Shown piece after piece: positions 1-64,000 of a stretch of 64,000 bases of DNA. A program made the position numbers and the translations under genes. This DNA is from a candidate division FCPU426 bacterium (GTDB taxonomy: Bacteria; Oederibacteriota; Muellerivitia; Muellerivitales; Muellerivitaceae). Positions within the stretch are counted from its first letter, which is position 1, and the number at the start of each line of letters is the position of its first letter. The stretch covers positions 32,001-96,000 of the forward strand of contig CAWCKJ010000003.1 in NCBI GenBank assembly GCA_963796105.1. Direction: 5' to 3'. The notes under the pieces were generated by a model that made no database searches, was not told the DNA's origin, and worked only from the letters and a program-made list of their open reading frames with translations.

Positions 1-2145
1 GGCTTCACCCTCAAGTCCAACGGGGGCTTTTATGACGCTTCCAGTTATAACGGCATTTCTTTTTGGGCGAAAATCGGCCCAAGCGGGACCGGCGCCATCA
101 CCCTTCAGGTCTCGGACGTCAACACGGACCCCTCCGGGAACGTCTGCACGACATGCTATGACGATTTCGGCCAGGGCGTGGTGGTCGGGAGTTCTTGGGC
201 ACAGTACTCGGTTAGTTTCGCCGGGATGACCCAACAGGGATGGGGATTGCCCCAGGAGCCGGGCGGTCTCGTCACCTCGAAGATCAAGGCCATCCAGTGG
301 ATCGCCGGAAAGGGGGTTTCGGTGGATTTGTGGGTGGACGACGTGGCCTTCACCCAAGTGGGAACTCCCACTGCCACGAACTCATCTACGATATCATTCA
401 CGCCGACCCCTACCCCTACCCTGACGAAAACCCCGTCAGTCACTCCCACTCCCACCCCGACCGCCACCAACATGGGCGGTTGGACTTCCACTCCGAGCCC
501 CTCGCCTACAGTGACCTACACCGCCACGTCACAAATAACAATCGTGACCTGTGCCCAGTACCAATTTGTGACAGTAGGGTCCTATATCGTGGAAAGCGAT
601 TATTGGAACCAGACGAATTGTCCCGGCACCCAATGCATGGTCATCAACGCCTCAACCGGGGCCTTCTCAGTGACCCAAATTACCAACTGCGGCGAAAACG
701 TTTCCAGCTATCCGAACGTGCTTTACGGCGATTCTTTCGGGGTCTCCAGTCCCGGAAGCGTCCTTCCTATGCCGGTCAGCGCCTTGTCCTGCGTGACCAG
801 CAATTGGAATTTCAGCGTGGGGGGCGTCTCCACTGACTCCTATGACGTGGCCTATGACATCTGGTTTTGCAAGGACAACACCTGCGGGTCCACCGGGTTC
901 CCTGGCGGGGCCGAGCTGATGATCTGGCTGGATTACCAGAACGCCCCCGGCTGGGAGTATGACCTGGGAACGGTGAGCCTTGCGGGGCATAATTGGGAAG
1001 TTTGGACATTCAATCAAGGCTCCAATGGGGTCAGTTGGACCTACCTGGCTTACATGATCCAGGCCCCGATGGTCACTTCCGTAACCAATTTGGATTTAAA
1101 CGCCTTCTTCAAGGATGCGGTCTCCAGGGGCTATATCCAGAATTCCTGGTATCTCTACGCCGTCCAGGCGGGGGATGAACTGAGAACGGGAGGCTTGCCT
1201 TTCAACAACAACAGCTTCTCGGTTGCCATCAACAACGGCTGTGGGTCTCCCACGGCCACAGGGACGCCTACGGCGACTCCGACCAGCACCTCCACGCCCT
1301 CTCCCACCACCACGCCTACATTTTCGCCCACCCCGTCCCGGACGAATACCTTAACGAATACTCCGACACCATCCCCAACCCCGACATCCACCAACACCCA
1401 AACCCCTACCTATACTCCAACCATTACGCTCACTCCGACGGCTACCCCGACTCTCACCCCAACGGCGACACCCACAAGCACCTCCACTATCACCAATAGT
1501 CCCACGCCATGGCCCACTGGAGTTCCTACTTGGACTTTCACCGATACTCCTTCGGTAACGCCAACTCCCACGAACACGATGACCCTTACTCCAACATTAA
1601 CCCTCACTTCGACCTTTTCTCCCACAATGACACCGTCCCAAAGCCCTACCAACACGGCTACAAACAGCCCGACCTATAGCATCACACCGACATCATCATT
1701 TACCCTGGCGAGTACACCAACCTCGACTTTCACAAATACGCCCTCACCAACTGAAAGCCCCGCCCAAACCCTGACGCCGTCTCCGACCCCTTCCTTCACC
1801 TTAACGATCACACCTTCTTTTACCTCTGCAACAACGATCTCTCCGACGCCCGGGGTTTCGGGCGTAGTGATCGGCCTTCCCCGTCCCAACCCCAGCGGCC
1901 AGGGGCCCGTCACCATTCCTTTACAGGTTCCTGCCGGTTCCAGCGTCGAATGGAGCGTCTATACCACGGCCTTCCGCAAGATCCTGGATGTCAGCCAGCC
2001 CATACCGGGAAACAACGCGGCGATTGATTGGAAATTAAAAGACGCTTGGGGAACACCCGTGGCCGACGGCCTTTATTACCTGAAAGTCCAGGTTACGGGC
2101 CCAGTCAAGGCTTCCAAGGTATTGAAAGTCCTGGTGACCCGTTAA
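1..2145 (+). CDS. Modular secreted glycoside hydrolase, 5'-truncated: CBM11-like domain, Thr/Pro linker, GH12 endoglucanase, long Thr/Pro linker, C-terminal FlgD/sorting-like domain
   Basis: Frame 1 is open from base 1 ([24 protein letters not shown]..., CBM11-like). GH12 motifs: [23 protein letters not shown] (nucleophile Glu), QAGDE (acid/base Glu). About 200 aa of T/P/S repeats follow, then PNP...VYTTAFRKI...[12 protein letters not shown]. Confidence 0.85.
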
Positions 2146-2177
2146 AAAATGCTGGGGAACTTGTATAATAACTAAAT

Positions 2178-3167
2178 ATGAAATACTTAAACCTGTTGAT
2201 CTCCCTAGGGTTTCTCACTCTTCTCCCTTTCGCTTGTTCTAAAAATTATTCTATTGCCCCGACTCACCCTAATCCGACTAGTACTCCGACATCTACGCCT
2301 TGCGGATATCCTGGGAATACTTGCACTTTCACCCCCACCAACACTGCTACCTCCACTCCGACGGCAACCCCAACTCCGACCGCCACTTATTCTCCGACTC
2401 CCATTGTTTCGATGCCAAGGTTGTATGTCGCCCTGGGGGATAGCATCTCCTACGGTTACGACTTGACCGACACTTCGCTGAGTTTCGTGAACCTTCTTTT
2501 CCAGAATAACAACACCGCTTATCCGGCGGACACGGGCATGGACCTTTCCACAAAATATCCGGGAATGCAGCTGCTCAACCTGTCCATTCCCGGGGCCAGG
2601 ACCCAAGAGGTTATCGCGGACGAGATGCCATCCATACCCCAAGGATCATCGGAGCCGATTTTCGTTACCATCCTCATAGGGGGAAATGAGTTGATTACTC
2701 CCTGCGGCTCCAGCTACTCGGACCCTCCCTGCGACGGCTATGTTTTTGGGTGCACCCTGGCCCAGGGTACGACTTGGTCCTACAACTTCAAGGCGCGCCT
2801 GGAAACCCAGATCGTGCAAGTGCTCCAAAACACCTCGACTTACCCTGGCATCCAGAAAATCGTGATCGGAAACATCTACGATCCGACGGATGGGACTGGC
2901 CTGGCGGCCTATGGCTGGGCTGCGGCGGAGGGGGTTTTGGCGCAATATAACCAAAGGATCAAGGAGGTTGCTTCCGAGACAGGTGTGGATTTGGTGGACG
3001 ACTATACCCCATTCCTGGGGCACGGAACCCAATACAACAACACATCCAACCCCTATTACGATGCCTCCGATCCCACCTTTTGGTACGTCAATGCTACACC
3101 CATCCCCATCCACCCCGACGTTTTGGGGCATTACCACCTCAAGCACCTGTTCTGGCCGAATTTTTAG
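2178..3167 (+). CDS. SGNH/GDSL-family esterase, predicted lipoprotein with Thr/Pro linker
   Basis: Lipobox-like PFAC, T/P linker, block I ALGDSIS, block III GGNE, block V IHPD..GH. Confidence 0.85.
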   Translation: MKYLNLLISLGFLTLLPFACSKNYSIAPTHPNPTSTPTSTPCGYPGNTCTFTPTNTATSTPTATPTPTATYSPTPIVSMPRLYVALGDSISYGYDLTDTSLSFVNLLFQNNNTAYPADTGMDLSTKYPGMQLLNLSIPGARTQEVIADEMPSIPQGSSEPIFVTILIGGNELITPCGSSYSDPPCDGYVFGCTLAQGTTWSYNFKARLETQIVQVLQNTSTYPGIQKIVIGNIYDPTDGTGLAAYGWAAAEGVLAQYNQRIKEVASETGVDLVDDYTPFLGHGTQYNNTSNPYYDASDPTFWYVNATPIPIHPDVLGHYHLKHLFWPNF

Positions 3168-3170
3168 CGG

Positions 3171-3421
3171 AAAACCTGGTTCCCTAGATCGAAAACCCTG
3201 TTCATTAGGACTAGAAACCCGGTTCACTTTGCCAAAAACTCAGTTCACAAGAGCCGAAAACCCAGTTCACTTGGGGCAAAACCCAGTTCACTCCGGCGGG
3301 AAATCCAGTTTCACTTTGCCAAAAACTCAGTTCACAAGAGCCGAAAACCCAGTTCACCAGGTCGAAAACTCAGTTCACTTGGCCTAAAAACCCGGTTCAC
3401 TAGGCATAAAACTCAGTTCAC
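3171..3421. repeat. Tandem array of 12 units: 14-bp core AAAACYCRGTTCAC with alternating 7- and 8-bp variable spacers
   Basis: Cores start at 3171, 3192, 3214, 3235, 3257, 3278, 3300, 3322, 3344, 3365, 3387 and 3408. Segment 3228-3270 is duplicated at 3315-3357. Confidence 0.95.
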
Positions 3422-3688
3422 TCGAGCCGCTGGCCGGAGCCGGGATTACCGTTGGCCGGTGTCGGGATATCCGCCGCTTGGTGACGGTATTTTACTGATA
3501 TATAGTTTTATCGTTGTTATATTCGCAGTGGCGGGGGAAAGTGGCCTTTTTCCAATGCTTTCAGCTGGGTCTCTGTGTCCCTGTGGTGAAATGGGCCTAG
3601 TTTCTTGGTCTTGCCAAAAGCCCTCCTTCGATTTATCTTGCCCCTGGCTTAGTTGTGCTGGTTTTTATTCATTTTAAGGAGAAGCAAC

Positions 3689-4270
3689 ATGAAACGAGTG
3701 TTTATCGCCGCTTTATTGCTGGGATTCTGCCTAGCCGGTTCCAGGCTCTGGGCGAAGGGTGCTGGTCCCCAAGCCATTATCAAGCTGGCCAAGGGGGGGG
3801 AGATCGTCATCAAGTTTTACCCCCAGGACGCTCCTGAAAGCGTGGCCAATTTCATCAAGCTGGCGAAGAAGGGCTTCTATGACGGGCTTGCTTTCCACCG
3901 GGTGGTTCCGGGCTTTGTGGTGCAGGGAGGGGACCCGAATGGCGATGGAAGCGGCGGTCCTGGATACACCATCAAGGGTGAATTTACGGAAAACGGCGTG
4001 AACAATACCCAGAAACATGTCGATGGGGCGGTAGCCATGGCTCGCACGAATGTTCCCGACTCAGCTGGAAGCCAGTTCTACATCTGCCTGGGCGCCCAAC
4101 CCGCTTTGGACGGCAAGTACGCCGTGTTCGGCCAAGTGGTGAAGGGAATGGAATACGTCCAGCAGATTCAGATGGGGGATAAGATGGAAAAGGTCACTAT
4201 CGTCGGTGGCGGGGCTGGAAAAAAGAAAGCGGCCAAGCCCGCAGCAGAAGCCACCCCTACCGGTAAATAG
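3689..4270 (+). CDS. Cyclophilin-type peptidyl-prolyl cis-trans isomerase with signal peptide
   Basis: FYDGLAFHRVVPGFVVQGGDP, GAVAMAR, AGSQFYI, LDGKYAVFGQV. An AAGGAG RBS precedes ATG 3689. Confidence 0.95.
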   Translation: MKRVFIAALLLGFCLAGSRLWAKGAGPQAIIKLAKGGEIVIKFYPQDAPESVANFIKLAKKGFYDGLAFHRVVPGFVVQGGDPNGDGSGGPGYTIKGEFTENGVNNTQKHVDGAVAMARTNVPDSAGSQFYICLGAQPALDGKYAVFGQVVKGMEYVQQIQMGDKMEKVTIVGGGAGKKKAAKPAAEATPTGK

Positions 4271-4288
4271 TATTTACGCTTAAGGGCC

Positions 4289-4316
4289 CGGCTCTACGCG
4301 CCAAAACGTAGAGCCG
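4289..4316 (+). terminator. Hairpin downstream of the cyclophilin gene, possible terminator
   Basis: CGGCTCTACG / CGTAGAGCCG perfect 10-bp stem. There is no strong U-tract. Confidence 0.45.
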
Positions 4317-4454
4317 AAACTCCTTATTGTGGTTGTGCTAATCTACATGCGAGTAGTGAAAAGTAGGTCACTTTTATCTTTCTGATACTGCCCCTAAAAT
4401 CCTCGCTCGACTATAATCGCCGTGGTGTAACATTCATCATCAAAGGGTTTTCCA

Positions 4455-5036
4455 ATGACTATTTCCGATTTCCTTAGCCTCTTTTTGCCCTTGTTTGTGG
4501 CCATGGACCCATTGGGAGTCTTGCCTGCCTTTATCCAAATGACATCCGATATTCCATCCAAGAAGCGCCAGAAGATCGTAGATGGGTCTATCCTGACGGC
4601 TGGGGTGGTAGGACTTCTTTTTATCCCATTGGGTCCGCTAGTTTTAAGCGCATTGGGTTTGAAACCGGGGGATTTCCAGGTAGCGGGAGGTCTATTGGTT
4701 TTGGTGATCGCCCTGAGGGATATTATCTGGGACCAGAAGATGTTTACCCATGACCACCGGCCAGGGGCGGGCATTGTGCCCTTGGGGATTCCTTTATTGG
4801 TGGGGCCCGCGGTATTGGCGACCCTTATTCTCCTGAAAGCCCGTTTCAACCCTATTGAGATCGGGTCCAGCTTGGTCCTGAACCTGGCCATCAACTGGAT
4901 TGTTTTCAGACAGTCGGATTTATTGATGCGTTGGATGGGAGTGGCGGGGACCAAGGTGGTCTCAAAGCTGGCCGCGCTTCTTCTGGCCGCCTACGCGGTG
5001 ATGATGATTCGTGTTGGCCTTTCGTCTTTTAGGTAG
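4455..5036 (+). CDS. MarC family integral membrane protein
   Basis: LFVAMDPLGVLP, FQVAGGL, IVPLGIPLLVGPA and VSKLAALLLAAYAV are MarC-type motifs. Confidence 0.9.
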   Translation: MTISDFLSLFLPLFVAMDPLGVLPAFIQMTSDIPSKKRQKIVDGSILTAGVVGLLFIPLGPLVLSALGLKPGDFQVAGGLLVLVIALRDIIWDQKMFTHDHRPGAGIVPLGIPLLVGPAVLATLILLKARFNPIEIGSSLVLNLAINWIVFRQSDLLMRWMGVAGTKVVSKLAALLLAAYAVMMIRVGLSSFR

Positions 5037-5175
5037 GATTTTAAAAAATTTCAAACCGAATTCTAATTATCACCACAGTGGAGCTTCTCGACACATAGTG
5101 AAAAAGTTAAATAAATTTTAGGTTTTTACTGGGTCGCCGAGCCTCTGCGGTAAACATTTTTTATTAGAGGTTTTC

Positions 5176-6066
5176 ATGTCCAAGTCTAGGGTTATAGTCA
5201 TCTATAAACAAAGCGCCTTCATGAGATTGCAGGCGGGCGATATCCCCACCAACCGCCTGGAAAAAGGGCGGTATTGGAAGATTATTTGCGGAAGCCATCA
5301 GCGCCACACGGATACTATTCAAAAAGTTAAAGATGTTCTGAAACAAGAAGGTTTGCATGCGGTTTATTTCCACCGCAACCAACTCCAACAACTTCGGGAT
5401 GCCGATAAAAGGTTCGATTTGGCCATTTCCGTCGGTGGGGACGGCACCTTGCTTGATTCCTGCCACCATCTCCATACCATTCCAATCCTGGGCGTGAATT
5501 CGGACCCGCAGCGGAGTGTCGCGCGGTTCAGCGGATGTGTCGCCGAGGATTTTCATCCATTATTAGCAGCTTATCTCGCGGGCAAATTAAAACCCGTGGC
5601 GGTTCCCCGGATTGAGTTTTCCATCAATGGAAAAGTCCACCCTTGGAGGGTTTTGAATGACATCTTGATCAGCACCCTCAGCCCGGCTGGGACCTCCCGC
5701 TACATGCTGAAGATCGGGGCCGATATAGAGGAGCAAATGTCCAGCGGCATTTGGGTGAGCACCGCGGCCGGCTCCACCGCCGCCAACGCCTCGGCCGGCG
5801 GAAAAACACTTCCCGCCACAGCCAAGAAATTCCAGTACGTGGTGCGGGAAGTCTATCAAAGGAAATTCGGGCACCGCAGGCACATTAAGGGGATTTTAAG
5901 CCAAGGCCAAACTTTGGAAATTATTTCCTACATGAAAGACGGGAGGATCTTCGTGGACGGCTCCAACCGGATTGTGCCTTTCGGACTGGGCGACCGGCTC
6001 AAGATCGGGCTTTCAAGGGCTCCCATGAAGTTGGTGGGGTTGAAACTGAAAATGCAGAAAAAATAG
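5176..6066 (+). CDS. NAD(H) kinase
   Basis: GGDGT motif, ILGVNSDP, LND, SSGIWVSTAAGSTA. Confidence 0.85.
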   Translation: MSKSRVIVIYKQSAFMRLQAGDIPTNRLEKGRYWKIICGSHQRHTDTIQKVKDVLKQEGLHAVYFHRNQLQQLRDADKRFDLAISVGGDGTLLDSCHHLHTIPILGVNSDPQRSVARFSGCVAEDFHPLLAAYLAGKLKPVAVPRIEFSINGKVHPWRVLNDILISTLSPAGTSRYMLKIGADIEEQMSSGIWVSTAAGSTAANASAGGKTLPATAKKFQYVVREVYQRKFGHRRHIKGILSQGQTLEIISYMKDGRIFVDGSNRIVPFGLGDRLKIGLSRAPMKLVGLKLKMQKK

Positions 6067-6357
6067 AAATTCCAAATAAAAAAATAAATTCAATTTAACC
6101 ACAGGTTCCTTCGAAACCGCAAAGACTCAGTTTAAGCAATCTCGTTAATATCTTCTTCTGTGATGCGATAGCAATGTGGTTCCCATGGGAACCCGTGGTG
6201 AAGGTGTTGTGGTTTGAAAGCGGCATCTTTTATAGCTTTTACCGAATATAACTCAGATAAATTCCTTTAATGATTATGATTTTAATCAAATTGCCTATTG
6301 AGTCCTTAAGGTAAGCTATGCCCGCGGTTGAGACAATAATTAATCCAGGAGGCGTTT

Positions 6358-7017
6358 ATGAGATTCATACTTTTGGGGGAACCAGGGGCCGGCAAAGGGA
6401 CCTATTCCGCGGTTTTAATCAAGAAATTCCAAATCCCGCAGGTCTCGACCGGAGACATTTTGCGAGCGGCGGTGAAGGCCGGTACCCCCTTGGGCCTGAA
6501 GGCCCAGGAGTTCATGAAAAAGGGTGAATTGGTGCCGGATACCGTGGTGATCGGACTTGTGAAGGAAAGATTGAACCAGCCCGACGCTAATAAGGGATTC
6601 ATCTTGGATGGATTCCCCAGGACCATACCCCAGGCCGAGGCTTTGGAAGGAATACTCAAGGAATTGGGTAAACCAGTGAACGCGGTGCTGAAGATCGAGG
6701 TGGGTAGGGAAACACTGATTACCCGACTGACGGGCCGCCGGGTCTGTAAGGGATGCGGGGCGACCTACAATGTCAACACAGGTCTTCCTCCGAAAAAAGA
6801 AGGGGTTTGCGACAAGTGCGGCGGGGAAGTTATCCAAAGGGCTGACGACGAAAGGGCCACCATAGAGAACCGCCTGAATGTTTACCAAAAAGATACATCG
6901 CCCTTGATCGCCTATTACGATAAAAAGGGTATCTTGAAACGCATTCCCTGCGAGGGGCCGTTGCAGGAAGTCTTGGATCGTTTCGAGAAGGCCGCTTTGG
7001 CAGCGGTCGGGAAGTAA
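6358..7017 (+). CDS. adk: Adenylate kinase with Zn-binding LID
   Basis: GEPGAGKGT, STGDILR, GFILDGFPRT, CKGC...CDKC lid, QRADD. GGAGG RBS. Confidence 0.97.
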   Translation: MRFILLGEPGAGKGTYSAVLIKKFQIPQVSTGDILRAAVKAGTPLGLKAQEFMKKGELVPDTVVIGLVKERLNQPDANKGFILDGFPRTIPQAEALEGILKELGKPVNAVLKIEVGRETLITRLTGRRVCKGCGATYNVNTGLPPKKEGVCDKCGGEVIQRADDERATIENRLNVYQKDTSPLIAYYDKKGILKRIPCEGPLQEVLDRFEKAALAAVGK

Positions 7018-7039
7018 TTAAAGACCCGGAAAATTCTAA

Positions 7040-7197
7040 TCCACCACAGGGACTCAGAGACACAGCCATACTAGGCTTGGTTTCTTTGCTTTAAACTGAG
7101 TCTCTGGGTCTCTGTGCCGATCTTCTATTTGGAGATATTGAGATCGGTACTATGCCAGCCTCGTTAAAAGATTTATTGAAGGCTGGCATGTGGTGAA
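7040..7197. repeat. Representative copy of a dispersed intergenic CACCACAG.../...CTGTGGTG element (at least 9 loci in the window)
   Basis: Other copies at about 3565-3592, 5070-5154, 6096-6202, 9339-9377, 9868-9983, 55549-55600, 57284-57523 and 62940-62980. Confidence 0.75.
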
Positions 7198-7234
7198 TGC
7201 TGTTCGGGAGTTTTAAATAAATCCGGAGGGTTCC

Positions 7235-9316
7235 ATGACGAAACGGCCGGGGAAGTCGGCTGGGATCATGAATCCCATCACCGCGCTTTGGGAGGAATCG
7301 GAAGGTTCCGCTTCCCCCCTCGGCGCGACTTGGATTCCGGCAAGTCAAGCCTACAACTTTGCCCTCTATTCCAAAAACGCCTCCGAAGTCACCCTCTTGG
7401 CTTATGGCCCAAGTGATTTCACTAATCCTGTTTATACTTATTCTTTCGATCCTCTGAGAAACAAGACCTCCCGGATTTGGCACGCGCGCATCCCCAAGGG
7501 CGCGCTCCAAGGGGCACAGTATTACGCTTATTCAGTCAATGGACCAGCGGACGACGCTTCTGAATATAGTTTTTTCAATCCCGACAAGGTGCTCCTGGAC
7601 CCCTACGCCCGCCAGGTTTTCTTTCCCCCGGATTTTTTCAGGGGCGCCGCTTGCGGGCCCGTGAGCAACGCCGGACAGGCCCCTTTGGGGGTTCTATTGG
7701 AGGGGCAGGAAGTTTTCGCCTGGGGGAATGAACCCCGGCCCCGGCACGACCACGACCTGGTGATTTATGAGACGCACGTGGGTGGATTCACGAGGAACCC
7801 CAACTCGGGTTTGCCGACGGGCCGTCGCGGCACCTTCCTGGGCGTCATGGACAAAATACCCTACTTGAAGGAATTGGGCGTCACGGCCGTGGAATTGATG
7901 CCGGTCCAGCAGTTCGACGCGACCGAGCCCAATTACTGGGGCTACATGACCCTTAACTTTTTTTCGCCCCACGCCGCCTACGCCACAGGCCAGAAGGCGG
8001 GGCAGGCCATCACGGAATTCAAGCAGATGGTCAAGGCGCTCCATAAGGCGGACATCGAGGTGTTCATGGACGTGGTTTATAACCATACGACCGAGGGCAA
8101 CGAGAACGGCCCCTGTTTCAGTTTCCGGGGGATCGACAACGACACCTATTACATGACCACCCCCTTTCCGGACGCGCCTTACGCCGATTTCACGGGAACG
8201 GGCAATACCTTGAACTGCTCCAACCAGGCGGTCCAGCGTTTGATCACCGACAGTCTCCGTTACTGGGTGGAAGAAATGCACGTGGACGGGTTCCGCTTCG
8301 ACTTGGCCTCTGTGTTCTCGCGCAGTTCCAACGGGAGCGTGAATTTCGATGATCCGCCCATCATCGATGAGATCGCCTTGGAGCCGAACCTTTACAACGT
8401 CCGCTTGATCGCGGAACCCTGGGAGGGAGGAGCCCAGGGCAATTACGAGCTGGGCAACGAGCCGACTCAGCGGAGCTTTCCCGGGATCTATTGGCGCCAA
8501 TGGAATGACCAGTTTCGCAGGAAGACGCGCCAGTTCGTGAAGGGGGACGGGGGATTGGTCGCGGAAATACTCACGAGGGTATATGGAAGTTCCGACTTCT
8601 TCCCAGACGTACTGCCTTTTTCATACCGGGCTTACCAAAGCCTGAATTATCTTTCATCCCATGACGGGCCGACCCTCTATGATCTGACGGCCTATAACCG
8701 GGACGACCAGCAAAGCTGGAATTGCGGTTGGGAAGGCGACGCGGGAGCCCCGCAGGCTGTCCTGGCGCTTCGCAAGCAACAGGTGAAGAATTTCCTCGCC
8801 TTGCTTTTGCTTTCCAACGGCACCCCCATGTTTCGGGCGGGAGATGAGTTCCTCCAGACCCAGTTGGGCAACGCGAACCCTTACAATATCGACGATTTCA
8901 CCACTTGGCTGGATTGGAGCAGGCTAAACGCGAATGAGGATATTTTCCGTTTCTTTTCCAAAATGGTGGCTTTCAGAAAAGCCCACCCCAGCATAGGGCG
9001 GTCCAGCTTTTGGAGGGAGGATGTGGCCTGGTGTGGAGTAGGCGGCCAAACCGACATTTCACCTGATTCCCACAGCTTCGCCTTTCGCCTGAAGGGCGGT
9101 TCCTTGAACGACTTGGACATCTATGTGATGGTCAACGCTTGGTGGAACCCTTTGATATTTCAAATTCAACAGGGAAATGGCGGGGATTGGAAGAAAGTCA
9201 TTGATACGGGTGCCGCCAGCCCAATGGATATAGTGGATCCAGGCGTTGTAAAGCCCTTGATTACGCCCAACTGCCAGGTCCAGCCCCGGTCGGTAGTGGT
9301 TTTGGTGAGTTGTTAG
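7235..9316 (+). CDS. glgX: Isoamylase / glycogen debranching enzyme (CBM48 + GH13)
   Basis: PLGA, LLDPYA, IYETHV, NYWGY, DVVYNHT, VDGFRFDLA, IAEPW, SHDG, GTPM..AGDEF. The start could alternatively be ATG 7268. Confidence 0.9.
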   Translation: MTKRPGKSAGIMNPITALWEESEGSASPLGATWIPASQAYNFALYSKNASEVTLLAYGPSDFTNPVYTYSFDPLRNKTSRIWHARIPKGALQGAQYYAYSVNGPADDASEYSFFNPDKVLLDPYARQVFFPPDFFRGAACGPVSNAGQAPLGVLLEGQEVFAWGNEPRPRHDHDLVIYETHVGGFTRNPNSGLPTGRRGTFLGVMDKIPYLKELGVTAVELMPVQQFDATEPNYWGYMTLNFFSPHAAYATGQKAGQAITEFKQMVKALHKADIEVFMDVVYNHTTEGNENGPCFSFRGIDNDTYYMTTPFPDAPYADFTGTGNTLNCSNQAVQRLITDSLRYWVEEMHVDGFRFDLASVFSRSSNGSVNFDDPPIIDEIALEPNLYNVRLIAEPWEGGAQGNYELGNEPTQRSFPGIYWRQWNDQFRRKTRQFVKGDGGLVAEILTRVYGSSDFFPDVLPFSYRAYQSLNYLSSHDGPTLYDLTAYNRDDQQSWNCGWEGDAGAPQAVLALRKQQVKNFLALLLLSNGTPMFRAGDEFLQTQLGNANPYNIDDFTTWLDWSRLNANEDIFRFFSKMVAFRKAHPSIGRSSFWREDVAWCGVGGQTDISPDSHSFAFRLKGGSLNDLDIYVMVNAWWNPLIFQIQQGNGGDWKKVIDTGAASPMDIVDPGVVKPLITPNCQVQPRSVVVLVSC

Positions 9317-9408
9317 ATAATAATTCTTTTAAAACTTATTCACCACAGGCCGTCTTCGACGGCCACAAAGTACACAGTAGTAATGAAATGGAAATAGGTA
9401 CCGCTTAA

Positions 9409-9849
9409 ATGATTAAGGATACAAAAAATCTAATAATCGCCATGACCTTGCTGGTTTGTTTTACCATGTTATTTTCCGCCTGTGGCGGGACGAAAAATAA
9501 TATTCGAACCGATTCAACCACTGTTTCATCTTCCCAAAATATCCTCGATACCCTCTATTTCGGCACGAGAAAAGCCAAGGGCACTGTGACGAAAAAGGAT
9601 TGGGAAAACTTTTTGAAAGGGGTTGTAACGCCCCGGTTTCCTGATGGTTTGACAGCCTGGGAAGGTTACGGCCAGTGGAAAGGGAAGGAGGGGAAAATCA
9701 TTCGGGAAAAGAGCCATATACTCCAGTTGGTTCATCCCGCTGGTTCAGGCCCGGAGAAATCAATCCTGGATATCATCGAGATTTATAAAAAGAGGTTCAA
9801 CCAGGAATCGGTCATGAGGGTCAAAAGCCAGCCGAATGTGTCGTTTTAG
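9409..9849 (+). CDS. DUF3574-like lipoprotein
   Basis: Lipobox FSAC, LYFG, VTPRFPDGLT, GQW, YKKRFNQESV. Confidence 0.8.
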   Translation: MIKDTKNLIIAMTLLVCFTMLFSACGGTKNNIRTDSTTVSSSQNILDTLYFGTRKAKGTVTKKDWENFLKGVVTPRFPDGLTAWEGYGQWKGKEGKIIREKSHILQLVHPAGSGPEKSILDIIEIYKKRFNQESVMRVKSQPNVSF

Positions 9850-9999
9850 GCATCAATATAAAAGGCCATCACCACAGGCCGCTTTCAGTGGCCACGAAGT
9901 ACGCGGTTTCAAATTAAACATAAAGCAAATCAATAAAAACTCTATGCGTTTTTACTGTGGTTCAGAAGGAACCCGTGGTGATAGCCTTTGCTTTGGTGT

Positions 10000-11145
10000 T
10001 TAAATGTTTTTGCCGTAGATCCGATAACTTTTGTATTGGGTGGCGCCGGTGGCGGCGATGCCCTTATTGATCATGTCGTTGTCTTCCAATGTCCATGACA
10101 ACTCGCCTCCGACCACATGCCGGTTCATGCCGGCCTTGAAAATCTCATGATAAAGAACCGCTTCGATGCCTTTCAAACGATACTCCGGGATTACCCCCAA
10201 GGCCATCAAGCGCGCCGCGTTCACCTTTTTCATTCCCAAAAGGAATTTGACCACCGCGAAGGGATCACTCAGCGAGAAAAGCTCGCCGTTTAATTTCATG
10301 AGGACTTGGTTCACGTCTGGGGTGCAGAGGCAGGCACCGACTGTTTTGCCCGCTACCTCTGCGAAAATGATGAAATCAGGCCAGACGATATCCTTGAGTT
10401 TCTTGGCCTGGTAATTCAGCTCGTCGTCCGTCATGGCGACGGCGCCCCAGTTCTTTTCCCAAGCCAGGTTATAGACTTCCTTGAAGGACATGACTTCCTG
10501 GAAAAATTTCTTCGTGTCCAGGGTCCGGATCACGAGTTTCTCGCGCTTCTTGATGTGCTCCGCGATGCGCACGATGCGCTCTGGGAAGGGCTTGTCGGTC
10601 CCCAGCCACCAGGCGTAAAGATCCTTGGCCTTGGCGTAACCGGCCTTCTCGGCCAGCTCCAGGTAATAGGGGGGATTGTAGGTCATGGCCATGACTGCGG
10701 GCTTGTCGTAGCCTTTCAAGAGGAACCCATAGCAGTCGTCATTGGAGGTGAAGCTGGCGGGCCCCCGGACGCAGGTCATGCCCTCACTCTTGATGAATTT
10801 CTCAGCCTCGGCAAAAAGGGCCTTGGCCGTTTCAATGTCGTTCACGCACTCGAACCAGCCGAAGAAGCCGGTTTTCTCGTTCCATTGCTTGTTGAAGTTG
10901 TCATCCACGCTCGCGGAGATCCGGCCGACCGGCTCGCCTTTCCCGTCCAGGGCCAGGAAAAGCCTGGTGCGGCTGTGCTTATGGTAAGGATTGGTTTGCG
11001 GGCTCAGCAGGCTCCGGTGGTCCGGGAGGAATGGAGGCACCCAATTGGTGTCGCGTTTCCCGCCAGGGGCGTAGATTTTCCAAGGAATATGCAGAAAGGC
11101 TTCCACGTCCTGCTTGTTCTCGACAACTTTAATGGTGACAGCCAT
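10000..11145 (-). CDS. GNAT-fold N-acyltransferase, bacterial ceramide synthase (bCerS)-like
   Basis: WVPP, GRISA, GFFGWFEC, YNPPYY, AWEKNWG, ELSWTLEDN, YKSYRIY. It lies directly downstream of the spt-like gene, with an AAGGGGGAG RBS before ATG 11145. Confidence 0.75.
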   Translation of the reverse strand: MAVTIKVVENKQDVEAFLHIPWKIYAPGGKRDTNWVPPFLPDHRSLLSPQTNPYHKHSRTRLFLALDGKGEPVGRISASVDDNFNKQWNEKTGFFGWFECVNDIETAKALFAEAEKFIKSEGMTCVRGPASFTSNDDCYGFLLKGYDKPAVMAMTYNPPYYLELAEKAGYAKAKDLYAWWLGTDKPFPERIVRIAEHIKKREKLVIRTLDTKKFFQEVMSFKEVYNLAWEKNWGAVAMTDDELNYQAKKLKDIVWPDFIIFAEVAGKTVGACLCTPDVNQVLMKLNGELFSLSDPFAVVKFLLGMKKVNAARLMALGVIPEYRLKGIEAVLYHEIFKAGMNRHVVGGELSWTLEDNDMINKGIAATGATQYKSYRIYGKNI

Positions 11146-11156
11146 TGAACTCCCCC

Positions 11157-12335
11157 TTAAATGACTTTGTATTTCTTGCCGACTTTCCTGAAACAATCCA
11201 AGACATGGTCCAACTGTTGATCCGTGTGGGTAGCGGTGTAACTGGTTCTAATCAAGGTTTGCTCGGGAGGCACGGCTGGGGAGACCACGGGGGTCGCGAA
11301 AACCCCCATTTCGCCCAATTCCTTGGTCATGGCGAAGGTCTTCATGTTATCGCCCACCATGAGGGGGATGATGGCGGAGTTGGTATTCAATGTGTTCCAG
11401 CCCATCGCCTTGAACTCGGAGCGCATGCGCTTGATGATGACCCAAAGCCGCTGCTGGCGGTCCGGCTCGCGCTTGATGATTTCCAGGCTCTTCAAGACCG
11501 CGGCGGTATCCGCGGGGGAAAGACTGGCCGTGAAGATGAGCGGACGGCTGTTGTGCCGCAAATAATCTATCACTTTATGGGTGGAGGCGATGAAACCGCC
11601 AATGGAGACCAGGGATTTGGAGAAGGTTCCCATTACCATATCCACGTCTTTTTGGACCCCGAAATGGGAGCCGGTTCCCTCGCCATTAATACCCAGGACG
11701 CCGAGGGAATGGGCCTCATCCACCATCAACCTGGCTCCATATTTCTTCTTGAGTTCGACGATCTTGGGAAGGTTGCAAACGTCGCCGCCCATGGAAAAGA
11801 CGCCGTCGGTGACGATGAGTTTGGGCTGGTCCGCGTGGTTGGAAAGAACCCTTTCCAGGTCTTCCATGTCGTTATGCCCATACTTGACGGTTTTCGCGAA
11901 GGAGAGCTTTTGCCCATCCACGATGGAGGCGTGATTGTCCCGGTCCGAGATGATGTAATCCCCCCTGGTCGCGATAGTGGAGAGGGCTCCCAAATTGGCC
12001 AGATAGCCCGCGGAATAAACAAGGGCGTTTTCCATGTGCACGAAATCAGCCAGTTTTTCCTCCAACTCGATACGGATATCCAGGGTGCCGTTTAGGAAGG
12101 GGGAGCCTGTGCAGGCGGAGCCATATTTACGGGTTGCCTGTACGATAGCTTCCAGTACCTCAGGATGGGTGACTAAGCCCAGGTAGTTGTTGGAGCCTAC
12201 CATGATCATCTTCTTCCCGCCGATGGTCACTTCCGTGCCGAGCGCCGAGGTGTTGGGACGGAAATAAGGGTAAACCCCCGCTTTCCTAACATCGTCCGCG
12301 GCGGTCCAGTTATTAGCCTTGTCGAAAATATCCAT
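11157..12335 (-). CDS. spt: Serine palmitoyltransferase-like PLP-dependent alpha-oxoamine synthase
   Basis: GVYPYFR, GSNNYLGL, FLNGT, NHASIVDG, DGVFSM, DEAH, GTFSKS (PLP Lys), YLRHNSR..IF.AS. These resemble Bacteroides-type SPT more than BioF or Kbl. Confidence 0.8.
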   Translation of the reverse strand: MDIFDKANNWTAADDVRKAGVYPYFRPNTSALGTEVTIGGKKMIMVGSNNYLGLVTHPEVLEAIVQATRKYGSACTGSPFLNGTLDIRIELEEKLADFVHMENALVYSAGYLANLGALSTIATRGDYIISDRDNHASIVDGQKLSFAKTVKYGHNDMEDLERVLSNHADQPKLIVTDGVFSMGGDVCNLPKIVELKKKYGARLMVDEAHSLGVLGINGEGTGSHFGVQKDVDMVMGTFSKSLVSIGGFIASTHKVIDYLRHNSRPLIFTASLSPADTAAVLKSLEIIKREPDRQQRLWVIIKRMRSEFKAMGWNTLNTNSAIIPLMVGDNMKTFAMTKELGEMGVFATPVVSPAVPPEQTLIRTSYTATHTDQQLDHVLDCFRKVGKKYKVI

Positions 12336-12613
12336 GGTTCCTCTTGTATAAAATGATTTTGCTACATTACGCTTGATTTTATTTCATATCAGCAAAATTG
12401 GTTCGTGAGTGACTTAAGAATATTTCGAGAATGGCGCCGAACTTGCTGATTAATGATCAGAAAGTACTAGATGTATATGAAATCTCCAGGTATCCCGAGA
12501 GCTTCGAGAATATTTTGGGATGATTTCCACACAAATGTTGTTGCTGAAGGCCGGGTTATTATAGGATGGTGAACTATGTTTATCAAACATTTTGCCGGTT
12601 CAGACCGGCAACC

Positions 12614-13618
12614 ATGAAAATTCCCTCTCCCGTCTTAATTACAGGCGCAAGCGGTTTCGTAGGGGGCCATTTGGCCGAGACTTTGGCCAAAAAAAAGGTC
12701 AAGACGAAAATATTAATTCGCAATACGAGCAGGCTTCCATTTGAGCTTCTTCCTAATATGAAAATCTGCTATGGAGATGTGACGGACTTGGAATCGGTCC
12801 GGATAGCCGCCGATGGCGTCAAGACCGTTTTCCACTTGGCTGGAATATTACGTGGCTCGAACCTGGAGAACTACCGGAAAGTCAACGTAGTGGGGACCTG
12901 GAATGTTTGCAAGGCCGCGGCAGAGGCTGGAACCGTCAAGAAACTGGTTTATGTCAGCTCCCTTTCGGCCGCGGGGCCGGCCTGGGATAACCAGGAACTG
13001 GATGAGACTATGCCTTGCCGACCCATCAGCTTTTACGGGCAGACTAAATTGGAAGGGGAGAGGGTCGCCCAGAGTTTCCATGGTGATTACCGTGTAACGA
13101 TTTTAAGGCCTGGCGCGGTCTATGGCCCAAGGGAAAAGGATCTTTTTGAGTATTTCAAGATGGTTAGGGGTGGAATCATCGTCAATTCAGGAGACGGCAG
13201 CCAAAGAGTAAGCTTTGTGCATGTCTTCGACCTGGTAGAGGCCATTATGCTCGCGGCGAAGAGCCCAAAATCCGGAGGCCGTATTTATTTCGTCTCGGAC
13301 GGTCAAGGACTCAGCTGGAACGAGCTGGCCCGTCATATCGGTAATGTCCTTAAAAAATCCTATAAAACATTCAATGTTCCGCTGGGAATCGTTAGAATGG
13401 TGGCCGCTTTGGGGGATTGGACTAAAACCTTAACCGGGCAATCCTTTTTGCCCCCGATTGTGAGTTCTGACAAAGTGAAGGAAGCCGCGGCTCCCGGATG
13501 GGTTTGTGGAAACCACAAAATAAGAAGGGAATTGGGCTTTAAACCGCGTTTCGACATTAAAAAGGGCATCGAGGAAACCGCTAAATTTTATTTTGAAAAA
13601 GGTTGGCTGCAACCTTAA
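12614..13618 (+). CDS. NAD-dependent epimerase/dehydratase (extended SDR), candidate ketosphingoid/ketoceramide reductase
   Basis: ITGASGFVG, VFHLAG, YVSSLSA, YGQTK catalytic motif, RPGAVYGP. It is divergent from spt. The specific role is inferred from context only. Confidence 0.8.
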   Translation: MKIPSPVLITGASGFVGGHLAETLAKKKVKTKILIRNTSRLPFELLPNMKICYGDVTDLESVRIAADGVKTVFHLAGILRGSNLENYRKVNVVGTWNVCKAAAEAGTVKKLVYVSSLSAAGPAWDNQELDETMPCRPISFYGQTKLEGERVAQSFHGDYRVTILRPGAVYGPREKDLFEYFKMVRGGIIVNSGDGSQRVSFVHVFDLVEAIMLAAKSPKSGGRIYFVSDGQGLSWNELARHIGNVLKKSYKTFNVPLGIVRMVAALGDWTKTLTGQSFLPPIVSSDKVKEAAAPGWVCGNHKIRRELGFKPRFDIKKGIEETAKFYFEKGWLQP

Positions 13619-13712
13619 AGTATTCCCGGTTTTACCATGATTTTGGTATGTTCTCTTGTCCATGGTTCTGATTTTTTAAGTTTTATTTCCACTTTAATCT
13701 GCTGGAGGCCAC

Positions 13713-14786
13713 ATGGGTTTTGGAATTGCGAAAAGATATGGGTTGTTTCCATTTCTTTTCCTGCTTTTGGCGCCATTTGCTTGGGGCCAAAACCAAGTGA
13801 CGGACTCCGTTTTGCCCCCGGATCATTTGCTGGAAAATCTTCCCTGGCTCAACGATGATGGGAAAATCGAAAGCAAAGGCCTTTTTGACTTCGAGGATAT
13901 CCGCAGCTTGGGCGAGGAAGACATGATACTGGTCTACCGGCAAGCCATACCCGTCAATGAATTGGACAAGCCCCATGATCAGACGCTGATCGTTTGTTTT
14001 TACGATCCTGTGAAGAAAAAATACGTCAAGAATTTCGAGGATGATGGAGGGCCGGTTCTTTGGATGAAAGTCGTCACCCAAGCGGATCAAAAACGCTCCT
14101 TTATGCTTATGCAGAGGGATGATTTGAAGGGGAGCCAAATCTTGAAAGGTTATACTTATTTAAATGGAAATGTGAAGCAGGTTTTGGAGGCGATGGCTCC
14201 TGAAATGGCGGTGGATGTAAAGTCGGGTGGAGAAGGTCCTGTGCTTTGGTGTTCCTTGAAGGAAAAACCAAAAAACGAGAATAACGCGGAGCATGTCTTT
14301 TACTGGGACGCGGCAAAGGAACAATTCACGGACAAGAAAGTAGTCGCTTCTTCTAACGGTTGGTCCGGCTTCTCCCTCGTGATCGCGACACCGGTGGTGA
14401 CAGTCAAAGGAAACCCGGGCGAAAATGGCGCTGCCGTGAAACCAGGACCGGTGAAGCACAAGTCGGCAAACGGATGGTGGGATGAGCCTTTGGACGCCAA
14501 AGCCTCCTTAACCCAGTTGAAAACGGAGTTGGTCCCGGACCGCATTAAAAACAAGCAAATCGCCCAATTGGGACAGGACGCCAAGGCTTTCTTCAACGAG
14601 CTTCAAAAGCAGGGAATCCCGGCGAAGGAAATCACCTCCATGAGGTCGGTTTATTATTCGTCGGTTGCGGGCGTCCTATTCCAGGAAGGGAACGCCAAGG
14701 ACGCGGAGTATTATTTGAAAATCGCCTTGTCCTATAATCCGGAAAATCCCGCCGCTGTGGCCTTAAAAGAAAAGATTCAAAAATAG
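13713..14786 (+). CDS. Hypothetical exported protein with C-terminal TPR-like repeat
   Basis: GGAGG RBS, signal peptide ending AWG, C-terminal 'AEYYLKIALSYNPEN'. Confidence 0.7.
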   Translation: MGFGIAKRYGLFPFLFLLLAPFAWGQNQVTDSVLPPDHLLENLPWLNDDGKIESKGLFDFEDIRSLGEEDMILVYRQAIPVNELDKPHDQTLIVCFYDPVKKKYVKNFEDDGGPVLWMKVVTQADQKRSFMLMQRDDLKGSQILKGYTYLNGNVKQVLEAMAPEMAVDVKSGGEGPVLWCSLKEKPKNENNAEHVFYWDAAKEQFTDKKVVASSNGWSGFSLVIATPVVTVKGNPGENGAAVKPGPVKHKSANGWWDEPLDAKASLTQLKTELVPDRIKNKQIAQLGQDAKAFFNELQKQGIPAKEITSMRSVYYSSVAGVLFQEGNAKDAEYYLKIALSYNPENPAAVALKEKIQK

Positions 14787-14908
14787 GAAATATTAATTTT
14801 TTTATTGTAAAAAGTGGTGCACTTGGGTTTCCAATTGGAAGTATCAAGGAAACCAAGTATGTGCCAATCTCTTTTTGGCGGCATAAGCCGCCATTCTTAT
14901 AGAAAGAT

Positions 14909-15032
14909 TGGTGCCCGAGGCGGGACAATCGAACCACGCTGACGCGCTCGCAGGGGAAATATCCCCTGCGGATCCCCGTTGAACAGCCGTGAAAACTCCC
15001 GTTTTCCCGACCTTTCCCAGGGTTCTCGTCCC
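14909..15032 (-). repeat. tRNA-linked structured element downstream of tRNA-Leu, ending in an 18-bp copy of the tRNA 3' end
   Basis: 14909-14926 is identical to 15052-15069. The internal hairpins are homologous to those in the repeats after tRNA-Glu (51681-51927). Confidence 0.85.
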
Positions 15033-15051
15033 AAATAATATAATAAAAAAA

Positions 15052-15134
15052 TGGTGCCCGAGGCGGGACTCGAACCCGCACGGTCTCCCATACGCACCTC
15101 AAGCGTACGTGTCTGCCAATTCCACCACTCGGGC
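15052..15134 (-). tRNA. tRNA-Leu (GAG)
   Basis: Minus strand reads GCCCGAG..TGGCAGAC..TACGC-TTGAGGT-GCGTA, long variable arm, GGTTCGAGTCC, CTCGGGC-ACCA. Confidence 0.95.
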
Positions 15135-15166
15135 TTTTTCGAAACTTTTTCCGTTAAAGAAGGCGT

Positions 15167-15194
15167 ATTATAACGCTCGACTCTTGATTGTCAA
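15167..15194 (-). promoter_or_regulatory. Consensus sigma70 promoter for tRNA-Leu
   Basis: Minus strand TTGACA-16 bp-TATAAT, followed by a GC-rich discriminator (ACGCC), about 30 bp upstream of the tRNA. Confidence 0.8.
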
Positions 15195-15231
15195 TCCAAC
15201 CCAGTTTTTCCATGAGACATGCTAAGCGAAG

Positions 15232-17595
15232 GTGAAACCGTTGAAAAAAACCTTAGCCTCCTTAGTGCTTTTGATTATTTTTATTTTCGGAGTGGGGAAA
15301 TCCGGTTTTTTTCCGTCATTGCGTTTAATCCATGATTCCACCCTGGACATGAATAATTTCCTCCCGCTTTTGAAGGCAAAGCTCGGCTCGGTGTTATGGT
15401 TTCTATTTGCAGGGCTTGGGGTGATCGGCTGGGTAGGGACTTTCCAACGACTATTGCCGAGAAAAAGGAAAGTTGATAGGTTCACGATCCTAGGCGCTAT
15501 TCTAAACCTCGCGGGTTTTTCACTTTGGGAATTCGGTTTGGGCGTCAACGGCTTATTGTATCGGCCATTGACGGTTCTGTTTTTCCTGCTGGGTGTTTTA
15601 TCCGGGTATCCAAAATACAAAGAGGTTTTGACGGGTTGGCCCCGCTTTAAATGGGACGGTAGGATGTATTTGCTCTTGGCGTTGTTGGCCTTGCCTTGGC
15701 TTTTTGAGGTTTTTTCTCCTCCCATCATTTGGGACGCTATTCTCGATCATTTTCGTTACGCGAAAGAGATTTCCCGTTTGCACCAAATCCCTTTCCATTG
15801 GACCAACCACACGGGCGACATGCCCAAATTCGCCGAGTTGATCCTAGCTGGTTTTTGGAATTTAGGGGGCGAAGGACTTTCAAAACTAGCCTGCGCCTTA
15901 CCAGCGATATTAATCGCGGCGCTAATTGTTTTATACGCCAAGGAATGGGGCGGGAGCGCGGCAACGGGATGGTTGATTTTCTTAAGTTGTCCTTTCTTCT
16001 TGGCGATTTTCACCTGGGGTTATGTCGAGGGTTTTTTGGTTTTATTTGAAATAACCGCTGTCTTCGGCCTCTGGAAGTCATTGGAAGACCCTGCGGATAT
16101 AAGTTGTCTATATTGTGCGGCGTTCTTCATGGGTTGTTCCTTGGCGGTCAAGTACACGGCGGTTTTCACGATTGGAGCTTGCGGTCTGATCCTGGTTTTT
16201 ATGTGGATCGGGAAGAAATCAAAGTTGGGATTGGACTTGAAATGTCTTGTATTATTCCTGATTCCTTTTATTCCCTGGGGATTAAAAAATTATTTGGCCA
16301 ATGGAAATCCATTTTATCCCCTGGCAACCAGCCTATTCGGAGGACCTCCCGGATATAACACCAACCTGGAAGCGAGTTTATGGGAGGACACGGGTTTGCC
16401 CGGTAGTTTTTCCTTTTTAAGCGCTGGGAAATTATTGGCGCGTGTATTTTTTACCTCTGATAATTCCGTCAACGCAGCCTGGACTCCGATGCTTTTAATG
16501 GCACTTCCTTGGTTGTGGAAACCCATGAAAACAAGGCTTGGATTATTCCTGGGGCTATTTTCGGTTCTTTTTTTAGGGGGATGGCTCATGGCCTGCACCA
16601 ACTTTAGGCACGCGGCGGTTGGGGCCATGGTTATGGTTTTGTTGGCCGCGATGGGCTGGGCGGAGGCTTTTGAGCAAAAAGGAATTGGAATTCGGATGGT
16701 TTTTACGGCGGGGTTAATCGTGTCTTTCTGGCTTTGTCTATCCGCGCAATTCACTTCGACCGCTCCTTATGCCTCTGCGTTAGGGCTCGAAGGCTCTATC
16801 GAGCGGCTCAAGCGAAATTATTATTACGATTGGGACACCTTTGCCGCTTACCGGCAAATAGAGATGAATTCCGATGAAAAGGATAAAGTCTTGGCATTTG
16901 GGCTTTATCAAACCTATCCCCTGAGAAGAACCGCGTTCGTGGACTTCTTTTGGAAACAACCGATATTTTTAAAATGGGCCTCCTCGTGCCGTACCGCCGA
17001 GGATTTGGCCTCCTTATTGAGGAAAGAGGGAGTTTCTTATTTTCTTTATCAGAAAAGGGAAGCTGAATTCATGTACCTGAAGGAAAAGGATTTTAATTTA
17101 TCTGGAATTTCCGAGCTGGAATACCAGCGGTTTTGGAAATATTTTATGGAGCCTGTTTTCCAAGGCGAAAACACGACGCTTTATAAAATCAGGGACACGC
17201 CATCCGCAATTCCGGCTGCGCTTTCGCAATTGCCCGGATCGCAGGAAAAATACCTTATGCGCATTGGAAGTATCAAATCCTCCATTCTTCCTCACGCGGA
17301 ATTGGAGCGAACCGCGGCGCGATGGACGAGGGATTATCCTGAATTGGGGTTAGCTTGGGCGAAAAGAGCGGAATTGGAAATACGGGAAAGCAAATATCGG
17401 AATGCAGTTGCATTCGGGAAAAAAGCGGAAGAATGCGGATATCAGGACCTGGAACTTTGCCGGGCAATGGCATATAGCTTGAAAATGGAGAAAATGAATG
17501 AAGAGGCGGACAACTGGACGAGAAGATTTAATGAAAGGACCGAGTGGCTGGGTGGGGAAACGGCAAGGGCAATTCATTATTACCAAGGTTATTGA
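15232..17595 (+). CDS. Multi-pass membrane protein, GT-C (ArnT/PMT-like) glycosyltransferase candidate with C-terminal TPR-like region
   Basis: Many TM segments, PPIIWDAILDH loop motif, AVKYT, KNY.ANGNPFYP, helical C-terminal repeats. GTG start. Confidence 0.6.
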   Translation: MKPLKKTLASLVLLIIFIFGVGKSGFFPSLRLIHDSTLDMNNFLPLLKAKLGSVLWFLFAGLGVIGWVGTFQRLLPRKRKVDRFTILGAILNLAGFSLWEFGLGVNGLLYRPLTVLFFLLGVLSGYPKYKEVLTGWPRFKWDGRMYLLLALLALPWLFEVFSPPIIWDAILDHFRYAKEISRLHQIPFHWTNHTGDMPKFAELILAGFWNLGGEGLSKLACALPAILIAALIVLYAKEWGGSAATGWLIFLSCPFFLAIFTWGYVEGFLVLFEITAVFGLWKSLEDPADISCLYCAAFFMGCSLAVKYTAVFTIGACGLILVFMWIGKKSKLGLDLKCLVLFLIPFIPWGLKNYLANGNPFYPLATSLFGGPPGYNTNLEASLWEDTGLPGSFSFLSAGKLLARVFFTSDNSVNAAWTPMLLMALPWLWKPMKTRLGLFLGLFSVLFLGGWLMACTNFRHAAVGAMVMVLLAAMGWAEAFEQKGIGIRMVFTAGLIVSFWLCLSAQFTSTAPYASALGLEGSIERLKRNYYYDWDTFAAYRQIEMNSDEKDKVLAFGLYQTYPLRRTAFVDFFWKQPIFLKWASSCRTAEDLASLLRKEGVSYFLYQKREAEFMYLKEKDFNLSGISELEYQRFWKYFMEPVFQGENTTLYKIRDTPSAIPAALSQLPGSQEKYLMRIGSIKSSILPHAELERTAARWTRDYPELGLAWAKRAELEIRESKYRNAVAFGKKAEECGYQDLELCRAMAYSLKMEKMNEEADNWTRRFNERTEWLGGETARAIHYYQGY

Positions 17596-17615
17596 TCTTC
17601 TTTTTGGATGGCCGT

Positions 17616-18938
17616 CTATTTCTGGCAGTAAAGCAGGGGATCGGGTGTGATCTTACATTCCGTGGCGATCCGGATGTTATTGATTTTACCTTCGTTTCTC
17701 AATTGGTAGAGTCTTGGCACAACCATATCCCTCAACGAGACCGGGGAAATAGGATTGATGTAAATTTTAGTTCCGCCCTCGAAACCCGCCAGATTGGTGG
17801 CCCGCCATTTGATGAGAATATGCCAAGGCATCACATTCACTGCGGCTGGTGGAGAGTAATACCATTCTTCATTGCAGGGGCATTGGGACCCCATGGCGGC
17901 ATGGCAAGCATGGACCAAATCCGAAAATCCACGAAGCTCTTCCTCGGTATGCTCCGCCGGGCGGGAATGTTTGCTTTTTGAGTAAATGGCGAGCGTGGGA
18001 TACCTGTGCCCGATTTCCGATAAGGCTATGGCGTAATCATTTTCGGCGAAAATCAAATTGTGCAACGCGGAGAAGTTAATGATTGATTCGTTGTAAATAT
18101 TGGGGTTTTCTTTCGCGATCTCCACCTCATATTGTATGGAGGTGCCCCATTCGTCCAACCCGACCAATTGCTTGTGCAAATGCTCCAGCGAGGCGCCCGC
18201 TGGCTCCAGCCAATTTTGAAATACCGTGACATAACGGACGAATTTATTATTCACGTAAATATCGGATATGGCGTCGATGGTGAATCGGATGTAACGATAA
18301 TGCTCCTCGGGAGACATCTCCCCTGAGGAATAAAGCTCATTGTCATAATCGGCGTCGGCCTTGTAGTGGTGCCCCGCGATGATTAACTCGTGGCTTCCCC
18401 CGAAAAAAGCGTCGGCGATGGCGATCTTCTCTTCGACGCTGATATTGGAAATATCATCGGAATCCCGGATGCTCAGTTTTAACTTGTTGTTGATTATGTT
18501 GAGGACGTGCTCCATTCCCTTGGGATTGTTCATGTAACTTTGACGCCAATGCGCTTGGGCGGGGGAGAGCTGAAATCCGTGATTTTTCTTCCAGTATTCA
18601 ACAGTCACAATTTCAAATAAATTGGCGACCCTCCGAAAAACCGCCTTGGAGGACTCCAGCATGTCGGGATTCAATTTTTCCAGGGTTTGATATTGGCCGT
18701 CGGTTTTTTGGATTAAACGTGATTTTTCAGGCGGCGTCCTAAAATATTCGGTAAAGCAAAAATCACAGTAATTTTCTTTTTCGTTTTTTACAATGGGTTT
18801 AGGCGGCTTAAAGGACCGATTGTAAAATGGACGGTGCGCTCTGGCGGGAACAGTCCAGACTTCTGTACCCGTTAAAGGATTGATATGCTTGAGCGTTCCA
18901 TCGGGCATCGCGAAGTAAGGATTTTGAAATTTGGCCAT
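17616..18938 (-). CDS. DUF4921-family / GalT-like HIT nucleotidyltransferase
   Basis: MPDGTLKHINPLTGTEVWTVP, FQNW...AGASLEHLHKQ (HxHxQ motif), LAGFEGGTKIYIN. Confidence 0.8.
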   Translation of the reverse strand: MAKFQNPYFAMPDGTLKHINPLTGTEVWTVPARAHRPFYNRSFKPPKPIVKNEKENYCDFCFTEYFRTPPEKSRLIQKTDGQYQTLEKLNPDMLESSKAVFRRVANLFEIVTVEYWKKNHGFQLSPAQAHWRQSYMNNPKGMEHVLNIINNKLKLSIRDSDDISNISVEEKIAIADAFFGGSHELIIAGHHYKADADYDNELYSSGEMSPEEHYRYIRFTIDAISDIYVNNKFVRYVTVFQNWLEPAGASLEHLHKQLVGLDEWGTSIQYEVEIAKENPNIYNESIINFSALHNLIFAENDYAIALSEIGHRYPTLAIYSKSKHSRPAEHTEEELRGFSDLVHACHAAMGSQCPCNEEWYYSPPAAVNVMPWHILIKWRATNLAGFEGGTKIYINPISPVSLRDMVVPRLYQLRNEGKINNIRIATECKITPDPLLYCQK

Positions 18939-19075
18939 AAAGTTTTTCGGGCTTTGATTGAGTGTTCTTTGTTTGTAGAGTAAAATTGTATCGAAAACTC
19001 GCAAGTGAAGCAATCTGGGTTTTTAACTTTTCAAGTTTGCGTGCCAGCCTCATTAATTTTGTCATGGAGTAGTTT

Positions 19076-19846
19076 TTGAAATTCATCTGCCTATCCGATT
19101 ACCGGGGCTCCAGCGAGTACCTTTCTTTAATCCCCATCATGATCAGAAACGAAGAACCGGATGCTGTTTTTTATTGCGGCGGTTCCATGAAGGGGGAAAA
19201 AAGGCTGAACGAATATGAGACGGCATGGCGTTTTCACAGCAAACCGGACTCGACCAATCCCATCATTCAAAAAGAAATCGAGCAGGACACGGAGTATTTA
19301 AAGCAGTTTCTCCTTGTTTTGGCCGATACTCAAAAGGTCATTTACGTCATACCCGGGCACAATGACGCTTCCGAAGCCCTTTATTTCAAGACCATCTATA
19401 ATTACGCCAATATTTACCCGAATCTAAAGCCCGTGCATGAAATGATGTGCCAGGAAGATCAGTTCCTGGTCGCGGGGTTTGGAGGGGAAATCACACTCAG
19501 CGAGGATAACCGCGACCTGGTTCTGCAATATTCAAGGCCTTGGGTGGAATTCGCGCTTAGGCGGCTGGAGTTTTTCCCGAATGACAAAATCTTATTGTTT
19601 CACTCCCCGCCGGTTTGTAGGTTGGATGTAGCGGATGGCAGACACTGCGGTGTTTTGCTCATCAATGAGATTATTGAGCGCGTTTCCCCGAAGCTGGTTT
19701 TATGCGGACGCGCTAAATCGGGTCAGGGGATGGTGAGGATGGGAAACACCACAGTTGTTAATCCTGGTTTTCTCGAAGACGGGCATTTTGCGGTAATCGA
19801 TTTTCCTTCCTTGGAAGTCCAGTTCAAGAATCTTAAGAATATTTAA
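19076..19846 (+). CDS. Calcineurin-like (Icc-type) metallophosphoesterase-fold protein with degenerate metal motifs
   Basis: CLSDYRG, PDAVFYCG, IPGHND, FHSPP, VLCGR, VNPG. TTG start with GGAG RBS. Confidence 0.7.
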   Translation: MKFICLSDYRGSSEYLSLIPIMIRNEEPDAVFYCGGSMKGEKRLNEYETAWRFHSKPDSTNPIIQKEIEQDTEYLKQFLLVLADTQKVIYVIPGHNDASEALYFKTIYNYANIYPNLKPVHEMMCQEDQFLVAGFGGEITLSEDNRDLVLQYSRPWVEFALRRLEFFPNDKILLFHSPPVCRLDVADGRHCGVLLINEIIERVSPKLVLCGRAKSGQGMVRMGNTTVVNPGFLEDGHFAVIDFPSLEVQFKNLKNI

Positions 19847-19918
19847 ACACTCGTTAAAAATCGGACCGGTCTCATTTTCATCCTGGATTCAGGACGGGAA
19901 TTTAAAGGCTATATACAA

Positions 19919-20902
19919 ATGGATAAATCCCTATTGCTTGAAATTGAGAACCTGCAAATATCACTTCGTGACACCAGACGCTCCAGGCCGGGTATGGTTT
20001 TGAACGGCGTGAACTTGACTATTTCCGAGGGAGAGCGGGTATCGGTGGTGGGGGAGTCGGGCTGCGGGAAAAGTATTACGGCGCTTTCAATTATCGGTCT
20101 TTTGCCGAATCCGCCAATGGAATGGACGGCTGGCAAGGTTACCTTCAAGGGGATGGAATTAAACAGGCTTCCCGTAAAATCTTGGGAAAGTATCAGGGGG
20201 AGAGAAATAGGGTTTGTGTTTCAAGAGCCATTTTCATCGCTCAATCCCGTCATGACGGTTGGGAAACAAATTTCGGAAATATTGACTTTACATCAAGGCT
20301 TGAACTCGAAAACCATTCGATTTAAAACGCTTCAGCTAATCGATGATGTTGGCTTGCCTGATCCCGAACGGCTCTACCGGCAATATCCTTTTCAACTCTC
20401 AGGCGGTATGTGCCAAAGAGTCATGATCGCCATGGCTGTGGCTTGCGGCCCCTCCCTCTTGATCGCGGATGAACCTACTACCGCCCTGGATGTAACCGTT
20501 CAGAGCCAGATCCTGGATCTATTAATCCGAATGACTAAACAGCGTCAAATGGCGCTTTTATTTATAACCCATAATCTTCGGCTGGTCCGGGAACATTCCC
20601 ACCGCGTGATTATATTTTATGCCGGGCGTATCGTGGAACAGGGAACACCGGGGGAAATATTCGAGCATCCCCAGCATCCTTATACTGAATGCCTGCTCGA
20701 GTCACTCCCGGAAAATCATCGCCGCGGAAGTTCGTTGCCGAATATCCCGGGAACTGTACCGACTCCATTTGACTCCTTTTCCGGCTGTGCCTTCGCGGAT
20801 CGGTGTCAAAAGATGAAACCGGAATGCGCACGGCGTTCTCCCGAGCTAACTCCTGTGAAAGGAAACCATTGGGCGCGATGCTTTTATCCGTCAAACAAGT
20901 AA
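19919..20902 (+). CDS. oppD: Oligopeptide/dipeptide ABC transporter ATPase (OppD/DppD-like)
   Basis: [29 protein letters not shown] and a Cys-containing C-terminal domain. Confidence 0.9.
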
Positions 20903-21837
20903 AAAAGAATTTTTCGGTCCAGCGTGGTATTTTCGGCAAACCGAACGCGACTCTGCGGGCGATTGATGATATTTCATTGGAATTGGAACAGGGGGAAATA
21001 GTCGGGTTGGTGGGGGAATCCGGCTGTGGGAAAAGCACATTAGGCCGTTGCGTGGTTGGCCTTGAAAAACCATCGGAGGGCGAAGTGCTTTGGGAGGGAA
21101 AATCCCCTTATAACATGGGCCGGGACGAAAGAATGGGAAAAAACCGAAATTATCAAATGGTATTTCAAAATCCTTTCGCCTCTTTGAACCCTCGCCAAAG
21201 AGTTGAAAATTTACTGATGGAGCCATTGGAAGTTCATGGATTGCTTGAGGGAAAAAATAAAATATCGTGGGCCAAGGAAATTCTTCTTCGAGTGGGCTTG
21301 GCGAAGGAGGACCTTGATAAATACCCGCATGAATTTTCGGGGGGGCAGAGGCAGCGCATTGGATTAGCCAGGGCTCTGGCGTGTCAACCGAAATTCATCG
21401 TTCTCGACGAGCCTGTTTCATCATTGGATATATCGGTGCAAGCGTCGATCCTGAATTTGCTCTCGGATTTGAACCGGGAGCGGGGAATAACATTTTTCTT
21501 TATCTCTCATGATTTGCAAGTAGTGGCTTATTTAAGCCCGAAAGTAAAAGTGATGTATTTGGGACGGATCGTAGAACAAGGCGAAACTGAAAAAATATTA
21601 TCGAACCCCCGGCACCCTTACACGATGAGCTTGTGGAGGGCCACCCAAAATAATGCGGTTGCTTTAAAAGGGGAACCGCCGAATCCGGTGAACGTGCCCA
21701 CGGGATGCGCATTCCACCCAAGATGTCCTTTTGCCGAAGAAAGATGTTCTCGTGAGGCTCAAATGCTCCAGGAGACGGAAACGGGTTGGAGTGTGGCCTG
21801 CTGGAAATGGGATCAAACTCTGGGGAAACGCTTTTGA
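20878..21837 (+). CDS. oppF: Oligopeptide/dipeptide ABC transporter ATPase (OppF/DppF-like)
   Basis: [41 protein letters not shown]. It overlaps the oppD end. Confidence 0.9.
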   Translation: MLLSVKQVKKNFSVQRGIFGKPNATLRAIDDISLELEQGEIVGLVGESGCGKSTLGRCVVGLEKPSEGEVLWEGKSPYNMGRDERMGKNRNYQMVFQNPFASLNPRQRVENLLMEPLEVHGLLEGKNKISWAKEILLRVGLAKEDLDKYPHEFSGGQRQRIGLARALACQPKFIVLDEPVSSLDISVQASILNLLSDLNRERGITFFFISHDLQVVAYLSPKVKVMYLGRIVEQGETEKILSNPRHPYTMSLWRATQNNAVALKGEPPNPVNVPTGCAFHPRCPFAEERCSREAQMLQETETGWSVACWKWDQTLGKRF

Positions 21838-21982
21838 CCATGGGTATTAGAAAGCCTGTTTTGCTGTTAATTGGATGCTTTCTTTAAAAAACGTGATATT
21901 TGTTGGAACTGAAATATTAATATTTGCTCTGAGTCTTGCATCCTTTCGAACGTTTGAATTATATTTTTATTAGGCTTTAAAG

Positions 21983-23422
21983 ATGGGGAACGACATGAAA
22001 ATTGTCATTGTGAACCCTCCGACCTGCAATGGAATGGGTTATATCCGAGAAGGCCGTTGTGAACAGCGGTTGAATTCCTTCCAATACGTCATGGTGCCTA
22101 TTTCCCTGCCTATGATCGCCGCCGCCTTGGAATCAGAGAACCATAAAGTTTTACTGTTGGATTGCATCGCGAATCACATGGATCTATATGGCCTGGAAAA
22201 ATCGTTAAAAGAGTTTGACCCCGCTTTTGTTCTCTTCAACATGTCGACCGTGACATCGGCGAGTGATATTGAAATCATCGATAGTGTCCGGAAGATCTCC
22301 AAAGCCCATTTTACGGTGATAGGAAACCACGCAACGTCTCTTCCTGAGGAAGTATTAAAAGCCTCCGAATTGGATTCCATCATTCGTCGAGAACCGGAAT
22401 TGACTGCGAGGGAATTGGTGGATGCCTTGGAAAAAAGAAGGGATCTAGCTTCTGTTTTGGGCATTTCCTATAAAAGCGAAGAGGGCAAAATCGTCCATAA
22501 CCAGGATAGGCCTTTTAACGAAAATTTAGATGATTTACCTTTCGCGGCCAGACATCTTTTAGACAACGCCCGATATACATTGCCCGTCATCAATGAACCC
22601 TACACTCTTATCATCACGAGCAGGGGTTGCCCTCATTCCTGCATTTATTGCACTGCGCATCAATATTACGGGAAAAAACTCAGGCTTCGCAGTGCTTCAA
22701 ACATTGTTGATGAAATGCAGGAATGTTTGGAAAAGTACGCAATTCGCAATTTCACGATGTGGTCGGACACTTTTAACCAAAGCAAGAAATTTGTTATGGA
22801 AATCTGCGGTGAATTGAAAAAACGCGAATTGGAAAAAAAGATTCGTTGGATGGCAAATAGCCGTGTGGATCATGTGGACGCAGAGGTCTTGGCTGAAATG
22901 AAAAGCTCGGGATGCATTGGTATTTCTTATGGGGTTGAATCCGGGGTCGATGAGATATTGGATAATATGAAAAAGGGTGCGAGCGCCGGGCAAGCCCGGA
23001 TAGCGGTCAAATTGACAAAGGAAGCGGGTATAGAGGTGTTAACTCATATTATTTTCGGGCTTCCTGGTGACACGGTAGAAACGATTAATCAGACAATAAA
23101 ATATGTAATTGAATTGGACCCGGATTATGCCCAGTTTTACTGCGCCATCCCTTTTCCAAAAACGGAATTGGAGGAATTAGCGAAAAAGAATAAGTGGATT
23201 TCCATTAACGATTATTCAAAATATGAGTTAAATCAGCCGATTTTAAATATGCCGTCATTATCGACAAAAGATTTGGAAAAAATCCGTAAAAAGGCCTATA
23301 GAGCCTTTTATTTACGTCCGTCCTACATGTTTAGACGTTTAAAAAAAATCAGAAATATTAAAGATTTTATGATTAATTTGAGACAGGCCCTAAACTTTAG
23401 TCAAAGTTGGATTTGGGAATGA
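21983..23422 (+). CDS. Cobalamin-binding radical SAM enzyme
   Basis: N-terminal B12-binding-like domain (NPP...REGRC), SRGCPHSCIYC (CxxxCxxC), GVESG, IFGLPGDT. Confidence 0.9.
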   Translation: MGNDMKIVIVNPPTCNGMGYIREGRCEQRLNSFQYVMVPISLPMIAAALESENHKVLLLDCIANHMDLYGLEKSLKEFDPAFVLFNMSTVTSASDIEIIDSVRKISKAHFTVIGNHATSLPEEVLKASELDSIIRREPELTARELVDALEKRRDLASVLGISYKSEEGKIVHNQDRPFNENLDDLPFAARHLLDNARYTLPVINEPYTLIITSRGCPHSCIYCTAHQYYGKKLRLRSASNIVDEMQECLEKYAIRNFTMWSDTFNQSKKFVMEICGELKKRELEKKIRWMANSRVDHVDAEVLAEMKSSGCIGISYGVESGVDEILDNMKKGASAGQARIAVKLTKEAGIEVLTHIIFGLPGDTVETINQTIKYVIELDPDYAQFYCAIPFPKTELEELAKKNKWISINDYSKYELNQPILNMPSLSTKDLEKIRKKAYRAFYLRPSYMFRRLKKIRNIKDFMINLRQALNFSQSWIWE

Positions 23423-23511
23423 CGCTATAATTTGGACAAAATCCTTCAATCAGGCTATAAATTCCCCTTATTTACTCGTCTTGAAATAAGTTAAAAAATA
23501 CTTAATATTTA

Positions 23512-23540
23512 TTGACAGTGATACAAGGTTTTTGTATAAA
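23512..23540 (+). promoter_or_regulatory. rRNA operon promoter
   Basis: TTGACA-17 bp-TATAAA with an AT-rich upstream tract, about 320 bp before 16S. Confidence 0.7.
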
Positions 23541-23767
23541 TAACCCCCTTGCCACTAAGGCTGGTGGTCCCTTCCTTTCGCTTTAAGCGGAGGAATGCGG
23601 CTCTTTGATTTGAATCAAATACAATCGAATTAATACTTTGTTTTCGATTGCGGCGCTCATTACGCCAAGGAATAGATTTTGTCCTTGTTGGGATGAGCAT
23701 CGAGTGGGTGCTTTTCTTTGTGACTCGATTCATTTCGAGTTGACCTTTATTTGCGATAAAGGGTGAT

Positions 23768-23780
23768 TGGTCTTTGAAAA
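23768..23780 (+). promoter_or_regulatory. boxA-like antitermination site (second copy at 25894-25906)
   Basis: TGGTCTTTGAAAA before 16S and TGTTCTTTGAAAA before 23S. Each adjoins a processing-stem strand: 23777-23794 pairs with 25490-25507. Confidence 0.7.
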
Positions 23781-23856
23781 CTAAATAGTGCATATGAAAT
23801 AAGTTTGGGTGCTTGTCAATGTAGTTTGAGTAGTGCAGAGCCTTTAAAAGCTCTTT

Positions 23857-25416
<1,560 letters not shown>

Positions 25417-25582
25417 TGGAGACCATGGAGAGGAACCCCTTTTTTGAGGGCTGCTCAATCGTAACTCCAAAGTGGATGCCCAAACGAGTTATGCACTATT
25501 TAGTTTTGAGGGGCCGATGCGGATCCGGTTCTTTACCAAATTGGGTGTTTTTATAACCTCAAGTCCTGCGCCAAACTGGGAT

Positions 25583-25659
<77 letters not shown>

Positions 25660-25694
25660 TTTTTTGGGGGGATTGCCTGGACGAAAACGGCGAA

Positions 25695-25770
25695 GGGGAT
25701 GTAGCTCAGTTGGGAGAGCACCTGCTTTGCAAGCAGGGGGTCGCCGGTTCGATCCCGGTCATCTCCACCA
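25695..25770 (+). tRNA. tRNA-Ala (TGC)
   Basis: GGGGATG...CCTGC-TTTGCAA-GCAGG...GGTTCGATCCC...CATCTCC-ACCA. Confidence 0.97.
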
Positions 25771-25976
25771 TTTTCGGGTGGAGTACCTGATAAAATTGCT
25801 TGAATCTTTTGCGTGGCGAATGATTCATGGAGCTTTTAGCTTTTTTGAAAGCCGCTTCTAGAATCAGCGGATTCGTTCCTTCGGGGACGGAAGTGTTCTT
25901 TGAAAAACGATAGAAATACTACTAATAGCTGAACCGAGTGCATAAAAGATTCTTATGCGGTGGCGAAGAAACATGT

Positions 25977-29014
<3,038 letters not shown>

Positions 29015-29156
29015 TATGTTTCATTTTCACCGCATTCCTAATCCACTTCGGTTCAAGAGTTAGTATTTCTATCGTTCAATCTAATTTTGGAAGACTGCGT
29101 AAAACAGTTAACTCCATTGTTTAAAAATTTTTTTTTGTTTTCCTGATAATCGTTGT

Positions 29157-29274
<118 letters not shown>

Positions 29275-29283
29275 TTTAAAATC

Positions 29284-29317
29284 AAACCCAGTCATAGAAA
29301 TGTGACTGGGTTTTTTT
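29284..29317 (+). terminator. Rho-independent terminator of the rRNA operon, possibly bidirectional
   Basis: AAACCCAGTCA-loop-TGACTGGGTTTTTTT. Confidence 0.85.
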
Positions 29318-29327
29318 ATTCCCGTAA

Positions 29328-31463
29328 TTATTTTGAAAACGCAATATTCATGATCGATAACTCCTTAAGTATGGATTCCGCCAAATCCTGTCGATTGAAC
29401 ATTTCCGCAATTGCAACACAGCTATTAAAAGATTGGACAGCTTCCTGTTTTTTTCCCACCGCTAAATCGCCATCCCCTTTTTCGCGAAGTATTTGGATTT
29501 TCCAAATAGGATCACCGGTGGTCATGGCAGCTTTCTCAAGCCAGTTATCCCAGCGGCTCATATCGCCTCGGGCTTTCCAATAATATGCCGTATTCAAATA
29601 AGGATGGACGCAAGCGTTTAAGAGAAAATAATTCATGGGTAGTGGCCGGTTTAGAGCTTGCCTTAATGAGTGATCCCAAAAATCGTTCAATGCACTTGAC
29701 GAGGAAGGGCATAAAAGTTGGCTTTTTAAGTTTATTTGGAGTAGAAGCCCGGTAGGGAGAAACTTTAAGGAATGATTTTTTTTCAAATAGAATTCCGAAA
29801 AGATTCCGTTAGTAAATGTGAAACATATCGGCCTAATATTTTGATTTGTATGAACAACTTCAGTGAAAAGATCCGGGGCCGAACCGGGTGAATTTAATGT
29901 TGTAATAATAGGTCGGTCAATCGGAAGGTTTGGGTACTGGGATTTAAACTCCGATTGAAGCCACCTCTTTTTGAAAAAAGGGGTGAATACTAGTTCAGTG
30001 TCTAGACGTTTATTCAAAACGAATTTCATGTAAAGACTTGAAAAATAGTCATAATCGGTTTCAGCGAAGTAAATTGAATCTTTCGGAAGGGATTTTGAAA
30101 TGTATTCTCCATATTGATAATAAAGAAGTTCTTTACTCATATTAGAAGTTTTGAGGCTATTAGAAAATGTGAGGAATAAAAGAAGAACTATAAAACCGGT
30201 AAACACTCTGAAATGATTGTTGGGTTTGGCGCTCCGAGCGACTGCCCAACGAAAAATCCAATTTAAACCAAAAGTGCTGAGGAAAACCAATCCCCAGGTA
30301 GATCCCAATAAATAATTATCTAAGTGCCAATATTCAATTGGCTGCAATCGCATATAAAAAAGATTCGCTAATAAGAATGTGAAAATAGTCCACAGCACAA
30401 AAAATACAATGATTATATTCCGTAGCTTTTTAATAAATATGATCCCCAAAAGACATAATGAACCTGGAACCCAATCGAGTTCTTCCCGAAAGTGATTAAC
30501 GATATAATTCGTTTTTTCATTAAGGTCTGAAAGCATTGACGATGACAAACGAGAGAGGAATGCTGTTGTTTTATCGACTGGGATCGTCACCGGCAAACCA
30601 CTCTCGATTTTTCGAGCTTCGGCTCGACTGACAGATTCTAAAAAACGAGACCAATTGTTCGGAATGCCGATGTTCAACACCGGGTGCTGATTTGCCCTTA
30701 GCGGCAGATATAAATACAGGCTTAAACTGATGACACATAACGAAGCTGCGGAAAATATTATGGAAGGTGTTCTTTTCATTAAACGAATGCGGTGCAACAT
30801 GACGATTATTAAAAAAATCGCTAGCGGGAGAAGAAGCAGTTGACTTTGCCAGTGATGACTAAAGCCCAAAACAAATATATAAATGAAACCGAGAAAATAG
30901 TTTTGAGATTTATCAGCGGGAATGATTGATTCCCGCTGTGCATTTACAAATTTAATGAGCTGGAAAATAGAAATTAAAGTCAAAATGGTTTGGAATATAT
31001 AGATGCTACCTTTTGCCGAGAGGGAAGCGCTCCAATAGCTTTTTGCGAAGGCCAGTTCCGAGCCTCCAAAAAAAACGAGCAAATTAAGAAGTTTTTCTCT
31101 CGGCTTATTATCATCAGGCAAATGACGTGAGGAGTTAAAGAACATCCAAAGACAAAAAGAAACGAGAACGCTACCGAATGACGAGAGAATTAACGAAAGA
31201 AAAGTGTAGGAGAAAGCTGGATTGCCGAGATGGATCCATTGGAAGCAAGCCCCCAAAAGGGTGTGCAGGGGATAACTGGGTGCGTGGGAAACCCCGAGAA
31301 TTTTAGAGGCGGTGATAGTTTCGGGAGAATCGTCTTGGAAAAAAGCAGGGTTTGCGGTCATGAGGTGAACGGAAAAAGAAAATATAAAAATAAACGACAA
31401 AAGATAAATGGGGCAGGCGGGCTTTTCTGAGATTGGATCGGTTATGGATGATTTTTGATACAT
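29328..31463 (-). CDS. DUF2723 / TMEM260-like GT-C membrane protein (candidate protein O-mannosyltransferase), TPR-like C-terminus
   Basis: DDSPETITAS.ILGVSHAPSYPLHTLLG matches the DUF2723 D(S)xE...HxPxYP pattern; YLYLPLRA. The gene is visibly AT-richer than its neighbours. Confidence 0.8.
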   Translation of the reverse strand: MYQKSSITDPISEKPACPIYLLSFIFIFSFSVHLMTANPAFFQDDSPETITASKILGVSHAPSYPLHTLLGACFQWIHLGNPAFSYTFLSLILSSFGSVLVSFCLWMFFNSSRHLPDDNKPREKLLNLLVFFGGSELAFAKSYWSASLSAKGSIYIFQTILTLISIFQLIKFVNAQRESIIPADKSQNYFLGFIYIFVLGFSHHWQSQLLLLPLAIFLIIVMLHRIRLMKRTPSIIFSAASLCVISLSLYLYLPLRANQHPVLNIGIPNNWSRFLESVSRAEARKIESGLPVTIPVDKTTAFLSRLSSSMLSDLNEKTNYIVNHFREELDWVPGSLCLLGIIFIKKLRNIIIVFFVLWTIFTFLLANLFYMRLQPIEYWHLDNYLLGSTWGLVFLSTFGLNWIFRWAVARSAKPNNHFRVFTGFIVLLLFLTFSNSLKTSNMSKELLYYQYGEYISKSLPKDSIYFAETDYDYFSSLYMKFVLNKRLDTELVFTPFFKKRWLQSEFKSQYPNLPIDRPIITTLNSPGSAPDLFTEVVHTNQNIRPICFTFTNGIFSEFYLKKNHSLKFLPTGLLLQINLKSQLLCPSSSSALNDFWDHSLRQALNRPLPMNYFLLNACVHPYLNTAYYWKARGDMSRWDNWLEKAAMTTGDPIWKIQILREKGDGDLAVGKKQEAVQSFNSCVAIAEMFNRQDLAESILKELSIMNIAFSK

Positions 31464-31845
31464 GAAACTATATTAGCTCGGGCGAGACTGCGACGGAATA
31501 AGTTCTGCAATTAAAAACCCTAGTAAAAACACGAGATATCCTCGACGAACATATATCGGTTTACTGTGATGGGGTTTGTTTTAAGGAGATTGGAAGAGTA
31601 AGCGACGAGGTGAATTAATCCGATTGAATTTGCCAAATGGGTTGCGATGGGTTGCTTAATCCCGCTGAATTTGGTGAATTTAAAATTGGATATACTAGTA
31701 ACTTAAGGAAACCATGTTGCGAGAAGATAACGATTAATCTCGTTATAATGAGAAATTGGAATTGTTTTTTCCCCTCTGTATACGTATATTTTCAATGTAT
31801 TGGTATTACTAAACCACGGTTCTTATGGGAAAAGGGGAGAGACCT

Positions 31846-33717
31846 ATGAAGGTGGTAAATGAAGTTTCGTGGATGATCGGCGGCCCGCAAGGAACTGGAG
31901 TTGATTCTTCTGCTAATTTATTCGCGCAAGCTTGCGCGATTTCCGGTTTGTGGGTTTTTGGAAAAAGAGAATATCATTCAAACATCAAGGGTAAACATAG
32001 TTATTTCCAGGTTCGAGTTTCAAATCAACCGATTCACAGTCACGTAGACGATGTTCATATTCTCGCTACGTTTGAGGATTCCACGGCTCGTCTTCACGCT
32101 TCCGAGGTGGTTAAAGGCGGAGCGCTCATTTACGATCCCACCAAGGTTATGCTTGACGACCTGGATTTAAAATCAGGAGTCATTACCCTGCCGATTGACT
32201 TCAACATGACTCTTCGGCATGTGGCGGAAATTACTGGAGTGGAGTACGGCGCGCTTTCCATCATGAAAAACATGATAGCTGTTGCCGCTTCCATGGCGTT
32301 GTTGCGTATGGATATTTCCTACATGGAGAAAACACTTTCCAGAATATTTACCGGAAAAAAAGCGAAATTGGTTTCCCTAAACATGGCGGCGGTAAAAAAA
32401 GCCTACGAGGCTGTGGAGGCCTTGCCGGAGGAAATGCATGCCCAGTTTCCTTATCATCTAGTGCCCAATCCCAATACTCCTAAGAGGTTGTTGATCAATG
32501 GCGCGACGGCTACGGCTCTTGGCAAATTGAAAGCCGGATGCCGTTACCAAACCTATTATCCAATCAGTCCCGCAACTGACGAGAGCGTTTATTTGGAAGG
32601 AAAGCCGGAATACGGGGTAGCCGTGGTTCAATGCGAAGATGAGATCGCAGCCATTAACATGTTACTCGGGGCCGCTACGACGGGAGTGAGGGCTTCCACA
32701 TCCACCTCGGGACCCGGCTTTTGCTTGATGCAAGAAGGTTTGGGCTGGGCCGGGATGAATGAGGTGCCGGCTGTAGTGTTCAATTATCAAAGAGGCGGTC
32801 CTTCCACTGGGCTTCCCACGCGAAATGAGCAGGGCGATTTGATGTTTGCGGTTTTTGGCGGGCATGGAGAGTATCCCCGCTTGGTCATGGCCCCAGGCAG
32901 CATTGAGGACCATTTCCAGCTTGCTTTTGAGTCTTTTAACTACGCTGAAAAATTTCAAACGCCTGTTATCGTCCTAAATGATAAATTTCTGGCCAATAGC
33001 ACCCAATCCACTTCTCTTTTCAAGGAGCAGGATTTAGTTATTGATCGAGGAAGATTAGCGACGACGCAGGAATTAGAAGCGGCCATATCAGAGGGAAAGG
33101 GATTTCCACGTTTTAGACCGGATCCAAAGACCGTCATTTCACCTCGGCCAATACCTGGACAAGAGGGTGGACCATATTGGATGACCGGAGATGAGCACGA
33201 CGATTACGGGCATATCACGGAAAACCCGGATAACAGAAACAAGATGCACGAAAAAAGAATGGCGAAAAACCGCCTGATGTTGGAGCAGATTCCCGAGGAT
33301 AGACAGTATAGCTTGATCGGCGAGCCTGATGCTGATGTCACCTTGGTGTGTTGGGGTTCCACATTGGGAGTTCTTCTGGACGCTCTCCCCGCCTTGAAGG
33401 AAAAAAATATTACCGCGAACTTTTTATTCGTGAGAATGCTGAATCCCTTCCCGGCCATCGGGGTCAAAAAAATACTCAGCTGCTCGAAGAAGATCATTCT
33501 TGTGGAAAGCAATTTTGGGGGGCAGCTGGGTCAATTAATCCGGATGAACACGGGAATAAATATTTCTTCTCAAATCATCAAATACACCGGCAGGCCAATG
33601 TCTTTGAATGAGATTGTGAATTCAGTGGAAAAATTCATGAAAAAGGAGGTGGCCGCCGTGATGGATCCGTTGACGGGAACACCTTCGGAAAAGATGGTGC
33701 TTAATTATGGCCTCTAA
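31846..33717 (+). CDS. korA: 2-oxoacid:ferredoxin oxidoreductase alpha subunit (gamma-alpha fusion)
   Basis: IGGPQGTGV, EYHSNIKG, YPISPAT, EDEIAA, TSTSGPGF, QRGGPSTGLPT. GGGGAG RBS before ATG 31846. Confidence 0.92.
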   Translation: MKVVNEVSWMIGGPQGTGVDSSANLFAQACAISGLWVFGKREYHSNIKGKHSYFQVRVSNQPIHSHVDDVHILATFEDSTARLHASEVVKGGALIYDPTKVMLDDLDLKSGVITLPIDFNMTLRHVAEITGVEYGALSIMKNMIAVAASMALLRMDISYMEKTLSRIFTGKKAKLVSLNMAAVKKAYEAVEALPEEMHAQFPYHLVPNPNTPKRLLINGATATALGKLKAGCRYQTYYPISPATDESVYLEGKPEYGVAVVQCEDEIAAINMLLGAATTGVRASTSTSGPGFCLMQEGLGWAGMNEVPAVVFNYQRGGPSTGLPTRNEQGDLMFAVFGGHGEYPRLVMAPGSIEDHFQLAFESFNYAEKFQTPVIVLNDKFLANSTQSTSLFKEQDLVIDRGRLATTQELEAAISEGKGFPRFRPDPKTVISPRPIPGQEGGPYWMTGDEHDDYGHITENPDNRNKMHEKRMAKNRLMLEQIPEDRQYSLIGEPDADVTLVCWGSTLGVLLDALPALKEKNITANFLFVRMLNPFPAIGVKKILSCSKKIILVESNFGGQLGQLIRMNTGINISSQIIKYTGRPMSLNEIVNSVEKFMKKEVAAVMDPLTGTPSEKMVLNYGL

Positions 33718-34684
33718 ACTCCAAACCCCATTGACAGTTTCGGCGTACAAAAGCGAGGTCCATAATGATTGGTGCCCTGGTTGCGGCGACTATGGGGCTC
33801 TCCAAGCGGTCCAGCAAACACTCGCGGAGATGAGCCTGCCTCCATGGGAAACCATGGTTTTTAGCGGCATAGGTTGCTCGGGAAAAATGTTCAATTACAT
33901 TGCTTCCTTTGGCGTTCACACGCTTCATGGAAGGGTTTTGCCTTTCGCCATCGGCGCAAAGTTGGCCAATCCCGATCTGGAAGTGATAGCGGTTGGTGGC
34001 GATGGTGACGGATACGGCATTGGGGCGGGCCATTTTGTGCACGCGGGCCGCCGCAATGTGGATATGGCTTATATCGTCATGAACAACGAGGTTTATGGGC
34101 TTACCAAAGGACAAGCTTCACCCACGCTCGGCAGGGGACAACAAACGAAATCCCTTCCCATGCCGAATATCAACGACGGAATCCAACCGTTGGCATTGGC
34201 ATTGAGTTCGGGTTACACCTGGATTGGGCGCAGTTACGCATTTGACGGGAAACACCTGAAGGAAATGATCCGAAAGGCCATTGAGCATAAGGGGATGGCC
34301 CTGTTGGATGTCTTGCAACCCTGCCCGACCTATAACGATATTCATACGGCTGATTGGTTCAATAAAAAAGTCCGGGATGGAAATAACCAACTGCCGCGTG
34401 TTTTCAATTTGAGTGAACTCGGCTATGACGGCTCTGTGAAGGATCCGACTAATTTCGAGGAAGTTGCCGAAAAACAGAAAAAAGCTTTTGAAATGGCTCA
34501 TTACCACGGCGAGAGGATCCCGGTCGGGGTTTTTTACGAGATCAAGCTACCGACTTATGTGGAGCGCATGCAGGCCATGGCTCCCATGCTGAAAAAATAC
34601 GCCCCTGGAAGGGTGCCTTTCGAGGACGCGAATCATTTGCCCACGACGGATTTGACTTCCGCCTACGATGAACTCATGGTTTAG
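33707..34684 (+). CDS. korB: 2-oxoacid:ferredoxin oxidoreductase beta subunit (TPP-binding)
   Basis: WCPGCGD, SGIGCS, LHGR, GGDGDG, NNEVYGLTKGQ, QPCPTY. Confidence 0.93.
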   Translation: MASKLQTPLTVSAYKSEVHNDWCPGCGDYGALQAVQQTLAEMSLPPWETMVFSGIGCSGKMFNYIASFGVHTLHGRVLPFAIGAKLANPDLEVIAVGGDGDGYGIGAGHFVHAGRRNVDMAYIVMNNEVYGLTKGQASPTLGRGQQTKSLPMPNINDGIQPLALALSSGYTWIGRSYAFDGKHLKEMIRKAIEHKGMALLDVLQPCPTYNDIHTADWFNKKVRDGNNQLPRVFNLSELGYDGSVKDPTNFEEVAEKQKKAFEMAHYHGERIPVGVFYEIKLPTYVERMQAMAPMLKKYAPGRVPFEDANHLPTTDLTSAYDELMV

Positions 34685-34694
34685 TGGTATGATG

Positions 34695-34731
34695 AAAGCC
34701 CGAATCCCAAAAGGGTTCGGGCTTTTTTTTT
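34695..34731 (+). terminator. Rho-independent terminator after korB
   Basis: AAAGCCCGAATCCC-AAAA-GGGTTCGGGC followed by a T-tract. Confidence 0.85.
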
Positions 34732-34747
34732 ATCCCTTCAAGAAGGT

Positions 34748-35542
34748 ATGCAATTGCCGAAAATCATCGTTGTTTTGCCAGTTTATAATGAAGAGAAAAC
34801 CCTTAAAAATATCCTCCCTAGAATAACCGCCCATTCCGATATCCTAGTCTGCGTGGATGACGGCTCTTGCGATCAATCCCCGGCTATCCTATACAGGTAC
34901 GCCAAGAAAATGAAAAACACATACATAGTGACTTTGCCGGAGAATAACGGAATGGCAGGCGCCCTTAAGAACGGATTTTTATTCGTTCTTTATCTTCTTA
35001 AGAAAAAGCTTATCCGGAATGAGGATATCGTCGTGACCATCGACGCTGACGGACAGCACAAACCCGAATATATTCCCGAGATTGCGGAATATATGAGGCT
35101 AAAAGAGGCGGATGTAGTCCTGACGAGGAGGGATTTTTCAGCCTATCCACTTTATAAAGTGATAGGAAACAAGTTTCTGACTTTCACGAATTCCTTACTG
35201 TCGGGGAAAAAATACAAGGACGTAGAATCAGGGCTGAGATTCATGAAGGTACGAACTCTTGCCCCAATTTTGAGGTACTATACCGGTGTTCAGTATTCCT
35301 GCGCCCAGGAAATCGCCCTTATTTCCGCTCGACTGGGGTTGAAAATCAATAATGATTTTTTGGTCAATATCGCCTATTACCGCCCAGGGACTACGGTTTT
35401 GGACGGTTTTATCGTTTTGTTTTACAGCTTAATGACTTTTATGAAGTGGCTGTTTCAATTCGAGGAAGTTGTGGAAGCCGATATTCCCCTCATGAGGGAA
35501 TCTCTTCGGTTGTCCCGAATAATCTGGAAAAAGCGCGATTAA
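34748..35542 (+). CDS. GT2 family glycosyltransferase (DPM1-like)
   Basis: LPVYNEE, VDDGS.D, N.GMAGA, TIDADGQH, DVESG.R. Confidence 0.9.
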   Translation: MQLPKIIVVLPVYNEEKTLKNILPRITAHSDILVCVDDGSCDQSPAILYRYAKKMKNTYIVTLPENNGMAGALKNGFLFVLYLLKKKLIRNEDIVVTIDADGQHKPEYIPEIAEYMRLKEADVVLTRRDFSAYPLYKVIGNKFLTFTNSLLSGKKYKDVESGLRFMKVRTLAPILRYYTGVQYSCAQEIALISARLGLKINNDFLVNIAYYRPGTTVLDGFIVLFYSLMTFMKWLFQFEEVVEADIPLMRESLRLSRIIWKKRD

Positions 35543-35557
35543 AAAGGAAGTGAAATT

Positions 35558-35944
35558 ATGAATGAAACTGGTTTTAATATCCCGAAAGTGGCTGGGTTTT
35601 TGTTTTGCAACCATATCGCCCAGGATGTTTTGACCAAAAATTACGATTTGAGGGGTGTTTTCCAAGGTTTCAATCTTCCCCAGTACCCCATGGGAGTAGA
35701 ATTCGTGACGTTCGCCAGGTTTTGCTACGAGCAGGGGGGGGAATTCCAGGTTGACATCAGTCTTTATAACGAAAAAGGTGAAAAAATCACCGAAAGCATG
35801 CCTCGGAAATTACCATTTCAGGATAGTATTTACCATGATCTGATCACAGCCTGGAGAATCATGATGCCGGCTCCAGGGACATATGTATTTAAAGTTTTTT
35901 GTAACAATTTGAATTTGGGCGATTTCAAGCTGATTTGCCGCTAA
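35558..35944 (+). CDS. Small hypothetical protein (DUF6941-like)
   Basis: FLFCNHIAQD...YDLRGVF...PGTYVFKVF pattern. Confidence 0.55.
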   Translation: MNETGFNIPKVAGFLFCNHIAQDVLTKNYDLRGVFQGFNLPQYPMGVEFVTFARFCYEQGGEFQVDISLYNEKGEKITESMPRKLPFQDSIYHDLITAWRIMMPAPGTYVFKVFCNNLNLGDFKLICR

Positions 35945-36167
35945 ATAGCTAATAAAGCGGGAATTTTGCATGCCTATCCGAACAACGCTTGCGCAGTAAT
36001 GGGTTTTGCCAAAGCGCAAGCGGTTAAGGCCCGGTGAAATAAGGAATCTGGGTCATGGCGACGATTGAACCGATAAGTATATTCGCTCAAGTATCCAGGC
36101 AGATATTTCACGTTGACTCCATGATGGGTTCCTAGGATCCAAGCCTTGGCGTTGGAAATGAATCGGT

Positions 36168-37153
36168 CATGCTTCTGTATTAAGTGACCCTTGAAATAAA
36201 GGAATACATAGGTATACTGTCCGCTACGGGAGGTGGTACATGAGCTACCAGCGGATGAAAAGCATTAAAATTCTGAGGAAAATCCACACGGAAGAAGAAG
36301 CCCGCCAATGGGTGTGGAGATGCCGTTTCGGCGGGAAAGACTTTGTTTGTCCCCAATGTGAGGGCGAAAGCTTCTGGCAACACCAGGCCAAGCCTGAAGT
36401 GAGGGAATGTGACTATTGCCGGAAACGTCTTCGGCTTCGCGCCGGGACGATTTTTGAAAGCTCCAAGCTGCCTCTTTTAACCTGGGTCAGGGCCATCAGT
36501 TTGATGATGCAGGGCAAACGGGGTATTTCGGCCCTGGAACTGAAGCGGCATTTAAATCTTTCGGATCATTCGGCATGGCTTCTATTGCATAAGATCCGGG
36601 AAGGTCTTAGGCAAAAGGACGAAAGCTATACTCTAAAGGGCGTCATTGAGTTGGATGGGGCGGTTTTTGGGAAAAAGGCCAAGGAAAACCAAGTGGAAGT
36701 CTTGGTGGCGGTGGAAAGCAAGGAATGGGTGGATGAGAATGGTTGCAAGAAGGAAAAAGCGGGTTTTGCCAAGGTGAAGGTAGCTATGGAAACCAAGTGG
36801 GAGAGCCAGGAATTCGTGAATCAGACTATGGAAAAAGGCTCTTTCCTCAACACAGATGCTTCGCCAGCCTTGCGTGAACTCAAAGGAGTGGAGGCAGACT
36901 ACCGGGTGATGGCCAATGACCCGAAAGAGTTGGAAAGTTGGTTGCCCTGGGTACACCGGTTCATTTCCAACGCCAAGGCCTGGATCATTGGAACTCATCA
37001 TGGCGTTGATGCTAAGTATTTAGGCCGGTATCTAAGTGAATATGCCTATCGGTTCAACCGTCGTCATGATCCCGATTCCTTATTTCACCGTGCTTTGACC
37101 GCATGTGCCTTAGCAAAACCCATTACAGCACGGTCACTTTGTGCATAAACATA
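36168..37153 (+). mobile_element. IS1595-family element (inner copy, 986 bp), intact
   Basis: 8-bp direct repeat GAATCGGT at 36160-36167 and 37154-37161. Terminal inverted repeats CATGCTTCTGTATTAAGTGACC / TATGTTTATGCACAAAGTGACC (16/22 identical). TTGAAA-16-TATACT promoter inside the left end. Confidence 0.95.
36240..37148 (+). CDS. IS1595-family transposase (ISSod11-like, DD-H..K type)
   Basis: Zn ribbon CPQC...CDYC, AGTIF, KRGISAL HTH, IELDG, NTD, LPWVHRFISNAK, EYAYRFNRR. Confidence 0.93.
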   Translation: MSYQRMKSIKILRKIHTEEEARQWVWRCRFGGKDFVCPQCEGESFWQHQAKPEVRECDYCRKRLRLRAGTIFESSKLPLLTWVRAISLMMQGKRGISALELKRHLNLSDHSAWLLLHKIREGLRQKDESYTLKGVIELDGAVFGKKAKENQVEVLVAVESKEWVDENGCKKEKAGFAKVKVAMETKWESQEFVNQTMEKGSFLNTDASPALRELKGVEADYRVMANDPKELESWLPWVHRFISNAKAWIIGTHHGVDAKYLGRYLSEYAYRFNRRHDPDSLFHRALTACALAKPITARSLCA

Positions 37154-38017
37154 GAATCGGTGGACCCAAGGTAACCAGTGATTTAACACCACTGGGTCAT
37201 TGGCTGTTACCTGGTACTCCACATCCACGTTTTCCAAGTTTCTCAAGCTGGGACTGGCATCCGTGTTTATCATGGCGCCTTTCTGGATTGCTTGATCGAC
37301 GAATGCTTGGGCTTCCCACTTGGTTTCTGCGGTCACCTTTATCTTTGCAAAACCCGCTTTCTCTTTTTTGCGCCCTTTCTCATCTATCCATTCTTTGCTT
37401 TCAACCGCCACCAGCACTTCAGCCTGGTTTTCCTTTTCTCTCTTGCCGAATACAGCCCCATCCAACTCAATGATTTCCTTGAGTTGGTAATTTTCATCCC
37501 TTTGTCGAAGACTTTCCCGAATCTTATGCAACATCCTCCAAACGGTATCGTAGGAGGGCATTCCCAATTGCCGCTGAAGTTCCAGGGCTGAAATGCCCCT
37601 TTTCCCTTGCATCACCAATCCAATCATCCTCAACCAGGTTAAGATTGGGATCTTGGATTTCCGGAAGATCGTTCCGGCTCGAAGCCGTATTTGCTTTCGA
37701 CAATAGTCACATTCCCGCACTTCGGGGCGGTTTTTGTGTTGCCAGAAACTTTCTCCTTCACATTGTGGGCAAACAAAGTCTTTTCCGGCAAAACGGCTCT
37801 TCCACACCCATTGACGTGCCTTTTCTTCTGTATCGATTTCCTTGAAAATCTCAATCCCCTTCATCCGTTGGTAGTTCATAATTTGCCCCTCCAACAATGA
37901 GTATACTCCTGTATTCCTTTATTTCAACAGGTACCGTTTGGAGAGGCATTGAATTTTGAAAGTTTTATTTGCCGAAAACATACGTTATACTAGCCCGCGT
38001 TTTTCCTTAAAAACCGT

Positions 38018-41000
38018 TTGATTAATTCAAACTTGTTGAGGTCAAGAGTGCCCAAGCAATCATTTCTTTCAACTTATTTTTCGAATATTGGGAGATTTTT
38101 TCGCAACCATTATTTATTAGTCATCATCATCGCCCTGGGAGGATTGTTCCGTTTTTACAACTTAAACTGGGATTTCCAACATTCCTTCCACCCAGATGAG
38201 CGCAATATTCTAGGCCAAACCGCAAGTATTCAAGCCTCGACAGGTTACCGTGTCCAGTTCTTCGCATATGGTCAGCTTCCTGTCTATCTCTATCGGGCAA
38301 GTGGGGAATTGATATCCACGCCCCAAGCCCTTTTTGATTTCTTTCATGGAAATTTCACTTTTACCAGAATCTCTTATTTTTTCCTTTTACTTCTGTTGGG
38401 TAGCTTTTGTTTCTGGCTTTTTTATAGTGAAAAACCAAAAATCATTAGTTTGAAATTGCCCGAATTTGGCCTTTTTGCTTTCAGTAAGTTAGGTCTTCTA
38501 ACTTTTATTTTGCTGCCGATTTGGTTCCATAGATATGAGGAATGGGTCCAAGGGGCTTATTGGCTTTCCGTATTGCTTTTATTCATAGGAATTTTTTGGT
38601 TCTTTCCACAGGAGAAATTCAAAAATATCACTTTAGGAGCAAGCTCGGCGTCAATTTTATTCGTATTGTTCCTTTACCCCCGGTTTTTCGATGTCTTCTC
38701 GATCTGGTTCAACGCCATCGGCGGAATACCTCTTAAAATCACATCCTTCGTTTTTGTTGTTGCGATTTCCCTTGGCCTCTGTGCGCTTATTACGGATTTT
38801 CTTGATATCAAGTGGTCGGGCTTGCCGTCCAACATCGCTTTGGGATCGATGGTATTTTTGGGGGTTGTTCCCCTTGTTCTGCCTGATGCTTTCGCGAGGG
38901 CCTTTGGTGTATTGGCCTTCATCCTCATAATCTTTACTGGGTTCACTTGGTTTGCTTGGGTATCTCGATGGGGAAGGCTTTTGAGCGCTGGCCTGGCCTT
39001 GTGGGCGGTGCTGGCTTCCTTTCCCCATGGGGGAATGCAATATACAGGCTACGGGGAATGCATGATCGTTGGCCGCTTTTGGGCGGCTTTATTCGCGACC
39101 TTGACCATATTGGCTGTTTATCTATTCGTAAAGCGAGTTTACAAAAAGGACGGGATGGCCCTTGTCGCGGCAGCTTCCTTCTCCTTTGCTGTCATCAGTA
39201 TTGAAAATTCCCATTACTGCATTACCGAGTCTTTTATCACCTTGATGCTGATGGTGATGGCCCTGCTTTCCTATGAGATTTCCATCGAGGGAAGCTGGAA
39301 AAATTACCTCTTAGCGGGGGCCGCTTTCGGCCTTTCGCTTGCCGCGAAGACCAGTACGCTTTATTACGTGTTCATATTCTTCCTGGGCCATCTTCTGTTA
39401 CTTTCTAAGAAATCTGAAATCGATTGGCTGCGGGAAGGGAAGAAACTCAAACGGAAATTATTTTTACCCCTTTCTTATGCCATTTTGTTCGTCTTAACCG
39501 CTGCGTTTTTTGTCGTGGGGTACAAATTCAAGGGCGTCCTACAGGACTTGTGTCCCTCCAATTCGGCCGAAGGGACTGTTCTCTGGGTATTGCTGATGGT
39601 CATCCTTTCCGCAATCGGCTTTGGAGTGGCCATTTGGGGCCTGAGCAAAATCAAGGTCATCCAAGCCCAAATGCCTTATTGGTTAAAACTCTCGGCATCG
39701 GGCGGCCTCTCGCTCCTTCTTTTCTGCCTGTTATCTCCGTGGTCCCTGTTGGATATTCAAAAGTTCATGGAATCCCAGAATTACGAATGGCATGTTGTTT
39801 CCATCTCTGATGCCTGTTATGTCCTGCAGTTTAAGGACACCCTTCGTTATATCTATCATCTTCAAAACCTGATGAGCGTGGAGTTATGGTGGCCATTGGG
39901 CGTTACTGCTGTTATAGGTATGGTATGGGTTCTCGGCCGCTTCCTTTTTCACTTGTTGAGGCCCGTCGCATCCAAGGGTCTTCTTCCCGTCCCGTTCATG
40001 AAGGGGAAGCATTTCAATTTCTCCCTGCCCGATTTGATGCTCTTGTGCTGGTTCATACCTTATTTTGGATTCATCGGCGCTTGGAACACCAAGTTCGTGC
40101 GTTACATGATCCCCTTGATCCCGGTCTTTTGTATATTCGGCGCCCGCTTTTTATCCGACTTGTTCGCGTGGATGAGTCGTTGGAAATTCCCCTCGATGGT
40201 TTTAAAGCCGCTCTTGACGGCGCTGGTTTTAGGCGGGGGTCTTTTTTACGCGATCGCCTATATGCATGTTTATACCGCGCCGAATCCTTGGATCGATTCA
40301 TCCGTTTGGATTTACAAAAACGTTCCGCCTGGTTCCGAGATCTTGAACGAGGCTTGGGGAGACGGACTTCCGGTGGACGTGAATCCCCAGCAGGATAAAA
40401 GGGTCGATAAGATCATGAGTCCAGGGTTGTACCGTTCTAAGGACATCACCCCTTATGAAATGCACGGGTTCCCGACAGACAACAATCAGATCAAAAAGGA
40501 TTACTATGCCAATATTTTCAGGGATGCGGATTACATCAGCATTTCCTCAAAGAAACTATGGTACACCTTGACCGACAGCAGTCCGGAATTCCGGCCGAAC
40601 GGTTTCAACGCCTATCCTGTCACTTCCCGTTATTACCGGCTTCTTTGGTCCGGCCTGTTGGGTTTTAAAATGGCGGCTGAGTTCCATAATTTCCCGACCC
40701 TTTTCGGTTGGTCCCACCCGGATGACACGGGTGAGGAATCCTTCTCGGTTTACGACCACCCCAGGGTTTACCTTTTCAAGAAATTCGAGAATGTTACTTC
40801 CGACAAGATCTTGAAAATGATTGAAACCGACGATTATGTCAAAGGGATCAACCGTGACATGATGCGAAATATCACTCCGGAAAACGTGGATTCCTTCATA
40901 GCCCAACGGCATCAATACCTCCAATCCAAGGGGCTGCTGGCTAGTCTTGAGGAGACGTCTTCACCCACTCCGGTTGAAACTCCAGCGGTTGTCCAGCCAG

Positions 41001-44000
41001 CGCTGTTGAAAGACAGGTTTCAAAACGCGAGGAAAATGAAGGGGGAAAACATTCCCCCTCAAACAACGGGAACTCCCTTGCCGACCCCGGAGGCCAAGGT
41101 GGTCGCTCCCGCCACTGTGCCTGGCTTGCCTAGCGGCAAGACCCTTCGGGCTTTGGAATCTCTCGCCCAGCATCCGGTCATTGAGACCGATGTCCCTAAA
41201 CTTCCATTAGCGGGTTCAGGCGTTTTTTTCTCCCAGGTTTGGGCTTGGATTTCTTGGGTAGTACTATTGATTGTTTTGGGATGGATCGCTCTTCCATTGA
41301 CGCTTCGGGTTATGGCTCCCTTGAGCTCGGGCGCCTATTCCCTGAGCAAGGTATTCGGCTTTCTTGTATTTTCCTGGGTGGTCTGGTTTTTCACGAGCAT
41401 CAAAGTGGCCGGCTTCACCCTTTCCGCCTGCTGGTTTTGGCTTCTGGCGTTGGCGGCCTTATCCCTCTATGCCTATTGGCGGGACAGGGTTTTCCTGAAG
41501 GACTTATACGCCAAGTGGGGTCCCTCTTGGATCAAACAGGAAACAGCTTTCGTCACCGCCTTCGCGATTTTCAGCCTGGTGAAGATATTCATTTCCCATA
41601 TCCACGACCCGGTTTCGGATGGCTATAACGGGGGCGGGGAAGCGGGGATGGATTTTGGCTTCCTGGCTTCCGTCGTCAGGGGAGAGACATTTCCGCCCCA
41701 GAACATGTGGATGGCAGGCCAGCCCATTGGATACACTTTTTACTATGGCCATTTGATGATGGGAATTTTGACGAAAACCCTGGGCCTGGCCCCGGGAATC
41801 ACTTACAACCTGGCACTTATCACGCTGTTCGCTTTGGTCTTTTCCTCGGCCTTTGGCTTGGCTTTCGCCCTTTCCGGCAGGCTTTCCAGCGGATGGATTG
41901 CGGGGTTCCTTTGCGCCGCCGCGGGTAATCCCGCCGCGGCCAAACAGCATTTGGAAGCCCTCCACCAATGTTTTATCTCAGCTTGGGAGGTTTTCCACCA
42001 GCTCTTTTCTGCGGGGGGAGTAGGAAATTTTTTCAGGCGTATCCCTGATATTTGGGCGCCTTTATTAAATTTCCGGTATGACTATTGGGCCCCCACCCGG
42101 GTTATTCCATTTGGAAATAACGAGGGTTCGACCATCAACGAGTTCCCGTATTTCAGCGTTTTATATGGGGATATGCATGCCCATACCTTGGCCATGCCCT
42201 TTGCCATGCTGTTGATCGGGGTGATCGCCTCCTTGTACATGTCGAAGACCGATGGCGCGTTCAAATGGAAGTGGGACTGGAAATCTCTCGTGAGCGCCGG
42301 TTTTATCTTCGGCGCTATCGCTTTCTTGAATACTTGGGAAGTCCCGACATGGCTTATCCTCCTAGGCATCGCGCTGATGGTTCAGAGCATGATGAAATTG
42401 GAAAAGTCTCTATTAACCAAAGGCATGACCCTGTTGGCCCTGTCGATCTTGGGCGCGCTGACCCTTCTGGGGTGGTGGTTGAATTTCGGGTTGGAAAGCC
42501 TGGCGCGGAACCTATTAAAGTTCCGTTTCGAATTAAGCCCCCATGCCCTTGGTGGAACGACCGGTTATTTTGTTTTCTTCGCGGTTTTGGGCGTCGCCTT
42601 CGCGGTTATATGGTTTTATTCCCGTAAGAAATCCAAACCCTTTTCCATCCAGCTTCTGGGTGTTTTAACCTCACTTGGGTGGACTCTTTTTTGCATGGCG
42701 GTTTTATGGATCCCGTTCTTTTCCCAGTTTCATCCCCAGCAAAACAAGGTCATGTGGGTGAAACCCGACATCCGGACAAGCTTGTGGAATTATTTCAACG
42801 TGTACGGCCTTTACCTCGCGGTCCTGCTATTAAGTTTTTTAATCGCATTCAAGGACCGGGTTTTCAAATGGACTGGCAGTAAATCGAAGAAGAAATGGAG
42901 GTGGATCGGATTCTTGGATAACTTGATGGATTGGGGTTCGGGAATTTCGACCGTTAAAAGCCCCATCCATGGGATGCTTCTTTTGGGATTGTTCTCATTG
43001 GTCTCGATTTGGGGAGCTTCCTGGGTCCATTGGACCGAGTCCCAGGACATCAGCGGAACGGTTATCGCCCAGGTTTTCGCGACATTGGCCGTGGCCCTGA
43101 TTGGTTTCGCCGTCTATCTTAAGGATCGGTGGGAAGTTTGGGCCGCCTTGGCAGGATTGGTGGTTTTTTGGGTTTCCCTGATGGCTATCCACGTGACCCA
43201 CTTGACCCAGGATTTGCTCCCGACCCTCGGCCTCCTTCTGTTTTCCTGCCTTTGGATGCTGGCCTTTTTCCACCTGGGGCTAGCCATCAAGACGTATTCG
43301 GACCGATTGCTGTCATTTTCTTATATTCTCGTTTCGTATTTCTTCTTCGTGACCGCAGTCCTGGAAGTATTCGTGATGAGCGAGTATTTTGGCTTTGGAA
43401 ACGGCATGAGGAATAACTCCATGTTCAAATACGGGATCAACGCCTGGACCCTGGCCGCTATATCAACCGGAATATTCCTTCCCAAGATCGTGGATTTCTT
43501 TGAGGTTTTCATGCGCGCGAAGGTGAAAGAGGCGGTTTTACCGGGCTGGTTGATGAGGATAATATCCGGAATCCTGGTATTCGTCCTGTTCAGGGTGTTA
43601 CTGAACAGCTTCGTGCCATCCTTGCACTCGGGCGTTGTTTACGCCTTGAATTTGATCTTGATCGGGGGAATCCTTTCCTGGTGCTACATTGAGGAGTGGC
43701 TGGAGGAAGGTTGGATCCGTTCCGTGGCCCTGGCAGTTGGCATTCTACTGGTCATTTACAATTTATTGCCTTTCCTTAATTTTGGTTCCGGCCCGATTTT
43801 CGGCTATCTGGAGAAATTCGGCGAGGATTTGAGCGTGGAATTTGTGTTTCCCGCCATGATCACCGTCGTGCTTTTGTCTTCCTTGTCCCTGGCGGTTCGT
43901 TACTACCGGGACCGCAAAGACGGCGGAAGAAAACTGCTGTACCATTCCTGGGCTTTGCTATTGGCTGTGTTGTTCCTGATGGTCTCCATATACCCGGTTT

Positions 44001-44548
44001 TTTCAACCGTCCGGAAATGCCAAGGTTTCCTGAACCATTTTAGGATGCAATGGGTGGGTTACGCGGAGGCCCCAACCCTGGACGGATTGGCATACCTTCC
44101 GCGGGTTAATCCCTATGACGCCGCGGCCATCGCCTTTTTAAACAAGAATGTCCCCGACCAGCCCTGTTTGGCGGAGTTTGTCGGGGAAGGGTACAATTCC
44201 TGGGGCTCAAGGTTTTCCATTTTCACTGGAATTCCGGCGTTGATGGGATGGGACGGCCACGTGAGGGAATGGCTGACGGGACGCTCGGGAATGGATGCTG
44301 ATATCAACCAGCGTTTCCAGGCCACCGATCAAATCTTCCGGACCCCTGACGAGACCCTCGCGAAAAAATACCTGGATGCCTATGGTGTCCGCTTGGTAAT
44401 GGTGGGGACCGTCGAGAGAAACGGAGTCCCGGGAAGAAAAGGGGGCTATCCCGCCGAGGGTTTGGCCAAATTTCCCAAGTTTTTACCCTTAATCTATCGA
44501 AACCCCGAAGTCGAAATTTATTATAATCCTCCCTCCGTTTCCCAGTGA
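38018..44548 (+). CDS. 2176-aa membrane protein: N-terminal PMT/ArnT-like GT-C domain fused to a C-terminal DUF2298 (YYY-type) domain
   Basis: N-part has FHPDE, FAYGQLPVYL, ENSHY..TE and ESFSVYDHPRV. A P/T-rich linker follows. C-part has GGEAGMDF, FPPQNMW.AG.PIGY.FYYGH, TINEFPYFS.LYGDMHAH, NTWE and PALMGW.GH. The start could be GTG 38048. Confidence 0.8.
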   Translation: MINSNLLRSRVPKQSFLSTYFSNIGRFFRNHYLLVIIIALGGLFRFYNLNWDFQHSFHPDERNILGQTASIQASTGYRVQFFAYGQLPVYLYRASGELISTPQALFDFFHGNFTFTRISYFFLLLLLGSFCFWLFYSEKPKIISLKLPEFGLFAFSKLGLLTFILLPIWFHRYEEWVQGAYWLSVLLLFIGIFWFFPQEKFKNITLGASSASILFVLFLYPRFFDVFSIWFNAIGGIPLKITSFVFVVAISLGLCALITDFLDIKWSGLPSNIALGSMVFLGVVPLVLPDAFARAFGVLAFILIIFTGFTWFAWVSRWGRLLSAGLALWAVLASFPHGGMQYTGYGECMIVGRFWAALFATLTILAVYLFVKRVYKKDGMALVAAASFSFAVISIENSHYCITESFITLMLMVMALLSYEISIEGSWKNYLLAGAAFGLSLAAKTSTLYYVFIFFLGHLLLLSKKSEIDWLREGKKLKRKLFLPLSYAILFVLTAAFFVVGYKFKGVLQDLCPSNSAEGTVLWVLLMVILSAIGFGVAIWGLSKIKVIQAQMPYWLKLSASGGLSLLLFCLLSPWSLLDIQKFMESQNYEWHVVSISDACYVLQFKDTLRYIYHLQNLMSVELWWPLGVTAVIGMVWVLGRFLFHLLRPVASKGLLPVPFMKGKHFNFSLPDLMLLCWFIPYFGFIGAWNTKFVRYMIPLIPVFCIFGARFLSDLFAWMSRWKFPSMVLKPLLTALVLGGGLFYAIAYMHVYTAPNPWIDSSVWIYKNVPPGSEILNEAWGDGLPVDVNPQQDKRVDKIMSPGLYRSKDITPYEMHGFPTDNNQIKKDYYANIFRDADYISISSKKLWYTLTDSSPEFRPNGFNAYPVTSRYYRLLWSGLLGFKMAAEFHNFPTLFGWSHPDDTGEESFSVYDHPRVYLFKKFENVTSDKILKMIETDDYVKGINRDMMRNITPENVDSFIAQRHQYLQSKGLLASLEETSSPTPVETPAVVQPALLKDRFQNARKMKGENIPPQTTGTPLPTPEAKVVAPATVPGLPSGKTLRALESLAQHPVIETDVPKLPLAGSGVFFSQVWAWISWVVLLIVLGWIALPLTLRVMAPLSSGAYSLSKVFGFLVFSWVVWFFTSIKVAGFTLSACWFWLLALAALSLYAYWRDRVFLKDLYAKWGPSWIKQETAFVTAFAIFSLVKIFISHIHDPVSDGYNGGGEAGMDFGFLASVVRGETFPPQNMWMAGQPIGYTFYYGHLMMGILTKTLGLAPGITYNLALITLFALVFSSAFGLAFALSGRLSSGWIAGFLCAAAGNPAAAKQHLEALHQCFISAWEVFHQLFSAGGVGNFFRRIPDIWAPLLNFRYDYWAPTRVIPFGNNEGSTINEFPYFSVLYGDMHAHTLAMPFAMLLIGVIASLYMSKTDGAFKWKWDWKSLVSAGFIFGAIAFLNTWEVPTWLILLGIALMVQSMMKLEKSLLTKGMTLLALSILGALTLLGWWLNFGLESLARNLLKFRFELSPHALGGTTGYFVFFAVLGVAFAVIWFYSRKKSKPFSIQLLGVLTSLGWTLFCMAVLWIPFFSQFHPQQNKVMWVKPDIRTSLWNYFNVYGLYLAVLLLSFLIAFKDRVFKWTGSKSKKKWRWIGFLDNLMDWGSGISTVKSPIHGMLLLGLFSLVSIWGASWVHWTESQDISGTVIAQVFATLAVALIGFAVYLKDRWEVWAALAGLVVFWVSLMAIHVTHLTQDLLPTLGLLLFSCLWMLAFFHLGLAIKTYSDRLLSFSYILVSYFFFVTAVLEVFVMSEYFGFGNGMRNNSMFKYGINAWTLAAISTGIFLPKIVDFFEVFMRAKVKEAVLPGWLMRIISGILVFVLFRVLLNSFVPSLHSGVVYALNLILIGGILSWCYIEEWLEEGWIRSVALAVGILLVIYNLLPFLNFGSGPIFGYLEKFGEDLSVEFVFPAMITVVLLSSLSLAVRYYRDRKDGGRKLLYHSWALLLAVLFLMVSIYPVFSTVRKCQGFLNHFRMQWVGYAEAPTLDGLAYLPRVNPYDAAAIAFLNKNVPDQPCLAEFVGEGYNSWGSRFSIFTGIPALMGWDGHVREWLTGRSGMDADINQRFQATDQIFRTPDETLAKKYLDAYGVRLVMVGTVERNGVPGRKGGYPAEGLAKFPKFLPLIYRNPEVEIYYNPPSVSQ

Positions 44549-44601
44549 CGCGTCCGAGGAAAGGTTTCACCAAATTCAAAATGGTTTTGGAGGTTTATTA
44601 A

Positions 44602-47112
44602 ATGGCACCCCTTTTTGGCTGGTGGTTGACCGTGGAAATTTTGGGTCTGTTGGCCCTGCCCTTGACCTTGGTGCTTTTGAAACAACTTCCCGACAAGGGC
44701 TATATCTTCAGCAAAGTAATGGCCCTGTTGGTCGTGGGTTATTTTTCCTGGGTCTTTGGATACGCTACTTTCGGCGTCTCCACGATCATCCTGGCGGTTC
44801 TGGTTTTGGCGGCCGCCTCCGCTTATCTTTTGAAGGATTCCTGGATTTCCTTCAAGGAATACTGGACTCGAAACCTGGGCTTCATCCTGGTGGTGGAATG
44901 CTTTTTTCTCGTGGCCTTCCTAGTGGCGGGCGCCTATAAAATGCGCACGCCGGATATTGTCGGAACGGAAAAACCCATGGATTTCGCCATGATCAATGGA
45001 ATCCTCGCTTCTCCCTCCATGCCTCCCCAAGATCCGTGGCTTTCAGGCGGAAGCATCTCTTATTACTATTTCGGCTATTTCATCGTCGCGATCCTGAGCA
45101 AGATGACCGGCGTCGAGTCGGGGGTCGCCTATAACCTCGCCGTGGCCCTGACCTGGGCCTTGGCCGCAGTCTGCGTCTTTTCCATCGCTTTCGCCATGAC
45201 GCGCCGCTACCGCTACTCGCTTTTTTCGGCGGCCAGCGCCGTCATCTTCGGGAACTTGGACTATTGGCACCGCGCCATCCAAAGTTTCCGGATCGGGGAT
45301 TTGAGGATTCCTTATTACAATTTTCCGGCCAATCCTAACGCTCCCGCCGGCTTATCCGGTTTTTTCAATTTCCTTTTCAGCCCCCTTGCCAATTATTGGG
45401 ACTATTTCCAGGCGTCCCGGATTGTTCCAGTTCCGCCCACGGACAAAATGATCAACGAGTTTCCCTCGTTCAGCTTTTTCTTGTCGGATCTTCATCCCCA
45501 TGTTATGGCCATTCCTTTCGTGCTCCTGGCGGTGGCGGTCATCCTGAACCTCCTGAAATCCCCCTACCCGGGATTAGGCGTTTTTTCAAACAGGCGTTCC
45601 TGGCAGGTGATCCAATGGGTTCTGTTCATGATTCTCTTTGGGGCACTTTCCTTCCTGAATAGCTGGGATTTTCCAACCTTCCTGCTTCTGCTGGGAGTCA
45701 GTCTTGCCCTGCAACAATGGTGGGCAAATGGGAAGGACTTCGCGAGCTGGCTCAAATCCACCGCCCTTGTGGGCATTCCCATCGTGATCGGATCTTTCCT
45801 GCTCTACGTGTTTTTTTATTTTAGGTTCCAATCCCAGGCCAAAGGTTTGGGTTTCGTGGGGGATCGGACGGATCTATATTACATCGGAGTGATGTTCGGG
45901 CTTTTTCTTGCCATCCTGGCGCCGGCTTTGATTGGAAAAGCGATCCGAACCAACAATGAAAAGGGCTCAAAAGCGAAGGGCAAGCGCTCCGAGGATTGTA
46001 AATGCGTTTACTGCGGCCGGGACAATTCGAACAAGAATTTCTGCGGTTTTTGCGGGGGCGAGTTGGCCCCTGCCGGCATGGTGGAAATCACGCCCCTTCC
46101 GCATGATAAAGCCAGGCAATTCCTCTCGGGGTTGAAGAGGTTTGTCTATTCCGACTCAAAACCCCTGAAAGGCTGGATCGCCCTCGGGATTGGGATCGTC
46201 GCTTTAATCCTGCTGAATTTGGGGTTCCTGAAGCTTTCCACCATTCTTTTCATGCTCCTCCTGATTCTTTTCGCGGTCCTCTCCCTTTCCGGCAAGGAAG
46301 AAAGCCACGAAGGGATTTTCGCGACCCTTTTGGCCATCCTGGCTTTTGGTTTGGTGCTGGGATGCGAGGTCTTGTACATCAAGGACCATTTCGACGGAAG
46401 CGCCCTTTACCGCATGAACACGGTCTTCAAGTTCCATTACCAGGCCTGGCTGTTATTCAGCATTTCCTCGGGATATTTCCTTAAGTGGATCATGGAAAAC
46501 CAGTTTAACCAGTGGGCTGTTTGGAAAAAAAGCCTTTGGATCGCAGTGACCGGCATCGCCTTTTTAGGGGCGGCCCTTTATCCGGCCATGGCCTTCACCT
46601 CGCGCATGAGGGGATCCTCGATCGAGAATATCACCTTGGATGGGTCCCTCTTTTACGAGAGAACCTACGGGGTGGATTACCAGATCGCGCAATGGATCAA
46701 GTCGAACGTGAAGCCTGTTTCGGGTAAAATTCCCGTGATCCTGGAGGCTTGGGGAGGGTCCTATCAGCAGGAGTACGCCCGGCTGGCCACCGTGACGGGA
46801 TACCCCACCATCCTGGGATGGAATTTCCATGAGGCGCAATGGAGAGGCTCCTGGGACCAAGCGGTGATCCGGGGCCAAAGCTCCGACGACACGGTCCAAA
46901 AAAGGCAGGCGGACGTGGACGCGATCTATACGAGCCCGGATTTGAACCAAACCCGGGATTTATTGAAAAAGTATTCGGTGGATTATGTTTATGTGGGGGA
47001 CTTGGAACGCCAAAAGTACAAGGATCACCCCGAGAACCTTGGCAAGTTCGCGCAGTTGGGCTTGCAGGCTGTTAACATGGGCAGTTCGGTGCTGTATAAG
47101 ATCAACCCTTAA
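44602..47112 (+). CDS. DUF2298 (YYY-motif) membrane protein with inserted Zn-ribbon
   Basis: GTEKPMDF, PPQDPWLSG.SISYYYFG, INEFPSFSF.LSDLHPH, NSWDFP, RMNTVFKF, PTILGW.FHE.QWRG. Internal CVYC...FCGFCG. Confidence 0.85.
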   Translation: MAPLFGWWLTVEILGLLALPLTLVLLKQLPDKGYIFSKVMALLVVGYFSWVFGYATFGVSTIILAVLVLAAASAYLLKDSWISFKEYWTRNLGFILVVECFFLVAFLVAGAYKMRTPDIVGTEKPMDFAMINGILASPSMPPQDPWLSGGSISYYYFGYFIVAILSKMTGVESGVAYNLAVALTWALAAVCVFSIAFAMTRRYRYSLFSAASAVIFGNLDYWHRAIQSFRIGDLRIPYYNFPANPNAPAGLSGFFNFLFSPLANYWDYFQASRIVPVPPTDKMINEFPSFSFFLSDLHPHVMAIPFVLLAVAVILNLLKSPYPGLGVFSNRRSWQVIQWVLFMILFGALSFLNSWDFPTFLLLLGVSLALQQWWANGKDFASWLKSTALVGIPIVIGSFLLYVFFYFRFQSQAKGLGFVGDRTDLYYIGVMFGLFLAILAPALIGKAIRTNNEKGSKAKGKRSEDCKCVYCGRDNSNKNFCGFCGGELAPAGMVEITPLPHDKARQFLSGLKRFVYSDSKPLKGWIALGIGIVALILLNLGFLKLSTILFMLLLILFAVLSLSGKEESHEGIFATLLAILAFGLVLGCEVLYIKDHFDGSALYRMNTVFKFHYQAWLLFSISSGYFLKWIMENQFNQWAVWKKSLWIAVTGIAFLGAALYPAMAFTSRMRGSSIENITLDGSLFYERTYGVDYQIAQWIKSNVKPVSGKIPVILEAWGGSYQQEYARLATVTGYPTILGWNFHEAQWRGSWDQAVIRGQSSDDTVQKRQADVDAIYTSPDLNQTRDLLKKYSVDYVYVGDLERQKYKDHPENLGKFAQLGLQAVNMGSSVLYKINP

Positions 47113-47145
47113 ACGGGACAACATTTTACTTTAGGGAGGACGAGG

Positions 47146-48174
47146 ATGCTGAAAATCGGCGAGAGGGAATTGACGACGAAAGACTTGATCCTGGCGGGAG
47201 TCCTGGCGCTGGTCGCGGCCGCGGCCATCTGGGCCATGATGGGCTCCAAACCCAAGCCCATTATCGGGCAGGCGCCTCCTCCGGCGAGGGCCGGTTTGGT
47301 GCTGATGGAAGGAGGCCAGCCCGGCGCGGGACCGGGGCAGTTTAATTATCCCCGGGGTATCGCCGTCAACAGCAAGGGCGAGATGTTCGTGGCCGACAGC
47401 CGCAACCACCGCATCCAGAAGTTCAGCCCCGCGAAATGGCAGTTCGTGAAGGAATTCGGCTCCTTCGCCAACGTGGGCGGGGGCGACCCGAAGAAGCTGG
47501 CCAACATGTCCCCTGGAAAGTTGAACGAGCCCAACGGCTTGTGCATTGGACCGGACGACAATGTTTATGTCATCGACACCTGGAACAGCCGTGTCCAGAT
47601 TTTCTCTTCCAACGGCGGATTGAAGAAGGTTTTCGCCAGCGAGGACGGTTTCTTCGGCCCAAGGGAAATCGTGGCCGACCCAAAGGGATTCGTATTCGTG
47701 GCGGATACCGGACGGCACCGCATAGTGAAGTTCGACCCCAAGGGTCTTCAGGTGAGGGCTTTTGGGATCAAGGGGGACAAGCCGGGCCAGTTCAACGAGC
47801 CGATTGGTTTGGCCTTGGACCAGGCGGGAAACCTTTACGTGGCGGACCGCTTGAATTTCCGTATCCAGGTATTCAACTCGGAGGGCCAGTACCTGCGGGA
47901 ATGGCACGTGGACGGATGGGCCCAGGAGCAGGTGGATATGGAGCCCCATTTGGCCATGGATTCCGCCAAAGGACTGCTTTATGTGACCGACGGCCGTGGC
48001 AAGAAGGTTTTCGCCTACCACGTGAACGACGGTTCGCTGGCCGCGACCCTGGAAAAAGACTCGAACGGGGGCAATTTGTTCAGCACCCCGATCGGCGTGG
48101 CGGTTGACAAGGACGGGAACGTCTATGTGACCGACGCTTCCACGGCCAGGATTTATAAACTCAAGGGACAATAA
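47146..48174 (+). CDS. Membrane-anchored NHL-repeat beta-propeller protein
   Basis: N-terminal TM helix and repeats of GQFNxPxG...YVAD..NHRIQxF. Confidence 0.9.
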   Translation: MLKIGERELTTKDLILAGVLALVAAAAIWAMMGSKPKPIIGQAPPPARAGLVLMEGGQPGAGPGQFNYPRGIAVNSKGEMFVADSRNHRIQKFSPAKWQFVKEFGSFANVGGGDPKKLANMSPGKLNEPNGLCIGPDDNVYVIDTWNSRVQIFSSNGGLKKVFASEDGFFGPREIVADPKGFVFVADTGRHRIVKFDPKGLQVRAFGIKGDKPGQFNEPIGLALDQAGNLYVADRLNFRIQVFNSEGQYLREWHVDGWAQEQVDMEPHLAMDSAKGLLYVTDGRGKKVFAYHVNDGSLAATLEKDSNGGNLFSTPIGVAVDKDGNVYVTDASTARIYKLKGQ

Positions 48175-48213
48175 TCCCGAACCTAAAACGGTTAAGGAAA
48201 GAGAGCTCGAAAA

Positions 48214-49236
48214 ATGGCGATCAAGAGATCTGCGGGGAAACGCAATAAGAGGAAAAAGGGCGGGAGAAAACGCAAGAGCTTTGGGAAGGGCGCCAAGCTT
48301 TTCTTCGCCGTCCTGGGCATTACGGTTTTGGTCTGCCTGCTTTACGGTTCCCTGCAGAAGATCACCCAGCAGCTGGTCATGGCCAAGACCATGGACGTCC
48401 GTGTGGATTTGGAAAGCGACGGGAACGGCACTAAAACCGGGCCCTTCAAGGAGCCCTGGGGTGTGGCCTCCGATGATGCCGGGAATTTTTACGTCTCGGA
48501 GTTCAGCGGCCACAGGGTCCGCAAGTTCGACTCCTCCGGCAATGAGCTCTTTTCCTTCGGCGAGATGGGTAAGGACAAGGGCCAGTTCAACCAGCCGAGC
48601 GGCATATACGTGAATAAGCAGGGAATGATTTTCGTCTGCGATACCTTCAACCACCGCATTCAAAAGTTCGACGCGGAGGGAAATTTCCTCAAGGAATGGA
48701 GCCGTAGTTTCAACGGCCCAAGGGGAATTTCCGGCGATGGAAGCCGGGTCTTCGTGGTGGACACGGGAAACCACAAGGTCCAGGTTTTCGACGAGGAGGG
48801 GAATTTTATCAAGGAGTGGGGAAACTACGGGAAGGAAAACGGCAATTTCCGGGAGCCGGAAGGCTGCGTGGTGGACCCCGCCGGGTTTCTTTACGTGGTG
48901 GATTCGGACAACACCCGGATCCAGAAATTCAACCTGGATGGGAAATTCATGGCGGCATTCAAGGTGAGTACATGGAAGGGCAAGAACGACGAGATGCCTT
49001 ACCTGGCCTTGGGGCCTGGCTGTCTTTACACCACGAACGCGAGCCAGCAATGGGTCCTGAAATTGGCGAACACCGGCGGAAGCCTTGAGGCCATCTACAA
49101 GCGCCCCGGAAAAGGCCAGGGATTTCCCGGAGCGGCCGGCATCGCCGCCGACAACCAGGGAAGGTTGATCGTGGCTGAAAGGGGCCAAAACAGGGTTGTG
49201 AGGCTCATCCCGTCCTCCGCCTCGGCCAGCCGTTAA
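48214..49236 (+). CDS. Membrane-anchored NHL-repeat beta-propeller protein
   Basis: Basic N-tail and TM helix, then repeats such as GQFNQPSGI..FVCDTFNHRIQKFD. Confidence 0.9.
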   Translation: MAIKRSAGKRNKRKKGGRKRKSFGKGAKLFFAVLGITVLVCLLYGSLQKITQQLVMAKTMDVRVDLESDGNGTKTGPFKEPWGVASDDAGNFYVSEFSGHRVRKFDSSGNELFSFGEMGKDKGQFNQPSGIYVNKQGMIFVCDTFNHRIQKFDAEGNFLKEWSRSFNGPRGISGDGSRVFVVDTGNHKVQVFDEEGNFIKEWGNYGKENGNFREPEGCVVDPAGFLYVVDSDNTRIQKFNLDGKFMAAFKVSTWKGKNDEMPYLALGPGCLYTTNASQQWVLKLANTGGSLEAIYKRPGKGQGFPGAAGIAADNQGRLIVAERGQNRVVRLIPSSASASR

Positions 49237-49271
49237 GAAACGCCTGGGCCTGAAAACCGGCGGGGGAGACC

Positions 49272-50000
49272 ATGAAAAAACGGAAGAACCAGACCCTGAT
49301 CGTGGTTCCGACCTACAACGAAAAAGGGAACATCGAGGCCGTTTACCGGAAGATTTTCCTGGCCACCAAGGCCTGCGATCTCCTTTTCGTGGACGATAAT
49401 TCCCCGGACGGTACGGGAAAAATCGCCGATTCCATTTCCCGCAAGAACCCCCGGGTGCGTGTCCTGCACCGATTGAAGAAGATGGGCCTGGGTTCCGCCT
49501 ATATCCACGGCATGGAAAAAGCCGTCGAGTGGGATTACCAATTCGTGATCGCCATGGACGCGGACTTGTCTCACGACCCCTCCAATATCCCAACCATGCT
49601 GGAGATGGTAAAGGTCAACGATCTCATCATCGGTTCCCGTTACGTGAAGGACGGGGGAATGGTGAATTGGGGGATGGGGAGGTTCTTTATCAGCAGGTCG
49701 GCCAACCAGTTCGCCCGGAGCCTCCTGGGGATTCCTTTTCATGACTGCTCAGGAGGTTACAAGTGCTATCGGGTCGAGCTTCTCAGGAAAATCGGGCTCC
49801 AAAACATTTTTTCATTCGGTTACTCGTTCCAAGTGGAGATTCTCTTCCGGGCGATCAGGGCTGGGGCCAGGGTGATGGAGTTCCCGATAGTGTTCGTCAA
49901 CCGCCACCAGGGTGCGAGCAAGCTCAATTCCAGCGAGATGATTCAATACGTCACCACGGTTCTAAGGCTCAGGTGGCTGGCCTGGATTGGAAAGGTTTGA
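49272..50000 (+). CDS. Polyprenol-monophosphomannose synthase (Ppm1/DPM1-like GT2)
   Basis: VPTYNE..NI, VDDNSPDGTG, HR..K.GLGSAY, MDADLSHDP, GSRY, GYSFQVE, EFPI.F.NR..G.SK. Confidence 0.9.
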   Translation: MKKRKNQTLIVVPTYNEKGNIEAVYRKIFLATKACDLLFVDDNSPDGTGKIADSISRKNPRVRVLHRLKKMGLGSAYIHGMEKAVEWDYQFVIAMDADLSHDPSNIPTMLEMVKVNDLIIGSRYVKDGGMVNWGMGRFFISRSANQFARSLLGIPFHDCSGGYKCYRVELLRKIGLQNIFSFGYSFQVEILFRAIRAGARVMEFPIVFVNRHQGASKLNSSEMIQYVTTVLRLRWLAWIGKV

Positions 50001-50001
50001 G

Positions 50002-51435
50002 ATGAAATACCTTAAGTCCATGAGAATTTTGATTCTTGCCGCGGCTGTCCTAGCGGGAATCGGTTCATCTTTTCCGTTAATGGCCCGGCCTCCCGTGATT
50101 CCCAAGGCCCCTCCCATGAAAATTAAGATTCCGGAATTCCACGTGAAAATCCTATCCTGCGGATTGAAGGTCATTCTTCTCAAGGATGATGATCTTCCCC
50201 TCGCATCGGCGAATCTTTATATCCCGGGAGGGAATATCATGGACCCCCCGGGCAAGGAAGGGCTGGTAGGCCTGGTTGGCGAGAGCCTTCGCAATGGGGG
50301 GGCTGGGAAACTCAGCGCTGAGGCCTTTGATGAGGCCCTGGAGGAAAAAGCCGCGACGATGGAAGCTACCGCGGATCAAGAATCTTTCACGGTGTCTTTC
50401 AAGTGCCTCTCGGGTGATCTCCCTGATGTTCTCGGCCTTTTCGCCGACATGCTTCTGAGGCCGGGATTCGATGACAAGCGCATCGGCGCGGACCGGGCTA
50501 ATCTAGTGGATTCCCTTAACCGGTTAGAGGACATCCCTGATAACCTGACCAGGGTTCTCTTCACCAAGGGGTTATTTGGTTCACACCCTTACGGAAGGTG
50601 GGGAAGTCCCAAAAGTACGAAAGGGTTGTCGAGAGAGGATATCCTGAAGTTCTACCGTGAGCATTACGGGCCGGAGGGTTCGGTGCTGGCCATTGCTGGT
50701 AAATTCAACGAGGATGAGATTTTTCAGGCCCTGGAAAAAATCTTCGCGGGTTGGAAAAAACAGCTTCCCCCTCCCGTATTCGCGGATGGCAAATCACTTG
50801 GCCCGGTCATTTACTTTTACCCCAAAGAAGTCTCTCAAGTCTTCATCCGCTATGGTGTTCCCGGCCTGAAACGCCACGACCCGAGGGATTTTCCCCTCCA
50901 AGTGGGCAATTACATTCTTGGCGGTTCGGGCTTCACCTCCCGACTCATGCGCAATATCCGGTCCAACAGGGGATTGGCGTATTTTGTGGACAGCGTGGAC
51001 GTCCCTTATAACATCCCGGGGGTTTTTGAGGTGATCGGGGGAACCAGGCCCGATTCCGTGACGGAATACCTGTCACTCATGTTCAAGGTTCTCGGTGATT
51101 ACGCCAAGGAAGGTCCCACGGCTGAGGAGCTAAGCCAAGCCAAGCAGGGAATGACGGAGGAATACGCCTATAACTTCGAGTCGTCTTTCTCGCTGGTTCC
51201 CTACAAGGCTTCGCTTGATTTTCACGGTTATCCGGATGATTACCTGGCGTCCTACCGCAACAAGATCAAGGCCGTGACGAGGGAGGAAACGGCCCAAGCC
51301 GTGGCTTCCATCCTGGAACAGAAAAATTGGGTGATGGTGGTTTGCGGCCCGGCGGAATTGGAGAAAGAGCTTGGCGAATTCGGCAAAGTCGTCAAGATCA
51401 CGGACATTTTCGCACCCTTGACTGAGAAACCATAA
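50002..51435 (+). CDS. M16 (pitrilysin-family) peptidase subunit lacking the HxxEH motif
   Basis: Signal peptide, DPPGKEGL, HPYG, ILGGSGFTSRL...IR..RGLAY. No HxxEH is seen. Confidence 0.85.
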   Translation: MKYLKSMRILILAAAVLAGIGSSFPLMARPPVIPKAPPMKIKIPEFHVKILSCGLKVILLKDDDLPLASANLYIPGGNIMDPPGKEGLVGLVGESLRNGGAGKLSAEAFDEALEEKAATMEATADQESFTVSFKCLSGDLPDVLGLFADMLLRPGFDDKRIGADRANLVDSLNRLEDIPDNLTRVLFTKGLFGSHPYGRWGSPKSTKGLSREDILKFYREHYGPEGSVLAIAGKFNEDEIFQALEKIFAGWKKQLPPPVFADGKSLGPVIYFYPKEVSQVFIRYGVPGLKRHDPRDFPLQVGNYILGGSGFTSRLMRNIRSNRGLAYFVDSVDVPYNIPGVFEVIGGTRPDSVTEYLSLMFKVLGDYAKEGPTAEELSQAKQGMTEEYAYNFESSFSLVPYKASLDFHGYPDDYLASYRNKIKAVTREETAQAVASILEQKNWVMVVCGPAELEKELGEFGKVVKITDIFAPLTEKP

Positions 51436-51564
51436 TTTTTCTTGATGTATTAAAGTTGTAAAGAGGGCGAACTTTCCTTAAAATTCTGTGCTCGAAATAG
51501 AGTATTAAGTTTTTTCTAACTTAAAATTTAGAATTCAAAATTTAAAATTTTTTTTAAGTGTTAG

Positions 51565-51639
51565 GGCCCCATCGTCTAACGGTTAGGACGGATGGTTCTC
51601 AGCCATTAAATCGGGGTTCGATTCCCCGTGGGGCTACCA
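51565..51639 (+). tRNA. tRNA-Glu (CTC)
   Basis: GGCCCCA-TCGTCTAACGGTTAGGAC-GATGG-TTCTCAG-CCATT...CGGGGTTCGATTCCCCG-TGGGGCT-ACCA. Confidence 0.95.
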
Positions 51640-52086
51640 AAACATGAACCCAGGTTCGACTGAACCTGGGTTTTTTATTTGGCCCTACGGGGTGGAAAAG
51701 TCTGAAAATGGGAGTTTTCTGGTAGTTCGATGGGGTACACAGGGGGTTCATCCCCTGTGAGCGAAGCCCCGTGGTGGTTACCAAAACATGAACCCGGGTT
51801 CGACTGAACCTGGGTTTTTTATTTGGCCCTACGGGGTGGAAAAGTCTGAAAACGGGAGTTTTCAGGTAGTTCGATGGGGTACACAGGGGGTTCATCCCCT
51901 GTGAGCAAAGCCCCGTGATGGTTACCAAAACATGAGCCCGGGTTCATTCGAACCTGGGTTTTTTAATTTGGCTCCGAGGGGGAAGTGGGAATGGTTCGGG
52001 AAACGGAAGTTTCCCGGCCTTTCAAAGGGATAGCATAGGGAATTACAACCTTTAAGAACGATGCGAGGTACTGCTTCCCGGTGCGA
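51636..52086 (+). repeat. 144-bp tandem repeats downstream of tRNA-Glu (two near-identical units plus a diverged third)
   Basis: Units start with ACCAAAACATG at 51636, 51780 and 51924. Each has a terminator hairpin (AACCCRGGTTC..GAACCTGGGTTTTTT), a two-hairpin core and a tRNA-3'-like end. Confidence 0.93.
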
Positions 52087-52098
52087 TGGATGAAACGC

Positions 52099-54018
52099 TT
52101 AATTGGGCGGCAGCCTTTCAAGGATGCGACGGGCTGAAGAGTGGCTGGGGTCTTTTTTTAAAACGCGCTCCACGCAGAGCCGAGCTTCGCTGTAACGTCC
52201 TAATAAGTAATACAGAACGCCGAGGTGGCTGTAGAGATCGTAATATTTTCCGCCCGTAAGCCGGACCGATTCCAGGAAAAACGCCTCAGCGGTTTCGTTA
52301 TGGTCATCCAGTAAGAAGAAGTTTCCAATAACGGGAAAACCGTTGGGATAAATCTGGGGTGCGTAAAAGCCTTCCAAAAAGGTATGCCAAGCCGGGGGAT
52401 CGGGTAAGCGCAACAATTCCGCGGCCCGGTTCAGGATGTCCGCCGGAATGTTGTTTTCGGCCATGAAGCGTAAAGGGTTCAGGGCCGGCACTTGAGGCGC
52501 GTATCCGTTTCTCAAGTAAATCGCGTCATTTCCATCCAGGTAAACAGGCCTCCACTGACCGCTAGTGTGGAGGTCGGATATCCACCTTGGGGTAATCGAA
52601 GGATTGAAAAGAAGTATGTCGGCGGAATATTTGTCCGCCAATGGCAAGACCCCTCCGGCGTTCAGGGACGCGATATATTCACTGAATAATTTTTCGCCCA
52701 TCACTTCCAGCCGGCCGTCAATAAATACCTTTTGGGGCCCCTTCCAGTCCAGCCAGCCCCCGGAGTTCAAGGAATTCAATATCCTTCCGTCCAGATGGTT
52801 TTGAACCAGAAAATCCGTTGCGTGAACAGGCTGCATTTCTTCGTTTATCCCCAAGCCGAAACGTTCAAACCGGCGGTCATCCACGTAATAAGCGTTCGTG
52901 ACGACTCTCAAGGATAATCCGAGAAGCAGGGCAGTAAGAATCCAGGATGACCAGGCTGATGACAAAAAAGTCTCCTGGAATTTCCGCGACCAAACCCATT
53001 CCAAGTCCTTCCAGCAGGCGGCTAACATGGGCAGGCAAGTGAGTATGAAAAGAGGAATGTTGCGGACGGCTGTTGCGGAAAGGTAAAAGAATAGGCCGGC
53101 CAGGAAAAACTCATGTATCTTCCGCCTTTTAAAGGTCGCCAGGAACAAGAATATCAAAAGAAAACTGAAAAGTTTGTAGGCCCAAAGCTGGACATCGAGC
53201 ATGGTACGGAGGCTTGAATGACTCCAGGGCGATATGAATTCAGCGATGTGCAACTGGAACAATTCCGAGTGGATTGATTCCCAAAGTTTGAAAGGGAAAA
53301 ACACCCCACGGAAGAAATAAGGGTTCACCAGATTCAAGGCCATGGCCAGGCCCGAGAAACGCAGCATTTTCAGGTCAAACTGGCGCTGATGAAAATAGCT
53401 TGAAACCAAGTAGGCGGCCATCAGGCCCCAACCCAGGATGTTGAGGCCTTCCACGTTGACCCATATCACCTGGAGAAAGGGAAGCAGGAAAAGAAGATCC
53501 TTTTTGCCCTCCGACTTTAGTTCCAAGACCCAAAGCATCCCGCCCAAAAGAATCCAACTGAGTATTTCCGGTCTTACCTGTAAACGCATTTCGCAGGCCA
53601 CAACAGATCCCGCGAATAAAAGCGCGGACATCCACAGCGATGCGCCGGTTGATCGGAGGCGCGCCCATAACAGGGCGAAGGCCGTGACTATCAGGACAAT
53701 ATTGAAAATGGAAAGAAGGGCGTAATTTCCGGCAAGGTAAAGCAGGTAAAGCACGATCTGGTACAGCCATTGACTATTAATATAATCGTGATCAGGGACC
53801 GTATAGGTATAGGTATCTGTGGACGGAAAACAATGGTTTTGCAGAATCCATTGGCCTCCCTTGAGATGGAAGCCCAGATCGGGATCGTGGATGTAGTGAG
53901 CGCTAAACAGAGCTAGTAGTAGAAAACTGGATAAAAGAGTCCAGGACCAGGGATTGAAAAGTAGAAGACGAAAAGAGGAAGACCACTCCCGGGATTGGGG
54001 TGACGTATCCGTTGGCAT
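52099..54018 (-). CDS. Multi-pass membrane protein with C-terminal TPR, GT-C-like
   Basis: DPDLGFHL..GQWI, DTYTYT, QWLYQ, RPE, WVNVEG, FIDGR, C-terminal LGVLYY..GRYSEA...L..DP. Confidence 0.65.
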   Translation of the reverse strand: MPTDTSPQSREWSSSFRLLLFNPWSWTLLSSFLLLALFSAHYIHDPDLGFHLKGGQWILQNHCFPSTDTYTYTVPDHDYINSQWLYQIVLYLLYLAGNYALLSIFNIVLIVTAFALLWARLRSTGASLWMSALLFAGSVVACEMRLQVRPEILSWILLGGMLWVLELKSEGKKDLLFLLPFLQVIWVNVEGLNILGWGLMAAYLVSSYFHQRQFDLKMLRFSGLAMALNLVNPYFFRGVFFPFKLWESIHSELFQLHIAEFISPWSHSSLRTMLDVQLWAYKLFSFLLIFLFLATFKRRKIHEFFLAGLFFYLSATAVRNIPLFILTCLPMLAACWKDLEWVWSRKFQETFLSSAWSSWILTALLLGLSLRVVTNAYYVDDRRFERFGLGINEEMQPVHATDFLVQNHLDGRILNSLNSGGWLDWKGPQKVFIDGRLEVMGEKLFSEYIASLNAGGVLPLADKYSADILLFNPSITPRWISDLHTSGQWRPVYLDGNDAIYLRNGYAPQVPALNPLRFMAENNIPADILNRAAELLRLPDPPAWHTFLEGFYAPQIYPNGFPVIGNFFLLDDHNETAEAFFLESVRLTGGKYYDLYSHLGVLYYLLGRYSEARLCVERVLKKDPSHSSARRILERLPPN

Positions 54019-54471
54019 GAGGGGAATTATAACAAAATCCCCACCGCTATCATCTAATCAGGATGGAAGGGAAGAATGGAAAACATATTCGGGAAGGAGG
54101 GGTATTGCCGGACGTCCTGCGTTCACGCTGAGGCAATCCGGTGTCATTTCTATTGCCTATGCTATCCGGACTTATTAAGGAAGGTTTTTTTGATTTAAGG
54201 AGTGTCAGCCAATGGCTTGATACCGGCTGCAATGGCCCCGGACTTGCCCGGGGGCCTAGCCGTGTACTTGGGCGAGGTTCCATTTCCCGCCCAAGTGACG
54301 AGCCGAAGGATCGTCCCTTGATAGTTTTTCCGAGCAACCTTGCTATAGTCCATATTTCCAGACGATTCTCGGATAATTTAACCCGCGTAATGGTATTATT
54401 TCGGCAAGTTTTCCGCCGCCCTTCCACGCCCACCAGCCAAATTCGAGATCATCCATACGGAGAAACAGATC

Positions 54472-55533
54472 ATGGACCTGGGTAAATTCCTGGCAACAGG
54501 CATCGGCAGTCTTCCTTACTCTTCGCCGGAACATGCGGTCGAGATGGTGCTTTCCAAGATCCCGCGCGCGCCTCATTGGCCCCAATTGCCTAAATTTGGG
54601 TTTTCCGAGCAGATGGAAATCCAATATTCGGAGGGCCTTCCATGCGCCGTGGTGGACCGAGTCAAGAGCCGCCTGCACTTGAATACCACTGGGGACTACT
54701 CCGAGGCTTTCGCGGATTTTTACACCAAATACGAGCAAGCTGTCACTGGGGGCGGAGTGGACCCCTCCCTGGGTTTGGGCGTCGATTACGCCCACGGTTT
54801 CCACGCCATGGAACGGCGCTTGAAGGAGGAGGGTGGAAAACGGCCCTTCGTGAAGGGCCAGACCTGCGGGCCCTTGACCTTCACCCTCACCGTCACGGAC
54901 CAGGACAAACGAGCCCTTTACTATAACGAGGAGTTCCGGGATGTCTGTGTCAAGCTGGCCGTGGTCAAGTGCCTCTGGCAGATCGAGCGCCTCAAACCCT
55001 ACGGGGAAAAAGTCATCTGCTTCGTGGACGAGCCCATCCTGACCGCCTTCGGCAGTTCCACCTACGTTTCCGTCCGGCGCGAGGACGTGGTGGCAATCAT
55101 CAAGGAAGTTGTGGACGCGGTGAAGGGCGCCGGGGCCATTTCCGGCATTCATTGCTGCGGCAACACCGAGTGGAGCATCCCCCTGGACGCGGGTGTGGAT
55201 ATTCTCAATTTCGACGCTTTTACCTGCGGGGCATCCCTGGCCATGTATTCCGAAGCTGTCAAGGCTCACTTGGACCGCGGCGGTTACCTGGCTTGGGGTA
55301 TAGTGCCGACTTCCAACGCCATCCATGATCACGCGCCAGCGGGCTTGGCTTCACAGCTTGAAAACTATTTCCGGATGCTGGGGGAAAAGGGCATCAAGAC
55401 GGCCATGCTGGCCGAGAGGGCCCTGTTGACGCCCTCCTGCGGAACCGGAACCCTCGATCCCCATGACGCTGAGCTTGTTTATGACACCCTGGGAAATCTT
55501 TCCAAGCTTTTGAAACACAAATACGGGTTCTAA
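54472..55533 (+). CDS. Folate-independent 'core' methionine synthase (MesB-like, MetE/UROD superfamily)
   Basis: TGIGSLP, HWPQLP, KGQTCGPLT, FVDEP, GIHCCG, LLTPSCG (Zn ligands). It heads a CODH/ACS cluster. Confidence 0.75.
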   Translation: MDLGKFLATGIGSLPYSSPEHAVEMVLSKIPRAPHWPQLPKFGFSEQMEIQYSEGLPCAVVDRVKSRLHLNTTGDYSEAFADFYTKYEQAVTGGGVDPSLGLGVDYAHGFHAMERRLKEEGGKRPFVKGQTCGPLTFTLTVTDQDKRALYYNEEFRDVCVKLAVVKCLWQIERLKPYGEKVICFVDEPILTAFGSSTYVSVRREDVVAIIKEVVDAVKGAGAISGIHCCGNTEWSIPLDAGVDILNFDAFTCGASLAMYSEAVKAHLDRGGYLAWGIVPTSNAIHDHAPAGLASQLENYFRMLGEKGIKTAMLAERALLTPSCGTGTLDPHDAELVYDTLGNLSKLLKHKYGF

Positions 55534-55622
55534 ACGGACCAAGACATCTCACCACATGCAAGCTTTCAACAAAATATTTAATAGGGCTAGCATGTGGTGA
55601 ATAATGTTTTGATGGAGGCTGC

Positions 55623-56423
55623 ATGAAGATCGCCATATCCGGAAAAGGGGGAGCGGGCAAGTCCACGATCTCTGCCGCTTTGGCCCTTTTGATGGCACGC
55701 CGGGGCAGGAAAGTTCTCGCGGTGGACGCTGATCCCGCCGAGAGTCTCGCGGCCTACCTGGGATATTCTCAGGAGGAAAGGGCCAAATTTATTCCCGTCT
55801 CCCGTCAGATGAAACTCGTCGAGGAGCGAACCGGCGCCAAGGTCAAGCAATACGGCCAGGTTTTCCAATTGAACCCCAAAGTCGATGACATCGCGCCCCA
55901 ATTCGCTTCCCTTAAAAACGGGGTGGCGCTCCTAGTTCTCGGGGCGGTGGAGGGCGGGGGAAGCGGGTGCGCCTGCCCGGAAAGCACCCTTTTGAGGGCT
56001 CTCGTCACCGATTTAGTTCTCTATAAGGACGATTCGCTGGTCATGGACATGGAGGCGGGCGTGGAGCACCTGGGGCGTGGAACCGCCAAAGGCGTGGATG
56101 TGATGCTCGCGGTCGTGGAGCCCTCGCAAAGATCCGTGGAAACAGCCAAACGTGTGGAAAAACTCGCTGGCGAGATCGGCTTGAAGAACATTTTGTTTGT
56201 AGGCAATAAGATCGAGCGTGCAGAGGATGAGAAATTCATCTACGGCTGTTTTCGAAACCAAAAAGTCATTGGGATGATCCCTTTTTCAGACGTCATAAAG
56301 CGCTCAGAGCGCGAGGGAAGGGCGGCCCTGGAATCCTTGAACCCCGATATGGTCAATAGATTCGAGGGTTTGCTGGATTCTCTGGAGAAATATTCCTCTA
56401 ATCGAAAACACTACTCAGATTAG
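55623..56423 (+). CDS. cooC: CooC/AcsF nickel-insertion ATPase
   Basis: GKGGAGKST, VDADP, GGSGCACPE, DMEAGVEHLGRGT. Confidence 0.92.
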   Translation: MKIAISGKGGAGKSTISAALALLMARRGRKVLAVDADPAESLAAYLGYSQEERAKFIPVSRQMKLVEERTGAKVKQYGQVFQLNPKVDDIAPQFASLKNGVALLVLGAVEGGGSGCACPESTLLRALVTDLVLYKDDSLVMDMEAGVEHLGRGTAKGVDVMLAVVEPSQRSVETAKRVEKLAGEIGLKNILFVGNKIERAEDEKFIYGCFRNQKVIGMIPFSDVIKRSEREGRAALESLNPDMVNRFEGLLDSLEKYSSNRKHYSD

Positions 56424-56516
56424 TTTTATGACTGAAAACATTTACGGAAAACGGATAAAGAATGAAAATACAGTATGTCGGTTACCAATTGCTATCAAGC
56501 GGGATGAGGGGCGGCT

Positions 56517-57275
56517 GTGAGTAAGCTGATCGCGGTGGGGGGCAAAGGAGGAGTGGGCAAGACCACGATTTCAGCCCTCCTGACCCTGAGGCTGGCCGCT
56601 AGAGGTATGAAGCCGGTCCTGGCGGTGGACGCGGACCCAAATTGCTGTCTGGACGCGGCCCTGGGAGTGAAGGCGTTAAGCACCGTGGGGGGCGTTAGGG
56701 AAACGGCCAAACAGATCGCTGGCACGGGCATGGCGGTAGGGGTCTCCAAGCAAGACCTGCTGGAGCTCAAGATCGCCGAGTCGATCGTGGAAGCGGATGA
56801 TTTCGATTTGATCGCCATGGGCCGGCCCGAGGGGCCCGGCTGTTACTGCTACGCCAACAATGTCTTGAGGGCCACGCTGGAGAAGCTGGCCTCCAAGTAT
56901 CCGGTGGCCGTGCTGGACAACGAGGCGGGCCTGGAGAACTTGTCCCGGCGCATCGCCCCGAAGGTGGACGCGCTTGTCCTGGTGACCGACGCTTCGAGGG
57001 CCGGGCTGGAAACCGTCAAGCGACTCCACGCGCTATCGAAGGAGATGGGTATCATCTATGGCAAGCTCGGTTTGATCGTCAACCGGACGCGTCAAGGTGA
57101 ATTGTCCGAGGAGGCCAAGCAAACAGCCGCCTCGATCGGCGCTTTCAAGGCTATTGCCCTGCCTTCCGACCTGGAAGTGGCGGAATTGGCGGAAAAGGGA
57201 TTGAGCCTTAAGGAGTTGAAGGATAGTAATCCGCTAGTCAGCCGGATCGATGAACTGCTTTCAAGCTTAGGATAA
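56517..57275 (+). CDS. cooC: Second CooC/AcsF nickel-insertion ATPase
   Basis: GKGGVGKTT, VDADPN, GRPEGPGCYCYAN, DNEAGLENLSR. Confidence 0.92.
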   Translation: MSKLIAVGGKGGVGKTTISALLTLRLAARGMKPVLAVDADPNCCLDAALGVKALSTVGGVRETAKQIAGTGMAVGVSKQDLLELKIAESIVEADDFDLIAMGRPEGPGCYCYANNVLRATLEKLASKYPVAVLDNEAGLENLSRRIAPKVDALVLVTDASRAGLETVKRLHALSKEMGIIYGKLGLIVNRTRQGELSEEAKQTAASIGAFKAIALPSDLEVAELAEKGLSLKELKDSNPLVSRIDELLSSLG

Positions 57276-57554
57276 AACCAATCTCACCACGGAGGTACAG
57301 AGGCACAGCTGAAAATGAGATGGGATCTACAAAACTCGAAATAATGCCGGGTAAGGATGAGAATTTAATACTTAACTCAACTTTGGCAAATCGTGTCAAT
57401 TCCCCCTCTTTCAAAGGGGGAGACATAGTGTGCTCGGTAATTTTGCCAAAGACTGCTAGGTTATGTTGTTTGACTGTGTGTTTTTGTGAACTCTGTGTGC
57501 CGCCCCAGGCGGTCTGTGGTTAAAGCCGTTAAATTTATGGTTTAGGAGTGGGAA

Positions 57555-59504
57555 TTGGCCCCCAAAAAAACACCCGAGGAAAGAGTCTGGGATTTGGCGT
57601 CCGTGGAGACGCTCGCGAAAGCCGAGCGCGATGGGGTTGAGACTTGTTTCCTTCGAATGGACGCCCAGGGAACCGCCTGCAAATTCGGCACTGAGGGTCT
57701 CTGCTGCAGGGTTTGCCATATGGGACCCTGCCGGATCACGCCGAAATCCCCCCGTGGTGTCTGCGGGGCGGACGCTGATACCATCGTGGCCCGCAATTTT
57801 CTCCGGGAGGCCGCCGGGGGAACAGCCGCCCATTCCGACCATGGCCGCCATCTGGTACTGCTTTTAAAGAAGGCCGCGGAGGGCAAGGGAGGGGATTACG
57901 CCATCAAGGACGAGGAGGCGCTTCGCCGGAACGCCCGCCTCTGGAATGTCCCCGAGGAAGGCCGGGGAGTGCCGGAAGTCGCCCTGGATCTGGCCAACCG
58001 CTTCCTGTATGAGTTCGCCTCACAGGAAGATTCCTTGGCAACCCTCGCCTTGGCGCCGCCAGCCCAGCAATCTGCTTGGAAAAAACAGCATGTTTCGCCC
58101 TTGGGAATCGACCGGATGGTGGTAGAAGCCATGCACCGTTCCACCATGGGCGTGGACCATGATTACCGCCATCTTCTCTTATCTGCTTTCCAAGTCTCCC
58201 TGGCCGACGGCTGGGGAGGGTCGCGCATCGCCAGCGCAGTCACAGACATCCTTTTCGGCACTCCTATGCCCATCAAAGGCGAGGCCAACCTGGGAGTGCT
58301 CCGGACCGACACCGTGAACGTGGTGGTTCACGGACATGAACCGGCGCTTTCTGAAATACTGGCTATCGCCTCGCGCGACCCGCAGATTCTCGAGGCGGCC
58401 CGCCAAGCGGGCGCCAAGGGCGGGGTAACCCTGGCTGGAATCTGTTGCACGGCCAATGAGATCCTCATGCGCCACGGAATCCCCGTGGCTGGCAATTTCC
58501 TCCAACAGGAACTGGCGGTCGTGACGGGCGCGGTGGAGATGCTCCTGGTGGACGTGCAATGCTGTATGCCGAGCCTTCCTGATATCGCCGCTTCCTACCA
58601 TACGGAGGTGGTTTCCACATCCGATATCGCCAAGACGGTGGGAGTGGATCATTTTACTTTCGATGAGAATCACGCCATGGAGTCGGCCAAGTCGCTCCTA
58701 ATGCGGGCCATAGCCAACTTTAAGAAACGCGATCCGAACAAGCTTTCCATCCCCAAGGCCAAAAGCCCGCTGGTGGCTGGTTTTTCCGTGGAGGCTATTC
58801 GTTACATGCTGGGAGGCTCCTTCAGGGCTTCCTTCCGCCCCTTGAACGACGCCATCATTTCAGGGCGTATCCGGGGGATCGCGGGACTGGTGGGCTGCAA
58901 CAATCCCAGGACCAAGGTGGATTCTTACACGAACACCCTCACGAAAGAGCTTTTGAAGAACAACGTCCTGGTCATCAAGACCGGCTGCGCGGCCCTGGCT
59001 TCCGCCAAGGAGGGAATGCTCACTCCTGAGGCGGCCTTGGAGCACGCTGGCGCCGGTTTGAGGGAAGTCTGCGAGGCGGTCGGCATGCCGCCGGTCCTTC
59101 ATATGGGAAGCTGTGTGGATAACACCCGCATCCTGGAGGCCGCCACTGAGATAGTTCGGGAAGGCGGCTTGGGGGATGATTTGTCCCAAGTCCCGGCGGT
59201 GGGGGTGGCCCCTGAGTGGATGAGCGAAAAGGCCGTGGCCATCGGATGCTACTTCGTGGCTTCCGGTGTTGATGTTGTGCTGGGACATCCTTTCCACGTG
59301 GGTGGGTCGGAAAAAGTTGAGAAATTCCTGGGTGAGGGGGCCAACGAGGTTTTTGGGGCGTCGTTCCATGTCTGCACCGACCCCCACGAGGCCGCGAAGA
59401 AAATCCTGGAATTGTTGGAAGCTGACCGAGACAGGCTGGGCATCAACAAAAAACAGGAACGAAAAATGTACGACATGAAGGACCGGAGGGGACTCGTTGT
59501 CTAA
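57555..59504 (+). CDS. cooS: Anaerobic Ni,Fe carbon monoxide dehydrogenase catalytic subunit
   Basis: C.FG..GLCCR.CHMGPC, AHSDHGRH, HGHEP, GICCTANE, DVQC, GCNN, TGC, GSCVDN, SEKA. TTG start with AGGAG RBS. Confidence 0.95.
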   Translation: MAPKKTPEERVWDLASVETLAKAERDGVETCFLRMDAQGTACKFGTEGLCCRVCHMGPCRITPKSPRGVCGADADTIVARNFLREAAGGTAAHSDHGRHLVLLLKKAAEGKGGDYAIKDEEALRRNARLWNVPEEGRGVPEVALDLANRFLYEFASQEDSLATLALAPPAQQSAWKKQHVSPLGIDRMVVEAMHRSTMGVDHDYRHLLLSAFQVSLADGWGGSRIASAVTDILFGTPMPIKGEANLGVLRTDTVNVVVHGHEPALSEILAIASRDPQILEAARQAGAKGGVTLAGICCTANEILMRHGIPVAGNFLQQELAVVTGAVEMLLVDVQCCMPSLPDIAASYHTEVVSTSDIAKTVGVDHFTFDENHAMESAKSLLMRAIANFKKRDPNKLSIPKAKSPLVAGFSVEAIRYMLGGSFRASFRPLNDAIISGRIRGIAGLVGCNNPRTKVDSYTNTLTKELLKNNVLVIKTGCAALASAKEGMLTPEAALEHAGAGLREVCEAVGMPPVLHMGSCVDNTRILEAATEIVREGGLGDDLSQVPAVGVAPEWMSEKAVAIGCYFVASGVDVVLGHPFHVGGSEKVEKFLGEGANEVFGASFHVCTDPHEAAKKILELLEADRDRLGINKKQERKMYDMKDRRGLVV

Positions 59505-62500
59505 AATCATCTGTACCTCCGCCATCGAAGGGGCACTGCAATGGGTGGCCCAAGCCGAGGCGAAACTTACGGAAGCCGTCAAATCCCGCGGCGAATCCAC
59601 TCCGGTTTCCTTCCCCAATACGGCTTATTTCCTGCCGGTCCTCTTTTCCTTCACGGGAGAGAAAATCACCACACTGGGCGACATGAAGCGCGCCCTGGAC
59701 CGGGCCAAAAAACTCCTCCCCGGCAGGCCTTCCGAGCATAACTGGCTTCCATACCTCGGCCAAGCCCTGGACGCGGGCGTGGCCTCGCTTTTCGCCTGCG
59801 AGATCATTGAGGCGCTCAAGTATTTGACGGGCCCCAATCCCATTGAGGGAATATGGTTGGGCGCGGCCAATGACGTGATTCTTCGCGAACGCGGGGTGGA
59901 GTTCGTGGACGGGTCAGCACCAGGATTTGCCGTAATTACCGGGGCAGCCCCTGACAAGGAAACAGCTGTCTCTATCGCCCGCTCCCTTCAGGAGAAAAAC
60001 CTTTATGTGTTCATGGGAGGGGGCCTGAACGGCGTCCAGTTTTCGGATCAGTTGGCCGAGGCTGGGGTGCAATTGGGCTGGGAAACCAGGCTGGTGCCAT
60101 TCGGCCGAGACGTCTCCTCCCTCATTTACGCCCTGGGTTTCGCCAATCGAGCTGCCCTTTCCTTCGGCGGGGTCAAGCCTGGCGACTTCAAGGCCAACCT
60201 TAGGTACTGCAAGAACCGCATCTTCGCCTTTGTCTTGGCCTTCGGGGAAGTGACCTCCGAAAAGTACGCGGTTGCCGCTGGAGCCATCAATTACGGGTGC
60301 CCGGTCATTGCTGACACCGACATCCCCCAAATTCTTCCCACGGGAGTCTGCACTTACGAGCACGTGGTCTCCAATGTCAAGCACGCCGACATGGTGGAAA
60401 CAGCCCTCAAGGTGAGGGGATGCAAGATCAAGGTCACCAAGGTTCCCATTCCGGTTTCCTATGGCCCTGCTTTCGAGGGAGAACGGATCAGGCGTCAGGA
60501 CACCCATGTGGAATTCGGCGGGAACAAGACCCCGGCATTCGAATTCGTCACCTCGACGGGGCTGGATGACATCAAGGACGGCGAGATTGTCCTTATCGGC
60601 CCCGATATCGACCAAGTGGAGCCAGGCGGTTTGATGCCCCTGTCCATCTGGGTGGAGGCCGCCGGGCGAAAAATGCAGTCCGATTTCGAGCCAATCCTTG
60701 AGCGCCAGATCCACCATATGATCAACGGCGCTGAGGGTGTTTGGCACATGGGCCAGCGCGACATCATCTGGACCCGCGTGTCCAAGGCGACCTATGCCAA
60801 GGGCTTCCGCCTCAAACATTATGGGGAAATCATCCACGCCAAGATTCTATCGGCTTATGGTTCCATCGTGGACAAAGTCAAGGTCACGCTCATCACGGAC
60901 GCGGATGAGGTCAAGAACCGTCTGGAATTAGCGAGAAAAATTTACGACGAGCGCAACCGGCGCCTGGAGGCCATGACCGACGAGTCCGTGGAAATTTTCT
61001 ACTCCTGCCTTCTTTGCCAATCCTTCGCGCCCAACCACGTTTGCGTAATCACGCCCCAGCGCCTGGGCCTTTGCGGGGCCTACAACTGGCTCGACGGCAA
61101 GGCGGCCTACGAGATCGACAAGAACGGGCCAAACCAGCCCGTAGCCAAGGGCGAGTGTCTGGACAAGGCCAAGGGCATCTTCAAGGGCGTGGACGATTAC
61201 GTGTACCTGAACAGCCACAAATGCATCCCCTCCTACGCGCTTTACGCCATCATGGACAAGCCCATGACCTCCTGCGGTTGTTTCGAGGCTATCGTAGCCT
61301 ATGTGCCGGATTTGAACGGCGTCATGGCGGTCAACCGCGAGTACCTGGGCGAGACCCCGGCCGGCATGACCTTTTCCTCGCTCGCGGGCAACGTGGGCGG
61401 CGGGGCCCAGACGCCCGGCTTCATGGGAGTGGGCAAGATATTCCTCACCTCGCCGAAATTCCTGGCGGCGGAGGGCGGCCACCGGCGCATCGTGTGGATG
61501 CCCAAGACCCTCAAGGAACTTTTGAAACCCGACCTGGAAAGGTTGTTCAAGAGCCTGGGATGCCCGGAACTTTTCGACCAGATCGCGGATGAGACGGTGG
61601 GAAGCGACCCCAAGGCTCTCAAAGCCCACCTGGAAAAGGTGAAACATCCGGCGCTCACCATGACGGATATGTCCAATTACATCGGGGGAAGTGAACCTGA
61701 GCCGATTAGCACAGATACCATTGTGCCGGTCACTCCAGCCTCGACCGGCAAGGCGATGGAATTGACGCCAGAAAAAATTATGGAAATGATCCGCAACACA
61801 GCCGCCGAAGGGTTGAAAGGCGGGGCCTCGGGCGAGAACGCGGTACGAAACGTGATCCAGGCCCTTGGCGCCAAGTTCCTGGGGACTTCCTTCAAAGCCG
61901 AAAGCGTGCCTACTACGCCTGCAAAAGCTATTACCCCGGTTTCCACTGCGCCATCCGTAATGGACGTTAAGACCTTTAAGATTCCCAAGCAAAAATGCGA
62001 GACACCCATTCGGATTGTGAAACTGGGCGCCACCAAGGCCGAGGGAGGCACCAGGCGCCTGTCGTATCAAATCGGCGGGGCGACCGCTATGCCGTTCCAT
62101 TCTTTCGAGGGGGAGACCCCCCATCGGCCGCTTGTAGCCATGGAGGTTTTTGACAAGGTTTCAGAAAAGTATCCCAAGATTCTGAGGGATATCTTCGGAA
62201 ACCTGCTCGAGGACCCGGCGGCCATGGCCAAGGCTTGCGTCGAAAAATACGGGGCGGATTTAATTAGCGTGCGGTTGGATGGGACCCATCCGGAGAAGGG
62301 GGACCGTTCCGCGGCCCAGGCTGTTGAAACCATCAAGGCAGTTTTGAAGTCAGTGGATGTTCCATTGATCGTGACTGGACATAACCATTTCGATAAGGTG
62401 AACGAGGTCATGAAGGCTGTGGCCTCAGCCTGTGCCGGGGAAAACCTGCTATTGAATTGGACCGAACAGAACAACTATAAGGCCATCGCTGGGGCGGCCC

Positions 62501-62937
62501 TGGCCTACGGTCACACGGTCGTGGCCCAGGGGCCCTTGGACGTCAACATTACCAAACAACTTTGCATCCTCATGTCCCAGATGGGCCTGCCGCCCGAGAA
62601 AATCATCATCGACCCCATGGCCAGCGCCGTGGGATACGGGGTGGAATATTCCTATTCCGTCATGGAGCGCATCCGCCAGACCGCGTTGGGCGGCGACCAA
62701 CCCTTGGCCCAACCCATGATCGTGGCAGTAGGCCAGGAATGCTGCAAGATCAAGGAATTCAAGGCTCCTGAGTCAGATTTCCCGGCCTGGGGGGACTTGG
62801 CCAAACGAGCGGCCCAGTGGGAAATCGCTACCGCCATGAGCCTTCTTTATGCCGGTGCGGATTTGCTGGTGGTTTATCATCCCGATACTGTGAAGGCCGT
62901 TAAGAAGGCAATATCTGAATTGACGAAAAAAGAATAA
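59497..62937 (+). CDS. acsB: Acetyl-CoA synthase (AcsB) fused to the corrinoid Fe-S protein small subunit (AcsD/CdhD)
   Basis: N-terminal ~720 aa: FPNTAYFLP, RERGVEFVDG, CLLCQSFAPNHVC, LCGA, TSCGCFE. A ~100-aa linker follows, then LGATKAEGGTR...PF..FEG...AMEVFD, GYGVEYSYSVMER, WG...R...WE. Confidence 0.92.
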   Translation: MSKIICTSAIEGALQWVAQAEAKLTEAVKSRGESTPVSFPNTAYFLPVLFSFTGEKITTLGDMKRALDRAKKLLPGRPSEHNWLPYLGQALDAGVASLFACEIIEALKYLTGPNPIEGIWLGAANDVILRERGVEFVDGSAPGFAVITGAAPDKETAVSIARSLQEKNLYVFMGGGLNGVQFSDQLAEAGVQLGWETRLVPFGRDVSSLIYALGFANRAALSFGGVKPGDFKANLRYCKNRIFAFVLAFGEVTSEKYAVAAGAINYGCPVIADTDIPQILPTGVCTYEHVVSNVKHADMVETALKVRGCKIKVTKVPIPVSYGPAFEGERIRRQDTHVEFGGNKTPAFEFVTSTGLDDIKDGEIVLIGPDIDQVEPGGLMPLSIWVEAAGRKMQSDFEPILERQIHHMINGAEGVWHMGQRDIIWTRVSKATYAKGFRLKHYGEIIHAKILSAYGSIVDKVKVTLITDADEVKNRLELARKIYDERNRRLEAMTDESVEIFYSCLLCQSFAPNHVCVITPQRLGLCGAYNWLDGKAAYEIDKNGPNQPVAKGECLDKAKGIFKGVDDYVYLNSHKCIPSYALYAIMDKPMTSCGCFEAIVAYVPDLNGVMAVNREYLGETPAGMTFSSLAGNVGGGAQTPGFMGVGKIFLTSPKFLAAEGGHRRIVWMPKTLKELLKPDLERLFKSLGCPELFDQIADETVGSDPKALKAHLEKVKHPALTMTDMSNYIGGSEPEPISTDTIVPVTPASTGKAMELTPEKIMEMIRNTAAEGLKGGASGENAVRNVIQALGAKFLGTSFKAESVPTTPAKAITPVSTAPSVMDVKTFKIPKQKCETPIRIVKLGATKAEGGTRRLSYQIGGATAMPFHSFEGETPHRPLVAMEVFDKVSEKYPKILRDIFGNLLEDPAAMAKACVEKYGADLISVRLDGTHPEKGDRSAAQAVETIKAVLKSVDVPLIVTGHNHFDKVNEVMKAVASACAGENLLLNWTEQNNYKAIAGAALAYGHTVVAQGPLDVNITKQLCILMSQMGLPPEKIIIDPMASAVGYGVEYSYSVMERIRQTALGGDQPLAQPMIVAVGQECCKIKEFKAPESDFPAWGDLAKRAAQWEIATAMSLLYAGADLLVVYHPDTVKAVKKAISELTKKE

Positions 62938-62996
62938 AACTGTGTCTCTGTGCGCCGCCGAAGGCGGCCTGTGGTGAAATCTTTTCGAGGTTTTAA

Positions 62997-64000
62997 ATGG
63001 CTTTGACGGGATTACAAATCAACAAGCTCCTTCCGGGGACGAACTGCAAGGATTGCGGTTCATCCACCTGCCTGGCCTTTGCCATGAAGATGGCGTCCAA
63101 GAAGGCCGAGATCGCCCAATGCCCCCATGCCTCGGAAGAGGCCAAGAAGACCCTGGGCGCGGCCTCGGAGCCGCCGGTTAAGTCGCTCGCCGCGGGTGCG
63201 AACGGGGAAGTGAAACTGGGTGGGGAAACAGTGCTATACCGGCACGAAAAGACATTTGTGAGCCCCACCTCCCTGGCCGTGAACCTGGACGCTTCCGAGA
63301 ATACCGCATCCCTGGACCGTAAACTCATTCAATTAAGGGATTACAAGCTTGATCGGGTGGGTGAAACTTTCCGCTTGGATATGGTGGGAATAACACAGGG
63401 AAAAGCCACTTCAGAAGCCTTTATAACCCTTGTCCGCAAAGCCTGGGAAATAACAAAGAAGCCCCTAGCGATTAAGAGTTCCGATCCTGGCGCAATGGCA
63501 AAGGCCGCCGAGGCAGTCAAGGGTTCTCGAAGCATCCTGGCTTCGGCATCTGCCGATAAAGTGGAAATGATGGTAAAGGCCGCGTCGGAGAACGGGCATC
63601 TCCTTGCTGTGACCGGCCCGGATTTGGATTCCATCGCGGCTTTAACCGCGAAGATTAAAGCCGGCGGGTTTAATGACCTTCTCTTGGAATTTCCTCACAA
63701 CGGTTTGCGGGATGAATTTCTGATGAATAGTATTTCCAGGCGTTCGGCCCTATTGGGGGATGTCAAACCCATGGGTTATCCTTTCTTGCGGTTCCTGTCC
63801 GGCGACCTGGCTGAAACTACCGTGGCGGCTGTCACCGAAATCGCCAAGTACGGTGGGATCGTGGTCCTGCCGGAATTCGACCCGGCCCAGCTATCGACCT
63901 TGATGACCTTGCGTTTGAACATCTTTACCGACCCTCAAAAACCCATCCAGGTCGAGCCCAAGGTCTATCCCATCGGCGAACCCAAGCGGAACTCGCCTGT
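62997..64000 (+). CDS. acsC: Corrinoid Fe-S protein large subunit, 3'-truncated (absent from the ORF track)
   Basis: MALTGLQINKLLPGTNCKDCGSSTCLAFA...CP, LYRHEKTF and LRLNIFTDPQKPIQV are in frame to the window end. Confidence 0.93.
   Translation, partial: MALTGLQINKLLPGTNCKDCGSSTCLAFAMKMASKKAEIAQCPHASEEAKKTLGAASEPPVKSLAAGANGEVKLGGETVLYRHEKTFVSPTSLAVNLDASENTASLDRKLIQLRDYKLDRVGETFRLDMVGITQGKATSEAFITLVRKAWEITKKPLAIKSSDPGAMAKAAEAVKGSRSILASASADKVEMMVKAASENGHLLAVTGPDLDSIAALTAKIKAGGFNDLLLEFPHNGLRDEFLMNSISRRSALLGDVKPMGYPFLRFLSGDLAETTVAAVTEIAKYGGIVVLPEFDPAQLSTLMTLRLNIFTDPQKPIQVEPKVYPIGEPKRNSP

Follow-up and report, generated by a model that had tools for sequence, protein, structure and literature searches.

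A structured module with target-derived arms follows tRNA genes, terminators and protein genes across a bacterial family

In a stretch of 64,000 nucleotides from the genome of a candidate division FCPU426 bacterium (the window; G000:C3:32001-96000, where G000 is the source genome), a tRNA-Glu(CTC) gene is followed by three tandem units, the first two of which hold an inverted and a direct copy of the gene's own 3' end around a pair of hairpins. A related element follows a tRNA-Leu(GAG) gene on the other strand. What such units are, and how each came to carry pieces of the gene in front of it, is the question raised by this locus. A first, sequence-only reading had left two options: a small non-autonomous element that targets tRNA 3' ends and can amplify in tandem, or a family of tRNA-derived structured ncRNAs. 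The features, in window coordinates, are:

51565..51639, plus strand: tRNA-Glu(CTC), the target gene (ARAGORN, Rfam)
51646..51676, plus: spacer of unit 1, a terminator-like hairpin with a T run (sequence reading)
51680..51692, plus: unit 1, T-stem/acceptor 3' strand of the tRNA in an inverted, imperfect copy
51702..51721, plus: unit 1, hairpin A with a GGGA loop (sequence, covariation alignment)
51732..51759, plus: unit 1, GGGTA tag and hairpin B, where the core is most conserved
51760..51767, plus: unit 1, GCGAAGC DNA mini-hairpin motif
51767..51783, plus: unit 1, direct copy of the tRNA 3' end to ACCA, with 2 changes
51784..51927, plus: unit 2, whole (tandem-repeat and pairwise comparison)
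51790-51820, plus: unit 2, terminator
51824-51836, plus: unit 2, inverted arm
51846-51865, plus: unit 2, hairpin A
51876-51903, plus: unit 2, hairpin B
51911-51927, plus: unit 2, direct copy
51928..52086, plus: unit 3, diverged and decayed (core model 40 bits vs 73)
51934-51964, plus: unit 3, terminator
51969-51982, plus: unit 3, inverted arm
51997-52016, plus: unit 3, hairpin A
52027-52050, plus: unit 3, broken hairpin B
near 52065-52086, plus: unit 3, remnant of the direct copy
15052..15134, minus strand: tRNA-Leu(GAG), the second target gene (ARAGORN)
15021..15032, minus: Leu element, inverted T-arm copy with a central TC-to-GA swap
14936..15007, minus: Leu element, core (sequence reading)
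14991-15007, minus: Leu element, hairpin A
14949-14977, minus: Leu element, hairpin B
14936-14947, minus: Leu element, GCGTCAGC mini-hairpin
14909..14935, minus: Leu element, direct copy of the T-arm and acceptor strand to ACCA, with extra T-loop bases

The tandem repeat (51624-51972) has a period of 144 bp and extends over 2.4 copies at 94% matches. Identity between units 1 and 2 is 96.5%, so that unit 2 is likely a recent duplication, while unit 3 is 72–74% identical to these over 112 nt. The core that had been proposed as common to the two loci is indeed shared, the Leu element matching Glu unit 2 at 78% over 72 nt (E 2e-6), and hairpins A and B are present with the compensatory variants quoted for them. 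The direct copies behind tRNA-Glu span 17 nt with 2–3 changes, and that behind tRNA-Leu stays within 2 mismatches over 20 nt. Flanks derived from the host tRNA, both inverted and direct, can thus be upheld for Glu units 1 and 2 and for the Leu element, but not for unit 3, which has a decayed remnant and no copy ending in ACCA. Unit length is about 109–160 bp, with no gene inside. As had been observed, no integrase lies nearby: none of the genome's 36 integrase hits falls in the window. An Rfam search of the window at gathering thresholds gave rRNA and tRNA only. An independent DNA contig, possibly from the source sample, is identical to 51614-51764 (0 differences).

The core occurs family-wide. 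A covariance model built from 17 copies (13 of them from G000, where matching is by construction) was searched in this genome and its relatives and found further copies, matching 30 of the 31 genomes of the family. It gives 23 hits in G000, where an iterated profile gives 41 at E<0.01, against a best E of 0.12 for the reversed genome. Fourteen of the 16 strongest G000 hits lie behind tRNA or tmRNA ends, one of these after the tRNA-Gln fragment that a 9.4-kb island displaced; the other two are in the nrdJ terminator. The weaker model hits consist of a solitary hairpin B within palindromic repeats of other kinds. The model found no match in 50 sampled genomes of the phylum outside the family, a comparison run with stricter filters than the family search. 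A strict end-to-end pattern matched 8 of 99 phylum genomes, all within the family and one by chance, and so is too insensitive to exclude other cores elsewhere. The strict hairpin-B pattern returned 27 loci in GTDB, nearly all from uncultured MAGs and including one titled Ca. Firestonebacteria and one Oscillospiraceae, and 72 stretches in metagenomes. The core pattern had 0 hits in viral contigs; two hits there of a closing-stem pattern, both inside coding sequence, were judged to be chance.

Hairpin B by itself has more than 20 copies in G000, at about 25 intergenic sites, where it lies within repeats of two other palindromic families; some copies are in tandem and some have further hairpins inserted. 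These core-bearing palindromes are called REP-like here, a label that we presume to be apt. In Oscillospiraceae, a dispersed repeat (L102, L292-L294) has the same hairpin B beside a different palindrome.

The general layout runs from the target end through a short spacer, usually a terminator, to the inverted target copy, hairpin A, a linker, hairpin B with its GGGT(A) tag, a mini-hairpin of the GCGNAGC type and the direct copy. The spacer is 0–80 nt in the loci read, the two arms are about 85–95 nt apart, each locus has 1–3 scoring units, and all copies examined are on the sense strand of the preceding gene. The survey of family hits covered 80 regions fetched around hits, among the matches listed, with 53 further hits beyond these. 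Out of 187 distinct hits, 73 lie at most 110 nt from a complete tRNA/tmRNA 3' end on the same strand, and 19 gene types are represented. The direct copy fits its own tRNA better than that of any other amino acid in 59 of the 73, with 6 ties. For the inverted copy the figure is only 23, with 7 ties, owing to the similarity of T-arms to one another; its fit is still above the median in 69. In a direct/inverted-repeat test against random genome positions, the control reached 18% at the lax cut-off, and tandem arrays inflated the strict control.

Had the module been specific to tRNAs, as was first thought, hits would sit only at their 3' ends, and this is not the case. The other targets are the rplL and nrdJ terminators, a terminator after 5S rRNA, the 3' end of lpdA, the end of a second protein gene (L271), tRNA 5' ends (Ile/Met, Cys) and the REP-like palindromes. 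The units are a real family-wide module that is not confined to tRNAs, and what is new is the occurrence of the same core at terminators, tRNA 5' ends and protein-gene ends besides tRNA 3' ends. The modules at tRNA 5' ends (L072, L080, L103, L197, L230 and L286; Ile/Met half-genes and Cys) have a direct copy of the start of the tRNA sequence.

The covariation of the two hairpins holds in the 17-copy alignment, where 90% of cells pair, against 80.5% in shuffles, and double-sided changes number 38, against 14.3 (0 of 500 shuffles reach 38). When the partners are slid along the alignment, pairing falls to 37–67%. Eight copies were folded as DNA, and z-scores were -2.7 to -4.5 for five from the window and genome and one from a relative; RNA folding z-scores are likewise low. 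For hairpin B, 200 distinct copies were compared, and since these had been preselected at at least 6 of 8 pairs their pairing fraction is biased. Their wobble pairs (43 G-T vs 4 A-C) point to the top strand as the one that would fold. Terminal loops are GNA in 92, GNNA in 27 (8 of these GNRA), TTT/TTG in 18 and UUCG in 0, with 2 of the reverse-complement form and 42 outside the assigned classes. According to the accessible part of PMC13037366, the stability of the GCGNAGC/GCGNNAGC mini-hairpin is far greater in DNA than in RNA, and it is found at sites of single-strand priming.

The arms have a regular irregularity at their centre. Among 60 direct copies of the T-loop type, only four keep the host loop, the other 56 having a bulge or mismatch, and in 34 there is one extra base after position 58 (T in 23, C in 9). 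The TC-to-GA swap of the inverted arm is found in 20 of 21 cases where the host has G59 vs 1 of 26 with A59. With these extra bases and swaps, the predicted fold-back stem would nearly always contain a central bulge or mismatch. Loop type, wobble bias and mini-hairpin together favour, but do not prove, a function as single-stranded DNA.

A role in RNA would also draw on these structures. The units would then be read-through modules retained by the host, the direct copy being a processing signal and the hairpins binding proteins or stabilising 3' ends. A read-through role has been proposed for E. coli RtT and RrA/B/F, and TLRs of that species give processed transcripts that bind Hfq and CsrA in vitro, as described for three of them in the portion of PMC8144298 that was available. 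Every copy examined being on the sense strand of the gene it follows agrees with this, as do the low RNA folding z-scores, and the G-T bias of the top strand fits RNA equally. Against it, the loops are GNA triloops or TTT and not GNRA or UUCG, the copies sit behind terminators and are patchy in presence, and the amino-acid conservation in displaced copies of lpdA (see below) would be left unexplained. In two metatranscriptome runs (contigs only, and these may be from other organisms) coverage was of tRNA only. An RNA role of this kind is unlikely in our estimate; the ncRNA option of the sequence-only reading is weakened, because the loops are of the DNA type and no RNA evidence was obtained, although the transcription of the E. 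coli TLRs is in its favour.

The history of insertion can be followed best at lpdA, a dihydrolipoyl dehydrogenase-like gene found in all 31 genomes. Of the 30 loci returned, 27 have a complete 3' end, 8 filled and 19 empty, and both states occur within genera g3, g6 and g21. Between the working end and the downstream copy, differences at codon positions 1/2/3 number 9/7/46 (p 6e-11; 7 gap-free pairs, with G067 left out for its indels), a third-position share of 46/62. Two metagenome pairs differ by 0/0/8 and 0/1/4, and the second gene, L271, by 1/0/3, all synonymous. Such near-synonymous divergence is impossible for a neutral duplicate and indicates that the downstream copy was a working gene end. 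Judged by this codon pattern, the downstream lpdA copy is the former working end, displaced by an incoming one. In G080, the downstream copy has 5/42 differences from the end of its empty congener G003, and the working end 11/42. Third-position G+C of filled working ends is 4.0/13, vs an amino-acid-matched expectation of 9.1, while empty ends have 6.6 vs 8.2 (p 0.002, with kin that are not independent). AT-rich last 13 codons also occur in several empty lpdA genes (L128-L157), as in G006 (4/13 vs 10.8) and G005 (5 vs 10.3), and were possibly left by an earlier insertion and excision.

Other details of lpdA are less one-sided. The pairs in G061 and G009 have only 3–4/42 differences, like local duplicates, and the G067 pair is decayed. 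In 7 of the 8 filled loci, as judged by eye, the match of the inverted arm to the local lpdA takes in 2–4 bases that lie upstream of the direct repeat, so that local templating fits as well as import. Adenine-specific change of the DGR type (a label that we take to be appropriate) was rejected by eye, as the differences involve all four bases.

Orthologous tRNA loci were compared as well, and again both filled and empty sites were found. For tRNA-Glu(CTC), 3 of 13 loci are filled, one has the inverted arm only and nine are empty, the empty sites mostly having the same kind of terminator as the spacer of unit 1. Cores resemble those of the same target in other genera (similarity 0.68) more than those that stand at different targets within one genome (0.60, which is the background level). 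The nearest neighbour shares the target in 39 of 77 cases (expected 5.6%) and the genome in 2 of 77. Vertical descent with loss would also fit this clustering by target. For array polarity, 28 loci were picked as likely arrays, and in the 16 with at least two scoring units the first unit scores higher than the last in 13, with 2 reversed and 1 tie; arrays decay from the gene-proximal to the distal unit. The idea of a small non-autonomous element amplifying in tandem gains from the filled and empty sites, the polarised arrays and the displaced coding ends, and loses its restriction to tRNAs.

The same observations might be explained by larger integrative elements, either a single-stranded phage of the CTXphi type or an island whose attP folds back, that lost the gene-bearing body and left the attachment module as a scar. 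A restored gene with a displaced fragment is the hallmark of islands (in the part of PMC4383910 at hand), the AT-rich incoming lpdA ends suggest a mobile vehicle, and the cores form target-specific lineages. However, in the loci read, genes were never recognised between the target and the inverted arm and the short spacer is kept throughout, viral contigs have 0 core matches, and the 9.4-kb tRNA-Gln element is an integrase island of the ordinary kind, which pushed aside a module already in place. Scars of this kind seem quite unlikely. Least probable is that a REP-like hairpin B is pasted at gene ends by an HUH enzyme or by template switching in replication, with flanks copied locally at insertion: the solitary hairpin B copies in other G000 palindromes and in the Oscillospiraceae repeat, the match of the inverted arm to local host bases and the near-identical lpdA pairs of G061 and G009 would suit it, but all-synonymous divergence between copies is impossible by local duplication, cores do not cluster by genome, and there is no co-distribution with RAYT genes, a core hit lying near only 1 of 44 Y1 loci.

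Among known systems, the layout is that of the E. coli TLRs (RtT RNA, RF00391; RrA/B/F), of which there are 22 at ten loci, with an 18–19-bp 3' repeat and one to five copies per locus; they were first described in 1978 and had no known function, and no stated origin, as of 2021, by the account in the accessible part of PMC8144298. The mode of action of RtT is still called unknown in the available text of a bioRxiv mobilome paper (10.1101/2024.07.17.603846). Both kinds stand behind a gene (tRNA or 5S in E. coli) on its strand, end in a direct copy of its 3' end, form short tandem runs, and contain the T-arm or T-stem copied in inverse orientation, small hairpins with GNA loops and a motif of the GAGCGAAGCG type in terminal position. 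Of the E. coli repeats examined, those at tyrT combine an inverted T-arm, again with the TC-to-GA swap, with hairpins capped by GNA loops and a direct copy that runs to ACCA. Those at arg and lys consist of an inverted arm, which is short, then a conserved core whose last part is a GAGCGAAGCGAG-type motif, and finally a direct copy. Behind rrfB, the repeat has the arg/lys core and a direct copy too. Unlike the present units, which have 1–2 extra bases in the T-loop of the direct copy, the tyrT repeats have hairpins there. E. coli TLRs are confined to tRNA/rRNA operons, whereas the core studied here is also at lpdA, rplL, nrdJ, L271 and palindromes, and is polymorphic between relatives. The RtT model scores 133–137 bits on E. 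coli copies and has no hit at E<=1 on 10 G000 loci. With a shared layout and no RtT sequence match, the units are TLRs by layout and not sequence members; in that sense they are of the TLR kind, extended to non-tRNA targets. The view that no named family could be assigned is therefore right for Rfam, whose RtT model misses the copies, and wrong for the layout.

Rfam gave no membership at gathering or E-value thresholds. Its Clostridiales-2 family (RF02937) has a similar twin-hairpin layout and G-rich leaders, but two Ser(TGA) copies of G000 score 24–29 bits, far below the gathering score of 58.6 bits. REP/REPIN-RAYT systems have in common with the copies of hairpin B alone a short tag with a hairpin, intergenic dispersal and nesting in palindromes; they differ in that the units have target-derived flanks, G000 lacks a single-copy RAYT, and Y1 genes are not co-distributed. 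Islands integrated in tRNA or tmRNA genes (T-loop/junction sublocation) likewise restore the gene and displace its old 3' end, as at lpdA and L271, and show tandem arrays and 5'-fragment forms; the units are about 0.1 kb vs more than 2 kb, have no integrase, and add an inverted arm and a conserved hairpin core.

Two systems that recombine as folded single strands are also comparable. CTXphi attP(+), the type case of the integrative mobile elements that exploit Xer (IMEX), has two inverted target-like arms about 90 nt apart, foldable, with a mismatched centre and no recombinase of its own (available part of PMC4246890). Its target is dif, with dependence on XerC/XerD, in contrast to tRNA, terminators and gene ends, the units lack a phage body, and the unit stem has an extra base that the CTX stem lacks (from the part of PMC4792948 consulted). 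Integron attC sites and cassette arrays, including CALINs, would resemble the units in the primacy of structure over sequence, one folding strand and an extra-helical base (same source, same part), and also in that the newest unit adjoins the anchor. They differ in that the units carry no ORF cargo, are branched and not simple hairpins, and have arms that copy the host target; no IntI was found in the 31 genomes (E<=1e-60), where the control was silent too. The geometry of the predicted fold-back arms is that of CTXphi attP(+) and attC, and offers an analogy for the mechanism.

The explanation that we prefer, at a probability of roughly 55%, is that the units are target-specific, gene-less micro-integrative elements that recombine as folded single-stranded DNA by means of an enzyme acting in trans. 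It is supported by the anatomy, the covariation, the one-strand bias, the DNA-type loops, the filled and empty sites, the clustering by target, the decay of arrays and the coding signature of lpdA. The top strand would fold so that the inverted and direct arms form a bulged double-stranded mimic of the target, and the enzyme would recombine the folded unit, presumably an excised circular single-stranded intermediate, into the target. The crossover would lie on the 3' side of the T-loop bulge or, in lpdA, within the HPHP codons. The unit would supply a new gene end and terminator and push the old end downstream, so that the newest unit would be nearest the gene. Cells of one genus may pass units to each other, for example by transformation, and recombination between direct repeats may add or remove further copies, as perhaps with window units 1 and 2. 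It counts against this explanation that one enzyme would have to serve many unrelated targets.

The search for such an enzyme gave no candidate. Among 750 flanking ORFs from 211 loci, whose clusters were mostly judged by eye, an island integrase lying upstream at 9 loci was the one mobile-type gene recognised to recur; the NCBIfam scan covered 9 proteins. Y1/RAYT genes are absent from G061 and G054, and such genomes carry 7–8 modules at 98–99% completeness. The Y1 genes of G000 are IS200-type or TIR-bounded multicopy elements; the labels IS1182-type MITE and TIRYT used in this survey are our assumption. No reverse transcriptase was found in G000. A Y2 search gave no match, its control being silent as well, an IS110 search gave one copy and no candidate enzyme, and a GIY-YIG search three hits, none adjacent to units. 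Neither a circular unit nor strain-level polymorphism was seen. Genes between two modules in L195 were considered as cargo and rejected, being ordinary radical-SAM genes.

More tentatively, and with considerable doubt, all TLRs from E. coli to Patescibacteria might be one pan-bacterial class of gene-less single-stranded-DNA micro-integrons, self-addressed by a bulged fold-back copy of the target, moved by a host enzyme, through which related cells swap 3' ends of essential genes, and in principle retargetable by changing both arms. Neither the family, nor targets other than tRNAs, nor a mechanism at the DNA level was described in the openly readable literature that was searched. The family lineage provides polymorphic sites and protein-coding targets, in which the history of a TLR can be read from synonymous changes, and makes the nature of TLRs testable, by way of a circular single-stranded intermediate, dependence on strand and bulge, and a trans-acting enzyme. 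If one enzyme does serve tRNA, terminator and coding targets through copied arms, this would be a structure-guided, possibly programmable DNA insertion system, and also a so far unnoticed way for essential genes to have their 3' ends exchanged.

Repeats and islands of other kinds were noticed as well. In G000, a second kind of tRNA-trailing repeat follows Leu(CAG), Leu(CAA), Arg(ACG) and Arg(TCG) (G000:C2:4131, C3:832452, C4:1278679, C8:2454), and consists of a CCA end, an AT-rich hairpin, an inverted acceptor and a GTACC-tagged hairpin; a GTACC module of similar kind is inserted into hairpin B at C4:739 kb. At tRNA-Ser(CGA) (L046, G000:C4:439500-441200), two units with the same ends and a different core lie downstream of a broken tyrosine integrase. 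The island in tRNA-Gln(TTG) (L047, G000:C4:292871-302294) has two integrase-family genes and a large replication-type ORF. In the window itself, the units are flanked by an M16-type peptidase-like ORF and by membrane proteins without NCBIfam names. A tandem array of about 12 units (22/43-bp repeat) lies at 3170-3468, a complete rRNA operon with tRNA-Ile and tRNA-Ala in its spacer at 23857-29274, and, from translations read by eye, a CO dehydrogenase-like ORF with two CooC-like ATPase ORFs at 55623-59504.
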